DNA of 63,967 bases, the filler included, from Candidatus Methanoxibalbensis ujae (GTDB lineage Archaea; Halobacteriota; Syntropharchaeia; Alkanophagales; Methanospirareceae), in assembly GCA_026134085.1 (NCBI GenBank). It is 3 parts of 3 records of this genome, joined end to end, with 100 filler letters (N's around TTAATTAATTAA, not from the genome) between each part and the next. Parts side by side here need not be neighbours in the genome. Positions count along the whole stretch, not along the records: positions 26,318 to 51,113 come from JAOQIN010000025.1; 2 more parts are not named here. One strand, written 5' to 3'. The notes below the pieces were generated by a model. It had not been told where the DNA came from and did not search any database. It saw nothing but the letters and a program-made list of their open reading frames with translations. This document shows positions 1 to 63,967 of the stretch, one piece after another. The position numbers and the translations under genes were made by a program. Numbering within the stretch: the first letter of the stretch is position 1; each line of letters opens with the position of its first letter.

Positions 1-1557
1 TTCATAAAAACAGATGAAAATGGATATACAGGCGTGAAAAACATATTTGCAGGAGGTGACTGCGTGAGAGGTCCTGCTACAGTTGTTGATGCGGTTGCTG
101 CTGGAAGAAAGGCAGCGGAAGCCATAGACAGATTTCTGCAGCGTCTCGGTGATGAAGGAGCGGTGTCTGTGGACGGTGAGGTGCGTGAGGAACGTGAGGA
201 GCGTGATGGAAGTGAGGAAAGTGAGGAAAGTGAGGATAAGGAGCACAAGGAGTGTGGGGAGTTTGGGGAGGATCATGGAGAGGAGGGGCAAAATGCGGAG
301 AGGCGTGAGGAGAGGAGGATAAGCATTGACGAAGTTTTCATTCCTGAGGAGCGGAAGGCGCGTGCCGAGATGCCCAAGATACCGATTGAGAGGAGGAGGA
401 CGAGTTTTGAATGTGTTGAGATGGGATATGATGAGGATATCGCCAGGGAAGAGGCGAGCAGGTGTCTGCACTGCAGGCTGTGTTGCGAGTGTGCGCTGTG
501 TGAGACTGTGTGCGAGGCAGATGCAATCAATCATAGAATGACAGAGGAAATCATCAATCTGAATGTCGGAGCGATAGTGGTGGCTACGGGATATGAATTA
601 TATGAGCCTGATGAGAGGTATGGTTATGGATATGATGAAGTCATCACGGGGATGGAATTTGAGCGTATCAGTAATGCATCTGGTCCAACTGGAGGGAAGA
701 TAGAGATAGGGGGGAAGGTTCCCGAGAGAGTGGTGATTATAAGTTGTGTTGGATCTCGTTGTGAGGAGAGGCCTTACTGTTCAAGGATATGCTGTATGTA
801 TATAGCGAAGCATGCACATTTGATAAAGGAGAGGATACCGGATGCGGATATAACGGTATTATACACTGATGTTCGTGCATATGGGAAGGGATTTGAGGAA
901 TTTTATCAGAGAGTTCGTGGAGAAGGCGTAAAATATGTTAGGAGGGAGCTGGGGGAGGAGATAGAGGTGAAGAAGGAGGGAGACACAATATCAGTATATG
1001 CATTTTGTGAGGGTGTTCGCAGGAGATTTGAGGCTGATATGGTTATACTGGCGAATGCGATAGTTCCGAGGGCTGATTCTGGGGAAGTTGCAAATCTTCT
1101 AAACATATCAACAGGATCTGACGGATTTTTTATGGAAGCGCATCCGAAGCTGAGGCCGGTGGACACACTTACGGAAGGCATATTCATAGCAGGATGTGCT
1201 CAGGGCCCCAAAGATATTCCGGACACAGTTGCGCAGGCATCAGCAGCCGCGTCAAGGGCATGCAGTCTGCTTTCACAGGATCACATAGATATAGAGCCTG
1301 TCGTTGCGGTGGTGGATGAGAGGAAGTGCATAGGTTGCGGCTCATGTCTCACAATATGTCCATTCGGCGCGATAGAGATGAGCGAAATTGAGGAGCGAAT
1401 GGAAGAGGTCGTGTTGAAGACGAGAAAATCTCATGTGAATGTTGCTTTATGCAAGGGATGCGGTGCGTGCATTGCTGAGTGTCCAGTTGGCGCCATAAAC
1501 CAGCTGCAGTTCACAACAAAGCAGATAAACGCGATGATCCATGCGCTGAAGAGCTGA
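1..1557 (+). CDS. HdrA-like (HdrL-type) FAD/Fe-S heterodisulfide reductase subunit, 5'-partial
   Basis: The frame is open from base 1. It has the IFAGGDCVRGPATVV..AGRKAA pyridine nucleotide-disulfide motif, CxxCxxCxxxC ferredoxin motifs, and the HdrA motifs CVGSR..YCSRICC and HPKLRPVDT..GIFIAGCAQGPKDIPDTVAQA. Confidence 0.9.
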   Translation, partial: FIKTDENGYTGVKNIFAGGDCVRGPATVVDAVAAGRKAAEAIDRFLQRLGDEGAVSVDGEVREEREERDGSEESEESEDKEHKECGEFGEDHGEEGQNAERREERRISIDEVFIPEERKARAEMPKIPIERRRTSFECVEMGYDEDIAREEASRCLHCRLCCECALCETVCEADAINHRMTEEIINLNVGAIVVATGYELYEPDERYGYGYDEVITGMEFERISNASGPTGGKIEIGGKVPERVVIISCVGSRCEERPYCSRICCMYIAKHAHLIKERIPDADITVLYTDVRAYGKGFEEFYQRVRGEGVKYVRRELGEEIEVKKEGDTISVYAFCEGVRRRFEADMVILANAIVPRADSGEVANLLNISTGSDGFFMEAHPKLRPVDTLTEGIFIAGCAQGPKDIPDTVAQASAAASRACSLLSQDHIDIEPVVAVVDERKCIGCGSCLTICPFGAIEMSEIEERMEEVVLKTRKSHVNVALCKGCGACIAECPVGAINQLQFTTKQINAMIHALKS

Positions 1558-1593
1558 ATGAGGAGGTGCGCAGACAGCGGCGTCGGAAGTGGT

Positions 1594-1678
1594 TGCCGCT
1601 GTTCATATTCTGCCGCTGTTCATATTCTGCCGCCATTCATATTCTGCCGCAGTTCATATTCTGCCGCCGTTTATATTT
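1594..1678. repeat. 17-bp tandem repeat (TGCCGCTGTTCATATTC) x5
   Basis: Five near-identical consecutive units read directly between the hdrA-like gene and SPFH gene 1. Confidence 0.95.
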
Positions 1679-1701
1679 ATAAAGACAGGAAATATCATAT
1701 C

Positions 1702-2682
1702 ATGGGGCCAGTATTTATCCTGATAATTTTACTTTTTATAGGCGTTGTGCTGGGCGCTGTGCTGCTTCTGTCGTTGCAGCGTATTCCCGAGTATGAGAGG
1801 ATAGCGGTTTTCTCATTGATAGAGGGAAAGTTCAAGGGCATAAAGGGTCCTGGGCTTGTTGTGGTGAATCCGCTGACGGAGATTGCGTGGCGTGAGAGGA
1901 TAGACCTGAGGGAGCGTGAGATAAGGAGGGAGAGGATGCACTGCATCACGAAGGACAGTGTCCCGATAAACATAATGCCAATCGTGTTTTTCAAAGTTGT
2001 TGAGCCTGAGAAAACTGTGCTGACTGTTGTGGATGCGGAGGGTTCCATACTTGATCTCACAAAAACAACACTCAGAGCTGTCATTGGCGAGATGAACCTT
2101 TCAGAGGTCATTGCCAAGCGTGAGCAGATAGTTCAGGAGCTGAAGAAGCGTCTTTCAAAGGAGGCTGACAGGTGGGGTATTGATATAACAACCGTTGAGA
2201 TTGCAGAGCTCACACCTCTCGGTCGTGTCTCTGAGGCGATGGTTGAGCGCAAAACGATGATAGAGGATGCGGAAGCGAAGAAGCGATCTCTCATATTGAA
2301 GGCGGAAGGTGAGCGGGAAGCTGCGAAAGCGGAGGCTGATAGCCTGCTGATCCGCGCGGAAGCGGAGAAGAGGGCGATGATACTGCGCGCTGAGGGTGAG
2401 CGGGAGGCGATGATGCTGCGCGGAGAGGGGGTCAGCATGTATTATCAGAAAATCGCGAGGCTCGGAGTGAAAAATGCAAATGTCGCATTGAAATATGAGA
2501 ATGTGGAGGCGCTCAAGAAATTCGCATCATCGGACACGCCAAAACTTGTTATGATGCCTATCGGTGTTCACTTGATCGCTGAGACAGGCACGACTGCAGC
2601 TGGCAACATCACCAAAACGACGGAAACGAAGGGTGAAGGAAAGGGGAAGGAGGAGAGGGAAGGAGAAAGTGAACAGCATTGA
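1702..2682 (+). CDS. SPFH/band-7 (stomatin/HflC-like) membrane protein 1
   Basis: N-terminal TM helix, GPGLVVVNP, ITKDSVPI, TTLRAVIGEM and RWGIDITTVEI motifs, and an AEGERE coiled coil. Start moved to ATG 1702 because the upstream part is the repeat. Confidence 0.9.
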   Translation: MGPVFILIILLFIGVVLGAVLLLSLQRIPEYERIAVFSLIEGKFKGIKGPGLVVVNPLTEIAWRERIDLREREIRRERMHCITKDSVPINIMPIVFFKVVEPEKTVLTVVDAEGSILDLTKTTLRAVIGEMNLSEVIAKREQIVQELKKRLSKEADRWGIDITTVEIAELTPLGRVSEAMVERKTMIEDAEAKKRSLILKAEGEREAAKAEADSLLIRAEAEKRAMILRAEGEREAMMLRGEGVSMYYQKIARLGVKNANVALKYENVEALKKFASSDTPKLVMMPIGVHLIAETGTTAAGNITKTTETKGEGKGKEEREGESEQH

Positions 2683-2699
2683 GGAGGTGATTGATTGAG

Positions 2700-3626
2700 A
2701 TGTGGAGGTATATAATTGTTCTGTTTCTGCTGCTGGTGGCAGTTGTAATTGCGAAGCGCAGCATAGATCGCCTGATGGATTTTGAAAGAGATGTCATATT
2801 CTCGGTGGGAGGCAGATACAAGGGGGTGAGAGGACCGGGATTGGTTCTCATAAACCCGTTTACAGAGGTCGTCAGACGGAGAGAGGATCTGAGGGAGAAG
2901 AGAACAACATTGAGAGAGCAGGAGTGCATTACGAGGGACAGTGTGCCTGTGCGTGTATCGTCAATTGTTTTCTATCGCGTTACCGATCCCGGCAAGATGG
3001 TCGTGACTGTCGTTGATGCTGAGCGTGCTATACTGGACATTGTTCGCACGACGCTCAGGGCGGTGATAGGCGAGCTCACACTCACTGAAGTCATTGCAGA
3101 GCGCGAGAGGATTGCATCACAGCTGAGAGAGCGGCTTATGGGAGAAGCGGAGAGGTGGGGCATTGACATAATGACTGTTGAGATAGAGGACCTCACAGCT
3201 GGAAAGGTTGAAGAGGCAATGTCCATGAGAAAAAGCGAGGTGGAACTCGCAGAAGCGAAAAGGCTCTCCTCAATAATAAAGGCGGAAGGAGAGCGTGAAG
3301 CCGCTGAGGCAGAGCGTGAAGCCGCACTTGTGAGAGCCGAAGCTGAGAAAAAGGCAATGATCATAAAAGCAGAAGGAGAGAAGGAAGCGCAGATACTGCG
3401 TGCAGAAGGACTTTACAAATATTATGAAAAAATAAGCGAGCTCGGAGAAAACATCGAAATCCCTCTGCTGTTTGATAACATAAATGTGTTCAAAATGCTC
3501 TCGGAATCTCCTAACACGAAACTCGTTATGACGCCCCCTGCAAAAGGCGCAATAAGCTTCCCGGCTCTGAGATTCCTCGAGGAAATCATACCATCCTCAG
3601 ATGAGAAAAAAGAAGAAAAATCATAA
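2700..3626 (+). CDS. SPFH/band-7 membrane protein 2 (tandem paralogue)
   Basis: Same motifs as gene 1. GGAGGTGA RBS at 2683-2690; start is ATG 2700 or TTG 2691. Confidence 0.9.
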   Translation: MWRYIIVLFLLLVAVVIAKRSIDRLMDFERDVIFSVGGRYKGVRGPGLVLINPFTEVVRRREDLREKRTTLREQECITRDSVPVRVSSIVFYRVTDPGKMVVTVVDAERAILDIVRTTLRAVIGELTLTEVIAERERIASQLRERLMGEAERWGIDIMTVEIEDLTAGKVEEAMSMRKSEVELAEAKRLSSIIKAEGEREAAEAEREAALVRAEAEKKAMIIKAEGEKEAQILRAEGLYKYYEKISELGENIEIPLLFDNINVFKMLSESPNTKLVMTPPAKGAISFPALRFLEEIIPSSDEKKEEKS

Positions 3627-3820
3627 TTCAATCAGAGGCTTCCCTCAATCGGAGGCCTCCTCTTTCAATCATAAGGCATGGCGAAGGAGATGTGAGTATA
3701 ATTTGAGTATTATTTGAAGTATTATTTGAATGTGAATATGTGTGTATATGATATGAAATATGAGAGGGTGAGTATAGTATATGAGTATGAGGGAGCTGGC
3801 AGGATGAGAAGATGAGGTGT

Positions 3821-3991
3821 GTGTTTTCAAAATTGCTGGACCTGTTAAAGTATGGGAGGAAGGAGACAAAGGAATTCTGTATGAACTGCGGTCAACGCAC
3901 AGCACATGAACTCGTGAGGGATGATCAGGGCGAATACTGGAAGGTGTGTAAAAGATGCGGAAGACGAGAATATGTAGGTATGCTGCGTTGA
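3821..3991 (+). CDS. small zinc-ribbon protein (56 aa, CxxC...CxxC), absent from the ORF track
   Basis: Hand translation MFSKLLDLLKYGRKETKEFCMNCGQRTAHELVRDDQGEYWKVCKRCGRREYVGMLR; GAGGTG RBS upstream. Confidence 0.65.
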   Translation: MFSKLLDLLKYGRKETKEFCMNCGQRTAHELVRDDQGEYWKVCKRCGRREYVGMLR

Positions 3992-4329
3992 TCTCGCGGA
4001 AGGCAGCGTATAACGATTTACCTGCTGGCGCCGCATGTGGTGCCCGCTGTAATGCCAGATCATTGGATACCTCAGGTGCTCAATCGCAGGCAACCTTCAG
4101 GCATGATCATAGAGCATCACTGAGAAAGTTTCAATTGAGCCCTGAGAGATATTGAAGCGGAAAAAAGACTGGAGAACAAAAGCCCTTGGAGCCGAAATAA
4201 AGTGCGGCACCCTCTTCTTTCGCAATCCTTTTGTCTCTCACAGCATCTTTGTCAGGGCGGGCAAAAACCGTGATGAATCAGAGAATAATGTCACATAATG
4301 TCACCGTCAGCAGTCCGGGTTGGGTGACA

Positions 4330-4840
4330 ATTACGAAGCTCTGGGTTGGCCTTCTGGCAAATGGAGCCGTTCTGAGATATATCCATGCGGCATGGGACGA
4401 AGATGATTATGCTCACTATGCTGGTGGTTATAGCGCCTGGTGCGCAGATATTAGTCCTGGTGGATGAGGGGATCCCGCGTATGACATCTGCGTGTGACAA
4501 TTATCCGGATAATATGGTGGCTTGGATAGGGGACCATTCGACCTGAGCGATGCGACTGATGCAAGGATGACCTTCTACTTCCGAGGGAGGACCGAGTTGA
4601 ACCACGACTGGTTACAGTAAGTCTAGTGATGGCGTCAATTATTCAATTATTGGGGACATAGGCGCTCGGATGATTTGCGATATGGACTTTACCGGGGGAA
4701 TGATGGGAGAAAATGGTATAAAGGAGAACTCAGCTTACGAGACATCTGCGGAGATTCCACAGTTTGGATGGCATTCGTATCAGCGATTCTTCTGGAACGG
4801 GGCATATTCGTTGACAATGTGAAGGTGGAAAAAGAATAAC
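4330..4840 (+). pseudogene. frameshifted remnant of a secreted jelly-roll (immune-inhibitor-A/MAM-like) domain
   Basis: Fragments AYSAWCA-like, NYPDNMVAW, GPFDLSDATDARMTFYF and VWMAFVS..GIFVDNVKVE lie in different frames with stops. Boundaries approximate. Confidence 0.5.
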
Positions 4841-4932
4841 AGACAGTAATGATGACTTCAAGGCTACTTATTATGTTATTATGCACCAACCCGACCACAT
4901 GCACAATTTCTGCAACTGCATAAAAGACGAGA

Positions 4933-5790
4933 TTGGGAAGCGGCTCTGATACCATAACCTCTGATACCATAACAGTTGTGTCAGGAGAGGGAAACGTCTC
5001 ATTCGATCAATCCAAAGTCAATGTTGGATTACATTCGACAAAAACAGTAAATATAACACTTGACAAAGCCCCAAACGGTCTTTCTGGTTACAATATAACC
5101 ATCTCGTTGTCCAATCCAAGTGTAGCGGAGATAGTATCAGTAAGCTTTCCGTCATGGGCAACCCTGCACATTAATTCCACTCTACCTGCAGATTCTGTCT
5201 GGATTAAGGCTGCTGACCTCAATAATCAAATTACAAGCGGTGCAACCAACATAAATCTCGCAACAATAACACTCAGAGGCGATAATCGAGGAACTGCTGA
5301 CATTCTCATAACAGTTACAAAAATGGATGATGACAGGGGCAATCCCATTGAGCCATCCACTATCCCTGGTCATCTTGAAGTTGATAAAATCGGATATTTT
5401 GATACCGGTCTAGGCTCATACCCAAGCATATCAGGCACGCATACAGGGAAAATCATACCATCACAAAATATCACAGTGCACAAAATCTGCACATATCCAT
5501 GCCCGGGCACAGGCGGACATATTGAGTCCATCAATAATAAAGACGGGGAGTTGATAGCAAGTGGCACATGGAGCGGATATCAAGGCGACCACCTCAACAT
5601 AACTATTACCCCATCCGTCACGCTGTTGAAAGGAAATGAATACACTTACATCATAAAAACAGGCTCATACCCCCAGATCATACATGAAAGCAGTAAAGAG
5701 GTGGCAGGCGGAAAAATCACTTGCACTTCATTCATTGACGCAAACGGAAATACATACAACGACTGGATCCCAGCATTTAGAATTGAATGA
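4933..5790 (+). CDS. surface-protein 3' part: cohesin-like domain plus the C-terminal domain typical of ANME-1 (FDTG..YPSISGTH..YPCPGTGGH..TGSYPQI..WIPA)
   Basis: Motifs recognised by eye. No signal peptide and a weak TTG start, so probably the tail of the broken upstream gene. Confidence 0.65.
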   Translation: MGSGSDTITSDTITVVSGEGNVSFDQSKVNVGLHSTKTVNITLDKAPNGLSGYNITISLSNPSVAEIVSVSFPSWATLHINSTLPADSVWIKAADLNNQITSGATNINLATITLRGDNRGTADILITVTKMDDDRGNPIEPSTIPGHLEVDKIGYFDTGLGSYPSISGTHTGKIIPSQNITVHKICTYPCPGTGGHIESINNKDGELIASGTWSGYQGDHLNITITPSVTLLKGNEYTYIIKTGSYPQIIHESSKEVAGGKITCTSFIDANGNTYNDWIPAFRIE

Positions 5791-5794
5791 AAAT

Positions 5795-5832
5795 ATTTTT
5801 TTTATTTTTCCTTTTTTCTTTTTCTCTTTTTT
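5795..5832 (+). terminator. oligo-T tract, candidate archaeal terminator
   Basis: Long T runs immediately after the stop codon. Confidence 0.45.
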
Positions 5833-6516
5833 GAGAAAAGCATCTAAAAGAGAAGCGCTCAAAATGAACAAGCCTGCTATTTTTTAACTTTTTTTATTTT
5901 ATCCTCTTCTTTGCATATCTAAATGTTAAATCAAGAACAATACAAAAAGAAAACCAAAAAAATTTCCTTATCTGCAACAGTGAATGTTTCAGTTATTTAT
6001 ATGCAGAGATTCAAAACGCTTCCCCCATATCGTGCAATTTCAAATGAGATACCATAATACGGGTAGTCATTCAATAAAACTTTATCATCTAGAATGAGAG
6101 GGGCAGCTCTTGCGACTTCCTGAGCAAAATGCACGCATCATCATAGAGAAGGGTTTTGCTGTGCTTGAAGAGCCGTTGTGACCTGGATGACGAAGCCCGG
6201 CCTCTTATGCTCTTGCCGTCGCCATCACTCATATTCGCCTCTCGCCTCCACTCGTTCAGAACCCTTCAGAGCCTACGAAAAAAGTCTCCAAAAAGAAGAC
6301 GAGAATAAAGGCTCTTCTTTTTTGAAGCGTCAATAGAAGAGGGATGCAGGAGAAGGATTTTGAGCGGAGTTTTGAGGAGTTAGGTCGGCGGGCTGTGGAG
6401 GAACTTTTCGCAAAGGTCCGAGTGGAGACCCCATTTTGAAAATTGAGGCGATGAAGGCTGCTCTTAAGGGAATCAGGGCTGAGTATCGCTGAGTATATCA
6501 GGCACAACGCCTCCAA

Positions 6517-6708
6517 TTGCGAATTACAATTCCGCCAAAAGAGCGGTTGGTTTTTGAAGCATGCCGAGAATACGCTTATTCTAAAAATTGGATTCATGAA
6601 AATTCAAACCGCTCATTCCTTCGCTTTTGTGTTGAAGTCGTGCTTCAAAACATCATTTCGCAAATGAGAAGAGAAGATGAAGCGTTGCTGAGGCGAGGGG
6701 GAGAGTGA
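6517..6708 (+). CDS. small ribbon-helix-helix-like DNA-binding protein, possibly disrupted
   Basis: beta-alpha-alpha pattern (LRITIPPKE..SFLRFCVEVVL). An in-frame upstream ATG at 6451 is cut off by TGA at 6490. Confidence 0.4.
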   Translation: MRITIPPKERLVFEACREYAYSKNWIHENSNRSFLRFCVEVVLQNIISQMRREDEALLRRGGE

Positions 6709-6980
6709 GCCTGTTTATATAGCATTATAGAGTAGAGAGGGGGAAGGGTCGTTTGTTCGGGGTCGTGAGAACCTTTAGGGTCGTTCAGGGTCAGGACCGT
6801 AAGGGTTTAGGGTAGTGATAAATGAACATTCCAGTTCATTGTAGTAAAAGGGTCCGGGTCGTATTCACAACTGAGTCCATCATATTAAGGTTTAGGTTCG
6901 TGTTTGCTCGTTCGGGTTCTTTGTTTAGGTTCGTCGTAGGGTTTGGGTTCGTAGGCTCTTATGTTCGTTTATGCGATAAA

Positions 6981-7235
6981 CTAATAATATGCTTGTCCAT
7001 CCATGCTGTAATGTTTCCTCTTGCTTCCACAAACAGGGCAAGCTCCGTCTCCTGCTCTATAACAATGTTTACAATTAATAACATGACAGCAAGCGCATTC
7101 CGCAGCATGTCTTTCGCAAACTGGTCTACCACAGGTATAGCATTTATACTTCGCAGGTTGAGTACATCTGCTACCATTATCCCAGATCGCTTTACATCTT
7201 CCATAATCTGTGGGACATCTTTCAGTCATTGTCAC
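6981..7235 (-). CDS. Cys-rich multi-zinc-finger protein (B-box-like), 84 aa
   Basis: CxxC/CxxH clusters: CYTC..CERH..CACC..CKHC..CPVC; AGGTGA RBS upstream. Confidence 0.65.
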   Translation of the reverse strand: MTMTERCPTDYGRCKAIWDNGSRCTQPAKYKCYTCGRPVCERHAAECACCHVINCKHCYRAGDGACPVCGSKRKHYSMDGQAYY

Positions 7236-7315
7236 CTATTATTCGCTCTGAATTTTTTTTGTTTTGTTTTTTTCTGAATACCGAGAAAATATCCTTCTTA
7301 CCATTCTTATAGGCT

Positions 7316-7567
7316 ATGCCCTCATGTATATGCTCGCCAGGCTCAAGTCGTGGATCCTTCCAGTCTATTATCTCTATTGATGAATTTTACGCTGCATTCT
7401 GCGAATATTGCAGGGAGAAGAGGCTACCAATAATTTCAAAAAGCGTTGTGGGACGGAGATTACCTCAGCTTCTTGGGGTTGAAAACTACCGCCCGAAAGT
7501 CGGAGGTATGAGAATAACCGCTTGGAAGGGCATACGATTGAAGAAGCAGGTGCAGGAGGAGCAGTAG
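7316..7567 (+). pseudogene. C-terminal winged-helix fragment of a P4/D5-like primase-helicase
   Basis: ISIDEFYAAFCEYCREKRLPIISKSVVGRRL..AWKGIRLK pattern; no N-terminal domains. Confidence 0.6.
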
Positions 7568-8189
7568 AAATAGGGGAAATTAAATATGTGATGATTCGGC
7601 TCACACGAATGCCGCCGCCACTCCACGAATTTTTGGGCGTTGACGGTCAGGAGATAGAAGTGAATAAAAGAGGAGCATAAAAGTAATGCTTGAGTGAGGA
7701 GAGGAATTCCCAGGTGAGGATCATCACTGAAGATCACTGAAGACTCAATTAAAGCCAATATCCCGAGAAAGGATAAAAAGATGGAGAAGGATTACAACTC
7801 ATGCAGAGCTCATTATAATAGACAAATTCCTGAGTCAATAAACTGGAGTAGTTTGTAATAAATTATAGACGAACACGGACTGAGGTAGGATTTAATATTG
7901 TTGCTGCCATTCCCGCCTTTTGGCGAGGCAGAAGAAACGGGTGAGGTGCTGTTTCATCGTATTATTCATTGCTCGCTCTGCCCGGGGCAGACCCGAAGCC
8001 CTCAACCGAGACAGGAAGGCTGAAAGAGCTGCCTCAGGTGGATGGGAACCTCCTGACTCTCACTTCACTGAGGAGAGAAGGTCACAGAGATAGGGTGAGT
8101 TAAACAATGACTGAAGTAATATTGAAAAAAATGTGAGGAAGGAGACAGTCCTCGGCAGGAAAGCTCAATTCTGTATGTGGAGGAAGGGA

Positions 8190-9335
8190 TCAAATTCTGT
8201 GAAAAAGCTGGATGAATTTTTTTGCTATTTTATCGCATCTGTTCTTCTCCACATATTTCATTGCAGCATCTCTCACATTTTCACGATATTCTCCGTCGTT
8301 TATGAGTGCTCTCAGTTTGTTCACGAGGTCTTCCACATTTTCATATACAACTGCGGGCTTCTCTTCTCCTATCTTTGGCAGCATCTCAAAATGTCTCGTA
8401 TCGGGAACGACAGTTATGCAAAGCGATCCGAGGCACTGATGGAGCGTTGATGAGACGACGACGAACTTTGTGGGGCTCTTAGGCAGCAGATGTATGTCTG
8501 AGGAGTGGAGCATGTCATACAGAGCCTTATTTGACAGCCTTCTTCTCTCCTGAACCAGCCAATCACGACTGATTGGCAGCAAACCGTCCGAGCGGACCAC
8601 ATGATACAGGATGTCATACTCCGCACTGAGCTCGTCAAGCGCATGTATGTAATCATTGTATTCCTCAAAGATCTGCCTGCCGAAGCTGAAAAACTTGATA
8701 TACCCGTCCTCGCCGAACTTCCTGATCCAACGACGGAGTACAGGCATGCACGGATATGGAATCACCTCTATCAACGGCGCCTCATAAGCCTCATAAAAAT
8801 CAGCAGCACCGACATTCACAACCACAGCATCACTCACCGCATCACCGGCATTCATGCGGTATGCAGAATTCAATTTGAATATCTCGTCCACATAACGCTC
8901 GTCAAACACGACAACTGCGTCAAATATGCGTATATCGTATCTTATGTGTTCGCGTGCGCCTTCGTGTATGACAGCAACGACTTTCAGATCCTTTTTCTCA
9001 CGCCTCATCCGCGGGATCAGCCGCTCAAGACGCTCCTGTGGCATTGGCGTGTAGGATTCAACTATCAGATAGTCAAAATCCTCACGCAATATCTTGTCCT
9101 CCTCTATGTTGCCATACCCCCTCCTGCTGGGAGGTATCTCATCATAGCATCGTATCACAAATTCCTCATCCTCACGCACTATTCTGTGATGCCACCACCT
9201 GTCAGCTGATTGTATGTGAGGTGCAAACACCTTTATGTCAAAGCCCATGCGAATGAACTCGCGACCGATGAGCTCGGCATGCATTGATACGCCACATGTG
9301 GCGTTCCACCTCGTAAATAAGCCTATTGTACACAT
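8190..9335 (-). CDS. GT-B fold glycosyltransferase (GT4-like)
   Basis: N-terminal FTRWNATCGVSMHAELI, VIHE, FFSFGR and SDIHLLP..SSTL motifs. Confidence 0.75.
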   Translation of the reverse strand: MCTIGLFTRWNATCGVSMHAELIGREFIRMGFDIKVFAPHIQSADRWWHHRIVREDEEFVIRCYDEIPPSRRGYGNIEEDKILREDFDYLIVESYTPMPQERLERLIPRMRREKKDLKVVAVIHEGAREHIRYDIRIFDAVVVFDERYVDEIFKLNSAYRMNAGDAVSDAVVVNVGAADFYEAYEAPLIEVIPYPCMPVLRRWIRKFGEDGYIKFFSFGRQIFEEYNDYIHALDELSAEYDILYHVVRSDGLLPISRDWLVQERRRLSNKALYDMLHSSDIHLLPKSPTKFVVVSSTLHQCLGSLCITVVPDTRHFEMLPKIGEEKPAVVYENVEDLVNKLRALINDGEYRENVRDAAMKYVEKNRCDKIAKKFIQLFHRI

Positions 9336-9454
9336 ACGAAAAATGTATGTTGCATATGTGAAAAAGTTTTGGTTAAGATAAAAAAAGATTTCAATGAAAA
9401 GGGAGCCCGTATCGCTCCTGCTGAGAGAGTGCTGAGAGGGATATGAGCAGGGCG

Positions 9455-9937
9455 TCAGGTGTCCTCATCGTTTGAGAAGTCCCTTTCGTATGTCTGAACG
9501 AGCATTCCCTCGCTCTGCTCCCATGGCTCTCCCACCTTCTTGAAGCCGTATCTGCGTATGACGCGCTCGCAAGCCTCGTGACCCATGAGGATGTTCACAT
9601 AGCCCCTGCATTTGTTTTTCTCTGCGAATTCGAGGAAATGCTCATACAGCGCGTTAGCAATGCCCTGGTTGCGGTGAGATGGGAGGACAGCCAGCTGCTC
9701 CCCGAAAAGACCGCGATCGGTGAATGACGCTTTGTAAACGCCGACGAGCTCGCCGTTCACGCGGACACCAAAAAACATGTATCCGGCATCCATTTCCTTC
9801 AGCACTTCCTCTTCACTCATCGCACGCTTGCGACGCCACTCCTCAGGATACTCATATGCCTTCGGCCACACCTCCCTATACACCCGCGAAATCGCCGCAG
9901 CATCTTTCCTGCTGAGTCTCTCAACCCTGTGCGACAT
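9455..9937 (-). CDS. GNAT family N-acetyltransferase (copy 1)
   Basis: Acetyl-CoA motif LAVLPSHRNQGIANAL and YGFKKVG; GGAGGTGG RBS before ATG 9937. Confidence 0.85.
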   Translation of the reverse strand: MSHRVERLSRKDAAAISRVYREVWPKAYEYPEEWRRKRAMSEEEVLKEMDAGYMFFGVRVNGELVGVYKASFTDRGLFGEQLAVLPSHRNQGIANALYEHFLEFAEKNKCRGYVNILMGHEACERVIRRYGFKKVGEPWEQSEGMLVQTYERDFSNDEDT

Positions 9938-10179
9938 CTTCCACCTCCGTTTTCGCTTCTTAAGCAGGTTTTTATGCAATCAAATCTCACGATTGAGCAG
10001 CAGGATCTCGCGCAGGGTGCCTATGAATTCTATGATTTATAAATTTATTTCTGTTACTTTTCTCTTTTTTTGCCAGCTGCCAGCTATAATTATGATTGGT
10101 GCTGCAGTGTGGTTTTGGATGAGCAGATGTGTGAGCTGCGCTCTGAGTGAGTAGAATCATGAGACTGCATCACGAGGAA

Positions 10180-11016
10180 TCAGAGGAACTCAACTGCGTA
10201 ATCTCTCTCCATGCGAACAAGTTTTTTCAGTTCGTTCACGAACGAGCCGAATGTGTGTATGGAGAAATCTATCCATGTTGCGAAATCAAGTGAGAGTCTT
10301 TCAAGCTCTCTCTCCTTTTCATCTCTGCTGTGCCAGCCGAAGTGTTCAACCGTGTCATAATTGCGCATCAGATATAAGAATATGGATGTGGCGGCGAATC
10401 CTGTGGGGACGAGAGGTGCGCGTGTTGCTATCTCCCGTATGAGGTCTTCCTCTCTGTGTATCTCATATTCTGAAATTCCTGTTTTGCGAGCGGCCTCAAT
10501 GCGAGCAGCCTCGTGATATGCTCCTTTAAGTGCGTCGCTGAGGTATCTGACATTCATCCGAGCGAGTTCCTCATACATTTCGCCCTGAATAAGTTCATGC
10601 TCTATCAGATAATGGATCATTCTGTCCGATGCGATCTCAATGTATAATTCATTGAGAGCTATCACAGCGAACCAGCGACCTGAGACGAAGAACCTGCGGT
10701 GCATTGCCACGCCAACATCAAAGAAGGATGAGGAAGTCTGGAATATGGGATGTGCGAATATTGCGGCCTCTGTTTTCATGAAAATTGTATTTGTCAGCTT
10801 TTCAGCGCGCTCTGCGCCGAGAATGCGCTCTAATCTCGCACGTTCATCATGAGAAAGAGGGGAATGCATGTCCTCAGGATATCTTGATATGCGCTCATAG
10901 AACGAAAATATTTCCTCTCTCCTCCTCTCATCAAGCATTTTCAATGTGCTCGCAATATCCCTCGCTGAGAGCTTCAGCCACATGATATACTCGTCCTCAA
11001 ACTTTTTCCTTCGCAT
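10180..11016 (-). CDS. hypothetical protein with a degenerate zincin-like motif (EHELIQ)
   Basis: Long ORF with normal composition. Start placed at ATG 11016 after AAGGAG. Confidence 0.6.
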   Translation of the reverse strand: MRRKKFEDEYIMWLKLSARDIASTLKMLDERRREEIFSFYERISRYPEDMHSPLSHDERARLERILGAERAEKLTNTIFMKTEAAIFAHPIFQTSSSFFDVGVAMHRRFFVSGRWFAVIALNELYIEIASDRMIHYLIEHELIQGEMYEELARMNVRYLSDALKGAYHEAARIEAARKTGISEYEIHREEDLIREIATRAPLVPTGFAATSIFLYLMRNYDTVEHFGWHSRDEKERELERLSLDFATWIDFSIHTFGSFVNELKKLVRMERDYAVEFL

Positions 11017-11137
11017 CTCCTTGCATAAGACAGCCTTCTTAAATAGTGATGCAAATAATGATGCACATGTATAATGATGCACGATGATGCACGATGATGC
11101 ACATGTATCGGAGAGATGCCATTGCTGTGAGCGGGGC

Positions 11138-12043
11138 TCAGCTGATATCTCTCGGGTAGGAACCGAGTATCTTGAGCATCGCCACCTTTCTGCGGACGCC
11201 TTTCAGGGCTTCCTGCACGCGCTCTTCATTGAGATGACCCTCGCAGTCTATGTGAAACATGTAGTCACCGAGCGCTTTCTTTGAAGGTCTTGACTCTATT
11301 TTCGTGAGATTTATGTTTCTTTTTGCGAACTCTCCGAGCACCTCGTATAAAGCTCCGGGTCTGTCCTTCAGATATATGAGGATGGATGTTTTATCGTGTC
11401 CTGTAGGTTTTGTCTCAGCCTCTCTTGCGAGAACGACGAACCTTGTGATGCTTTCCCTGTCCTGAACATCACGGGCGAGCACATTCAGTCTGTATCTGCG
11501 TGCTGCATCTTCAGATGCGAGTGCGGCGGTGTCATCTGATTCGCTCGCAATTTTCGCTGCAAGTGCAGTGCTCTCCACCGCTTTGACGACAACACCCTCC
11601 GCGCGCTTCTGCCTCAAAAACCTCTTGCACTGCGCGAGCGCGTGTGAATGAGACACGATCTTCCGCACATTCCCTGAACGAGCGAGCAGACATATTCTTA
11701 TGGGCAGGAGAATCTCCCCGATTATCTGGATGATTGTCCTCTCGTCGTCGTTGATGTCGTCATCACACTCATTGCACCCGCTGAGGACATCAAGAGTGTC
11801 ACTGACTGAGCCCTCAATTGAGTTCTCAATCGGGACTATGCCAAAATCCACTTCTCCACGCAGCAACCCCTCGTAAACATCGGAAATGGTCTCGTAATAT
11901 CTCACATCGCCCGTTGCTTTTTGCGCTTGCGCTGTGGTCTCCACAATTTGAAGATCAGCGTTTTGCACGCGCCTCAGCCAGTATCTTGCCGCACTTTCCG
12001 AGAACGTCCCTTCAGGTCCGAGGACACCTATGCGCATCTTCAT
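11138..12043 (-). CDS. pheA: prephenate dehydratase
   Basis: LGPEGTFSE, VPIENSIEGSV, SHSHALAQC, TRFVVL and ACT-domain INLTKIESRP. Confidence 0.95.
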   Translation of the reverse strand: MKMRIGVLGPEGTFSESAARYWLRRVQNADLQIVETTAQAQKATGDVRYYETISDVYEGLLRGEVDFGIVPIENSIEGSVSDTLDVLSGCNECDDDINDDERTIIQIIGEILLPIRICLLARSGNVRKIVSHSHALAQCKRFLRQKRAEGVVVKAVESTALAAKIASESDDTAALASEDAARRYRLNVLARDVQDRESITRFVVLAREAETKPTGHDKTSILIYLKDRPGALYEVLGEFAKRNINLTKIESRPSKKALGDYMFHIDCEGHLNEERVQEALKGVRRKVAMLKILGSYPRDIS

Positions 12044-12336
12044 TTCGCTTTTGTTATAATACAAATTCTCATCTCCTTTTCCACCTGAGCAGATATGCCG
12101 TTATGTTCGTGTTTTTACATGACCTCCTCTGACCACCAACTCAGGCCCTCTGACCACCAACTCAGGCTCTCAGACCTCTCCACACAGCCTCAGCAGAGCT
12201 TTCTGTCGGAGGCCCGGCGTCATTTCATCGGCGTCATTTCATCCCGGGAGAGGCTATGACTTTATTGATTCTTTGATGAAGAGCACTTTATTTCCTCCAC
12301 CATCCCAATGCTGTCCCGGATCATGCTCCGCACCTG

Positions 12337-13014
12337 TCATTCACTGTAAATTTTGCCATCTCTCATACGCAGTTTTGTGCGAGCGCGGTCGGCAATTTCC
12401 TCATCATGTGTCACCAGTATTATTGTTTTGCCCTCTTCTCTGTTTAGAAGCGAGAATATATCCATTATTGCGTCTCCAGTAGCAGTGTCAACATTTCCAG
12501 TGGGCTCATCTCCTATGATCATATCGGGATTGTTTGCAAGTGCACGGGCTATCGCAACTCTCTGCTGCTCCCCTCCGCTGAGTTCAGACGGTTTGTGATG
12601 GATTCTGTGAGAAAGACCCACGCGCTCAAGAAGCTCTTTCGCCCGTTTAAGCCGCTCAGACCTGCGGACACCCGCGAACAACATCGGTAATGCGACATTC
12701 TCAAGCGCATTCAGCGAGTGGATGAGGTTGTATTGCTGAAAGACAAATCCTATCTTACGCCGTCTTATCTCGGCGAGCTCACTTTCATTCATTTCTCCTG
12801 TGTTCTTTCCATCAATTAACACATTCCCGCTCGTCGGCTTGTCAAGACACCCTATCATGTTCAGCAGCGTTGACTTCCCCGAACCCGAAGGACCGAGAAC
12901 AGCAAGAAAATCGCCACGCCCAACTCGCAAATTCACATCTCTCAGCGCCTCAACATACACATTGCCCATCCTGTATATCTTGCGGACCCTCTCAAGACGA
13001 ACAATCTCTTCCAT
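12337..13014 (-). CDS. ABC transporter ATP-binding protein (LolD/MacB-type)
   Basis: GPSGSGKST, GFVFQQYNL, LSGGEQQRVAIARAL, DEPTGNVD, VTHD. Confidence 0.93.
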   Translation of the reverse strand: MEEIVRLERVRKIYRMGNVYVEALRDVNLRVGRGDFLAVLGPSGSGKSTLLNMIGCLDKPTSGNVLIDGKNTGEMNESELAEIRRRKIGFVFQQYNLIHSLNALENVALPMLFAGVRRSERLKRAKELLERVGLSHRIHHKPSELSGGEQQRVAIARALANNPDMIIGDEPTGNVDTATGDAIMDIFSLLNREEGKTIILVTHDEEIADRARTKLRMRDGKIYSE

Positions 13015-13289
13015 TCCATCCGTCTCCTCCCAAACGCACTTTTTTCGCACGGCTTTTCTCGCCCACTTGTATGACTGCGAAAGTTGTCAATGCCATTCAT
13101 GCGCAGTCACAGAAATAGAGTGCCCATCCGGGAGGAGGCATTTCAGGAATTGAAGGGAGAAAAGAGGATTGAAAGCATGTGAAGACGCCAGCGCTCAGTA
13201 TATGATGGACCGCATCCTTATCCAAATGATCCCTCAGCTCCTTCAGCCGAACTAGTGCTTCTTCAATCAAACTTGAGTCTATTTTCAAT

Positions 13290-14200
13290 TCTCTTCACTT
13301 CCTCAACATGATAATTCCTGTCCATCTGATTACTTCCTTATTGCACTTGCAAGCTCTTTATGGCTTGAGTGGAATTCCCGATTACAAATTTAGAGCTGTG
13401 AAATGATATTCAATCCTGTTAAGCCATGAAGCATTCGTTGGAAGAAAAACGGGTTCTCTCTTCACACCAATCAAGAACTTCTTTCTTTTTGTGAGAAGAG
13501 AGGTTATCCATAATTGAAGTTTTTCATCAGTAATCTTACAAAAACTGTAAAACTTCTTTGTTGTCTTTCTTCTCCTGATGTGCCCATCTTGTTCGTCTTC
13601 AGATCTAAAGCAAAGAGATTCCTTACACCTTGCTTGTGTATATTGCCGGTATTCTATCTGGCTTTATTCCCCCTCTCCCAACTGTGGTCTCACCTCAGGA
13701 TCATCAAAGCATATTACTCTTCCATCCTTTGGAGGCTGTAACTATCTCTCCGCTTAAACTCGTAGTCAGGATCGTTTGATTCTTTCAATGTCTTTGTCTT
13801 TCTGTCTTTGTCTTTCTTTTATTCCTCCCTCCTTTAGAATTTGTCTGAGCCATTCTATGCTTATTCCTCTATTCCTCTCTCAATTTAATCTCTCAACTTT
13901 GAAAGAGACCATTGAGTGAATGGCAAATTTGGTCTGCTCAAAGCAATATCAGCAACTTTTTGGTTTCTTCACTTATAACAGGTTTTCTTCCGCAGTTCTC
14001 GTATTTTGAAGAGATTCGCATCTTTGTTGAAGTTGTGTATAGCTTCAGATAATTTCTGTGGTATCCGAAAATCTCTGGAACTTTCATTGCTTGAGCAGAT
14101 GCAAAGCTCTTTTTAATTTTACTATGTCCCTGCTGTATCTCAGTATTCTTTTGAGTTTGTTACCTTCTTCATTTGTTTTACAAATGTATATGCACATACA
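13290..14200 (-). mobile_element. IS630-family transposase pseudogene (relic 1)
   Basis: Minus-strand fragments NEEGNKLKRILR, PFTQWSLSKL, MDNLSSHK and PTNASWLNRIE, broken by frameshifts and stops. Confidence 0.75.
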
Positions 14201-14329
14201 ATCTAATAATATTATAACTTAATATTATGACTTGAAAGTTTTTTAATAAAATAATTAAACTTAAATAGAGGGAGCACTAGTGACATATCAGTTCAATTAA
14301 GTTAATAATATTTAATAACTTTTCCTCAG

Positions 14330-15190
14330 CATTTTGTTTTATATTCCATATTTTTCATTCTTCTTCCAGTGCAGAGTCCATGATATTAATTTCGATTTCA
14401 GCGACATTGAGCCAGCTTTGAGTATAGATTTGAGAACTTTTTCAGCCTCTTTAAGTTCAGTAAAGTGATTTCTTGAGGTCCAGGACAATCCTCAACATTT
14501 CAATATTCCAGGTCTACCAGATCTCCTAATGTGAAAAATCCTCTTTTTCCTTTCCGTTACCTCCACCACTCTTTTCCCAGCCTCTGAACAGATATTGGCT
14601 TTACCTCTTTGTATTTGTATTTTTCAGGGCCACATGGTTTCTCTCAGGGCCACATGGTTTGGAATTGTCACTCTGGAATCCTCAAGCAATTGTTTTGGTT
14701 TTTCATCCATCCCGATAACCGGGCACTTGCATACAAGTCTAAAACATCATACAATCTTTCACACTGAATCCATTTCCCGAATGCACCACATTCTTTTTAG
14801 CCGGGGTCGCGGGTTATTGTTTTAAAACCTTTTCTCGTTCTCTGTTCTTCTTGAAGAAGCCCCAATGTCCATTTTTTCTACCTTCTGGTGGTGCAGTACA
14901 GGCAAGAGCTGCAATTTCTGTTTCATGCTTTATCTCGTTTTTCGGCTGTCCGGGCCCCGGCTTGTCTTTTAGCGCAGATTCCAAGCCCTCCTCTATCCCT
15001 CTTTATTCTCCAGACCGTTTGTCAGTAGAAAGTATTTCCGCAATCCTTGTGTCCTTTTCATATTTGCTCCCAAGAGAATATTGGCATGCAATATTTCTCG
15101 TGCTTTCTTGGTCCTCTTTTTTATGAACTTGCTCAAAAACTTGACATCATCTCCTTTGAGTTGTATCTCCAAGCTTTTTGATGCTGTAAG
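14330..15190 (-). mobile_element. IS630-family transposase pseudogene (relic 2, different subtype)
   Basis: Fragments EGLESALKDKPGPGQP, ALACTAPPEGRK, MWCI, DVLDLY, GMDEKPKQLL and SWLNVAEIEINIM. Confidence 0.75.
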
Positions 15191-16537
15191 AATGTCAATA
15201 TATTAACTAAGTTGCCGAGACACAGGGTGATTTGGTCCCTGATCTTGGAGTTCAGGAACAACATTTTGAATCGAAGCTCTTGAGAAATTCTGTTGGATAT
15301 GCTGGATATGCTGGAGAGGATATAAACCTGTCTGTCTTCCTGCAGGAGCCAAATCCATTCCAATAGATCCCGGCAACACTGGAAATAGAGGGGGACCAAG
15401 ATCAGGATATCTGGTGAAGAGCGAAGTTGTACATTAAGAATGCTATTGGTTCAAGCCTCAATGGTGAGGTATTTGGATGAGATATCCGATTTTTTCGCTG
15501 CCAGTTTCAGTGTCACTGTAAAAATTGGAAAATGAAAATAATATTCGTTGAGGAGATTTCACGAGGAAGCAAATGATGAGGAATTTGATAAGACCCGGGC
15601 AGTAAATCAGTAGAGTCCTGCGGACTCAACTCTGAATCGTTAAATTATGTGCTGGAAGAGATAAGGGAAGCAAGTGATATGCCGGGTTTTATGGTTTTTT
15701 GCCATTAAATAAATATTTATAACTTCATCTATAACTTTACCGCACAAAGAGTTTTTGTTGTTTTGTGGTGGGGAGCTGTTGGTTCGACACCGCCGGTGGA
15801 ACTGAGGGAGAGATTTGCTTTGAAGACCCGTGAAGACTCGTAAAACCAACCGGGAGAATGCACCTCAAATACATTGCAAACGATGTGAAACAATAGGCAA
15901 AGATCTTTCTTTCTGGGCCCAAACTCAATCAAATCCCACATTTGGGACGGGCTTCCATCTCCAAGCTGTTGAAAGTCGTAGCACTGATCCGGTATGCTCT
16001 CCAATTATGGCATGATGTATCCTGTCAAGTAATGCATATGTTATCTGGCATTCGTGACCTCTTACTTTGGCATCCAGTGAGGCTCATCGGTGCTTCATCG
16101 GGGAGACCTGCCTCAGCCTTCCCTATCATTGCTGTGGTATAGGTCTTCCTCTTCACAGGCTTTCAGGACCTCCCTTATCTATTCCAAATATGCACGACAC
16201 ATATAAATTCACTAAATTTACACAAACCTAACCTGCTCTACCTGCTCTACCGCCTCTCCCACAACTTTCCTCCAACGCTCTCTTTTCTTTTCCTTTCAGA
16301 TTTTCATATAACCTGAAAGATTCTCCTTCAAGTCCGGGACGGATATCTGCTCCCTTTCTGATATTTCCAGAAGTCCCGGCAGATTATGAAGATTTTCTCA
16401 GCAGAAGGGACTCAGCCACATACTGTCTGCCGTTCGGCACCACCCACCACCGCACCACCCACCTTCCCACACCACACACAAACTGCCAACGGCCACCGTG
16501 TCGCCAGACAATTATGCGTGTAATGCGTGTGAGGGTT

Positions 16538-18292
16538 TCAGGAGAAGTCGGCAGCGCTCGTTTTATCCTCTTTGCATCTGCATTTTCTTTCCATAATCAG
16601 AAGCATCCCTCTCCTCCTCAGCGCGCTCACGCATTCGCTCACATCTGATCTTTCTATAAGAAACAAATTTGCGTGTTTTCTCACATTCACTCCGCTCTCC
16701 TTCATAACACTCTCAACAGCAGCCGCAGTTGCATCATCATCAACCTCAATGACAAACACATCACGCGTCCTTATGAGCTCGTGAAATGCATCCTCATCAC
16801 ATAAGCCGCATCCATCCGCTACTTCTGCTATATTTAGCCATTTCTTAAGTATTTCCATAATTTCCGGCTCTGTTCTGATGAAAATGCAGCGCTTCAAGAC
16901 AGTTTTTCCAAGGAGATCGCACCATGATCTGATTGTGAAGATTATGTTTTGAGGTATGTCGTTGCGAGCATGTTCACGAAGCACGCTCAATATTTCATCT
17001 GCGCTCATTCCACTCTCCACTGCACGCATCACACTTTCTTTAGTTATGACAAATGTCGCGACGCGGTCAGCCTTCTTAAGCGATGCAAATCGCGTGAGCA
17101 AAAACATGACCTCATCGCTCGTCTCCGGAAACGCGATTATCTCAAAGTTGGGCTGGACGATAAGCGTCTTCTCATATCCTTTCGCTCTCTCATAAAACCC
17201 GAAGAATGCTGATTTCAACCTGAAAACATCAAATGAAAGATCTGCCGATGCAGTTTCTTCTTTTTCATTTGAGTTGTCAATGATGTCGGTCAATGTGCCT
17301 ATATCGGCCAGGCCCAGAAGAACGAGGTGTTGTATGACCTTCCTGACTGAGGATTTATTGAAATAGAACCACTCTTTCCTCCTTTTTCTGAAAACTGCAC
17401 TCCTTACATTTCTCTCAAACAATATGCGATCATACCACACATCGGGCTTCAATTTTCTGAGTTCATCGAGGACAGTGCGCTTTACACTGTCATATGTGCG
17501 TGAGAATGCGTGCAGAATTTCAAGCATTCGCTCTTCTCTGCTCTTGCGCATGAATTTCTCAGCTTTATCCGTTGTTTTGAGCAGTATTTTTCTGTTCTGT
17601 GTATTTTGTCTGACGATTTCAAGCATTTCGCATATCCTGCGTATGAACAGCAGATATCTCTGCGATTGTTCGCTCAGTTCTCTCATAATTTTCTCAGCAC
17701 ATCTCTTTCTTATTTTGCGGAGCGATGGTGTGAGCGGTATTCCCGCGTTTGCGTGCGAGAGGAAAACGATTATGTCATCCATTATTCTGTGTGGCTCGCT
17801 TATGATGTGTATGTCACAATGAACCTCAGCATTTGTCTCAGAAGAAAGCGCCGCAGTGATTCCGTCTCTCAGCTCCTCAGGCACGGCATATGCCACCGCG
17901 CCGACATCTTTATATCTGCGGGATTTCACTATGAGAAGCAGGCCAAGAAGCCCTTTTTGCTGTTTTCCAGTCTGCTGTGCTGAGGGAGATGTTCCGAGTT
18001 CATCCTCAGTTATATCCCACAGCGCGAGTTCACTCCTGGATATCACCCAGTTGTTGAGTGCGAATGTGCCGAGTATGTGCTGTTCCCTGTCAGAAAGCGC
18101 AGAGACAACAGATTTTATGCGGTCTTCTTCCCGCATACGCCTGATAATCTCATTTATCTGTTCTTGTTTTTTCCTGTTAAAATCAGTGTCATTGTGGATA
18201 TATGAAGCAAAATCGTTTATACGCCACAACGATGCAACAGCTTTCAGCTCATCCACACTCAGTTTCTTCAAGTATTTCAGCAGCAGACCCAT
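16538..18292 (-). CDS. helicase-associated (Helicase_C_3 / Tfb2-p52-clutch-like) domain protein, XPB partner
   Basis: LIVQPNFEII..FA..TFVITKESVMRAVESGMSADEIL..IPQNIIFTIRSW is the same domain as the N-terminus of the adjacent XPB. Confidence 0.8.
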   Translation of the reverse strand: MGLLLKYLKKLSVDELKAVASLWRINDFASYIHNDTDFNRKKQEQINEIIRRMREEDRIKSVVSALSDREQHILGTFALNNWVISRSELALWDITEDELGTSPSAQQTGKQQKGLLGLLLIVKSRRYKDVGAVAYAVPEELRDGITAALSSETNAEVHCDIHIISEPHRIMDDIIVFLSHANAGIPLTPSLRKIRKRCAEKIMRELSEQSQRYLLFIRRICEMLEIVRQNTQNRKILLKTTDKAEKFMRKSREERMLEILHAFSRTYDSVKRTVLDELRKLKPDVWYDRILFERNVRSAVFRKRRKEWFYFNKSSVRKVIQHLVLLGLADIGTLTDIIDNSNEKEETASADLSFDVFRLKSAFFGFYERAKGYEKTLIVQPNFEIIAFPETSDEVMFLLTRFASLKKADRVATFVITKESVMRAVESGMSADEILSVLREHARNDIPQNIIFTIRSWCDLLGKTVLKRCIFIRTEPEIMEILKKWLNIAEVADGCGLCDEDAFHELIRTRDVFVIEVDDDATAAAVESVMKESGVNVRKHANLFLIERSDVSECVSALRRRGMLLIMERKCRCKEDKTSAADFS

Positions 18293-18328
18293 AGAGTTAC
18301 ATCTTTAAAATATTTCTATTTATATTTA
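18293..18328. promoter_or_regulatory. 36-bp bidirectional AT-rich promoter
   Basis: TTTAAAATA on + and TAAATATAAATA on -, each about 20-35 nt from the opposing ATG, consistent with leaderless transcripts. Confidence 0.55.
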
Positions 18329-20065
18329 ATGCGGCTACAGGCATCGCGGCAGGAGCGGCTGCATGATAAGCCCCTTATTGTTCAGAGCGACATGAGTGTG
18401 CTTCTTGAAGTTGCGCATCCTCTTTATGAATATGCGAGAGATGCGTTGATGCGTTTTGCAGAGCTGATTAAAAGCCCCGAACATGTTCACACATATCGCA
18501 TATCAAGACTCTCAATATGGAACGCAGCGGCTGCCGGGATGACAGCATCTCAGATAATAAATCTGCTTGAGGAGTTGAGCAGATACGAATTACCTCAGAA
18601 TGTCATTTCAAACATAAATGACTGGATCTCAAGGTATGGCCGGTTGAAGCTTGTCTCCCGCCATCGTGCTGAGCATGATGTGCTGTTGTGTGCTGATGAT
18701 GCTGTGCTGATGCGTGAGGTGCTGAGCAGCGACAGTGTGCGACCTTTCATAGAAAATGTGATAGATGAGAGGACGGCTGTTGTCAAGCGCAATGCGAGAG
18801 GCCTTCTCAAAAAAGCGCTCACTGAAATAGGATTTCCAGCCGAGGACATTGTTGGCTATGAGGAGGGAGAGCATTTTGAGATTCACCTCAGAGATAAAAC
18901 GAGAAGCGGCGAGCATTTTGAGCTGCGAAGATATCAGCGAGAGGCAGTTGATGCTTTCTACGCCGGCGGAAGTCCAAGAGGAGGAAGCGGAGTGATAGTG
19001 CTGCCATGCGGCGCGGGAAAGACAATTGTTGGGATCGCCATAATGGAAAAACTTCAGACAAGCACACTCATAATAACGACGAGCACAGTGGCATCAAGGC
19101 AGTGGCGCGAGGAACTGCTCGACAAGACAGATGTCAGCGAGGACGATATAGGCGAATACAGTGGAGAGAAAAAGGAGATAAAACCAATAACAATCGCAAC
19201 ATACCAGATACTCACACACAGAACAGATGGGGATTTCACACATCTCTCCATATTCAACGAGCGGAATTGGGGACTTATCATATACGATGAGGTGCACCTG
19301 CTGCCAGCACCGATATTCAGAATAACCGCTGAACTTCAGGCAAAACGCCGCCTCGGTCTCACAGCAACGCTCGTAAGAGAGGATGGAAGGGAGGATGATG
19401 TCTTCTCACTCATAGGCCCAAAAAAATATGATGCGCCCTGGAAAGAACTCGAAAGACAGGGATGGATAGCAAGCGCAATATGCAATGAAATAAGAGTTGA
19501 CATGGATGATGACCTGCGCATGAAATATGCTGTTGCAGGTGAAAGGCAGAAATATCGCATTGCATCCTCAGAAAACAGGCGGAAATATGATGTCGTCAGG
19601 CAGATAGTGTCGTATCATCGTGCGCGCGGCGACAGAATACTGATCATGGGCACATATGTTGAGCAGTTGAAATGTGTTTCTCGGATGTTAAATGCAAATC
19701 TCATAACAGGCAGAACTTCCAGTAAGGAGCGCATGCGCATTTATGATTTGTTCAATCGCGGCGAGATTGATGTGATTGTGGTCTCAAAGGTGGCAAACTT
19801 CGCCATAGACCTTCCAGATGCAAATGTCGCAATCCAGATATCAGGCACTTTCGGATCAAGACAGGAGGAGGCGCAGCGACTCGGAAGAATACTGAGACCA
19901 AAAAAGGACGGTTCTCCGGCATTCTTCTATTCCATTGTGACAAAAAATACGAGAGATCAGGAGCTTTCCGCCAAAAGACAGCTCTTCCTGACTGAACAGG
20001 GATATAAATATGTTATAAGTGAGGGTTTTTCAGATGCGCTGATCCTCAGATATGCTGGGGAATGA
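18329..20065 (+). CDS. xpb: XPB/Rad25/ERCC3-family SF2 helicase with bacterial/eukaryote-type N-terminal domain
   Basis: PLIVQSD..FAELIKSPEHVHTYRI NTD, LRRYQ, VLPCGAGKT, DEVH, GLTAT, SRQEEAQRLGRILR and KRQLFLTEQGY. Confidence 0.93.
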   Translation: MRLQASRQERLHDKPLIVQSDMSVLLEVAHPLYEYARDALMRFAELIKSPEHVHTYRISRLSIWNAAAAGMTASQIINLLEELSRYELPQNVISNINDWISRYGRLKLVSRHRAEHDVLLCADDAVLMREVLSSDSVRPFIENVIDERTAVVKRNARGLLKKALTEIGFPAEDIVGYEEGEHFEIHLRDKTRSGEHFELRRYQREAVDAFYAGGSPRGGSGVIVLPCGAGKTIVGIAIMEKLQTSTLIITTSTVASRQWREELLDKTDVSEDDIGEYSGEKKEIKPITIATYQILTHRTDGDFTHLSIFNERNWGLIIYDEVHLLPAPIFRITAELQAKRRLGLTATLVREDGREDDVFSLIGPKKYDAPWKELERQGWIASAICNEIRVDMDDDLRMKYAVAGERQKYRIASSENRRKYDVVRQIVSYHRARGDRILIMGTYVEQLKCVSRMLNANLITGRTSSKERMRIYDLFNRGEIDVIVVSKVANFAIDLPDANVAIQISGTFGSRQEEAQRLGRILRPKKDGSPAFFYSIVTKNTRDQELSAKRQLFLTEQGYKYVISEGFSDALILRYAGE

Positions 20066-20364
20066 TGAGTCGTTGGGGCTCCCTGAGACACTGACAGCGA
20101 GACGGGGTTGAGAAGGAGGAAAATTCAGCTTCCAGATAAAACAGAGGAAAGGAGTAGGGGAGAGGAGAGAGATGAGGGTGTCTCAATAAGAAGCCATTTG
20201 ACGCTGTTCCAGTTTGATGGGCTCTGAGATTGATGCAAAGTCCTAAACCTGAATGGAAGCGAGGTCCTTCTTATGACGGGAGAACTATGACTCAAGTGAA
20301 CGCCACAAAAAGTTACTAAAACCAGAGGAGAGAAAGTTAATTAAAAAGGGCAGTGAGGTGCAGG

Positions 20365-21378
20365 ATGCGCGTTGAGATCATTGGGACGGAGTCTTTGGGA
20401 GTGCGAGGTCTGAGCTGTGTTGTTGAGCTAAAGGATCGCAAGATATTGATTGATCCGGGCGTTTCACTCGGATATTCGCGACATGGTCTGCTGCCACATC
20501 CCGTTCAGGTTGCCATGGGCGAGGATGTCCGTCAGCGCATACTTGACGAGCTTGAGGATGTCACAGACATTGTTTTCAGTCATTTCCACGGAGACCATGT
20601 CCCGCTGTATGATGCAAACCCCTTTCAGATGCATGCAATGGAATTCAGAGCAGTGCTCAGACGGCGAAACAGGAGAACACCGACATTCTGGACAAAAACG
20701 CCATCCGGAAAGAACATGATGCAGCGGATGCAGCTGCTGCGACATGCACTTGGCGTCCGCTTCAAACAGGCTGAAGGTCGTGATGACGGTGTAATTGCGT
20801 TTTCACCACCGGTTCCGCATGGCGCACGAGATGAGCACAGAGGCACTGTTATGATGACCCGCATAAGGGAAGGCGATGAGGTCTTCGTTCACGCATCCGA
20901 CATACAGCTGCTTGATCCATCAGCCGTATCGCTCATACTCAAGTGGCGCCCGACAATTGTGATCGCATCAGGACCGCCTCTGTATCTGAATCCTGTGACC
21001 TGTCATCTCAGGCATGCGAGAAGAAACACGATAAAACTTGCGTTTTTAACCGAGAAGCTCATACTTGATCATCATCTGATGCGCTCGGAAAACGGCTGCC
21101 GCTGGATGGAGGATCTCAGTGCCGAGACAGGGCGCAACATCATCTGCGCCGCAGATTTCATGAATCGTGAGCGATTCCTGCTTGAGGCATGGCGCGACCG
21201 ACTATACACCGCGTTTCCTGTGCAATCAGGATGGCATGAGGCATATGCGAAGGGCCTCTTGTCCGCTCATAAATACCGCAAAATGCTTCCATATGTGATG
21301 AAGCGCATTGAGAGATTGAGATCTGAGACGAGATCTCAGGCGGGGAGCATGCGCAATATGAGAGACTGGGAAAAATGA
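20365..21378 (+). CDS. metallo-beta-lactamase-fold hydrolase (UPF0282-like)
   Basis: GTESLGVRG, IDPGVSLG, SHFHGDH, HASDIQ and DHHLMR; GAGGTG RBS. Confidence 0.85.
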   Translation: MRVEIIGTESLGVRGLSCVVELKDRKILIDPGVSLGYSRHGLLPHPVQVAMGEDVRQRILDELEDVTDIVFSHFHGDHVPLYDANPFQMHAMEFRAVLRRRNRRTPTFWTKTPSGKNMMQRMQLLRHALGVRFKQAEGRDDGVIAFSPPVPHGARDEHRGTVMMTRIREGDEVFVHASDIQLLDPSAVSLILKWRPTIVIASGPPLYLNPVTCHLRHARRNTIKLAFLTEKLILDHHLMRSENGCRWMEDLSAETGRNIICAADFMNRERFLLEAWRDRLYTAFPVQSGWHEAYAKGLLSAHKYRKMLPYVMKRIERLRSETRSQAGSMRNMRDWEK

Positions 21379-22271
21379 GGAAGGCGGGTATAGAGGACAT
21401 TCTCATAGAGGCATTGCCATACATTCGCAGGTTTTACGGTGCGAAGATCGTGATAAAGATAGGAGGGCATGCGCTTATCAACGATGAAATGATGGAAAGC
21501 ATAACGAAAGATATTGTTCTGCTCAAATTTGTCGGAATAAATCCGATTATAGTGCATGGTGGCGGGCCAGAGATAACAAAATTGATGGAGAAACTGGGGA
21601 GGAAACCCAAATTTGTTGCTGGATTGAGGATAACTGACGAGGAGACCATGAAGATCGCGAGGATGGTTCTCGTTGGTGATGTGAATGAGAAGATAGTATC
21701 TCTCATAGGGAAGCATGGCGGAAAGGCGGTGGGACTTTCGGGAAATGACGGCAATCTCATAGTCGCTCGCCGCAAGGAGAAGCTGATAGTGCATGTTGAA
21801 GGCAAAACGAGAGAAGTTGACCTTGGTTGGGTGGGCGATGTTGAGAAGATAAACGCGGAGATCGTTGAGATACTGTCCGAAAGGGGATATATTCCAGTGA
21901 TTGCGCCGGTTGCAGTTGATAGCAATGGTAACAGCCTGAATGTGAATGCTGATACAGTCGCTGGTGAGATTGCAAATGCGCTCAATGCCTCAAAGTTCAT
22001 ACTGCTCACAGATGTTCCAGGCATTTTGAGAAATTCTTCAGACGAGTCATCGCTCATATCAGAGATATCATGTGATGAACTCAGGCGGATGATTGCTGAC
22101 GGCGTAATAAGCGAGGGAATGATTCCGAAGGTGCAGGCATGTCTTAATGTTGTTGAATCATCTCCCTCAATCACATGTCACATCATTGACGGTCGCAGGC
22201 GGCATTCGCTTCTTCTTGAACTTTTCACGGATGAGGGCATCGGAACAATGATAGTTGGGTCAAATGTCTGA
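21375..22271 (+). CDS. argB: acetylglutamate kinase
   Basis: EALPYIRRF, VIKIGG, VHGGGPEI, GLRITD, NVNAD, GMIPK and ELFTDEGIGT. Confidence 0.96.
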   Translation: MRKAGIEDILIEALPYIRRFYGAKIVIKIGGHALINDEMMESITKDIVLLKFVGINPIIVHGGGPEITKLMEKLGRKPKFVAGLRITDEETMKIARMVLVGDVNEKIVSLIGKHGGKAVGLSGNDGNLIVARRKEKLIVHVEGKTREVDLGWVGDVEKINAEIVEILSERGYIPVIAPVAVDSNGNSLNVNADTVAGEIANALNASKFILLTDVPGILRNSSDESSLISEISCDELRRMIADGVISEGMIPKVQACLNVVESSPSITCHIIDGRRRHSLLLELFTDEGIGTMIVGSNV

Positions 22272-22344
22272 GTGTGGAGCTTGCTCGGATGCCCGGCTCG
22301 GGAACATCTCTCTCAGATGAGGTGTGAGCATCTCAGGAAGTGAA

Positions 22345-24231
22345 ATGAGCATCTCAGGAATTCTCATATTGGCGCTGTTTCTCTCTCTCACAATCGTGTC
22401 GGCAGCGCAGGGCAGAGTGCTCATAACGGAGGTCTATGCGGATACAAAGATGAAAGGAGAGCCCGATGAGTTCATCGCAATACAAAATTTCGGCGATACC
22501 CCCGTGAACATAAGCGGATGGAGAGTTTCTGATGGCGAGGGCACTTTCATGCTGAAATCCACAATTCAACCGCATCAGAAAATATATATCACGCGCAATG
22601 CGAGCGCGTTTGATGCTGAGTTTGAAGCTGATGGCATAAATGCCGATTTTGAATGGACGGGCTCATCCGGTATTTCACTGCACGGCGAGGGAATGTTCGC
22701 ACTGCGAAACGCAGGAGACGAGGTTGTTCTCCTGGATTCTCACGGGAATATAGTTGATTCGATAGCTTTCGGAGATTCAGATGGATGCAGGGGGTGGCAT
22801 GATGAACCTCTCCCAAAAGCTCCTGAGGGACACATGTTAAAGCGAAAGTGCAGCACTGATACCACTGCCACAGATACCACAGACATCACAGATACAGACA
22901 GAAAATGTGATTGGGTCGTCCTTCCCGTTCATATGCCATGCTTCTGCGCTGAGATATTTTATGCACAGGAGATATGCGCGTTTGTATCTCCGGATTGCAG
23001 TTTTGAAGTCATAGCTGGCGAGTTCTCAAACGCCTCATCATATATACTCGTGAACACATATGAGTTTGAGAGTCTCACGCTTAAAGATCTGCTTAAAAAT
23101 GCGATAATGCGCGGTGTTGATGTGAAAATACTGATGGAACGCAGGCCTATTGGAGGAATGTCTGATAAGGCTATCGCAATAATAAGAGAATTGAGAGATG
23201 CAGGTGCTGATATACGGCTTTTAAATCTGCATAACGCAGTGAATCACGCGAAATATGTTGTTATTGACGGCGAATCGGTGATAGTGATGTCCGAGAACCT
23301 GAAGGATTCTGGCTTTCCTGAGGAGCGAACATATGGAAATCGCGGCTTTGGCGCGGTTCTGAGGAGCGAAAAACTTGCTGAACACTTCAAAACACTTTTT
23401 TACGCGGATTTTAACAGCGACTATGCGGTGTCAGCGGAGGATGCGGGATATTATGCATATTGTGAGAATGAGAAGTATGAGCATGAATATGAATATGAAT
23501 ATGAGTATGAGAAGAGTGCATATAAGAGCAGTATGAGGAGAGGAGGTTCTGCATATGAGCCCGTTTTCAAGAAGATCTGCGTTGAACACAACATCTCAGT
23601 GAAAGCGCTTATAGCCCCCGACAACATGCTTGATGCCATTCTGAGTGCGTTTGAAGATGCTGAACACCGCATATATGTTGCGCTTCTCTCATCGGAGAAA
23701 ATATGGGACGACAGAAACAGCTGCTCATTTGCGTGCACATCGGGCGATATAAATCCTCTTCTCAACGCTTTGATAAATGCAGCTCGCCGGGGATGCGATG
23801 TAAAAGTGCTTCTTGATTCCAACTATTTAAAAGGAGATAACGACAATGATGATGTGGCTGAATGGCTGAATGCTCTTGCAAAAAGGGAGAACATAAGTCT
23901 AAAAGCTGAGATTGCTGATTTGAATGCGTTAAAACTGTTCAAAATACATTGCAAATGCGCTGTTATTGATGACAGAGTGCTCATATCCTCCATGAACTGG
24001 AAATCAGGAGCGACATGCAACCGTGAAGCTGGTGTAATTGTTGAGAACAGGCGTATAGCTGACTATTATGCGGATGTGTTCATGCACGATTGGAACTTGA
24101 GCGGGCACATGAGTCGTGGCGCTTATGGCGCTTATCCCGTATCACGCGCAGTATCACGCGCAGTCGGCATAGCACTGACTTTCGCCGTTTCTTTCCTGAT
24201 ATTCATGCTCATCAGACGATTCAGGTCATAG
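22345..24231 (+). CDS. secreted, membrane-anchored phospholipase D-family protein with lamin-tail domain
   Basis: Signal peptide, VLITEVY..DEFIAI LTD, two HKD motifs (HAKYVVID, HCKCAVID) and a C-terminal TM helix followed by RR. Confidence 0.85.
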   Translation: MSISGILILALFLSLTIVSAAQGRVLITEVYADTKMKGEPDEFIAIQNFGDTPVNISGWRVSDGEGTFMLKSTIQPHQKIYITRNASAFDAEFEADGINADFEWTGSSGISLHGEGMFALRNAGDEVVLLDSHGNIVDSIAFGDSDGCRGWHDEPLPKAPEGHMLKRKCSTDTTATDTTDITDTDRKCDWVVLPVHMPCFCAEIFYAQEICAFVSPDCSFEVIAGEFSNASSYILVNTYEFESLTLKDLLKNAIMRGVDVKILMERRPIGGMSDKAIAIIRELRDAGADIRLLNLHNAVNHAKYVVIDGESVIVMSENLKDSGFPEERTYGNRGFGAVLRSEKLAEHFKTLFYADFNSDYAVSAEDAGYYAYCENEKYEHEYEYEYEYEKSAYKSSMRRGGSAYEPVFKKICVEHNISVKALIAPDNMLDAILSAFEDAEHRIYVALLSSEKIWDDRNSCSFACTSGDINPLLNALINAARRGCDVKVLLDSNYLKGDNDNDDVAEWLNALAKRENISLKAEIADLNALKLFKIHCKCAVIDDRVLISSMNWKSGATCNREAGVIVENRRIADYYADVFMHDWNLSGHMSRGAYGAYPVSRAVSRAVGIALTFAVSFLIFMLIRRFRS

Positions 24232-24305
24232 CTGCTGCTCATCATTGTGATGAAGCATCTCCTCTGCCCCGATATGAGGCTGAAATCCTGATATGAGGCT
24301 AAAAG

Positions 24306-25223
24306 CTAAAAGACAGAGAAACCGCGATGCAGACCGAATTTAAGAGCGGTTTCAACTACTTTGCGATATTCACTCATCCTCACCGTTCGGTTTATCTCCC
24401 TATACTCATGCGCCTTGAACAAAGGGCGATATTGAAACATGATATTGACATAGGTGTCTTTTGAGAGTTCAGCGATGAATTTAATTATTTCCTCAGCGCC
24501 TGCAACATCATCAGGCATGACAAGATGACGGACAATAAGTCCTCTGACAGCGATACCGCGCTCATCAACAACCAAATCACCGACTTGACTGTGCATCTCC
24601 TTCACTGCTTGCCGGCACACATCAAAATAATCAGGAGCATTTGAATATTTTTCAGCACTATGTGAATTGCTGTATTTTATATCCGGCATGTATATGTCAA
24701 TGATGCCATCCAGAAGTCGCAATGTTTTCACCGATTCGTAGCCGCCGCAGTTGTAGACGATTGGAACACGCAGTCCTCTCTCCGCCGCAGTTTTTATTGC
24801 CGCGACGATTTGAGGGGTGAAGTGCGTGGGCGTCACGAAATTGATGTTGTGGCATCCCAAACGCTGCAGTTTCAGCATCATTTCCGCAAGTTCATCCTCG
24901 CTCACCTCGTATCCGATGCCGAGATGACTTATGTCGTAGTTCTGGCAGAATACACATCTCAGATTGCAGTTTGTCAGGAATATTGTGCCCGAGCCGTGCG
25001 TTCCTACGAGAACATCCTCCTCGCCGAAGTGAGGGTGTGCAGAAGCAACCTTGACATTTGCTGTCGAGCGGCAGAATCCAGTTTCACCGCTCAGACGATC
25101 AACACCGCATTCCCTCGGACATAGTTCACAATGACGCAGCATCTCATATAACCTCTCAATCCGTTCATCAATCTCGCCGCTTTCGCAGAGCTCAATATAT
25201 GAAGCAGCGCTCATCAGTATCAA
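24306..25223 (-). CDS. PflX-like radical SAM protein
   Basis: CELCPRECGVDR, HFGEE, CNLRCVFCQN, HNINFVTPTH, DIYMPDIKY and RHLVMP; start may be ATG 25214. Confidence 0.9.
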   Translation of the reverse strand: MILMSAASYIELCESGEIDERIERLYEMLRHCELCPRECGVDRLSGETGFCRSTANVKVASAHPHFGEEDVLVGTHGSGTIFLTNCNLRCVFCQNYDISHLGIGYEVSEDELAEMMLKLQRLGCHNINFVTPTHFTPQIVAAIKTAAERGLRVPIVYNCGGYESVKTLRLLDGIIDIYMPDIKYSNSHSAEKYSNAPDYFDVCRQAVKEMHSQVGDLVVDERGIAVRGLIVRHLVMPDDVAGAEEIIKFIAELSKDTYVNIMFQYRPLFKAHEYREINRTVRMSEYRKVVETALKFGLHRGFSVF

Positions 25224-25258
25224 TCATCTGTATTAAATGAGAAAATATAATATGGATT

Positions 25259-26044
25259 ATGGCTGTAATCGCCATTGCGGGTAAGGGAGGCGTCGGTAAA
25301 ACTGTGATTTCAGCGCTTATGCTCCGTTGTTTTGTTGAGAATGATGAGATAAGAGAGAAGGGAGTGCTCGTGATAGATGCAGATCCCTCCGTCAGTCTGC
25401 CTTTCGCATTGGGCCTGGAAGTGAAAAGGACAATAGGAGATCTGAGGGAGAAAATATCGGGCGGTTATGAAGGACCCGTAGATGTGCTGATAGAGAATGA
25501 AATATCTGATATAATTGTGAGAACTCATCTTTTCTCGCTCATCGCAATGGGTCGTCCTGAGGGGCCCGGATGCTACTGCCTCGTGAACGATATGCTGCGG
25601 CATTTTATTGCGAGACTTTCATCCCGCTTCGGCACAATACTCATAGACTGCGAGGCAGGTCTTGAGCATCTCAGCAGAAGGACAACGCAGGATGTTGATG
25701 TGATGATAGTGGTGAGCGATGTCACGAAAAGAGGACTCATGACAGCTGCGGCAATAAAGAATCTGTCAGAGCACATTCACATAAATTTCAGACACGCTTT
25801 TCTCGTGATCAACAAAGTGCCCGACGCACACCCGGTGCATATTGAAGAAGCTGAGAGGATAACAGGCATGCGCGTCGCAGGTATTGTCCCTGAGGATCAT
25901 ATCGTGCAGTCTTTTGACAGGGAGGGAAAACCCATATTTGAGATTCCAGATGAATCAAAGGCTGTAATCGCCGTCCGCATTATAGCAGATTTCGTCATCT
26001 CCAAAATTTCTCCAAAAACTTCCGCGCATACCGATTTTCAATGA
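25259..26044 (+). CDS. cooC: CooC/AcsF-type nickel-insertion ATPase
   Basis: GKGGVGKT, IDADP, GRPEGPGCYC and DCEAGLEHLSR. Confidence 0.88.
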   Translation: MAVIAIAGKGGVGKTVISALMLRCFVENDEIREKGVLVIDADPSVSLPFALGLEVKRTIGDLREKISGGYEGPVDVLIENEISDIIVRTHLFSLIAMGRPEGPGCYCLVNDMLRHFIARLSSRFGTILIDCEAGLEHLSRRTTQDVDVMIVVSDVTKRGLMTAAAIKNLSEHIHINFRHAFLVINKVPDAHPVHIEEAERITGMRVAGIVPEDHIVQSFDREGKPIFEIPDESKAVIAVRIIADFVISKISPKTSAHTDFQ

Positions 26045-26217
26045 AACTTAACGCATGAACGGCAGGGCGCAATACTCTGTCGTCAATTGTCCATCTGATA
26101 AACAACTGTGGTTGTATGATCAAATTATTGTCTTGAGCAGAACTTTTCATACTAAAATTGAAGAAATTTGATTCATGGGGGAGAAAGCAAATTTATGAAG
26201 TAATAAAGCACATGCCA

Positions 26218-26317
26218 NNNNNNNNNNNNNNNNNNNNNNNNNNNNNNNNNNNNNNNNNNNNTTAATTAATTAANNNNNNNNNNNNNNNNNNNNNNNNNNN
26301 NNNNNNNNNNNNNNNNN
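26218..26317. other. artificial contig spacer (N44-TTAATTAATTAA-N44)
   Basis: 100-nt N block with a central all-frame stop linker. Confidence 0.98.
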
Positions 26318-27021
26318 GGACTGGCAGTTGGAGTTGGAGACGGAGAAGATGCGGGTGTTGGAGAAGGACTTGGACTTGATGTAGGGACAGGAGCCTTTGT
26401 AAACCTAATTACAAGGGTTTTACCACTAATCGCTAATCCTCTGACTGTCCTTTTGTCAGAGCTGGTTGAATTCCCTTTCAAATCTTCTACTGAGCTAATT
26501 ATCCATCCTTTAGGAACAGTAAAAGATACAGCATCACTATCATTCAGTCCTACCCTGCTATAAACGTGCTCATTCTTATCTTCAAGATTCCACTTCATTG
26601 TATAATTACACGTAATTATAATTTCCTTTTCATAATCTTTCAAACCTCTCTCCTTCCCCGCATCACAATCAACATCTATTATATTGCCCCTGACGCCGTC
26701 AATGAAAGTATTTTCAGTCTCACCTTTTTCCTTTTCAGGTTTCTCGAGCTCCTCTCTCATGTATCTTTTGAGTTCATCAAACTGACAGTATCCATCAGGT
26801 TTCCCAGGTGGGCGGGACTTTGAATAATAATTTGCATCAATATATTTAGCTAATAACTTAGCGTCTTCTCCCGTCCAGTGGTATACATGAGTAGATTGAA
26901 CCTCTTCCATATTTAGCATCACAGTCTCCTCGGTATATGTATAAGATGCACTCACTATTGTCATCATACTCAATATAAAAGCTGTCACTAAAACCAAAAC
27001 CATTCCGAGTTTCTTATTCAT
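26318..27021 (-). CDS. secreted/surface protein with Pro/Ser/Thr linker, truncated by the contig end
   Basis: MNKKLG + hydrophobic signal peptide; PTSSPSPSPTP linker runs into the gap. Confidence 0.75.
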
Positions 27022-27041
27022 CTCTGAAAAACACCCCCACC

Positions 27042-27209
27042 TTACTTTAGCTTCTTTCCTTTATCATCGTAAGCCCCACCGAATATTTTGTTCCATGCCT
27101 CTTCCGGCGGTATTGCTCCACTTGCGCATCCAGCGGTTACGATTACGAATGCCAACATTGCGGGCATCAGCAAGGAAATTACTGAAATACATAATTTACG
27201 CATTTTCAT
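27042..27209 (-). pseudogene. truncated N-terminus of a secreted WNKxFGG-repeat (beta-propeller-like) protein
   Basis: Hand translation MKMRKLCISVISLLMPAMLAFVIVTAGCASGAIPPEEAWNKIFGGAYDDKGKKLK. Confidence 0.45.
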
Positions 27210-27282
27210 ACTTATGGCTACTTATCCATTAAAAAGCTTTTCGGTTTTTGCTGACAAATGTGAGAGGCTAATGGCGTGGGCG

Positions 27283-28692
27283 CTAAGATTTTTGGATGAT
27301 GCCTCTCGCAGCGAGTATTCCTGTTGCGGCTGCATTCACGATGTCTCTTGAGAGACCGGCACCGTCCCCAGCTGCGAATAGATTTCTCACGGAAGTCTCC
27401 ATTTTATCGCTCACGCAAAGCCGCATCGCATAGAATTTTATCTCAGGTGCGTAGAGAAGCGTTGAGTCCGCAGCAACCCCAGGTATTATTCTGTCAAGTT
27501 TCTCCAACCCTTCAACAATATCCATGACTATTCTGTGCGGTAGTGCCATTGATATGTCTCCGGGAGTGACATCTTTGAGCGTATTTTTCACCAAAGACCT
27601 CCTTATTCGCTCTGGAGTTGACCTCCGTCCTCTTTTCAAGTCGCCCATGCGCTGAATAATGGGTTTTCCTCCGCCGATTGTCGTTGCGAGTTTCGCTATT
27701 GACTTGCCGTATTCTGTGGTGTTCTCAACAGGCTCCGTAAGCTCAACCCTCACGAGAAATGCGAAGTTCGTGTTCTCCGATTTTTTGTCTTTAAACGAAT
27801 GACCGTTCACTCCAATGAAGTCATCATAGACCTCCTTGACAACGAATCCTCGCTCATTCGTGCAGAAAGTCCTCGTGAAGTCCTCGTAAGTGTCTGTTCT
27901 TATGTGAAATTTCGGGTCTCTGTTTATTTTTGTCACTGGATCCATCGTAATTGCGGGAACTTCAACACGAACTCCGACATCAATACCCGCATATTGGCTC
28001 TCAATGCCATATTTCTCAATCAAACTCTCAACCCAAGAGGCTCCCACTCGCCCAGGTGCAAGGATTGTGAATCTGCTCCTTATTTCCTCTCCCCGCTCTG
28101 TAATTACGCCTCTGCAAATCTTGACGCTCTCACCGCTGCTTTCATCCTTTCCATCTTCAATAATTAAGTCGGAAATGCAAGTTTTGAGCATGAATTCAAC
28201 GCCATTCTGCTCCAAATCTCGCTTGAAGTTCTCAATAATTTCCTTCGTTCTGTCAGAGCCTATATGTCTTTGCTCTATTTCTATGAAACTTGCGCCTACT
28301 GCTGCCGCTCTTCGCTTCAAATTCTCAATTTCATCCTTATCGCCCTTGTAAATTTTGTCAGGCATGCCGTGAGCGAGGAATATTTTGTCAACATATCTCA
28401 CGAGCGACCAAGCGGTCTCTGCGTCGCAGAACTCCGTCAAATCGCCACCGATGTCAGGACGAAGGTTAAGCGTCCCGTCTGAGAAAGTGCCTGCACCGCC
28501 CAAACCGCACATTATATCGCAGTTCTTGCAGTTCAAGCAATTCAAAGCGGAGTTCATCGGGCAGTGCCTCTCACCTACATCCTTCCCCTTGTCCACGACG
28601 AGAATCCTGTCAAATTTTCCGCAGAGCTCAAAAGCGGCGAAAAGCCCCGCAGGACCCGCACCCACAATGACAACATCGTAAGCCTTGCCCAT
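27283..28692 (-). CDS. FAD-dependent oxidoreductase (COG2509-like)
   Basis: VIVGAGPAG, GLGGAGTFSDG, RHIGSD, DVGVRVE, RTFCTN, NGHS, YAPEIKFY and AAGDGAG. Confidence 0.88.
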   Translation of the reverse strand: MGKAYDVVIVGAGPAGLFAAFELCGKFDRILVVDKGKDVGERHCPMNSALNCLNCKNCDIMCGLGGAGTFSDGTLNLRPDIGGDLTEFCDAETAWSLVRYVDKIFLAHGMPDKIYKGDKDEIENLKRRAAAVGASFIEIEQRHIGSDRTKEIIENFKRDLEQNGVEFMLKTCISDLIIEDGKDESSGESVKICRGVITERGEEIRSRFTILAPGRVGASWVESLIEKYGIESQYAGIDVGVRVEVPAITMDPVTKINRDPKFHIRTDTYEDFTRTFCTNERGFVVKEVYDDFIGVNGHSFKDKKSENTNFAFLVRVELTEPVENTTEYGKSIAKLATTIGGGKPIIQRMGDLKRGRRSTPERIRRSLVKNTLKDVTPGDISMALPHRIVMDIVEGLEKLDRIIPGVAADSTLLYAPEIKFYAMRLCVSDKMETSVRNLFAAGDGAGLSRDIVNAAATGILAARGIIQKS

Positions 28693-28755
28693 TTTCCCAC
28701 ACGCTCAAGCTAATTTGCCCCCTCTCCTCGCTCTCGCCTCGCCCCTCTTCCCAGA

Positions 28756-28829
28756 CGGGCCGGGAGGGATTTGAACCCCCGACTGGCAGGTTAAGAGCCT
28801 GCTGCTCTACCGTGCTGAGCTACCGGCCC
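28756..28829 (-). tRNA. tRNA-Lys (CUU), intronless, no encoded CCA
   Basis: Reverse complement GGGCCGGTAGCTCAGCACGGTAGAGCAGCAGGCTCTTAACCTGCCAGTCGGGGGTTCAAATCCCTCCCGGCCCG folds as a cloverleaf with anticodon CTT. Confidence 0.96.
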
Positions 28830-28950
28830 ACCATTCATTATTTCACTTTTTTAAATAAAAGTGTCGCTTCATGCTCATAAGCCGATGCAAGGAGCAGGCG
28901 GAGATGGAATTCTCTAAAAAACGCCCAACTTTTTATAAGCGGATGAGGAA

Positions 28951-30270
28951 ATGAGGAATGAGATGGCGGAGCGAAGAGGCATTCAGTATTTCACGCTCTC
29001 CGAGATTGAGCCACGCATCTGGTTCATGCTCACGGGTTGCAATTTCAGATGCAGGGGATGCTTCAGACCTGCTCGTGACGGAGGAGGCGTTCTTTTAACT
29101 GCGGAGGAGGCGCTTTCTCTCGCTGAGAAGGCGTGTGAGAAGTGCTATGGTTTCTTGCCGAAGAAGGCGATGATTACGGGCGGCGAACCGACAATAAGCA
29201 GAGATTTCTTACTTTCGCTGATTTCGGGTTTAAGGGAGCGAGGATTTGAGGAGATTGTGCTTATGACGAATGGCTATGCGATAGGCGAGGATGCGAGTGG
29301 CAGTTACGCTCACGCATTGAAATCCGCAGGACTCACGGAAGTTCACATTGACATTAAAGCGTTTTCTGATGAAATTCACCGCTGGTATACTGGAAAGTCA
29401 AACAAACCTGTGCTTTCCGCTGTGAAGATGCTTTACGATGAAGGCATTGAACTGCTTGCGCAAACAATTTACATTCCAGGGATTGTTCAAGCGGATGAAA
29501 TTGAGCGAATTGCAGCGTTCCTTGCATCTATTGATGAAAACATTAAATATCGGATTAACCCATTCGCACCGACATTCGCATTTGAGCGAGTCTCAAGGGC
29601 TCCGACGATTGAAGAGATGGAGCGTGCTTACGAGGCGGCGAAGAAGCACCTGAAGAATGTGATTGTGAGCAGGAGTTGCTTCAGGGAGTTCCCGACGCCT
29701 CCGCCTCAGCGCACATGGCTCACTGTCTACCCAGACCTCACAGTGAAGCGAAGGAGCATGAAAGACCAGAACGAAGAGCGATTGCAGTGGCTTCGCCGAC
29801 CGAGGAGCAGAGTTCTCGCAGACTTTGAGCGAGAGTTAGCGTGGGATTTCAAGCTGAGGGAGCGAATTCTAAGTGCTGGAAACTCCGCCGTAGCAACCGG
29901 AGAAGCGAAAGAAGGCGAAGGTGCGAGTGGCAGCGACCACACCGTAAAGGTGAAGTTCTCCTCTGCACTGCTTCCGCTTACGAAGAAGAGGGAGCTCGTC
30001 CTGAAATTGAGCGACGGCGTCGGAGCTTCTTCTGCGCCTGCGGATGCTGCGGAAGGAGGAGCGAAGGCTCGTAGTTCAGCGACCCTTCGTGAAGTTTTGA
30101 GGCGTCTCGCAGAGATTTACGGAGAAGCGTTCAAGAAGCGTGTGTTTGACGGCTCTGCGGTGAATGAATTCGTGAATATCTCGCTGAATGGTCGCTTGAT
30201 TGATGATTTAGATGTGGAGGTGCGAGGAGGAGACGAAATAATAATACTGTCTGTGATAAGCGGGGGATGA
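28951..30270 (+). CDS. radical SAM (PflA/activase-like) protein fused to a C-terminal MoaD/ThiS/SAMP ubiquitin-like domain
   Basis: GCNFRCRGC, TGGEPT, MTNG and IDIKAF in the N-terminal part; C-terminal beta-grasp VKVKF..TLREVL..VNISLNGR..GDEIIILSVISGG-stop. Start may be 28963. Confidence 0.85.
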   Translation: MRNEMAERRGIQYFTLSEIEPRIWFMLTGCNFRCRGCFRPARDGGGVLLTAEEALSLAEKACEKCYGFLPKKAMITGGEPTISRDFLLSLISGLRERGFEEIVLMTNGYAIGEDASGSYAHALKSAGLTEVHIDIKAFSDEIHRWYTGKSNKPVLSAVKMLYDEGIELLAQTIYIPGIVQADEIERIAAFLASIDENIKYRINPFAPTFAFERVSRAPTIEEMERAYEAAKKHLKNVIVSRSCFREFPTPPPQRTWLTVYPDLTVKRRSMKDQNEERLQWLRRPRSRVLADFERELAWDFKLRERILSAGNSAVATGEAKEGEGASGSDHTVKVKFSSALLPLTKKRELVLKLSDGVGASSAPADAAEGGAKARSSATLREVLRRLAEIYGEAFKKRVFDGSAVNEFVNISLNGRLIDDLDVEVRGGDEIIILSVISGG

Positions 30271-30389
30271 CATCTGATTCTGCAGCAAAATCAGGCATCG
30301 GCTTTTCACCGCTTGACTGCTACGATTTCCATTTTGCACTTCAGGGCTCACTTTTCGTAGCGTTTTTTGTTGCTTAAGAGGTTCGGAGG

Positions 30390-31616
30390 GTGAGGAGGGC
30401 GTTGCAGTCGCTCTGCAGGTATGTAGGGACTTCGCACAGGGTAGTTCCGCCTGAGGAGACGCTGCGCCGATTTTCACCGAAATTGAGCGTTGCAGGCGTC
30501 ACGAGAATAGCAGACATCACGGGCTTGGACAGGGTCGGGATTCCAGTATTCTCTGCGATGAGACCGAGTGCGAGGAAAGGTGCGGTAAGCGTGCATTCAG
30601 GGAAAGGGACAACAGCGGTAGAGGCGAAAGTTTCAGCGATGATGGAATCGTTTGAGAGATATTCGGCGGAGATGCATTCTGAAGATTTGGTGAGAGGCTC
30701 TTTTTACGAGCTTGAAGGTGAAGGTGCGATAGACCCAAACTCGCTTATCTTGCCTGCGAAGATTGATGCTCGTAACCTCGTTTTAGAATGGGTTTCCGCC
30801 AAAAATCTGTTTGACGGCGAGGAGTATTTAGTGCCTGCGAATGCGGTTTTTCACCCTTACAACCCTTCCGATGCGGGTGCGATGCACATTTTCAGAAGCA
30901 ACACGAACGGTCTCGCATCAGGAAACACGCTTGAGGAGGCGATTCTTCACGGCTTGCTTGAGGTCATAGAGCGGGATGCGTGGAGCTTGGCGGAAGCATC
31001 ACGAAAAACAGCGGGAATAGCATGCGATTCTGTTCCTGAGAGGCTCGCAGCGTTGATTGAGCGTTTTGAGCGTGCAAACATCAAAATCCATTTGCATGAC
31101 ATCACTTCAGATATAGGCATCCCGACGGTCGCAGCGGTTGCTGACGATGTTGAGCTGTGCGATGCTGCTTTTCTTACTTTCGGCGTCGGCACGCACCTTG
31201 ACCCTTCTGTCGCAGTAGCACGAGCATTGACAGAGGTCGCTCAAAATCGTGTCGTTCAAATACAAGGAGCAAGGGAAGACATCGCAGCACAAGTGAAAGC
31301 GATGCGTTCCGTAGGCTACGAGCGAATGAAAGAAATAAACAAGCACTGGTTTTCCCCCGCTGCGATGAAATCATTTGAAGAGATTGAGGACATCTCTGCG
31401 AAAGACATCTCTGAGGACATTCAAATAACACTTGAGGCGCTGCGAAGGCGTAATTTCAAACTCGCTCTCTTCGTTGAACTCACAAGAGAAGAGCTGGGCG
31501 TGCCTGTTGTGCGTGTCATCGTCCCAGGCTTGGAACAGTTCAGCGTGGATGCCTCACGAAAAGGAAAACGCTTCTTCAAAGCACTGCGGGAGAGAAGGAG
31601 AAAACTCAATAACTGA
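30390..31616 (+). CDS. ycaO: YcaO-family protein (methanogen/MCR thioamidation type)
   Basis: GTSHRVVPPEET, GVTRIADITGLDRVGIP, GKG..SAMMESFER, SNTNGLASGN..EVIERDA and PVVRVIVPGLE. Confidence 0.92.
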   Translation: MRRALQSLCRYVGTSHRVVPPEETLRRFSPKLSVAGVTRIADITGLDRVGIPVFSAMRPSARKGAVSVHSGKGTTAVEAKVSAMMESFERYSAEMHSEDLVRGSFYELEGEGAIDPNSLILPAKIDARNLVLEWVSAKNLFDGEEYLVPANAVFHPYNPSDAGAMHIFRSNTNGLASGNTLEEAILHGLLEVIERDAWSLAEASRKTAGIACDSVPERLAALIERFERANIKIHLHDITSDIGIPTVAAVADDVELCDAAFLTFGVGTHLDPSVAVARALTEVAQNRVVQIQGAREDIAAQVKAMRSVGYERMKEINKHWFSPAAMKSFEEIEDISAKDISEDIQITLEALRRRNFKLALFVELTREELGVPVVRVIVPGLEQFSVDASRKGKRFFKALRERRRKLNN

Positions 31617-31818
31617 CGCCGATTTGGCTGTGAGGCGTGGGCAACACTAAGCGAGTAGGAGCAAACAGGGGCGGGGCAAGGCGAGGGGGGGGAAGGGAAG
31701 AGGGAGGGGGAAGAGAGCAGCAATGCGGGTAGAGTGTCGTGGAATGGTAGGCGAGAAAAGTAAATGCGGGGAGGAAGAGAGAGGTTTTATATAGAGAGAA
31801 TTTGAATTTAAATGTGAA

Positions 31819-31959
31819 ATGGTGAAGTGTTCGCGGTGCGGTCGGGAAGTGAAAGACTACATAGAGATAGAGGGACGGATTCTCTGCGAGGACTGCTATT
31901 TTGAAGAAATGGAATCAGCAGGCGTGGATATGACTGGCGAGGCGAGTGGTGGGGGTTGA
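31819..31959 (+). CDS. 46-aa zinc-finger micro-protein with acidic tail ending GGG (not in the ORF track)
   Basis: MVKCSRCGREVKDYIEIEGRILCEDCYFEEMESAGVDMTGEASGGG; TTTTATATA box at 31785-31793. Confidence 0.7.
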   Translation: MVKCSRCGREVKDYIEIEGRILCEDCYFEEMESAGVDMTGEASGGG

Positions 31960-32003
31960 GGCTAAGGCTGAGGGTTGCTTGCATCTCTCGCAACTAACGC
32001 AAG

Positions 32004-32354
32004 CTAATACATCTTGAATAACCGCTCCTTAGGTGTCTCTTTACGCTTCTCCTCCTCTATCTTCTTAATTTCGCCCAGGAATTGAAAAACTGCCTTCGTG
32101 CATGGAGAGTCTGTGTTGAGCATCACGACCCTTGACTTCCCGATGTCAAGCTCCTTGAGGACGCCCGCACGGACAAGGTCATTCACAACCTTGCGAACGG
32201 TCACATGGCTCTTCCCCAACTGCTTCGTCAGACCCGTGATGTTGTCAAAATATGCGTTGTCGTTGTAGAATAAGAGCAGCAGTTTGAGGTGCGTGCTGTT
32301 CCCGAATATCCGCCGAAGTGTTTCCATCCACTCTCCATTTCCAATATTCTCCAT
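32004..32354 (-). CDS. winged helix-turn-helix transcriptional regulator, divergent from arlB
   Basis: IFGNSTHLKLL..ITGLTKQLGKSHVTVRKVVNDLVRAGVL..IGKSRV. Confidence 0.75.
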   Translation of the reverse strand: MENIGNGEWMETLRRIFGNSTHLKLLLLFYNDNAYFDNITGLTKQLGKSHVTVRKVVNDLVRAGVLKELDIGKSRVVMLNTDSPCTKAVFQFLGEIKKIEEEKRKETPKERLFKMY

Positions 32355-32484
32355 TTATATTTTTCCCAACAATAAAAAAATTTTATAATTTTGATTTAAT
32401 TGCTTCAAGAATTTGACGGAAAAATTGAGTTTATGCGAACTTTTTAAAGCGTCTGCAGAGAACTTTCAGGTGGGAGGTGATAGA

Positions 32485-33483
32485 ATGAGGGGAAAAGGAG
32501 AAGTGTCTCGGAAAAGAAAGGGATTCACGGGTCTTGAAGCTGCTATTGTTCTGACCGCTTTCGTCGTAGTTGCAGCAGTGTTCAGCTATGTCGTCCTTAA
32601 CGCAGGTTTCTTCACAACGCAGAAATCAAAAGAGGTCGTCCATACAGGCGTTGAGCAAGCAACTTCTTCCGTTGAGTTGGCAGGTGATGTCATCGGTTAT
32701 GGCTGGAAAAAGTCGCCAGGGAATGACAGTGGTAATAGAACATTAGGATTCATAGATACTGGCACTTTCTATGATTTGCTCTCACTGACAAGTGCATCAA
32801 AGACATACGTTAAAGCAGTTGTAGATAATGGAACCGCCCCCTGGTGGGTTAATGTCAGTGTAACATATAAGAATGACACAAACACATACACCACTTACAT
32901 TAACGTCACAAATACAAATTCATACGCTGATTGGACAGATGTCACTACCAGCATATTTAATAATAAACCAGCGATAGATATTACTAACATAGAGTTTGTA
33001 AATTGGCATAACGTCACATCATACGAAATCTATGTGCAATCTAATGGCACTTATACGTGGCAATATGATGGAACACAGAAGAGTGACAAACTCACGATAG
33101 TGAAATTCTATCTGCAACTGACAGCGGGAGAACATCCGATGGATATGGATGGCATCACACTCTCATACGCAGATTCAAACACATACATTGGTTCACTTGA
33201 ATATGTAGACAAAGGCGGTGATGCACATAATATGGGTGATACCAAAAAGCTTCCGATGCAGGAAGGTGAATGGACATATTACATAGTTGGATCTGAGGGA
33301 TACGGAGATTCCGATAATCTACTTGAACTTGGAGAGAAGGCGGAGGTAACACTGGTTGTTCCTGAGGGCGGAGTCAGTACTAATGAAGAGTTCCAAGTGG
33401 AAGTGAAGCCGGCATCAGGTGCTACGCTGACAGTAAAAAGAAAGGCACCTTCAGCAATAGACTATGTTATGACCTTACACTGA
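32485..33483 (+). CDS. flaB: archaellin
   Basis: Class III signal [48 protein letters not shown] and [19 protein letters not shown]. Confidence 0.95.
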
Positions 33484-33550
33484 CTCAACAACACACAAAG
33501 AGAGGGAAAATTTTTAATTCTTTTTTCCCCTTTTTCCTCCTCTTTTAAGG

Positions 33551-34816
33551 GTGAAGGAAATGGAGTTGATAGAGCGAATAAACTCGTTGGAGAAGGAGAT
33601 AAAGGTGCTGAAGGGAGAGATAAAGAGCATTCTTGTTGATTTGCGAGAGTCAATGAACTTGCTTGAGAATCCATTTGCATCTATTGAACATCTGAAGGCG
33701 GTGAGCGGTAAAGGAGCGAGCATTGATGAAGAAAGATTGAGATATTTGGAAGATTCAGTTGAGCATTTGAAGAAAATGATGCAAGATGGAGGGAAAATAA
33801 AGGAATTGGAGGAGGAAATAGAGCAATTGAGAAGCATAATAGAAGGTAAAGAGCAAATAGGGGGTGTGGATGAGGAGAGAATTGAGGATTTAGAGAGGGA
33901 ACTGGAAGAATTGAAGGAGATGGTGGAGATGTTGAGAGGAGAGGAGGAGGGGGAGAAGATGACTTTAAAAGAGGATTTTGATGCACTGCGTCGCTTTCTG
34001 GAGGAAGATTTGAGCAATCGCATTGAAAATCTGCAAGAAGGTATGGAGAACCTGAAGGAGATGCTCAAACTGGTGGAGGCGTTGCACGGTTCTCTGCGTT
34101 CTATGCGGGAGGAAGGGGAGAAGGAAGGAGAGGCGTCCGCTTTGAAGGAGGATTTAGAGAGGATGAAGCGATTTTTGGAGGAAGATTTGAGCAATCGCCT
34201 TGAAAGTCTGCATGAGGGGTTGGAAGAGCTGAAAAAGAAACTTGAAAAACAGCATGCCGAAGCGGAAGGTATGTTTGAAGAGGCGTCTCCTGCACTTCAA
34301 GCGAGCGAGGCAGCGGAAGGAGCGAGTGAGCTTGCGTATGGCATGCTGGAGCAAACTGGTGAAGCCTCAAGAGAAGCGGAAGAGGTCAGGAGTGAAGAGC
34401 GTGCAGAGAGCGAGAGTGGCGAGAGTTTCGTGACCGAGATGGGTGGCGTGCAAGCGTGGAGCGAGCAAAAAGAGACAAAAACAAAGGAAGCAGCACTCAA
34501 AATTTCAGATGTAAGTAGGAAGGGCGGTGAGCGTGTGATGGACATTCTCACGATTTCTCGCCTAATGCAGTGGGCAGACCGAACAATTAAGATGATAGGT
34601 AAGGATAAAATGCTTCAAATTATAGAATTGTATGGCATGATAGGTCATCTTTCAGCAAGAGAGAAGGATATTTTGCTTAAAATTGCGGAAATTCCACATG
34701 CTTTTAATAAGGAGCAAGTGGAGACGAAATTTTGTATTCTTGCGCTCTACGACCTTGACAGAATACTAACAGGCAGAAATGAGGAGATTTTCACGCTTTT
34801 GAAAGATTTCTTCTGA
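33551..34816 (+). CDS. ArlC/D/E-like coiled-coil archaellum accessory protein
   Basis: Position after flaB; N-terminal IKSILVDLRE..LENPF, long coiled coil, and FlaD/E-like C-terminus (LMQWAD..IG..IIELYGMIGHLS). Confidence 0.7.
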   Translation: MKEMELIERINSLEKEIKVLKGEIKSILVDLRESMNLLENPFASIEHLKAVSGKGASIDEERLRYLEDSVEHLKKMMQDGGKIKELEEEIEQLRSIIEGKEQIGGVDEERIEDLERELEELKEMVEMLRGEEEGEKMTLKEDFDALRRFLEEDLSNRIENLQEGMENLKEMLKLVEALHGSLRSMREEGEKEGEASALKEDLERMKRFLEEDLSNRLESLHEGLEELKKKLEKQHAEAEGMFEEASPALQASEAAEGASELAYGMLEQTGEASREAEEVRSEERAESESGESFVTEMGGVQAWSEQKETKTKEAALKISDVSRKGGERVMDILTISRLMQWADRTIKMIGKDKMLQIIELYGMIGHLSAREKDILLKIAEIPHAFNKEQVETKFCILALYDLDRILTGRNEEIFTLLKDFF

Positions 34817-34894
34817 CACGCTGCATGCTGCGAGAACAGGAGGAAGCGGAAGAAGAGTAAGAGCGGGAGAAGAGCGAGCGGAACGGGAGAGGAA

Positions 34895-35368
34895 ATGAGT
34901 GAGAGTGCAATATCAGTGTCAATAATAACGATTGCATGCGTGATTTGTGCTGCTATGGTGATTTCTGCGATATATCCTGCGGTTTCAAGAGCGATTTCAT
35001 CATTTGTAATGAGCAGTAGCGAGCTTAGCGAGAGGATTGAAACTTCTATTGAAATTATTGCTGAAGCAAATGACACCTCTTATTTCTATATTTGGGTGAA
35101 AAACACAGGCTCTACATCCATCGCTGCGATAGAAAACACAGATGTGTTCTTCGGAGAGACAAGTAATTTCAGGCGAATACCTTATGACGCTGCGCTTTCC
35201 ACAAGCCCTTCTTGGAATTACAGCATAGAGAACGATGACGGCGATGGAAGGTGGGATGCCAAAGAAACTCTCAAAATTACAATAAACCAGACGCCATCAT
35301 CAGGCGATTATTATGTGAAAATCGTCCTTTATAATGCTGTATCCGACGAAGATGAGTTCTCTATATGA
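34895..35368 (+). CDS. flaG: archaellum protein ArlG
   Basis: MSESAISVSII.. TM, ERIETSIEII, WVKNTGS, DVFFG and WDAKETLKI. Confidence 0.8.
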   Translation: MSESAISVSIITIACVICAAMVISAIYPAVSRAISSFVMSSSELSERIETSIEIIAEANDTSYFYIWVKNTGSTSIAAIENTDVFFGETSNFRRIPYDAALSTSPSWNYSIENDDGDGRWDAKETLKITINQTPSSGDYYVKIVLYNAVSDEDEFSI

Positions 35369-35484
35369 TTAAAAAATGAAAAAATAATGGAAAATTGGGA
35401 ATAGATGGGAATAATAAGGAGAGAATGAGAAAAATGGAGGGAAGGTAGCGGGAAGAGGGTAGAGAAGGGGAGAAGAGGGCGGAA

Positions 35485-36009
35485 ATGAGCTTCGGGACGA
35501 TATTTGCGACAATTGTTTTCGTTGCAATTCTCATTTTTTCTTCTTATTTGCTTGCTACAAGCACGATATTCACGATGAACACGCTCTCTCAATCATTTAA
35601 GAAAGCAAATGAGATGCAAAATGGGAAATTGAAGACAGAAATAGAGATAGTGGATGTGAGTGTTAGCAACGCACAGAATATTACTGTTGTAATTAATAAC
35701 ACAGGGAAAACGAAAATATTGAATGATGATTTCAAGTATATTGATGTTTTCGTGTATTATGACATTGTAGGTGCAGCAAAGGGATATACATTCAAGTGGA
35801 TTCCATACACAGAGAAGTATCCACCTGAGAATGACCACTGGACTGTCGTGAGTATTTCACCGGATTCCGTGAATCCTCGCAATTTTGACCCTGACGAGCA
35901 GATGAAAATATGGATTCGTGTGCTGCCGAGGATAGAAAGCGGCACCACTGGCTGGATTGAAGTCGTCACGCCGAATGGTATATCCGCCTCCTCTTACTTC
36001 TTCACTTAA
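35485..36009 (+). CDS. flaF: archaellum protein ArlF
   Basis: MSFGTIFA TM, KTEIEI, NNTG, NPRNFDPDE and VVTPNGI. Confidence 0.8.
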   Translation: MSFGTIFATIVFVAILIFSSYLLATSTIFTMNTLSQSFKKANEMQNGKLKTEIEIVDVSVSNAQNITVVINNTGKTKILNDDFKYIDVFVYYDIVGAAKGYTFKWIPYTEKYPPENDHWTVVSISPDSVNPRNFDPDEQMKIWIRVLPRIESGTTGWIEVVTPNGISASSYFFT

Positions 36010-36272
36010 ATGCAGCGATGCAACACCAAATATTTCATATTATTACGCTCCTCATCCTCTACTAACACTTTCGCTCTATTTTCGCCTCAGAATGCTTGCT
36101 ATTTACTAATTAGTTCAATAATTATTGCATTTAAAACCGAAATATAATTTTCTTTCCCATAATTTCAGCATATTTAGCAATATTTTTCAAAAATTTTAAA
36201 AGTAAGAGCGGTATTTTTGAATGAGATTTTACATAAGAGAATTGTAAAAGGAGGGTAGGAGGTGAGGATAGC

Positions 36273-37034
36273 ATGGTAGAAGAGGAGGAAGTGGAGGAAG
36301 AGATGGATGAGGAAGAGATAAAGCTGACTTCAGCATACGAAAAGAAGGAGATAATCACATCTGGGAACACGGAAATAGATAAAAAGATGGGAGGAGGCAT
36401 TCCTGCGGGAAGTTTAACGCTCATTGAGGGTGCGAATGACACTGGAAAGAGTGTATTAACGCAGCAATTAATGTGGGGAGGACTCCAACAAGGCTTCTGC
36501 TTCGCCACTTATACCACAGAAAACACGATTAAAAGCCTGCTTAAGCAGATGAAAAGCCTCTCTTTTGATGTAACTGATTACTTCATCTCTGGCAAATTGA
36601 AAATATATCCGATTCATGTGGAGGGTTTAGAATGGGCTTCGGATATTCCTTTCCTTGATTATATCGTTGCTGACATGGAAATAAAGAATACAGAAGCTAT
36701 AGTAATAGATTCTCTCACCGTTTTTGTGACAAATACGGCAGAATCAGATATATTAAATTTCTTTACTGCCTGTAAACATTTATGTGATAAGGGTAAAACC
36801 ATCTTTGTAACGGTGCATACATACGCTTTCGGCGAGGAATTGCTCACAAGAGTGCGCTCAATATGCGATGCCCATCTCAGCTTGCACAAGGAAGAGGTCG
36901 GTGATAAACTCGTGAGGACATTGGAAGTTGCGAAGATAAGAGGAGCGCAGAAAACAACGGGAAACATCGTCGCTTTTGAAGTTGAGCCTGAGATTGGCTT
37001 GCGCATACTGCCCATCTCAAAGGCTCGTGCATAA
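36273..37034 (+). CDS. flaH: archaellum RecA/KaiC-like ATPase ArlH
   Basis: GGGIPAGSLTLIEGANDTGKSVL, YTTENT, IDSLT and FEVEPEIGL. Confidence 0.92.
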   Translation: MVEEEEVEEEMDEEEIKLTSAYEKKEIITSGNTEIDKKMGGGIPAGSLTLIEGANDTGKSVLTQQLMWGGLQQGFCFATYTTENTIKSLLKQMKSLSFDVTDYFISGKLKIYPIHVEGLEWASDIPFLDYIVADMEIKNTEAIVIDSLTVFVTNTAESDILNFFTACKHLCDKGKTIFVTVHTYAFGEELLTRVRSICDAHLSLHKEEVGDKLVRTLEVAKIRGAQKTTGNIVAFEVEPEIGLRILPISKARA

Positions 37035-37120
37035 GTCGCAGTGAGATGCGTGTTGTTGCGTGGTGTGATTGAGGAGTCAGCTGGCATGTCGGGCTGAAGA
37101 GAGTAGAGCGTCTGAAGGGG

Positions 37121-38950
37121 GTGAGATGGGAAAGGATGCCCCGAATGGAGGCGCCTTTTTCATTGAACAAGGTGGAAGTGTCTGCAGAGCACGATTTAAT
37201 GAAGTGTGGATTATATCGCATACTGCCTCCGGAGGGGAAAGAGATAGTAAAAAAGAACAAATATGTGTTGCAATATCTTCACATGATTCCTTTAGAGAGA
37301 ATAGGAACACCTAAATTTTACAAGGAATTATCAAGAAAGCTCAAAGAAATGAAGGATCCGAATGTTATTTATCCTGTGAGTGATGAGATAGCGGTGCATA
37401 TATGCCCTGACAAGAATGATGCTCGCAATTATTACATACCGATAGAGCCTCATTTGTTTCAAGATTTAAGCGATTTGATTGCGGAGGTGGAGAAGAGGAT
37501 AGCACTTCTCGTTGATAAATATGAAGAGCCTCGCAGTAAGGAGGAGCAACGAAAAATTCTTGAGAAGTGCATAGATGAAGTTTGTGAGGTCGTTCATTTG
37601 AACGGCGGTGAATATGTCGGTAGGAGAGGAATGCTTCTGCGAGCTGCGAGCTTGAGATTGAGAGAGCCGAACAACGGCTCAAAATTTTCTCGTATTTTCA
37701 ACGCATTACGCTCATTATTCTTGGATGGACATGGTAAAATTCCTGTAACTCCATTTGAACTGCGTGCAATTAAATATCTGATGGTGCGAGATAAGGTCGG
37801 ATTGGGAATATTAGAGCCTTTTATTCATGACCCTTATATTGAAGATATTTCCTGTTCGGGTCTCGGAAATATATTTATAGAGCATAAGATATTTGAATCT
37901 TTGAAGGCTCCGATTGTATTTGAGAGTGAAGAGGAGCTGGACGATTTCGTTCTGAAGCTTTCTGAGAAGATAGGAAAGCCTGTTTCATTCAGGAATCCGA
38001 TTGTTGATGCAACACTGCCAGACGGTTCTCGTATAAATATTGTATATGGCAGGGACATATCAAAGAAAGGCTCAAACTTTACGATAAGAAAGTTCAGTAA
38101 GACGCCTTTAAGCGTCCTTCAGCTTATTGAATTCGGCACTTTCAACTACTTAATGGCTGCTTATTTCTGGATTGCTCTTCGTGATGGCATGAATTGTTTC
38201 ATAGCAGGCGAGACCGCTTCGGGTAAAACGACAACACTTAACGCAATCACCACTTTCGTGCCTCCTAATGCTAAAATCATTTCAATTGAAGACACGCCAG
38301 AGGTTCAAATACCACATAAGAACTGGTTGAGAGAGGTAACTCGCTCGGCAGGAGAGCGGAAAGGAAGCGAGACTTCAAGCGTAGAGATGTTTGATTTGCT
38401 TAAAGCGGCGTTGAGACAGCGACCCAACCTGATTATTGTCGGTGAGATAAGAGGTATTGAAGGGAACATTGCGTTTCAAGCAATGCAGACAGGGCATGCT
38501 GTTATGTCGACATTTCATGCTGCGAGTGTTGAGAAGTTGATTCAAAGGCTCACAGGCGACCCGATAAGAGTGCCTAAGACATACATAGACAACCTGAATT
38601 TTGTGATTATTCAGAATGCGGTGCGCTTGAAAGGGAAATTGGTCAGGCGTGTGACGAGCGTGAGTGAGATTGTCGGTTACGACCCTCCTTCAGACTCATT
38701 CTCTTACATAGAAGTATTCAGGTGGGACCCTGCAACAGACACTTTTGAGTTCACTGGAAACATGAATTCATATATGTTGGAGGAGAAAATAGCGGTTAAG
38801 CGAGGAATTCCTCACAATAAAAAGCGTAAAATATACAAGGAATTGGAGAAAAGGGCGAATATACTCAAGAAAATACACGAATCCGGCATAACTAATTTCT
38901 ATGAACTCTTTAATGTGATAGCAAAAATAGAGAGAGAGGGTATGATATGA
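37121..38950 (+). CDS. flaI: archaellum motor ATPase ArlI
   Basis: DPYIEDISC, GSNFTIRKF, GETASGKTT, LRQRPNLIIVGEIRG and QTGHAVMSTFHA. Confidence 0.95.
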   Translation: MRWERMPRMEAPFSLNKVEVSAEHDLMKCGLYRILPPEGKEIVKKNKYVLQYLHMIPLERIGTPKFYKELSRKLKEMKDPNVIYPVSDEIAVHICPDKNDARNYYIPIEPHLFQDLSDLIAEVEKRIALLVDKYEEPRSKEEQRKILEKCIDEVCEVVHLNGGEYVGRRGMLLRAASLRLREPNNGSKFSRIFNALRSLFLDGHGKIPVTPFELRAIKYLMVRDKVGLGILEPFIHDPYIEDISCSGLGNIFIEHKIFESLKAPIVFESEEELDDFVLKLSEKIGKPVSFRNPIVDATLPDGSRINIVYGRDISKKGSNFTIRKFSKTPLSVLQLIEFGTFNYLMAAYFWIALRDGMNCFIAGETASGKTTTLNAITTFVPPNAKIISIEDTPEVQIPHKNWLREVTRSAGERKGSETSSVEMFDLLKAALRQRPNLIIVGEIRGIEGNIAFQAMQTGHAVMSTFHAASVEKLIQRLTGDPIRVPKTYIDNLNFVIIQNAVRLKGKLVRRVTSVSEIVGYDPPSDSFSYIEVFRWDPATDTFEFTGNMNSYMLEEKIAVKRGIPHNKKRKIYKELEKRANILKKIHESGITNFYELFNVIAKIEREGMI

Positions 38951-40551
38951 GTGAAAATGCTGTGGAAAAGGGGAAAGTAGGAATGGAAGTAATGGAAGAA
39001 CATGCGGAAGGAGCGGAAAAGGTAAGGAAGAATGAGAAGCGTATAAAGTGGTTTGATTTCAGTTCGAAGATAAAAGAGGACCAAGCGATGATGCTTGACC
39101 TCCTTAATATAATTACTTACATGTCTTCTATTGCGACTGCGGATATAGGAAGGAATAAAATAATAGAATTAGCGTCGCAACAAGAAGGAATCACAGCGGT
39201 ATATTTGAGAAGAGTGTATTTATTAGTGAGGAATTACGGTTATGATTACGCTGAAGCATGCAAAGTAGTTGCTGAAACTGCAACTCATCCTGCATTGAAA
39301 GATTTTCTCATTCGTTTATCAAATGCATTCTCAACAGGAGAGGACGAAGAGAAATTCCTACGCACAGAGGCGGAGCACATGGTTGAGAAATACACGAACA
39401 AATACACGGGCGATGTGGAATCGCTCAGGAAATGGACGGATGGCTATTCCGCCCTTCTCGTTTCTGTCACGACGGTCATCTCTGTATTCCTCACGAGCTC
39501 AATGTTCCAGATGTTCAAGATCGGAAATTTGCAATTTCTCGCAACCTTAGGCGGAATTATTCTCTGTTTTGTCGCCTTTTTCGGTGTTTATATCATATAT
39601 AGGATAGCACCATATGAGAAAGTTGTGCATTCTTTGGATGTGAAGTCAAGAGAGCAGGAATTATTGAGGAGAATGGGCATATTTTTGATTCCTTCTACCT
39701 TCATTTTTCCTGTTATATTGCTGATAAGTGGTGCGGATGAGTGGATAATATTTCTCACTATTTCAATTTTGCTTGCACCGATGGGATTTTTTGCGATGAA
39801 AGATGCTCGCAACATAGAGCGAAGGGACAGGGACCTCTCGCCTTTTTTGAAGAGTTTGGGAGCGACCGCAGGAATAACAGGCACGACGCTCGCAGTTGCG
39901 ATAAGCAGACTTGACAAGAAAGCGGTAGGTTCTCTTGAAGAATTTGTCAACAGATTGTATAAAAGGCTTGTAAATGGCATAAATCCGAGTGTCTGCTGGT
40001 ATTATTTCATGGGTGAAACGGGTTCTGAACTCGTGAACAAATATGTGAGGGTATTTCTTGACGCAATAAATCTCGGAGGCGACCCTGTTGAGATAGGTAA
40101 AGTGACATCTCACTCCGTTTTGGGCATAACTCTGCTGCGAGCTCGCAGGAAATTAGTGGCAAATGGCTTCATTAACCTCATGATTCCGCTGCATGTTAGC
40201 ACATGCGGTATTCTAATGTTCATTTATGAAATCGTTTTGCACTTCAATAAATGGTTATCGGGAATATTAAAAAAGGTATCACCAGAGGTGATTGGTGGAA
40301 TACCTTCAGGTTTTGGATATAATATAAGCGGTGTAGACATTTCTTTCATCTCAAAATATGTGATGTTTGCCGTATTTGTCCTCACTATTGCGAACTCTCT
40401 CGCTTCAAAATACGCATCCGGGGGAAGCAATTACAAATTATGTGCGTACGCTTCCGTTCTCTTCGCTCTCTCTGCTCTAATATCGTTTGTGATGCCTCTT
40501 CTCGCTTCAAAAATATTCACGATGCCTTTCTTGTCGTCGGCGACGCCGTGA
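38947..40551 (+). CDS. flaJ: archaellum membrane platform ArlJ
   Basis: Multiple TMs, YGYDYAEAC, ESLRKWTDGYSAL and ETGSELV; 4-bp overlap with flaI. Confidence 0.92.
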   Translation: MSENAVEKGKVGMEVMEEHAEGAEKVRKNEKRIKWFDFSSKIKEDQAMMLDLLNIITYMSSIATADIGRNKIIELASQQEGITAVYLRRVYLLVRNYGYDYAEACKVVAETATHPALKDFLIRLSNAFSTGEDEEKFLRTEAEHMVEKYTNKYTGDVESLRKWTDGYSALLVSVTTVISVFLTSSMFQMFKIGNLQFLATLGGIILCFVAFFGVYIIYRIAPYEKVVHSLDVKSREQELLRRMGIFLIPSTFIFPVILLISGADEWIIFLTISILLAPMGFFAMKDARNIERRDRDLSPFLKSLGATAGITGTTLAVAISRLDKKAVGSLEEFVNRLYKRLVNGINPSVCWYYFMGETGSELVNKYVRVFLDAINLGGDPVEIGKVTSHSVLGITLLRARRKLVANGFINLMIPLHVSTCGILMFIYEIVLHFNKWLSGILKKVSPEVIGGIPSGFGYNISGVDISFISKYVMFAVFVLTIANSLASKYASGGSNYKLCAYASVLFALSALISFVMPLLASKIFTMPFLSSATP

Positions 40552-40574
40552 GTGTGCTGGAGAGGTGATGAGAA

Positions 40575-41114
40575 ATGTTTAGGATATGGAGACGAGAAGG
40601 TGGCGGTAGTAGTGGTGGTAGTAGGAGGAGAGAGGATGAAGGAGAGAAAGGGGAAGAAAGGGGAATGATGGAAGAAGTTATGCGAGAAGGCGTGGATGAG
40701 GAGAGCGGTGAGATTGATGCATCGTTGTCTTCACCTGTGAAAGGAGACCCTTTTAGCGCTTCTGAGGAAGAGATAGGAGCGATTGAAGATTGGTGGTCGG
40801 AAAAGGAAGAGGAAGGAGAGGAAGAGGAGTCGGAAAATGAGAAGGTCGTGAGTGGAGAGGAAGGGGAAGGAGACTCAAGCACGGACGAATTGCTGAGTCG
40901 TTTGAAGGAGATTGGGTCGGAAGAAGAGGAGGAAGAGACTGCGCTGATGCATGAGATGGAAGAGCTGGGAAATTTAAGCGTGGAAGATTTGCTGCTTCTT
41001 GCGAAAGAAATACGAGAAGATATAGATAGGATAAGGGAAGAGCGGAAGATAACAAATGTGAAAGGAAGCGAATCTGTAGGAGATAGAAACGAAGTGTCAG
41101 AGGAAGAGCTGTGA
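40575..41114 (+). CDS. highly acidic low-complexity hypothetical protein
   Basis: GAGGTGA RBS; E-rich; directly after flaJ. Confidence 0.6.
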   Translation: MFRIWRREGGGSSGGSRRREDEGEKGEERGMMEEVMREGVDEESGEIDASLSSPVKGDPFSASEEEIGAIEDWWSEKEEEGEEEESENEKVVSGEEGEGDSSTDELLSRLKEIGSEEEEEETALMHEMEELGNLSVEDLLLLAKEIREDIDRIREERKITNVKGSESVGDRNEVSEEEL

Positions 41115-41367
41115 AGAAAAGCTCTGATGAGGTTTCCAAGTTTTGAGTATTTTCAAAGTTCCGGGTATTTTCATCATAAGCAAAAACGAGCTACTTTTCT
41201 TTGTTTTGTTGAAATTTCCTTTTGCAATATCTTTAATAAATTTTAAAATAATGGAAAATCATCCGAAGATGAAATTAATTGAGTGCTAAAAAGAGGAGTC
41301 TTAAAAAGAGGAGGAGGGAATTAGAGGATTTGAGTTTGGATTTCAGAAATAGAAGAAGTGAGTAGAA

Positions 41368-43152
41368 ATGGAGGATGAGGAGAGGAAGGGGAGGAAGATA
41401 AAGGTGTTATATGTGGATGATGAGGAGGGGGCAATACATGTGACGAACATATTTTTGAAGCGTATGGGATACGACAACATAGAAATAACACCCGCACTAT
41501 CGGCGAAACAGGGCTTAGAGTTGCTAAAGGATTGTGATTTTGATGTGATTATTTCTGATTATATGATGCCTGATATGAGTGGAATAGAGTTTTTGGAGGA
41601 AGTGAGGCGAAGAGGCATAAAAACCCCATTCATTATATTCACGGGAAGGGGTGAAGAGCGAGTTGCGATGGAAGCACTGAACAAAGGAGCGAACAGATAT
41701 GTGCGAAAGGACAGGAAGCCATCTGAGGTGTTTGAGGAGCTTGCTCGCTACATCGTTGAATTAGCGGAGGAGAAAAGGAGGGAAGAAGAAAAGGAGCGGG
41801 AGCTGCGCAGATTCAAGGAAGGACATCCTTTCATTGTTGCACTTTACGATGACGACTGGCGCTTGCGGAAGTGCGCTGCGGATGCTCTCGGAAAATTGAA
41901 AGACGCTCAGGCGGTAGAACCTCTTTCAGAAGTTTTGCTCAAAGATGAGGATGCGGATGTCCGTGCAAGTGCTGCTCAGGCGCTTGGCGAGATAGGAGAT
42001 GCGAAGGCGGTTGAAAAACTCATAAAAGCACTGAACGATGAGGACAGAGGCGTGCGTGAGAAGGCTGTCGCCGCTCTCGGAAAGATGGGGATGGATGCTT
42101 TTGAGCCACTTGTTCAGGCGTTAAGCGCTAAGAAGGCGAGAGTGAGGAAGGGTGCTGCTCTCGCTCTCGGAAATCTACGCATGAAGGATGCAATAGAACC
42201 TCTCACAAAAGCACTGCACGACAAGAATTTTGAGGTGCGCTGGTGTGCCGCACAGGCTCTCGCAAATATAGGAGCATTTGAGCCGTTAATTGAAGCGTCA
42301 AAAGAAGAGGACGAAGAAGTGCGCTGGTGTGCGGTCTCCGCTCTCGGAAAATTGAAGGATGAGCGTGCCGTTAAGCATCTCATTTCTCTGCTTGACGACC
42401 CTTCGGAGAAGGTTCGTGCGAGTGCTGCTTGGGCGCTCGGCGAGATAGGAGATGCAAGTGCAGTTGAAAAACTCATAAAAGCACTCGGAGACGCATCTCG
42501 TTTTGTCGTTGAGAGTGCGAAAGAAGCTCTTCTTAAAATCGGAATTTCGGCTGTTCCACACTTAATAAAAGCGTTGAAAGAGGATAAATTGCAGAAGAAA
42601 GTGGTGGAAATACTTTCTAAGATTGAGGGAGAGGGAGTTAAAGAGTATCTTATTCGTGCTTTAAGCGATAAAAACAAGAAAATTCGCATCGGCGCCGCTC
42701 TTGCTCTCGCAAAGCGGGGAGAAGAGGGTGCAGAGTCCGCAATATCAAAGGCACTCGCATCCGAAGAGGATATTGAGGTGCAACACGCTTTTGAGGAGGC
42801 GTTAGAGGAGGTTAGGAGGAGGAAGAGAGAGAAAGCAGGGAGGATTCCTTATGCAAAGCGCCTCGCTGAAGAGGTTAAGAAGAGGATGAAGGAGAAGGAA
42901 GGCGATTTTTCAATGCTGATGAGTGGTGTGGTGAGTGGAATGGAAAGCGTAGAAGGGGGAGAAGAAATACATAAAAAGGCATTAAATCCATCTCAAGTGC
43001 GAATATTGAGGAATTTGCTGGCAAAAGGCTTCACAGAAGAGGATATAGCGAAGAAAATGGGCATTCCTCATAAGGTAATTGCCGATTTCTTGAAAGAAGA
43101 GAGGCGAAGAAAAGTGGGAAAAATGCTCCACATTCACAAAAAGAAAATTTGA
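41368..43152 (+). CDS. response-regulator receiver + HEAT/PBS-lyase repeats + C-terminal HTH
   Basis: VLYVDDE, ISDYMMPDMSG and FTGRG; about ten VRxxAAxALG repeats; GFTEEDIAKKMGIPHKVI. Confidence 0.88.
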   Translation: MEDEERKGRKIKVLYVDDEEGAIHVTNIFLKRMGYDNIEITPALSAKQGLELLKDCDFDVIISDYMMPDMSGIEFLEEVRRRGIKTPFIIFTGRGEERVAMEALNKGANRYVRKDRKPSEVFEELARYIVELAEEKRREEEKERELRRFKEGHPFIVALYDDDWRLRKCAADALGKLKDAQAVEPLSEVLLKDEDADVRASAAQALGEIGDAKAVEKLIKALNDEDRGVREKAVAALGKMGMDAFEPLVQALSAKKARVRKGAALALGNLRMKDAIEPLTKALHDKNFEVRWCAAQALANIGAFEPLIEASKEEDEEVRWCAVSALGKLKDERAVKHLISLLDDPSEKVRASAAWALGEIGDASAVEKLIKALGDASRFVVESAKEALLKIGISAVPHLIKALKEDKLQKKVVEILSKIEGEGVKEYLIRALSDKNKKIRIGAALALAKRGEEGAESAISKALASEEDIEVQHAFEEALEEVRRRKREKAGRIPYAKRLAEEVKKRMKEKEGDFSMLMSGVVSGMESVEGGEEIHKKALNPSQVRILRNLLAKGFTEEDIAKKMGIPHKVIADFLKEERRRKVGKMLHIHKKKI

Positions 43153-43547
43153 TTTGCCCTTGCACTGTCTTCGTTCCCACCTCCTCTCTGCTCACTGCTC
43201 GCCCCTCTCTTACTTATGCTCACATTTCGCTCTCTACGCAGCATTTGCTTCTCGCCGCCGTTGTCGTTGTTGTCGTCGTTGGAGCGGGAGCGTGAAGAGG
43301 CAGAAGGGTATCTTCGCTTTGAATGCGGGGATGAGTGAGCCAAATAAAAGTGGAAAAGCAGAGATTTTGCAAATATAGGGCAAATAGTTGCAAGTTTTTG
43401 AAAGTTATTTGGATAAAAATATTTAACACTTAAGTTAATGAAAGCATCATAGTATTGCATTTGTATTATTTAAGGCAAAGGAAGTGCGGGAGGAAAGAAA
43501 AGCAATAGTATTTATATAATTTTATTTCGGGATTTTCTTACAGACAG

Positions 43548-43913
43548 ATGAAGGAGAATAGGACATTAAAGGGCGAAGGGGACTACTATATCAGCAGAAT
43601 GCTCCTCTTTTTCATCCCGTATTTCGTATTTAATATGCTTGATTTGGTCACGACGAAAATTGCGTTAGCGACAGCAGGCGTGAGGGAACTAAATCCATTT
43701 TACCACTTATTTCCGTTTGCAGAGCATTTTAAGATATTTGCACCACTCATTCTGTTCTCTTTGTATGTCCTCTTATACATATTTAGCAGGACGGAAGAGG
43801 GTAAAAAGGCGATAGGAGAGAGCAGTTTGCGATGCTTAATGGCTTTATCGTTCTTATATTTCATTATTTGCATCAATAATTTGTGTCAATGGTGGCTCGC
43901 AATGGAAAAATGA
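43548..43913 (+). CDS. small membrane protein (DUF5658-like)
   Basis: FNMLDLVTT..GVRELNP motif; three hydrophobic segments. Confidence 0.7.
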   Translation: MKENRTLKGEGDYYISRMLLFFIPYFVFNMLDLVTTKIALATAGVRELNPFYHLFPFAEHFKIFAPLILFSLYVLLYIFSRTEEGKKAIGESSLRCLMALSFLYFIICINNLCQWWLAMEK

Positions 43914-43938
43914 GCCATGCATGGAGGAAAGCGAGGAA

Positions 43939-44039
43939 AAGCAGATGTGTGTTTAAAGAGATGTGAAGAGATTCGCATTCGCCCTGTTAATACCGAGATG
44001 TGACCCCAAGCAGATGTGTGTTTAAAGAGATGTGAAGAG
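43939..44039. repeat. two exact 32-bp direct repeats separated by 37 bp
   Basis: AAGCAGATGTGTGTTTAAAGAGATGTGAAGAG at 43939-43970 and 44008-44039. Confidence 0.9.
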
Positions 44040-44124
44040 GGGCAAAAATTTTTCAAATGTCTTCAATTTGATTTTCAAATCGGGTAATTTTATAAATTTT
44101 CGTGAGAATAAGGATGTGAGGGGG

Positions 44125-45720
44125 ATGGTGGGGCGTTCATTCTTGCTATTATTCTGTGCTGTGCTACTGGTATTGAGCGTTATTTTCACAGTTTCTTCGG
44201 GACAGCATCCACTGAAGAAGGACTCTGATGGCGACGGCATCCCCGATGGCTGGGAACTTGAGCATGGACTTGACCCTAACGACGCTTCAGATGCCTCAAA
44301 GGATTACAACTACAACGGCTTGACGAACTTGGAGGAATACAAGCGTGAATATGTCCCTTTTGACCCTGACACCGACGACGATGGCATCTCAAATTTTGCT
44401 GAAACGACGGGAATGTTCGGCTTTCGCACCGACCCGCTCTCTGACGACACGGATGGCGACGGCTTAAGCGACCTTGACGAGATTATTGCATACATTGACA
44501 CTGGAAATGAGACGCAAATGAGCGAAATTAAACCTGAAGAGAACGACAGGGATAAAGTTCGCAGCGAAATTGTAGAGCGGAGCGGTAAAATACCCTCGCT
44601 TTACAGGCTTGACCCCACGAATTCTGACACAGACGGCGACGGTCTGAGCGACGGCGACGAGATTTCAGCAAAGACAAATCCCACTGTGAAGGACAGCGAC
44701 GGCGACGGTCTGAGCGACGGCGAAGAGGTCAGTATCTACGGAACAAACCCTGCGGAAGCAGACAGCGACGGCGACGGTCTCTTGGACTCTGAGGAGATTT
44801 ACGGCACTTACGGCGTTCGCACAGACCCTAAGAAAGCGGACACCGACGGAGATGGCATCCCTGACAAAGAGGAAGTTCTCGGTTTTGAAAATGCGCCGAT
44901 TCCGCCGAGCAGATACGCCCTCTCTTTTGAAGAATTCCTCAGTAGCAGTGCTTACACAAACGAAACAATCACATTGAAGGGTAAAATAGATAAGATTCTG
45001 CATAATAGTGGGCTTGATAATTACTCAATTCTGCTCAAATCTCCCAACGAGACATTTGAATTAGGAGTAGTGAAAAAGGTGATTGTGAGGGTTGAAAGTC
45101 CGTGGCATTATGACATATATCACGATTTCGTGCATGTAGATGACCGTTTTCACCTCGCTCTCAGAGAAGGCGATACGATTTTCGTCGTTGGTGTTGCAAA
45201 ACCCTTGCGGGGAAGCATTCGTGAGATTTTCGTTGGCAGTGAAGGTGCAATCTACTTGGTGCTTTCGCCTGAAGAGATGATAGAACGCTGGCAACCCTCC
45301 AGAGATCATGTGAAAGTGATGCGTGTATTTGTATCCTCCTCTCCCTCCCCCTCCCCTTCGCCACCTACGACTCCCTCGCCTACTTCGCCTTCCTCGTCTC
45401 CCTCGCCAAATCCACCGAATCAAACCACCTCTCCCTCCACCTCTAACGCCTCCACATCAATCTCTCGCTCGCCATCCCCCTCAAATGCCTCTCAAGCGTC
45501 CTATACCACCGAAAACGCATCTGCGCAAGCCACTGCGGAGGGGTTTTCCGCTCTCAATTTCTTCTTTCTCTTTCTGCTCTTCGCCGTTTGCTGTGCCGCC
45601 ACTGCGGTGTTTTTCATTCGTCGTCGGCGAGGCTCGGAAGCGGAAGCGAGAGTGGCTAAAGAAGGCGTTGCGGAAGGTGCAGAAGGGAGAGGAGGCGGTG
45701 TTAGGAAGGAATGGATTTAA
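44125..45720 (+). CDS. surface protein with Ca-binding DxDGDG (TSP3-like) repeats, Ser/Pro linker and C-terminal TM anchor
   Basis: Signal peptide, about eight D(S/T)DGDGL(S)D repeats, SPSP linker, then EGF + TM + RRRR. Confidence 0.82.
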   Translation: MVGRSFLLLFCAVLLVLSVIFTVSSGQHPLKKDSDGDGIPDGWELEHGLDPNDASDASKDYNYNGLTNLEEYKREYVPFDPDTDDDGISNFAETTGMFGFRTDPLSDDTDGDGLSDLDEIIAYIDTGNETQMSEIKPEENDRDKVRSEIVERSGKIPSLYRLDPTNSDTDGDGLSDGDEISAKTNPTVKDSDGDGLSDGEEVSIYGTNPAEADSDGDGLLDSEEIYGTYGVRTDPKKADTDGDGIPDKEEVLGFENAPIPPSRYALSFEEFLSSSAYTNETITLKGKIDKILHNSGLDNYSILLKSPNETFELGVVKKVIVRVESPWHYDIYHDFVHVDDRFHLALREGDTIFVVGVAKPLRGSIREIFVGSEGAIYLVLSPEEMIERWQPSRDHVKVMRVFVSSSPSPSPSPPTTPSPTSPSSSPSPNPPNQTTSPSTSNASTSISRSPSPSNASQASYTTENASAQATAEGFSALNFFFLFLLFAVCCAATAVFFIRRRRGSEAEARVAKEGVAEGAEGRGGGVRKEWI

Positions 45721-45746
45721 TCTGTGTTGGAGGAGGAAAAGGATAA

Positions 45747-46616
45747 ATGAGATTTCGCATCGTCGGCGAGGACATTTGGAGGGAGGGAAAGTTAGTTCTT
45801 GAAAATAATACATTATTTTTCTATGAAATGAAATCAAAGCAAAAGAAGGGATTATTTGGAAAGATTAGAAGTGAAAAAAAGGGGGAAGAAGCCCTAAAAA
45901 TCAATATAAGCAGTATAAAAGATGTGAAGAGAGTAAGTGAGGAGGAGTTAATATTGGGTTATGAAAGTGAGTTTTCAGGTGAAGAAGGCTCTCAGCTTGC
46001 TTATGTTCAAGTTCAGATGCGAGCTGAAGCGATAAATGACTTTGAGCGTGAGATACTCATGCGAATGAATGCAAAGGAATTCAGCGTTTTCTTCGCACCA
46101 TCGCTCACAAAGGAAATGAGACTGCGTAAGGGCATACTGAAGCTCTCGCCTTTCGCACTGTGGCTCATAGACAGAGAGGGTCAAAAGCGAATAGAATGGG
46201 ATGTTGTTGTGAATGTTGAGGAGAAGAAGAGGGGCAAATATAAGGGAGTAGAATATGCCGCTATTTCAATAGAATATATTGACGAGGACTCAAAGGTTAA
46301 ATCCTCACTAATCATATCAAAAGGAGACATAATAAGCACTTTGAAGAAGGAAATTGGTGAAATATTGAGCAAATACAGCGTTGAGAAGGACATTTCAGAC
46401 ATTGAAAATCAGATTCTCGCACTCATTTATGCGGGTGCGTTTGACTTCACGGAAATTGAGAAAATGGCATCATCCTTCGGCATAAGCGAGGAAGAGATGA
46501 GGCGTTATTTGGAGCATTTGAGCGAGATAGGAATGCTTGAAGATGCGAATGGAGGTAAAAGACTCACGAAAAGGGGCATTAGATATATGATGAGCATGTC
46601 AAAAGGTGGTAAATAG
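45747..46616 (+). CDS. CheF-like chemotaxis-to-archaellum adaptor
   Basis: Two PH-like halves and a C-terminal wHTH (IENQILALIY..GISEEEM..LTKRG) as in DUF439/CheF; close to the arl cluster. Confidence 0.6.
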   Translation: MRFRIVGEDIWREGKLVLENNTLFFYEMKSKQKKGLFGKIRSEKKGEEALKINISSIKDVKRVSEEELILGYESEFSGEEGSQLAYVQVQMRAEAINDFEREILMRMNAKEFSVFFAPSLTKEMRLRKGILKLSPFALWLIDREGQKRIEWDVVVNVEEKKRGKYKGVEYAAISIEYIDEDSKVKSSLIISKGDIISTLKKEIGEILSKYSVEKDISDIENQILALIYAGAFDFTEIEKMASSFGISEEEMRRYLEHLSEIGMLEDANGGKRLTKRGIRYMMSMSKGGK

Positions 46617-46766
46617 TGTGGAAATATTTTTGAATAACGGTTATTTAGTTAATTTCCCTGTATGGAAAATCTTTTTAAGTCTTGCGAAGTAGAGGAGCGA
46701 AGGTCGGCTTGCTGGAGATAGCTAAGGGGCAAATGCAAAAGCGGTAAAAGGAGAAGGTGGCGAGGG

Positions 46767-47312
46767 ATGAGGCGGCTTGCGGTGATTCCGGAGCGGTGTT
46801 CAGGCTGCCGTCTCTGCGAGCTTGCATGCTCTTTGGAGAAGTTTGGCGTGCTGAATCCGAAGAAGGCGGCGCTGAGAGTAATTTCAATTTATCCGCAGCC
46901 TGTCGTGAGGATGCCCGTGTTCTGCAGGCAGTGCAAATCGCCGAAATGCATGGCGAACTGCCCTTCAGAGGCGATTCGTATTAATGACGGTAGTGGCGTT
47001 GTCATTATAGACAAGGAGAGATGTTCCGCCTGCTACAATTGTGTAGTATCGTGTCCTTTTGGTGCGATTTTCGTGCATCCTGAGGTGGATGAGCCGATAA
47101 AGTGTGATTTATGCGGTCAAAATCCAAAATGTGTGGAAGTTTGCCCGACGAATGCACTTGTTTTCGTGCCTGAACACCTCCTGGGGCAAGCTCAGAGGGT
47201 GGGAAGCGTCTTAAGATATGCTCACATGGAAGAAATGGAATACGAGGTCGGAAGGGAAAAGAAGCGTTTGCGTTATGCTGACATCGGTAACACACGATTG
47301 GAGGAAGAATAA
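46767..47312 (+). CDS. 4x[4Fe-4S] ferredoxin-like (DmsB/CooF-type) subunit
   Basis: CSGCRLCELAC, CRQCKSPKCMANCP, CSACYNCVVSCP and KCDLC..PKCVEVCP. Confidence 0.9.
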   Translation: MRRLAVIPERCSGCRLCELACSLEKFGVLNPKKAALRVISIYPQPVVRMPVFCRQCKSPKCMANCPSEAIRINDGSGVVIIDKERCSACYNCVVSCPFGAIFVHPEVDEPIKCDLCGQNPKCVEVCPTNALVFVPEHLLGQAQRVGSVLRYAHMEEMEYEVGREKKRLRYADIGNTRLEEE

Positions 47313-47313
47313 T

Positions 47314-47862
47314 TCAATTCAGTGAAACCTTTTCCAAGCTCACGGCGTCGCTGAGACCTTTGAGCAACACACCGCCTTTGTAAGCGAGGATTTCAACGCC
47401 GTTGAACTCTGAAGGGGAGCAGAGCAAGTGCTGTTCGGGATGCGTCCCTGGCGTGATTTCGCAGCTTAAAACGATTCGCCTTCCAACAGATACAACTGTT
47501 CTGAGGCGTTTCGTTGCTGGATGCCCCTTCGGAAGCACAATTAACGGCGAATTCAACTCACGAAGCATGAAAATAACGCATTTCAGACCTCGCAGTAATG
47601 CATTCTCCGCTGCACGCTCCTTTACTTCACTCTCACCGCTGTTTCCACCGTTTTCGCTGCTACTGCTTTTACTATCGCTTTTCAAAGAGGCGTAGAAGCC
47701 AGAGGCAACAATTAAGTCCTCTGGAGAGGCGAAGAGAAAAATCTCCTTTTCAGGCGTCTCTACCAGAAATTCCCGCTGCGTGCCGACCTTCGCAATCGCA
47801 AGCACACCCGCTTTCCCCTTCACAAACAAAATCTCATCCGCACCGAGAGGAATTTTCCTCAC
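47314..47862 (-). CDS. hypothetical protein
   Basis: 182-aa ORF with coding-like composition; no family recognised. Confidence 0.6.
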   Translation of the reverse strand: MRKIPLGADEILFVKGKAGVLAIAKVGTQREFLVETPEKEIFLFASPEDLIVASGFYASLKSDSKSSSSENGGNSGESEVKERAAENALLRGLKCVIFMLRELNSPLIVLPKGHPATKRLRTVVSVGRRIVLSCEITPGTHPEQHLLCSPSEFNGVEILAYKGGVLLKGLSDAVSLEKVSLN

Positions 47863-47947
47863 CGTTTTCGCCGTCGTTTCTCCTCACTCGCCTCCTCCTG
47901 CTTGCTCTCTACCGCTTTTTGCTCACTCATGCTCACGCTCCTCATGC

Positions 47948-48100
47948 TCACGCTCGCACCACATTCGGGGACTTGCATGCAGGGCACTTGAAAGCCTCGC
48001 CTATCGCCTCAAACACATTCCCGCAGTCCTTGCACTTGTATTTCACCGCCTCTAACTCCTCAACCTCCAAATTGAAGTCTCCTCCCCCGACGCTGCACAT
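47948..48100 (-). CDS. 50-aa zinc-ribbon protein (not in the ORF track)
   Basis: MCSVGGGDFNLEVEELEAVKYKCKDCGNVFEAIGEAFKCPACKSPNVVRA; GAGGAGG RBS. Confidence 0.75.
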   Translation of the reverse strand: MCSVGGGDFNLEVEELEAVKYKCKDCGNVFEAIGEAFKCPACKSPNVVRA

Positions 48101-48218
48101 TCCTCCTCACCATTCTTGAGTAAGAGGCAGGAATATAAAAAATATGTCAGTGCGGGACACAAGGGAGAAGCGGGAGAAATTGAAAAAGAAGCTACTGAGG
48201 AATGAGCAATTCAAGCGT

Positions 48219-49970
48219 TCATTCAACCTTTTTCAATTGAGATTTATACATTTCAACGATTTCCTCAACGGTAGTAGCGTCTTCAGGCGACTTATCAAAC
48301 CTCCATCTGCCCGTGAATCTCGGAAATCTGACTGCGATGCCCGCACCTTCTCGTATTTTACCGAATGCGGTTGTGTGAACGGGACTCAATGTCAGCTCGT
48401 CGCCTATTATTTCCATCACTACACTCGGCGTGAACCAAACATCCGCCTCTATTTCGCTCTTCACTCTCGGATGCACATGCTCAATCTCGTAAGGTGAAAG
48501 CATTTTCGGCAGATTCTCCAAATCCTCGTCCTTGAAACCGCTGCCAACCTTTGAAATTGTCGTGAAAACATCGTTCTCTTTGTCGTAAACGGCGGCAAGT
48601 AAAGCACCGTAACTGCCTGAACGGCGACCTCTGCCGTGAAATGCGCCAACGACAACAACATCTATCGGCTCAACCATCTTTGACTGGTAACTTCGCTTCA
48701 ACTTTATCCAGAGCCAGCCACGAGCTCCCGCTTGGTAGACGCCGTTCAACGCCTTCAGGATGAGACCTTCGCATCCCGCTTCTATCGCATGCTCAAAAAA
48801 TCGCTCCACTTCGCTCAAATCTGATGTGCGAAGCATTTCAGTGAGCCTTATTCTTTCGTCGCAAAGCACGATTTCCTCAAGTTTCTTCCTTCTAACGATG
48901 TATTCTTGCTGCGTAAGGTCTTCTCCGTCCATGTAAAGGACATCAAAAAGGAACAAACTCACGGGAAATTTTTTGGCAGCGTCCTCAACGCCATACTTGC
49001 GACGGCGATGCATTAGTTCTTGAAATGGAAGCAGCTCGCCAGTGTCGGGATGCACTGCGACGCACTCGCCCTCAATAATCGCCTCGTTGCACTGCACATG
49101 CTCCCTCACGGTAGCACAAACATCAGGATATTGCTCAGTTATGTTTTCAAGCCGTCTTGAGAATAGAATGACCTCTTTCCCTTTCTTGTGAATCTGAATG
49201 CGTTCCCCGTCATACTTCCACTCGCAAGCAGCCTCGCCACCCAATTTATTCAAAATTTCATCCGCAGATGCCAAGCGTTGTGCGAGCATCATCCTTATCG
49301 GTCTTCCCACCCGTATTTTGTAGTTTTTTATGCCTTCTAAGCCTGAAGTTGCAAGAGTTTTCGCAACATCTCCCAAATCTGAACTCGTGTTGTATGCTCG
49401 CTCTATGTGTTTTCTGTTTTCCTTTTCACCTGTGTATGCGATTGCGAGCGCATCAAGTATTGTCATATCCGCAATTCCGAGCCGCATTTTTCCTGTTACC
49501 GTTCTGACGATGAACTTCGCCTCTTTCGGATTTGCGTCCGAGAGTAAGCCCGCAAGCAACCCTATTTTCGCCTCTTGACTCCTTGCGCCTGAAGCCCTCG
49601 CTATTTCATCAAGCGTCTCATGCACTCGCTCAACCGTCAGCGGAGCGGATGCCAAAACTGCTTGCGTTCTTTTCGCTGCGAGCTCTTTCGCAACCGTCCC
49701 CAAGTCGCCGAGTCGCTTGAAATCACGAAGCACTTCGTTCTTATCAACGCCGTAAGCCTGCGAAATCGCTTTTATCGCCAATTTCTCCGCTATTCCGAGC
49801 TTTATTCCGACAAAATCGGGATAAATCTTCCCTTGAATCAGGTAAATTACCTTGTCTATGAGCTCAGCAGGCGTCTTCTTGAATAGTTTCACAAGCAAAT
49901 CCGTCATCTCCAGACGCTTCGTCGTCGCTTCTATCTCCTCGCAGACTTCCACAAGCTCCGAATACCTCAT
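48219..49970 (-). CDS. lig: ATP-dependent DNA ligase
   Basis: EWKYDGERIQIH, FSRRLE, EGE, FDVLY, EGLILK, YQAGARGWLWIKLK and RFPRF. Confidence 0.97.
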   Translation of the reverse strand: MRYSELVEVCEEIEATTKRLEMTDLLVKLFKKTPAELIDKVIYLIQGKIYPDFVGIKLGIAEKLAIKAISQAYGVDKNEVLRDFKRLGDLGTVAKELAAKRTQAVLASAPLTVERVHETLDEIARASGARSQEAKIGLLAGLLSDANPKEAKFIVRTVTGKMRLGIADMTILDALAIAYTGEKENRKHIERAYNTSSDLGDVAKTLATSGLEGIKNYKIRVGRPIRMMLAQRLASADEILNKLGGEAACEWKYDGERIQIHKKGKEVILFSRRLENITEQYPDVCATVREHVQCNEAIIEGECVAVHPDTGELLPFQELMHRRRKYGVEDAAKKFPVSLFLFDVLYMDGEDLTQQEYIVRRKKLEEIVLCDERIRLTEMLRTSDLSEVERFFEHAIEAGCEGLILKALNGVYQAGARGWLWIKLKRSYQSKMVEPIDVVVVGAFHGRGRRSGSYGALLAAVYDKENDVFTTISKVGSGFKDEDLENLPKMLSPYEIEHVHPRVKSEIEADVWFTPSVVMEIIGDELTLSPVHTTAFGKIREGAGIAVRFPRFTGRWRFDKSPEDATTVEEIVEMYKSQLKKVE

Positions 49971-50129
49971 CTTATTTTATTTTAGCACAGAAATTAAAAC
50001 GCTTTTCCTTAAGGCGAGAGCGGTGCAAGCGCAGAGTGCGAGAGAGAGGTTGGGGGTGTAAAAGTAAAAGCGGGAGTAAGTAGAGGCGTGTGAGTTTGTG
50101 GTGTGTGGTGCTGGGAAGAGGTGGTGCTT

Positions 50130-50624
50130 GTGCATAAAGTTGAGAAGCTCAGCAGGAAGGACGCAGCGGAGATTTCCCGTGTCTACTGTGAGGTCTGGCC
50201 GAGGGCATACGAGTATCCTGAGGAGTGGCGTCGTAAGCGTGCGATGAGCGAGGAGGAAGTTTTGCGTGAGATGGACGCTGGCTATTCCTTCTTCGGCGTT
50301 CGCATCGCTGGAAAACTCGTCGGCGTCTACAAGCTCTCTTTCACGCCCGAAGGCAACATCTTCGGCGAGCAGCTCGCTGTTCTGCCTGAACACAGAAATC
50401 AAGGCGTCGCAAACGCCCTTTACGAACACTTCATCGCTCTCGCAAAAAAGCTCAAATGCAAAGGCATCGTGAATATCCTCGTAGGACACAAGGTCTGCGA
50501 GCGCGTCATTCAAAAATACGGCTTCAAAAAGGTCGGAGCTCCCTGGGAGCAAAGCAAAGGCATGCTCGTCCAGACATGCGAAGTGGATTTCTCACCGCAG
50601 ACAGAGAAGCGAAAAGGCGAATAG
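50130..50624 (+). CDS. GNAT family N-acetyltransferase (copy 2)
   Basis: Collinear with 9455-9937; GAGGTGG RBS before GTG 50130. Confidence 0.85.
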   Translation: MHKVEKLSRKDAAEISRVYCEVWPRAYEYPEEWRRKRAMSEEEVLREMDAGYSFFGVRIAGKLVGVYKLSFTPEGNIFGEQLAVLPEHRNQGVANALYEHFIALAKKLKCKGIVNILVGHKVCERVIQKYGFKKVGAPWEQSKGMLVQTCEVDFSPQTEKRKGE

Positions 50625-50661
50625 GCGAAAAGACGGAATTGTGAAAATGAACTGCGAAAAC

Positions 50662-51113
50662 TCATTGTAATAATTTTCTCCATCTTTTCAATATTCTTGA
50701 AAGTAAATGATTGAAAATAAGCGATTTCTTACCGTAGATGCTCACTTCTCGCCTCAATACCGCCTCCCTTAAATCCCAAATATCATCAACATCCGCAGAA
50801 ACGAATGCATTCCCGATTTCATTTGCGGTGTGTGCGTCGCTTCCCGCTGTCATTCCCAAGTTATGCGAATTTGCGAATTCCAACGCTTTCTCGTTGAACT
50901 TTCGGAGGATGCATCTTGAATTGAACACTTCAACACAATCAAAGAGTGAAGCATCATCACTCGTAGGGTGTAAAGCACTCCCTCTTAAATCATCAAAAGG
51001 ATGCGGAACTACAACTATGCCATTTTGAGCTTTTATTTCATCAATAACTCGCTCAAAATTCGTTGATTTCACCTCTTCTTCAAGAAATAATCGGATTATT
51101 TCTTGAAGAAGAG
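50662..51113 (-). CDS. PHP-family phosphoesterase, 5'-truncated by the contig end
   Basis: VVPHPFD, VEVFNSR and AGSDAH..EIG. Confidence 0.85.
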
Positions 51114-51213
51114 NNNNNNNNNNNNNNNNNNNNNNNNNNNNNNNNNNNNNNNNNNNNTTAATTAATTAANNNNNNNNNNNNNNNNNNNNNNNNNNNNNNN
51201 NNNNNNNNNNNNN
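51114..51213. other. artificial contig spacer
   Basis: Same N44-TTAATTAATTAA-N44 structure as the first spacer. Confidence 0.98.
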
Positions 51214-51403
51214 AGTGCTCCTGCTTCGCCTTCATAGATATGTATGTCACCATATATCATATATAAATCACACACCTCCCCCGCTCTACCTTCAAAAGGG
51301 CAGCAACAGTTAATGATAAAAATGAGATTGACATGTGAAAGATGAGAATGAGATTGACATGGGCGTCGCTGGGCTTTTGATGCGCTGAAACAGGTGAGAG
51401 GTT

Positions 51404-52024
51404 ATGAAATATGCACGTTTCAGGAAAATGCTGGATGGGCTGATGATGGCACTTGCATTTTCATTGTTCATCAGTATAGCGGTCGTGCCACATATGAGAG
51501 AGAGCATTGGAAAGGCTTTAGATATTGTGTTCGTTCCACTTGTCAGTGTATCTGGAAATTTTCTTGTCGCAATACTTATTATTTCAGTGCTAACTGGAGT
51601 TTACACATCACTTATCCAGAAATTCACAATGAATTTTGAGCTCATGGAGCGCTCAAAGGAAATTCAAATGCGTCTCAGAGAAATTCAGCGTGCTTATATG
51701 GAGGCGAGGAAGGAGGACGACAAGAAAAAACTGAAGAAGGTGGAGCGAGAGCAGAAGCGGTTGATGAGCGAACAGATGAAGATATCCGGTGAACTGCTCA
51801 GGCATAATATGAAACCAATGGCATACAGCATACTCATCACGCTCCCCATATTTTTCTGGATGTGGGGATATGCACATAGAAACGATATCTCTGTGATATT
51901 TCCGTTTAGTTATGGAGAAGTTCATTTATCAAGTTCAATTTTTGTGTTTGAATACTGGATGATATGGTATTTCATATGCTCAATCACCGCAACTACAATA
52001 ATAAGAAAGGTGCTTTGGATGTGA
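51404..52024 (+). CDS. DUF106 / EMC3-TMCO1 (Oxa1 superfamily) membrane protein
   Basis: TM-coiled coil-TM, MKPMAYSILITLPIFFWM and WMIWYFICS..IRKVL. Confidence 0.85.
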   Translation: MKYARFRKMLDGLMMALAFSLFISIAVVPHMRESIGKALDIVFVPLVSVSGNFLVAILIISVLTGVYTSLIQKFTMNFELMERSKEIQMRLREIQRAYMEARKEDDKKKLKKVEREQKRLMSEQMKISGELLRHNMKPMAYSILITLPIFFWMWGYAHRNDISVIFPFSYGEVHLSSSIFVFEYWMIWYFICSITATTIIRKVLWM

Positions 52025-52033
52025 GGGGAGAGA

Positions 52034-53053
52034 TCAAGTGAGCGATGATGGTGTGCGCACATTGAAGGATGGTCTGAGGAGTGTTGCGCCATAGTTGGAT
52101 ATGCGGCTTTTCCTGACTGTGCCGAACTCTTTCAGTGTCCTGCTCTCACCTATCACAAAAACGACCTCGCCGAGCATTGCGACGCTCGCGATTTTGCTGT
52201 CATGAGAAGCGACTGCTTCAATTGCATCTACGCATTTATCACTCACGAGCTCTGTTTTCAATGTGAAATCACGCGAAAGCATCATGAAATTTTGAACAGA
52301 AGGTTTTCGCAGAAGTTCACGCATCGCCTCCCTGCCAGCTTTATTTATTCTGCGCCTCAATGAGGATTCAGATGAGGCCTCCTCAAGAATTTTTCTTGTT
52401 TCCTTCCCACTGCCGATAACAACATAGCTCACATTCTCCCTTACGCACGGGATCCTGTCTGTTTCGCCTATGCCAGGAGGTCCAGGCTTCTTGCGAATCA
52501 CGATGCCCCCTGTGACCTCCGCGATCACATCTCCCAATCCAGTTCTGTTCTCAATCTCAGCGAGATGTGCTATCTCCGCAACCCCGTTCATTGTGAGATT
52601 GAGGGATAGAATATCGTTCAACGCGAGTGCAGTGCTCAGCGCACCTGCAGCGCTCGTTCCGAATCCGTTTTGCAGAGGCACATCAAACACTGAAGATATG
52701 ATAAGCTCTGCTGATGTGTGATCTTCTGCTGATATGAGATCCTCCGCTGATATGAGATCCTCTGCTGATGTGTGATCCGCGGATGAACGATGAATTCCTG
52801 CGGCTGCGGAAAGCATGTGCTCCACAACATATCTTGTTGTGGGGGCCTGCTCCACCTTTCCGTTCAGTTCAACGCGCAGATTTTCAATCTCACGCACAAT
52901 GCGGCTTCTGAGCGTTACATGTGTGACACATCCCGCCTCAATTACAATGCCACAGCCAACCGAGCCCTTCAAAAGCGGTTTATCACTTTCGCACATCGCA
53001 AAGAAGCCGGTGATGTGAGAAGGTGCATACGCCGCTGCAACAGCCGCTCCCAT
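52034..53053 (-). CDS. pantoate kinase (GHMP family)
   Basis: APSHITGFF, GSVGCG, PLQNGFGTSAAGAL, HLAEIENRTGLGDV and ASVAMLGE; start could be 53071. Confidence 0.9.
   Translation of the reverse strand: MGAAVAAAYAPSHITGFFAMCESDKPLLKGSVGCGIVIEAGCVTHVTLRSRIVREIENLRVELNGKVEQAPTTRYVVEHMLSAAAGIHRSSADHTSAEDLISAEDLISAEDHTSAELIISSVFDVPLQNGFGTSAAGALSTALALNDILSLNLTMNGVAEIAHLAEIENRTGLGDVIAEVTGGIVIRKKPGPPGIGETDRIPCVRENVSYVVIGSGKETRKILEEASSESSLRRRINKAGREAMRELLRKPSVQNFMMLSRDFTLKTELVSDKCVDAIEAVASHDSKIASVAMLGEVVFVIGESRTLKEFGTVRKSRISNYGATLLRPSFNVRTPSSLT
52707..52778. repeat. in-frame 18-bp tandem repeat x4 inside pantoate kinase
   Basis: Encodes DHTSAE/DLISAE/DLISAE/DHTSAE. Confidence 0.92.
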
Positions 53054-53183
53054 ATTCTCTGATTTCCTCATCTGTCTTACAGCTTCATCTGTCTTACAGC
53101 TTCGCAAATAGCGAAGTCTTGATGATCAACGATGATCAACGACAATCAGCACAGCTTTGATGCATCTGGTGCAATTTATCCAT

Positions 53184-54128
53184 ATGAAGCTGCGAGCGGA
53201 TTGCGTGCCGTGCTTGATTGAGCGTGCGAAGTTTGAATGCGACCTTGTATTCGGGGAGGAGAGAGCCAAGATAGCAGCATTAAAGGCGTTTGCAAAATTT
53301 CTCGCGGACAACCTCAGCGATGAGAGGACTCCCTCTTTCTACGGAACGGAAAGAGAGCGCATGATAAAAAGGATGAGCGGCGTTGATGACCCATATCTCG
53401 AGCTGAAGAAAAAAGCTGAAGAAGTGGCTAAATCGCTTATGCGGTATGTCGAAAAATTCTACGCATCATCTTCCGACAAAACAGAGGCTCTGCTCAGAAT
53501 TGCAGCAGTTGCAAACGCAATGGAGTATGGTGTGAGGGGATATGAATTCAATAACGAAGCTTTTGCATCAGATTTCATGCGCATGCTCAATGAAAAGCTG
53601 CACTGGGATAAGAACACAATTTATGATGCGCTGGAGAGATATGATGCGGTTCTTTATCTGACGGATAACGCGGGAGAAGTCGTTTTTGATGCATTTGTCG
53701 TCAGGGAGCTTATCAATCGCGGGAAACTCGTTGTGATATCTCCCAAAAGCGAGCCTGTGCTGAACGATGCGACTGTGGATGACCTCAAAGACGCGCTTGA
53801 GTTCATCGGAATTCCCAGCTCACACTATGCGAGCAGCATTGAGCAGGGGCGGGCGTTCATACTGCCGAGCGGCGCTTATGTGGGTGTGTCGCTTGAAGAG
53901 GCATCACCTGAATTCATAAGACTGCTGCGAGATGAGCGCTTCCTCATAATTGCAAAGGGAATGGGGAACTATGAAGGATTATCAGAGTTTGAAAGCACAC
54001 TGAGCGGTCGCCTCCTATACATACTGAAGGCGAAATGCACGCCTGTCGCTCAGAGCATAGGCGTAAATGTTGGAGAACTCGTCGCAAAACTCGTCGTCCC
54101 TCATCGCCTGCCGGCACCATGCCCCTGA
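53184..54128 (+). CDS. DUF89/ARMT1-like damage-control phosphatase
   Basis: CVPCL, DPY, ANAMEYG, LTDNAGEVVFD, LNDAT, AKGMGNYE and KAKCTPVA. Confidence 0.9.
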   Translation: MKLRADCVPCLIERAKFECDLVFGEERAKIAALKAFAKFLADNLSDERTPSFYGTERERMIKRMSGVDDPYLELKKKAEEVAKSLMRYVEKFYASSSDKTEALLRIAAVANAMEYGVRGYEFNNEAFASDFMRMLNEKLHWDKNTIYDALERYDAVLYLTDNAGEVVFDAFVVRELINRGKLVVISPKSEPVLNDATVDDLKDALEFIGIPSSHYASSIEQGRAFILPSGAYVGVSLEEASPEFIRLLRDERFLIIAKGMGNYEGLSEFESTLSGRLLYILKAKCTPVAQSIGVNVGELVAKLVVPHRLPAPCP

Positions 54129-54253
54129 GGCTGCCTCCTGACAAATCGGCTGATAAAATAAGGATTGCTTTTGATCTCAGCATCCTAATGGCACCTGATA
54201 AATACGCTCCTATGGTTGAAATAAGGCTTCATGGAGAGCGAAGGAGATGTGTG

Positions 54254-55225
54254 ATGCCTGATAGCGTGTGCCGGACACTCGCGGCGTTGTGGCAGCTTAT
54301 GAGACTTGAACACGGCATCATGTATGGGGGAGGCGTCATTCTCGGTGTCTTCCTTGCGGCGTCTTCCGACTCATCATTTTTGAGCTCAATCACAATCATT
54401 TTTGGAGTTCTCACCGCGCTCCTCCTGCAGGCAGGCACATTCGCGCTGAACGATTACTGCGACAGCGAGGTTGACATTCTCAACCGCAGAACGGACAGAC
54501 CGATTGTGAGGGGGGACCTGAGCAGGCGAGCTGCTCTTATTGTCTCCCTTGTTGCGACATCTCTCGGAATCGCATGCGCATTTTTTCTCCCGACGCCCGC
54601 ATTCTCATTTGCAATCGCACTCGCGACTGCAGCACTCGCATATGACATCAAGCTTAAAGAGATCTGCATCGCAGGAAACGCCTACATCGCATTCACAATG
54701 GCTTCTCCATTCATCTTCGGCGGTCTCATAGTCGGTCGCCTGAACTCCACAACGCTCATGATCGCTGCAATCGCATTCACAACGGGATTCGGAAGAGAGG
54801 TAATGAAGGATATAGGCGATATTAGGGGAGATCTGATAAGAAATGTGAGGAGCATAGCGATAACACGTGGCATTGGCACAGCATTGAAGACTGCAATTGC
54901 ATTTTTCATTGTATCAATCGCACTCAGCATTCTTCCTTTTGTCCTTCAAGATGTTTATTTCATGAATTTTTATTACATCGCAATCATTTTTGTTGCTGAT
55001 ATTATGTTGATGCATGTGTGTCTTCGTCTTTACAGAATTTATCGCACTGTAACGGAGTGTGAGAACCGTGAGGGGAGCAATGAACGCATGATGAATGGCG
55101 TGATGAGTGATATGATTTCGGGGAGGGATGTGGTTCGCAGTGAGATGGAGGCATGTCGCAGGGAGACTTTGATCGCACTTGCTGTGGGGATGTTTGCATT
55201 CATGTTCCCTGTGTGGATGGTATGA
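54254..55225 (+). CDS. UbiA-family prenyltransferase, probably digeranylgeranylglyceryl phosphate synthase
   Basis: NDYCDSEVDILNRRTDRPIVRG and GREVMKDIGDIRGD; multiple TMs. Confidence 0.88.
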   Translation: MPDSVCRTLAALWQLMRLEHGIMYGGGVILGVFLAASSDSSFLSSITIIFGVLTALLLQAGTFALNDYCDSEVDILNRRTDRPIVRGDLSRRAALIVSLVATSLGIACAFFLPTPAFSFAIALATAALAYDIKLKEICIAGNAYIAFTMASPFIFGGLIVGRLNSTTLMIAAIAFTTGFGREVMKDIGDIRGDLIRNVRSIAITRGIGTALKTAIAFFIVSIALSILPFVLQDVYFMNFYYIAIIFVADIMLMHVCLRLYRIYRTVTECENREGSNERMMNGVMSDMISGRDVVRSEMEACRRETLIALAVGMFAFMFPVWMV

Positions 55226-55314
55226 TATGGGTATGAGTATGAGTATGAGGGAGATGACTGCGGGAATGACCGAACGAGCATGACTTTAACTTCAGCAAGC
55301 GTGAAGTATAGGGG

Positions 55315-56748
55315 ATGTCAGAGGATTTTTTGAAATCTGTAGAGGCGGACAGGCGGATATTTTATGCGGACATCCTCGTTGACAAGGCGCATGTTGTGAT
55401 GCTTGCTGAGCAGCACATAATAGAGGGGCATGTGGCAGGTGCGATTCTTTCAGCGCTTGGAGACTTGGAGCGCAGGGGAGAGGAATTTCTGGATAATGTG
55501 CTTCCTTTATATGAGGATGTGCACACGGCTATTGAGGCAACACTTATCAAAGAGCTTGGCGAGGACATAGGCGGCAGAATGCACACAGCGCGCTCAAGAA
55601 ATGATGAAGTCGCAACATGTATAAGAATTGTGCTGCGTGAGGACATTTTGAAGTTGGGAAGTGCGCTTAACTCACTCAGGCGTGTGCTGCTTTCCCGCGC
55701 ATCTGAGGAAACAGAGACGATAATGCCGGGATACACACATCTGCAGCATGCGCAGCCGACAACGCTTTCTCATCACCTGATCGCGCATTTTGACGCTTTT
55801 TCAAGGGATTTTGAGCGCCTGGAAGACGCTTTCAAAAGGACAAACCGCAGTCCGCTCGGCGCAGCGGCACTCGCAGGCACTGGATTTGATGTGAACAGAG
55901 AAAGAACTGCAGAGCTGCTCGGTTTTTATGATATCGTTGAAAACACGATGGATTCTGTGAGCGCGAGGGATTTCATCATTGAGGCCATAGCATGCTGCTC
56001 AAACATCATGGTGAATCTCTCAAGGCTCGCTGAGGAGCTTATATTATGGAGCACATCAGAGTTCTCATTCGCCGATATAATGGCAACAGGAAGCTCAATA
56101 ATGCCTCAAAAACGCAATCCGGACTACGCCGAGCTCGTCAGAGCAAAGGCATGCACTGTGTTCGGATGCATGACCGCTGTCCTTTCCATGCTTAAGGCAC
56201 TGCCCCTCTCATATAACCGCGACATGCAGGAAGCCACACCTCACCTGTTCAACGCATTCCGGGCAACTCTCTCATCAGTGGAGGTGATGCGTGATATGAT
56301 CGCAGGCGCGCATTTCAACCGTGAAAGGATGCGGGAAGAGGCGGAAAAGGGAGAGATGTTCGCCACAGAGCTCGCAGACATGCTCGTCAGAAATCACGGA
56401 TTCGCATTCAGAAAGGCACACCGCATCGTCTCCTCAACAATCGCTGAAATCTGCGCCTCCGCGCCTGACACCCTGCAGGCACGGCGAGATGCACTGAAAA
56501 ACAGACTGAAAAGCAAGCTGTCAGGTATTGGTCTCAGTGATGATGAGATAGATGAGGCAATGGACATACGCGCAAACATAAAACGAAGAAAGACAGCGGG
56601 AGGTCCCGCAAATGTTGAGCAGGCAATTGAGAAAAGATGGGAAATACTGAAAAAAGATGAGACACTTATCTCTCATAAAGAGGAGAAACTGAGAGAGAGC
56701 CTTGAAAATCTTGAGCGAGAGACAGAAAAATGGATACGAAAGTTATGA
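55315..56748 (+). CDS. argH: argininosuccinate lyase
   Basis: EDVHTAIE, HTARSRNDEV, MPGYTHLQHAQP, GSSIMPQKRNPD and YNRDMQE. Confidence 0.96.
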   Translation: MSEDFLKSVEADRRIFYADILVDKAHVVMLAEQHIIEGHVAGAILSALGDLERRGEEFLDNVLPLYEDVHTAIEATLIKELGEDIGGRMHTARSRNDEVATCIRIVLREDILKLGSALNSLRRVLLSRASEETETIMPGYTHLQHAQPTTLSHHLIAHFDAFSRDFERLEDAFKRTNRSPLGAAALAGTGFDVNRERTAELLGFYDIVENTMDSVSARDFIIEAIACCSNIMVNLSRLAEELILWSTSEFSFADIMATGSSIMPQKRNPDYAELVRAKACTVFGCMTAVLSMLKALPLSYNRDMQEATPHLFNAFRATLSSVEVMRDMIAGAHFNRERMREEAEKGEMFATELADMLVRNHGFAFRKAHRIVSSTIAEICASAPDTLQARRDALKNRLKSKLSGIGLSDDEIDEAMDIRANIKRRKTAGGPANVEQAIEKRWEILKKDETLISHKEEKLRESLENLERETEKWIRKL

Positions 56749-56940
56749 GGCTGCAATTATTGCCTCACATGAGTTGTCAATGAGTTGTCACACTGCCTGT
56801 CACACTTTCCGCTCAGCTCATGCTGAACGATGCGCTTGTGCTGTGCTGTGTTTGAGTATTGCTGTTTGCTGTGGGTGTGTTGCTGTGGGTGTGAGTATTG
56901 CTGTTAAGTATCTCTGTGTTTTGTGTGTCTTGATGACAAG

Positions 56941-57999
56941 TCATCTTGAACTCATCTTCTCACCTCTTTTTCTCTTCAATTTTGCGATCTTCACTATTTC
57001 TCTTAATCCCTCTTCTTTTATCTCCTCAGCCTCTATGTATCCATCACGAATTGCTCCATTGACGAGTTTTTCACCTTCTTCTGTCCTCACGATAACTGTT
57101 GAGAAGCCATCCGGCGAGCCGACACTTCCGACCGAGATATCTGCGAGTTCAGATGCGAAATCCGTGCAGACGAGGCAGCCTTCCCCAACGAAATGCTCAA
57201 TCTCGGAGAGAGGGATCCTGTGAACATCTTTTCCGTAAATGCACATCTCCCTGCCCTTTATATCAAATTTCCGCACATTTTCAAGCGGACATATCTTATC
57301 AATGAAATCAAGCATTTCTTCGCTGAAGTTTTCCATGCAGAAAAGCCCTATCAGCAGTTTTATCTTATCCTGATTTATATCATAAGGCTGTTCAGTTGTC
57401 TGAACAATTCTCAATCCCTGAATCTGACATGGCAGACCCACAAATCCTATGCTCGAATATCCGTGTTCTATCGCCTCTTTCACTCCGATGACGCTCGGAA
57501 ATATTGAGTATTTAGTGCCAGCACTCGCACACAGCGCATCATAATCAGCGGCAACTTTCACCGAAACCCTCCATTTTTTCTCATCACATGTTGTGACCAC
57601 CGCGCAGTCAATTATCTGTTTATCAATTGCGTATGCGAGGATCGCCGTAACTGCACCACCGTCCTGCCCGTTGTGCTCAAACATATCAGAGCGGCGGACG
57701 GCGTAGCATTTTCTGAAAACGCCTACATACTCCTCCTCATCCCTTCTCGTTCGCTCAAATATTTTGCGCTCGACATGATCCATTGAGATAAATGTCCTCG
57801 GACATATTGTGTAGCACAGACCGCACACGGTGTCGTGTTCGTAGCGGAATTTCGGCTTATCCGAGATGTCTATCTTGTCACAGAACGCAGCACATGTACC
57901 GCAGCGTGAGCAGAGACCTCTGTCAACAACTTCTCTCTTCAGATCTTCAAATCCGAATTCCATAAATGCCGGAATCCTCACAAAATCTTCCATGTGCAT
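56941..57999 (-). CDS. F420-binding hydrogenase/dehydrogenase beta subunit (FrhB/FdhB/FpoF-like) with N-terminal ferredoxin
   Basis: CSRCGTCAAFC, GQDGGAVT, AGTKYS, VGLPCQI, GLFCMENF and CLVCTDF..ADISVGSVGS. Confidence 0.9.
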   Translation of the reverse strand: MHMEDFVRIPAFMEFGFEDLKREVVDRGLCSRCGTCAAFCDKIDISDKPKFRYEHDTVCGLCYTICPRTFISMDHVERKIFERTRRDEEEYVGVFRKCYAVRRSDMFEHNGQDGGAVTAILAYAIDKQIIDCAVVTTCDEKKWRVSVKVAADYDALCASAGTKYSIFPSVIGVKEAIEHGYSSIGFVGLPCQIQGLRIVQTTEQPYDINQDKIKLLIGLFCMENFSEEMLDFIDKICPLENVRKFDIKGREMCIYGKDVHRIPLSEIEHFVGEGCLVCTDFASELADISVGSVGSPDGFSTVIVRTEEGEKLVNGAIRDGYIEAEEIKEEGLREIVKIAKLKRKRGEKMSSR

Positions 58000-58073
58000 C
58001 CCTTTCCCCTTTGACTTTATTTTGGCTTTATTTTGGCTTTATTTCAGCCCCACCTTTATTTCCCTTATTTCCC

Positions 58074-58994
58074 TTATTTCAGCCCCGCCTTCTCCCTCAG
58101 TTTCTCATATTTTTCGTTCACTTTCCGCTGTATTTCTTCCACCACTTCATCCGTAAGATGTCTGAATCTTCCCTGTTTCATGAGATACTCGCGGACTGGT
58201 TTGAGAGGATATCTGTCAAAGTTGAGACGATATTCCCCCCTTTCAACCTCGTAAAGTGGAAATACTCCTGTCTCAACTGCCAGCCTGCCCACCTCTATTG
58301 TGAGATTTGGAGGCTGTCTCCATCCAGTCGGGCATTGGCTGAGTATGTGGATGTATGCAGGCCCCTCAATCATCGCACCCTTTCGCACTTTTCTCATGAG
58401 ATCAATGGGGAAAGATGGGCAGGCGGTTGCCACATACGGTATGCCGTGAGCAACTGCAATCTCAGGCATGTCCTTCTTCCATGTCATCTGCCCTATGCTT
58501 CGCTTTCCAGCTGGTGAGGTTGTTGTGGCTGCGCCGTAAGGTGTTGATGAGGAGCGCTGAATGCCTGTGTTCATGTATGCCTCGTTGTCAAAGCAGCAGA
58601 AAAGTATGTTGTGACCTCTCTCAAGTGCCCCTGACAGTGCCTGAATGCCTATATCCGCTGTGCCACCGTCTCCTGCAAAACCCGCGAATGTGATTTTTCT
58701 CCTCTTTCGCTTCCCCTTTCGCTCGAGCACCTTGTATGCCGATTCAATGCCGCTCACCACAGCACCCACATTCTCAAAAAGCGTGTGTATCCATGGCACC
58801 CTCCATGATGTCTGTGGCAGCGCGGATGATATTATCTCTATGCATCCAGTTGCGTTCACAATTATCGTGTCACGACCGAGCGCCTTGCATACAAGACGCA
58901 CAGCTAGCGCTTCACCACATCCCTGACACGCACGATGCCCTGGTGCGAGCAATTCATCCGTCGTGACGAGAACGGGATTCATGTCCTCCATCAT
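58074..58994 (-). CDS. porB: pyruvate/2-oxoacid:ferredoxin oxidoreductase beta subunit
   Basis: PGHRACQGCG, ATGC, FEN, GDGGTADIG, DNEAYMNTGIQRS and CPTGW. Confidence 0.92.
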   Translation of the reverse strand: MMEDMNPVLVTTDELLAPGHRACQGCGEALAVRLVCKALGRDTIIVNATGCIEIISSALPQTSWRVPWIHTLFENVGAVVSGIESAYKVLERKGKRKRRKITFAGFAGDGGTADIGIQALSGALERGHNILFCCFDNEAYMNTGIQRSSSTPYGAATTTSPAGKRSIGQMTWKKDMPEIAVAHGIPYVATACPSFPIDLMRKVRKGAMIEGPAYIHILSQCPTGWRQPPNLTIEVGRLAVETGVFPLYEVERGEYRLNFDRYPLKPVREYLMKQGRFRHLTDEVVEEIQRKVNEKYEKLREKAGLK

Positions 58995-59099
58995 ATAGAC
59001 GCACCCTCCGTCAAATATCATCAATATTCATATCAATCACGCACGTCACACATCATCACACATCCTTCAGCGCATCAGCATCATTCACTGAAATTTGCT

Positions 59100-60311
59100 C
59101 TATTCTCTGACGCCGAACATCACGAATTCATCAGTTTTTGTTTTTTCACTCTTTGCTCGCTCAATTCCCTGCATAAACATCTGCTTGAAATGATCAACAG
59201 TCACATCTCTGCCTCCTATGCCCGCGATGAAAGACACTATTTTCGGACGACGGGGCTCATCATAGAGCGCTGATTTTATCTCAGCGCAGACTGGACCTCC
59301 CATTCCATATGACACGCATCTGTCAACCACAATAAGAGTGTCAATGTCGCGAACAGCATCCCTCAACTCCTCAAAGGGGAAAGGTCTCCACAATCTTATC
59401 CTCAGAAGACCCACATCACAGCCATCATCACGCAGTTCATCAACAGCAAGCATCGCAGTCTCGCTTATACTGCCCATCATGAGCATCGCAATGCTCGCAT
59501 CATCCATCCTGTATGATTCAATGAGCTCATATGAACGCCCGAAAACCTCGCCGAACTCGTGCAACACACTCTTCACTTCAGTCTTTGAACGCTCAAAAGC
59601 CACTTCCTGTGCCTTTTTTATCTCCGGATATATATAAGGAGGTGCGAAACATCCCATACTCACCGGTCTCTCGGGATCCAAGGGAAAAGGATACTCATAG
59701 TCAGGGATGAAATCTCTCACTTCTTTCTCATCCGGAATAACAAGATCTTCAATCACATGCGACAGATAGAAGCCATCCATGTGTATCATCGCGGGAAACA
59801 ACACATTTCTGTTTTCAGCGATGCGAAATGCGCATACTGTCAGGTCAAATGCTTCCTGATTGTTCTCTGCGAACATCTGAATCCAGGACACATCACGGAC
59901 AGCCATTGCATCTGAATGATCGCACCATATGCTCAGCGGTGCCGAAAGTGCCCTGTTCATCACGACCATAACGACTGGAAATCGCATTCCTGATGCGACA
60001 TAAAGCACTTCATGCATGAGCTCAAGACCCTGCGCAGATGTGCATGTGAAAGTCCTTGCTCCTGCTGCTGATGCGCCTATGCACGCGCTCATCGCTGAAT
60101 GCTCGCTCTCAACACAGATGAACTCGGCATCAAGCTCTCCGTCTGCAACCATCTCAGCCAATCTTTCAACGATGTGAGTCTGTGGTGTTATGGGATATGC
60201 GGCAATGACATCTGTGTTTGCCATCTTCACTGCTTCTGAAACTGCATGCGAGCCTTCAAGACCCACAACTCTTCCCTTGCCTCTCGGACCACCCTCATTC
60301 ATCTCATTCAT
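59100..60311 (-). CDS. porA: pyruvate/2-oxoacid:ferredoxin oxidoreductase alpha subunit
   Basis: AAYPITPQTHIVE, VESEHSAMS, NRALSAP, WRPFP and GIGGRD; start uncertain. Confidence 0.92.
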   Translation of the reverse strand: MNEMNEGGPRGKGRVVGLEGSHAVSEAVKMANTDVIAAYPITPQTHIVERLAEMVADGELDAEFICVESEHSAMSACIGASAAGARTFTCTSAQGLELMHEVLYVASGMRFPVVMVVMNRALSAPLSIWCDHSDAMAVRDVSWIQMFAENNQEAFDLTVCAFRIAENRNVLFPAMIHMDGFYLSHVIEDLVIPDEKEVRDFIPDYEYPFPLDPERPVSMGCFAPPYIYPEIKKAQEVAFERSKTEVKSVLHEFGEVFGRSYELIESYRMDDASIAMLMMGSISETAMLAVDELRDDGCDVGLLRIRLWRPFPFEELRDAVRDIDTLIVVDRCVSYGMGGPVCAEIKSALYDEPRRPKIVSFIAGIGGRDVTVDHFKQMFMQGIERAKSEKTKTDEFVMFGVRE

Positions 60312-60324
60312 CCCGCCTCTGTTT

Positions 60325-61194
60325 TCATTTCTCTCCATTATCACTATTAAAAATGGGCGCTCCTGCTTGTTGCCGGCGATGTATGCTGATTCGCATAAAC
60401 GGGCTGCAGAGATATGCAGACGAAATTATGAAAACAACGAGTGCTGGATATGTGAGAGAAAGCGAATACGAACATGATATAAACAGCACCACAACACCAA
60501 CAGCCACCGAGGGTATCACCATCCTCCCTCCTATTTTTCTGTATTTCACACGACTGCACATCATAATGCTCAACACGCACATAAATGAGAGGAACAGGAT
60601 GAAATGATGCAATGGCTTCATCAGCTGCGAGAGAAATATGAGCGAACTCAGGATGATGGCGCTTCCTGTGATGGGAAAGCCGATAAAGAAGTTCGCTGCG
60701 CTGCGGTCGTCCTCTGCTGAGTATGCAGACATAAATCTGGCGAGCCTGAGCATTCCGCTTATCACATACACACAGCTGACAACTGCATACAGGAGATCGG
60801 ACTCCGCAGAAGCACAACCCGAAGCCTCTGAAAGTGTGACGAGATGCAGAAACGATATAATTGCGGTTGCAACGCCGAATGAAATCATGTCAGCGAGCGA
60901 ATCTATGTATATTCCGAGAGGGCCTCTCCGAACGCGACGGGCGATTATCCCATCAAATCCATCCGCAGCAGCAGCGAGAAGGATGAGAAGGGGAGCAGTC
61001 TTCAATGAATGCATCGTATCCGATCCGTACGCTGCCACAGTGAGGATTGCGAAAAAACCGAGAAGCGCGTTCAAAATGGAAAACATGTCAGATACGCTGA
61101 GAACATGAAAAATGTGGACCTGTCGTGCGCTCCTCACATCCTTTTTTTTGTTTTTTTCTTTCTTTTTCTTCTTCTTCTTCTCCAAATCTCGCAT
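60325..61194 (-). CDS. pssA: archaetidylserine synthase (CDP-alcohol phosphatidyltransferase)
   Basis: DGFDGIIARR..GIYIDSLADMISFG, LRLARF and FIGFPIT. Confidence 0.85.
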   Translation of the reverse strand: MRDLEKKKKKKKEKNKKKDVRSARQVHIFHVLSVSDMFSILNALLGFFAILTVAAYGSDTMHSLKTAPLLILLAAAADGFDGIIARRVRRGPLGIYIDSLADMISFGVATAIISFLHLVTLSEASGCASAESDLLYAVVSCVYVISGMLRLARFMSAYSAEDDRSAANFFIGFPITGSAIILSSLIFLSQLMKPLHHFILFLSFMCVLSIMMCSRVKYRKIGGRMVIPSVAVGVVVLFISCSYSLSLTYPALVVFIISSAYLCSPFMRISIHRRQQAGAPIFNSDNGEK

Positions 61195-61303
61195 TTCCTC
61201 TTTCTCTCATCTGCTGCGCGCGCTCTGGTGCGAATGGGACCCGGGTGGTGCTCATTCAGTGAAATGATGTTGTTATATTAATTGCGAGAATCTTTTTCAG
61301 ATA

Positions 61304-63028
61304 ATGGCAGATGTTGTGTTGCGCGTTCAAGGATTGCACAAGAAATATCAGCTGGAAGGGACAGCCAAGGAGATAGAGGCGCTGAGAGGTGTCTCGTTTG
61401 AGGTTGAGAGAGGTGAGACACTCGGCATAATAGGCAGGAGCGGCGCAGGCAAGTCAACGCTGCTGCGCATTGTGAGGGGGCATGAGAGATTTGACGATGG
61501 CATCATAGAGCTTGAGGATGTGAGGGTGACGCCAGATTCGCCATACAGCGATTTCAGGAAATTGCAGGAGAAAACGGCATTTCACATACAGCGCTGTTTT
61601 TCGCTGTGGAATGCTTCGGTCGTGGACAATGTGATAAAGAAGCTGAATGCCCGTCGCACAGGATTTGAGGACATTCCGTATGATCCGATGGAGTACGAGG
61701 AGCTGAAGGAGGAGGCGCTTAAGATTTTGGATCTTGTGGGAATGCGGGAGAAGCAGAAATATTTTTTTCCAATATTGAGCGGTGGAGAGAAGCAGAAGGT
61801 CCTTCTCGCACGTCAACTTGCAAAAGAGCCATCCCTCCTGCTTCTTGATGAGCCAACGACCATGTCAGATCCGCTTGCAAGGAGAGAGCTGCTTGAGAGT
61901 GTGAAAAGTGTGAAAGAGAAGCTCGGAATATCAGTGCTTCTCGTATCGCATATGCCCGAAGTTCACCGCTCCCTGTCGGACAGGCTCATTCTGCTTGAAA
62001 ACGGAAGGATCGTGGACGAAGGAGATGTTGAGCGCATACTGAACAGATTCATGGCGGATATGGAGAGTCCGACATCGCTGAGACCGCTTGATGTGCATTC
62101 CATTGAGAGAGATCCGATACTGCATGTAAATGATCTTTTCAAAAAATACACGCTGTACACATCGCAGACACTGATAAAGACAATAGAAATAGAGCTTGAT
62201 TTCAAGGTGGCGAGAGGAGAGATTCTCGGTATTGTCGGTCCTTCAGCAATGGGAAAGACAGTATTGATGAGGATGCTCTCAGGCATAGAGCGACCGGATG
62301 GGGGAGATATCCTCCTGAATGTTGATGGGAAGTGGGTTGACATCACCACATACGGCAAAGATGCGATGCTCGCGAGGTCGCGCATCGGAATAATGCATCA
62401 GGAGTTCGGCTTCCTCTTCGGCGTCAAGGTGTGGGAGATGTTTGCCCATCGCCTCGGCGTGAAGAGTCTTGAGATGGTGAAGGAAGCTGCTAAAAAGGCG
62501 AAGGAGAAAGGCATAAGCGATGTGACTATGGATGTGCTTATGCGCATCGCAGACCTTCCTGAACTGGAAGCGAAGACGAGACTTGAGGAGATTGGATTGG
62601 ATATGAGCATATTTGATGAGATATTCCCCCAATATCCAGTGAGCGAGGTTGAGAGGCGTGCAAAACCGTTCCTTGATGCAGTGAAACTGCCACTTGAAAT
62701 ACTGCATCGCGAGAATTACGACACGAGCGTCGGTGAGCGCGTGAGAATAGGGATAGCCCTGCACATGTGCACAAAACCCGAGCTCCTCCTGCTCGACGAG
62801 CCCTTCGGCGACCTTGACCCCATATCACTGCGCGCTGTCGCAAACGCACTTAAGGAAATGAACAGAAAGTTCAACACAACAATGCTCGTCGTGAGCCATC
62901 AGCTTGAGGTCGTTGAGGAACTCTGCCATGAGGCAATACTGATGGACGACGGGCATATCATCATGCGCGGCAAACCTGAGGAGGTGTGTGATGCATTTAT
63001 AAGCGGTGAGTTCAAAGAAATTGAATGA
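61304..63028 (+). CDS. soluble dual-NBD ABC ATPase, AtwA (MCR activation component A2)-like
   Basis: Two NBDs (GRSGAGKST/LSGGEKQ/DEP and GPSAMGKT/SVGERVR/DEPFGDLDP), no TM or permease, and AtwA-style ARQLAKEP and IGIMHQE. Confidence 0.7.
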   Translation: MADVVLRVQGLHKKYQLEGTAKEIEALRGVSFEVERGETLGIIGRSGAGKSTLLRIVRGHERFDDGIIELEDVRVTPDSPYSDFRKLQEKTAFHIQRCFSLWNASVVDNVIKKLNARRTGFEDIPYDPMEYEELKEEALKILDLVGMREKQKYFFPILSGGEKQKVLLARQLAKEPSLLLLDEPTTMSDPLARRELLESVKSVKEKLGISVLLVSHMPEVHRSLSDRLILLENGRIVDEGDVERILNRFMADMESPTSLRPLDVHSIERDPILHVNDLFKKYTLYTSQTLIKTIEIELDFKVARGEILGIVGPSAMGKTVLMRMLSGIERPDGGDILLNVDGKWVDITTYGKDAMLARSRIGIMHQEFGFLFGVKVWEMFAHRLGVKSLEMVKEAAKKAKEKGISDVTMDVLMRIADLPELEAKTRLEEIGLDMSIFDEIFPQYPVSEVERRAKPFLDAVKLPLEILHRENYDTSVGERVRIGIALHMCTKPELLLLDEPFGDLDPISLRAVANALKEMNRKFNTTMLVVSHQLEVVEELCHEAILMDDGHIIMRGKPEEVCDAFISGEFKEIE

Positions 63029-63967
63029 ATCTTTTCCTTTATTTCTTATTTTCCTGTTTTTTAACTATAATAATTATAGTTTTGATTATAATTTTCTGCG
63101 AAAGCTTATCCACTATTACCATATAAATAATGAGGGGAGAAAAGAACTCAATTAAGAAATTTGAGGAGATCAGAGATTTATTGAAGCTGTTGATGCGATT
63201 GAGATGTCTTTAGGTAAAAAAGTGGAACAGGGGGGGATATGTCTGCTTCCGAGAATGTCTGCTTCCGAGAATAAAGGAGGAAGACCACTTGAGCTCTCTA
63301 TTGAGAAGGAAGAGCCTGATAAGCTGGACGACTAAAAAAGGTGATTATCAATTATGTCAGAAAGGTCAGATGCTGAGAGACTGAAGATGATCTGAGACGA
63401 GAGGATGCGGAAAGGTAAAGTATTGAAAGGTGGCTGAAGATGAAGGAGAGGGATCCTGGGTAATAGAGATGAGAGCTCGCCACAACAGCTAAGTTGGAGT
63501 CTGGAGCTTCGATAAGCCTAAAAAGAGGATGAGCGCAAACACAATAGCAATAGGTATTGAGTAATGATTTCATTGGAGGACTCAAAGAAGGACAGCTCAG
63601 ATCCTTGAGGGAAATAAGGGATACAGGAATACAGGTTATAGCGATTGTTGAGATTTCGGGGTTCGGTTGCCTCCATCACTCTTAACCAATAGAGTTCAGG
63701 ATGATCATATCATCGTCTATTGTGGAAGATATAAATTGAGGAGATAAAAGAACATTCCGCGAACTTGCGGAGAGACAATCTTTTGCTACCTCATGGATCT
63801 TATCCCCTTCGCATGGATTTAGTTTTGCAAATCTAATAAAATAGAATTAAGGCTCATGTTCGTGGATTATCGGAGGAAGATCAAACGGGATTTCTCGTTC
63901 AGCAGTAATCTCAACCAGCCCTTACGCCTCCTCATTACCTTAACTCTCAAGCTTTTATATTCCCAAA

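Follow-up and report, generated by a model that had tools for sequence, protein, structure and literature searches.

The window analysed here (the whole stretch of DNA, 63,967 nucleotides) consists of three contigs joined together (C17, C18 and C43), of which C18 carries the locus under study. The three co-oriented genes reported in the first-pass annotation were verified as open reading frames at 28951–30270, 30390–31616 and 31819–31959, all on the plus strand; they encode a 439-aa protein in which a radical SAM (rSAM) enzyme is fused to a ubiquitin-like (Ubl) domain, a 408-aa YcaO and a 46-aa zinc-finger micro-protein. The upstream neighbour is a divergent tRNA-Lys(CTT) gene (28754–28830, minus strand, ARAGORN) and downstream lies an HTH-like gene (32004–32354, minus strand) ahead of an archaellum operon. 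C18 shows 96% identity to a genome of another ANME-1 genus (G009) and is probably a mis-binned contig from a different ANME-1 organism than the remaining bin, and we have therefore dropped the idea that two YcaOs and two fusions occur in a single genome. A co-oriented rSAM-Ubl gene directly adjoining ycaO was found only in this contig and in G009.

Pfam matches in the rSAM-Ubl protein are to Radical_SAM (PF04055, residues 27–190, 81.6 bits against a cut-off of 29.5) and ThiS (PF02597, residues 374–439, 32.9 bits against 22.5). Translation may in fact initiate at 28963 (MAERR), the second in-frame ATG and the position at which homologues begin. A TATA-like box (TTTTTATA, 28930–28937, plus strand, motif scan) lies 5′ of the gene, although it carries little weight on its own because such boxes match seven times in the window where 3.2 are expected. 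In the alignment the cluster motif CNFRCRGC (CxxxCxxC; C30, C34 and C37; 29038–29061, plus strand) is invariant in 40/40 rows, as is TGGEP, and the presence of this motif and of a SAM-binding barrel (alignment, PF04055 and Foldseek matches) places the protein in the radical SAM superfamily, with reductive cleavage of SAM as its putative activity. There are two additional conserved cysteines: Cys243 (29677–29679, plus strand), which is invariant and lies within an SRSC-x-R-x-x-P motif shared with the G030 orthologue and paralogue-2 sequences, and Cys62 (29134–29136, plus strand), invariant among the aligned fused forms. Residues ∼331–439 (29941–30267, plus strand) form the ubiquitin-like (beta-grasp) domain, as judged from the ThiS match, predicted secondary structure and profile matches to Ta0895, a Methanosarcina acetivorans SAMP1 homologue and a MoaD-type protein, although it scores below the cut-off of the narrower model TIGR01687 (34.9 versus 49.5). 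The protein terminates SVISGG-stop, leaving a free C-terminal Gly-Gly (30262–30267). As the SGG end recurs in 92 of the 94 homologues longer than 345 aa, among 120 matches listed, and G438/G439 are invariant in all 40 aligned rows (chosen as long homologues), the fusion is not a product of chance or frameshift.

The best fold match is the PFL activase 3c8f (Foldseek, E 6.5e-12, target TM 0.76, 21% identity). The earlier description of an activase-like rSAM ending in a MoaD/ThiS-type domain with a free GG was confirmed by Pfam, fold match and alignment. With the glycyl-radical activases the protein shares a compact (partial) barrel without an auxiliary cluster, but it scores far below all activase models (PFLA 46.8 against a cut-off of 231.75, YjjW 67.2 against 250.2, NrdG2 46.9 against 131.15), carries a C-terminal Ubl and has no glycyl-radical enzyme gene nearby, none being present among the 21 window proteins scanned with Pfam. 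The activase motifs are DGxGxR (peptide-binding) and CHN; in the alignment these are replaced by LSEIEPR, ahead of the cluster motif, and CFR. PFL activase is itself a sulfur-free enzyme, which counts against sulfur chemistry. The radical C–S bond formation proposed below would be shared with the methylthiotransferases MiaB, RimO and MtaB and with LipA and BioB, from which the protein differs in having no Pfam match to UPF0004, TRAM or an auxiliary-cluster domain and only the two extra invariant cysteines; a tethered thiocarboxylate, not a second cluster, would be its sulfur source. With archaeal MoaD/SAMP1 carriers it has in common the beta-grasp fold, the terminal GG and co-occurrence with an E1 enzyme, a cognate E1 being present in G009 and G000. 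Known Ubl fusions, as given in a Ubl survey (MoaD–MoaE, Ubl–E1 and Ubl–Cgi121; PMC2948915), have other partners, whereas here the partner is an rSAM enzyme, and the word 'radical' is absent from the main text of the survey. No description of an rSAM-Ubl fusion in ANME-1 was met in the literature searched, although supplements (e.g. those of PMC10702137 and PMC2948915) may mention one.

The ycaO gene (30390–31616, plus strand) follows 119 bp after rSAM-Ubl, with GTG 30390 or TTG 30402 as start candidates. The earlier assignment to the MCR type was confirmed by TIGR03266 (481 bits, cut-off 365), the tree and the alignment; the ATP-binding motifs are intact (E86/E89/R90, N173–G178 and E182/E183/E191/E194/R195/D196 are invariant in 25 rows) and the nearest solved structure is MJ1094 (E 5e-73). 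Thus by sequence the window YcaO is an ordinary McrA-glycine thioamidation enzyme, and the McrA target RLGFYGYDLQD is present in both G009 and G000. Relative to the YcaO/TfuA/ThiS system (methanogenesis marker 1), with which it shares the family score and the invariant ATP-binding residues, it sits on a long branch (∼50% identity to kin), a sulfur-carrier-like domain is fused to the neighbouring rSAM, and the window's lineage yielded no TfuA: tfuA does not overlap the ycaO stop, as noted in the first pass it is not adjacent, and neither G000 (89% complete) nor G009 (79% complete) gave a TfuA match. The enzyme would probably thioamidate McrA here without TfuA. Methanogens lacking TfuA are known, and TfuA-independent YcaOs are thought to use free sulfide. 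Sulfur-relay genes (thiF, sufS, moaD/E) near ycaO have already been reported (Nayak 2017, PMC5589413).

The 46-aa product of the third gene (31819–31959, plus strand) is a CxxC-x15-CxxC zinc-finger protein and, as first described, has a GGG end (ASGGG); its tail is acidic (pI 4.3). It represents a shortened version of a ∼78-aa protein family that is core to ANME-1; all 24 relatives of the same family that were searched have a homologue, irrespective of E1. The end is GGG in 9 of 25 genomes and mostly G-A-G, G-[A/G]-G being kept in 24. A profile search with the alignment returned about eight short full-family matches and then multi-repeat zinc-finger matches, while atlas searches with this protein and with the rSAM matched unnamed clusters only. 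LysW-type carriers are likewise small and acidic, with a CxxC zinc finger and a flexible conserved C-terminus, but they end EDWGE where this family has G-[A/G]-G, and here no LysX neighbour was seen and no LysW Pfam match obtained. A TATA-like box (TTTATATA, 31786–31793, plus strand, motif scan) 25 bp 5′ of the ATG suggests that the gene has its own promoter. An apparent fusion of rSAM and micro-protein in G129 was rejected as an artefact of an in-frame N gap.

The radical SAM enzyme is the new element of the locus and appears nearly confined to ANME-1. Orthologues at E≤1e-90 occur in 59/66 ANME-1-family genomes and all 14 genera; at E≤1e-45 matches were found in 41/42 ANME-1-family genomes and in 3/258 other genomes of the phylum, all three of which encode McrA or AcrA. 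Close orthologues (53–57% identity) are present in two multi-ACR relatives without a YcaO match, next to ABC importer or Fe-S/ParA-type genes. The conservation predicted for the fusion was found: of 57 classifiable genomes, 27 have the fused form, with a MoaD-like domain and an invariant GG end, and 30 the unfused form only. As the latter number is so large and the Ubl has also been lost within the fused clade (G177 C57 and G314), the domain is dispensable. An E1 activator was matched in 23/27 fused genomes and in 1/30 unfused-only genomes, with the proviso that the ThiF Pfam model gave no match in Methanocaldococcus jannaschii and divergent E1-like proteins may escape it (PMC2948915); by genus the figures are 8/8 versus 1/6 (Fisher P = 0.003, kin not being independent). 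Two of the four fused genomes without an E1 match are 94–97% complete. Retention of E1 in the fused genomes suggests that the GG end is functional, as had been proposed. The suggestion that the fusion acts in place of TfuA is not supported as a general rule, since TfuA was matched in 21/27 fused genomes (one a remnant) and only 2/30 unfused-only genomes, so that the fusion accompanies TfuA; at the genus level this association is not significant (P = 0.10), and the co-occurrences of E1, TfuA and fusion are clustered by descent. Replacement could be restricted to the window's lineage (G009), in which, as in G000, fusion and E1 have been kept with no TfuA found. G009 also holds a separate moaE-ubaA-moaD operon, so neither TfuA nor molybdopterin explains its fused Ubl.

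The association with ycaO is non-random: of the 58 genomes having both, 18 have the rSAM gene and ycaO no more than 10 kb apart, in three different arrangements, and the other 40 show no link (most contigs are short). In G177 it is found among ABC-ATPase genes, mcrC, the micro-protein gene, moaE, sufS and mcrBGA; in G014 and G024 it is near sufS and fdhD, the G014 copy being 5 kb from mcrB; and in genus g11 it is beside ycaO and a rhodanese gene, with mcrB as well in G251 and G294. Many copies adjoin unrelated genes (trmJ, arsenic-resistance-like genes, moeA, a GNAT-ABC fusion). Among 20 regions examined, paralogue 2 was near cfbA/cooT-like genes in G021 only.

We favour, at a probability of roughly 40%, a reading in which an E1-charged, self-carried thiocarboxylate supplies sulfur for radical chemistry carried out by the rSAM itself during maturation of MCR/F430. 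Thiocarboxylation of Ubl proteins by E1 plus a sulfur donor is established chemistry. Here UbaA/ThiF, which co-occurs with the fusion, would adenylate the C-terminal glycine, and sulfur from SufS or a rhodanese would convert it to the thiocarboxylate; the [4Fe-4S]–SAM site, for which the motif is seen, would generate a 5′-deoxyadenosyl radical on an MCR-related substrate; and the tethered thiocarboxylate, possibly relayed via Cys243, would donate the sulfur, a source proposed because the rSAM has no auxiliary-cluster motif. Where a lineage has neither E1 nor TfuA, the Ubl is absent too, and free sulfide would be the sulfur source. The link to MCR/F430 made in the first-pass annotation is plausible in view of the near-confinement of the family to ANME-1.

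Unlikely, but to be taken seriously, is a fused Ubl that serves as a ThiS-type sulfur donor for MCR thioamidation while the rSAM domain has a separate, sulfur-free job; TfuA would hydrolyse the Ubl where present, with direct use or another hydrolase in the window's lineage. Thiocarboxylated ThiS with TfuA is common for thioamide YcaOs (PMC13063428), and besides the co-occurrence with TfuA, ubaA-ycaO-tfuA operons lie 1–8 kb from the fusion in G002, G016, G023, G142 and G001, while G208, G269 and G001 each combine TfuA and two YcaOs with both forms of the rSAM gene, fused and unfused, resembling a co-acquired module. Yet six fused genomes, the window's lineage included, have no TfuA match, standalone Ubls are present in 5/5 genomes checked, the G000 fusion lies after moeA on a contig (C60) other than that of ycaO, and the joining of a YcaO donor to a radical enzyme is left without an explanation. 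The Ubl might instead have a regulatory role or act as a sampylation-type tag for conjugation or docking, with the rSAM acting sulfur-free on protein, lipid or tRNA. E1 dependence suits conjugation equally well as sulfur transfer, the closest fold is a peptide-acting enzyme, unfused copies often adjoin trmJ and more distant paralogues adjoin a geranylgeranyl reductase and a RimI-like GNAT; however, the repeated sufS, fdhD, moaE, sufBC and rhodanese neighbours indicate sulfur, and the fused domain is MoaD/SAMP1-like while it is the standalone Ubl of G005 (unfused, E1-less) that matches SAMP2, and we regard this explanation as improbable. More improbable still is that the fused Ubl is the MoaD of molybdenum/tungsten pterin synthesis and the rSAM a pterin-cofactor maturase, even though moaE is within 10 kb in 10/56 genomes (within 150 bp in three), the C60 copy follows moeA, G010 and G023 have AOR genes in the vicinity, and in G099 (99% complete) the sole standalone ThiS match is weak. 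The rSAM is far below the relevant models (57.5 against 325.25 for archaeal MoaA, TIGR02668; 31.6 against 380 for the tungsten maturase), standalone moaD is next to moaE in G009 and G002, and pterin cofactors are general whereas the rSAM family is nearly ANME-1-confined. Replacement of MoaA by the rSAM was rejected in view of the separate canonical MoaA in the genomes checked (above cut-off in 4/5, split in G009).

A RiPP-like unit, in which the glycine-rich tail of the micro-protein would be the substrate of YcaO and rSAM, we consider very improbable. In 15/25 genomes no more than 10 kb separates the micro-protein gene from ycaO, and in 10 the two are adjacent; the glycine-rich end is conserved and in G129 the gene is immediately 3′ of the fusion, across the assembly gap. 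However, in addition to its own TATA-like box, the gene is divergent from ycaO in 9/9 other adjacent cases, is separated from it by a 930-aa opposite-strand gene in G009, the closest relative, and on G000 C1 recurs in the same order with the HTH-like and archaellum genes without ycaO; it keeps closer company with a ∼100-aa gene, whose motif is found within 1.5 kb in 19/25. Moreover, the only YcaO found in G009 has its McrA target there. Thioamitide-type YcaO RiPPs have a co-transcribed variable precursor, whereas this family is conserved in 25/25 family genomes. A predicted complex of the window YcaO with the micro-protein (score 0.01, mark 0.32, controls not folded) weighs on neither side. 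The micro-protein would be the product of a core ANME-1 accessory gene of the MCR-maturation neighbourhood and not a substrate peptide. The dedicated three-gene system of the first pass thus dissolves into real genes, one of them an ordinary ycaO, and the best explanation is that one lineage has three separately regulated genes of this neighbourhood next to one another.

For the thiocarboxylate-fed radical chemistry that we prefer, the leading named target would be C17-2 of coenzyme F430, a separate methyl step being required. ANME-1 use a unique methylthio-F430 cofactor. A 311-aa methyltransferase-like neighbour was considered as an ANME-1-specific methyl step and rejected; its distribution does not single it out, as it is present in 33/131 genomes of other families. 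The obvious candidate enzyme for methylthio-F430 has been assayed and failed in a study that did not settle the pathway (PMC10702137). That rSAM-Ubl is this missing enzyme, and the first rSAM sulfur insertase in which a tethered, E1-recharged thiocarboxylate replaces the auxiliary Fe-S cluster, with unfused orthologues performing the identical reaction on free sulfide, is doubtful; the family is in 59/66 ANME-1-family genomes, but also in the two multi-ACR relatives. It is nevertheless a concrete candidate, being near-universal in the ANME-1 searched and rare elsewhere in the phylum, with repeated mcr, ycaO and sulfur-relay neighbours and a carrier domain whose activating enzyme is retained alongside it. 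If true, it would represent a new route for radical SAM enzymes to acquire sulfur and would supply a component that is lacking for heterologous production of native ANME-1 MCR; if the F430 reading is wrong, this would still be an undescribed enzyme–carrier fusion whose role is testable in vitro.

The three ORFs that the first-pass annotation placed in the window are present at the positions it gave. The first (28951–30270, + strand) encodes a 439-aa protein with a radical-SAM domain (rSAM; residues 27–190) and a ThiS-family, ubiquitin-like (Ubl) domain (residues 374–439) ending in ISGG before the stop codon; a divergent tRNA-Lys gene lies upstream. The second (30390–31616) matches the McrA-glycine thioamidation model TIGR03266 (481 bits, cut-off 365), and the third (31819–31959) encodes a 46-aa micro-protein with a CxxC..CxxC motif and a GGG end, followed by an HTH-like gene and then the archaellum operon. 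The rSAM+ThiS architecture is conserved across relatives. Orthologues of the rSAM (E ≤ 1e-90) occur in 59/66 ANME-1-family genomes and 14/14 genera, and 27 of the 59 carry a fused copy (a count that takes in a G001 pseudogene, the frameshifted gene of G009, one copy with a gap in G129 and another that lacks its N terminus in G313); 30 hold only an unfused form of about 315–330 aa with a different tail, and G246 and G289, with copies cut by contig ends, were excluded from both classes. Among 120 database homologues listed, 92 of the 94 longer than 345 aa end in SGG. On a quick rSAM-domain tree, accounting for the fused state takes two changes, and two unfused copies nest inside the fused clade; the common linker (WDFxLR) suggests a single fusion with later loss of the Ubl domain. 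No description of the fusion was found among the listings and matched passages of the literature searched, and some database entries already carry automatic names for the two domains; the enzyme–carrier fusion is real and conserved, and apparently undescribed.

Outside the family the rSAM is rare: in a phylum sample (E ≤ 1e-45) 41/42 family genomes have a match versus 3/258 others. All three of these encode McrA/AcrA, and two gave no YcaO match. When two strict peptide patterns were run against prokaryotic genomes, one for each species, a search that detects close relatives only, 63 loci came back, 59 strong and four weak (Methanotrichaceae). The predicted structure of the fusion (pLDDT 72, pTM 0.59) has PFL activase as its best fold match, yet in profile scans all activase, MoaA and maturase models scored far under cut-off. 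Apart from the cluster motif, the alignment has just two invariant cysteines (Cys62 and Cys243), not enough to hold a standard auxiliary cluster.

The window is made up of three contigs of one source bin (G000), namely C17, C18 and C43. The contig carrying these genes (C18, 26318–51113) is probably mis-binned and foreign to that bin, which also affects other findings made on it. It is 96% identical to and collinear with G009, a genome of a different genus, over ~19 kb, whereas C17 matches G009 at only about 69–75%. Second copies (60–97% identity) exist elsewhere in the bin for 8/21 C18 genes, among them DNA ligase, against 39/1584 overall; archaellum, YcaO and rSAM-Ubl genes of the contig are likewise duplicated, and its tetranucleotides are nearer G009 (0.948) than the bin (0.848), the sole such case among contigs >15 kb. 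The contamination estimate for the bin is nevertheless 0.7%. Names on database homologues point to ANME-1 (Methanophagales), part of the records standing under other submitter labels. In G009 mcrD lies between mcrB and mcrG, an order tied to ANME-1c (preprint 10.1101/2022.07.04.498658, consulted in part), and G000 has a similar ORF at the same place. G009 (79% complete) has the same locus as the window with a one-base frameshift within the fusion, one YcaO, one E1 (UbaA/ThiF-type activating enzyme) and no TfuA match; it also has, between ycaO and the micro gene on the opposite strand, a 930-aa NTPase/HEAT gene (L080:5910-8702) that the window lacks.

Proximity of rSAM and ycaO recurs (≤10 kb in 18/58 genomes having both), these 18 being every case with both on one contig and the other 40 having them on separate, mostly short contigs. 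Three arrangements are seen: co-oriented (window and G009), convergent with unfused rSAM (five g11 genomes), and 0.6–9 kb apart, mostly with rSAM pointing away (genera g2, g3, g5 and g14). A dedicated system of all three genes, as initially proposed, was not borne out, since the window's micro gene has its own TATA-like box (weak on its own) and is divergent or separated elsewhere. Homologues of the micro-protein occur in 24/24 same-family relatives, usually at about 78 aa with an additional charged helix; across 25 genomes 15 end in G-A-G, nine in GGG and one in neither. The gene lies ≤10 kb from ycaO in 15/25, adjacent in 10 and divergent in nine of these, frequently with mcrC or mcrB nearby; on contig C1 of G000 a micro–HTH–archaellum order occurs without ycaO. 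It is a conserved E1-independent member of the MCR neighbourhood, and its terminal glycines notwithstanding, a RiPP unit with the micro-protein as precursor or substrate is very improbable. At most ANME-1 loci close to mcrC and ycaO, the gene after the micro gene encodes a ~100-aa protein (L078:17466-17771 and homologues; start MEEKKYALPIPRG) without Pfam or NCBIfam match; its motif lies ≤1.5 kb from the micro gene in 19/25. A remoter CxxC..CxxC paralogue (G000 C3:8607-8747, −) lies directly upstream of ubaA, co-oriented.

The window YcaO keeps all ATP-binding residues in the alignment, and has M. jannaschii MJ1094 as closest solved relative. In the tree it shares a long branch with its G009 counterpart, and the two group with the ANME-1 sequences associated with TfuA; the McrA encoded in G009 retains the YcaO target motif. 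It is best read as an ordinary thioglycine enzyme; methanogens without TfuA still make thioglycine (PMC5589413, in part). A second, strongly diverged ANME-1 group (12 sequences, L055, L056, L058-L062, L063-L067; stem 0.99) has no adjacent TfuA, a changed QIHGARED region and, in nine genomes, the micro gene divergent upstream. A third YcaO in G000 (595 aa, bacterial-type, C10:11675-13462, L003) sits among foreign-looking genes.

Repeated rSAM neighbours are rhodanese-domain genes, ubaA, tfuA, sufS, fdhD, sufBC, mcrC and mcrBGA, with arsenic-resistance-like genes and trmJ also seen; sulfur genes adjoining ycaO were already known from methanogens (the same source, PMC5589413). Several further genes were observed around these loci. 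A GNAT–zinc ribbon–ABC ATPase fusion (G000 C60:4523-6496) immediately follows the second rSAM-Ubl copy, and a second activase-like, AmmeMemoRadiSam-like rSAM (C47:3134-4177) lies near the mcr operon of G000, its like being paired with rSAM-family members beside ABC importers at L149, L154 and L140. Peptidase-U32-like genes, at times paired, recur near mcr (L172:2-1806, L175:10755-11813, L092:15676-16695; Pfam U32 match in 2/3 scanned). U32 proteins are known as oxygen-independent hydroxylases, and these genes are candidates for ANME-1 7-hydroxytryptophan formation, a role for which none is described in the literature searched. A 311-aa methyltransferase-like gene (L077:45-980 and homologues), conserved in ANME-1 near mcrC/ycaO (20/20 examined) and present in several methanogen families, is a possible MCR methyltransferase.

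Ubl GG ends are adenylated by E1 and become thiocarboxylated (PMC11323500, in part). ThiF-model matches to E1 were found in 26/66 family genomes, namely 23/27 fused versus 1/30 unfused-only (Fisher test, G289 being entered among the unfused: p=4e-11 over genomes, p=0.003 over genera, values that overstate the association as kin are not independent), and this co-occurrence supports a live, E1-activated C-terminus. Four fused genomes gave no match (G312, G177, G024, 97% complete, and G011, 94% complete); M. jannaschii, used as a control, gave none with this model either, which means that E1-like proteins of divergent sequence may be missed (cf. PMC2948915, in part). ThiF/MoeB matches are absent from 40/66 genomes while MoaE is retained in 60/66, a hint that molybdopterin in this family may obtain its sulfur by a divergent route or one that needs no E1. 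TfuA is likewise matched in 26/66, with 21/27 fused (one, in G014, a remnant) versus 2/30 unfused-only (p=1.7e-8 by genome, 0.10 by genus, similarly inflated by kinship), which contradicts the proposal that the fusion stands in for TfuA as a rule.

What the fusion does was weighed from domains, motifs, the conserved GG, distribution, co-occurrence and gene order. Sulfur can reach YcaO through ThiS/TfuA (PMC13063428, in part), and a fused carrier acting as donor for YcaO, in keeping with TfuA in most fused genomes, is the nearest competitor, though we think it unlikely. Conjugation would also use an E1-activated GG end, and with sulfur genes among the repeated neighbours, conjugation or a sulfur-free role appears doubtful. 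Less probable still is a pterin role, although moaE lies ≤10 kb from rSAM in 10/56 genomes; MoaA is encoded by a separate gene. Methylthio-F430 is an ANME-1 trait (PMC12413448, in part), and the sole recognisable sulfur-inserting rSAM of ANME-1 did not make it, its authors regarding the enzyme as undiscovered (PMC10702137, in part). The distribution of the present family fits this gap; since orthologues also occur in two relatives that have ACR only, the fold resembles that of an activase and a methyl step is lacking, that identification stays a long shot. We prefer, at a probability of roughly 0.4, self-fed radical sulfur chemistry by the fusion. The fused carrier would give its sulfur to the rSAM reaction, unfused forms would draw on free sulfide, and the substrate may be MCR-related. 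The window's lineage keeps the fusion and E1 together with a separate moaE-ubaA-moaD operon, and TfuA was not found there, a combination that favours a fused carrier serving either its own rSAM or, without an intermediary, YcaO.
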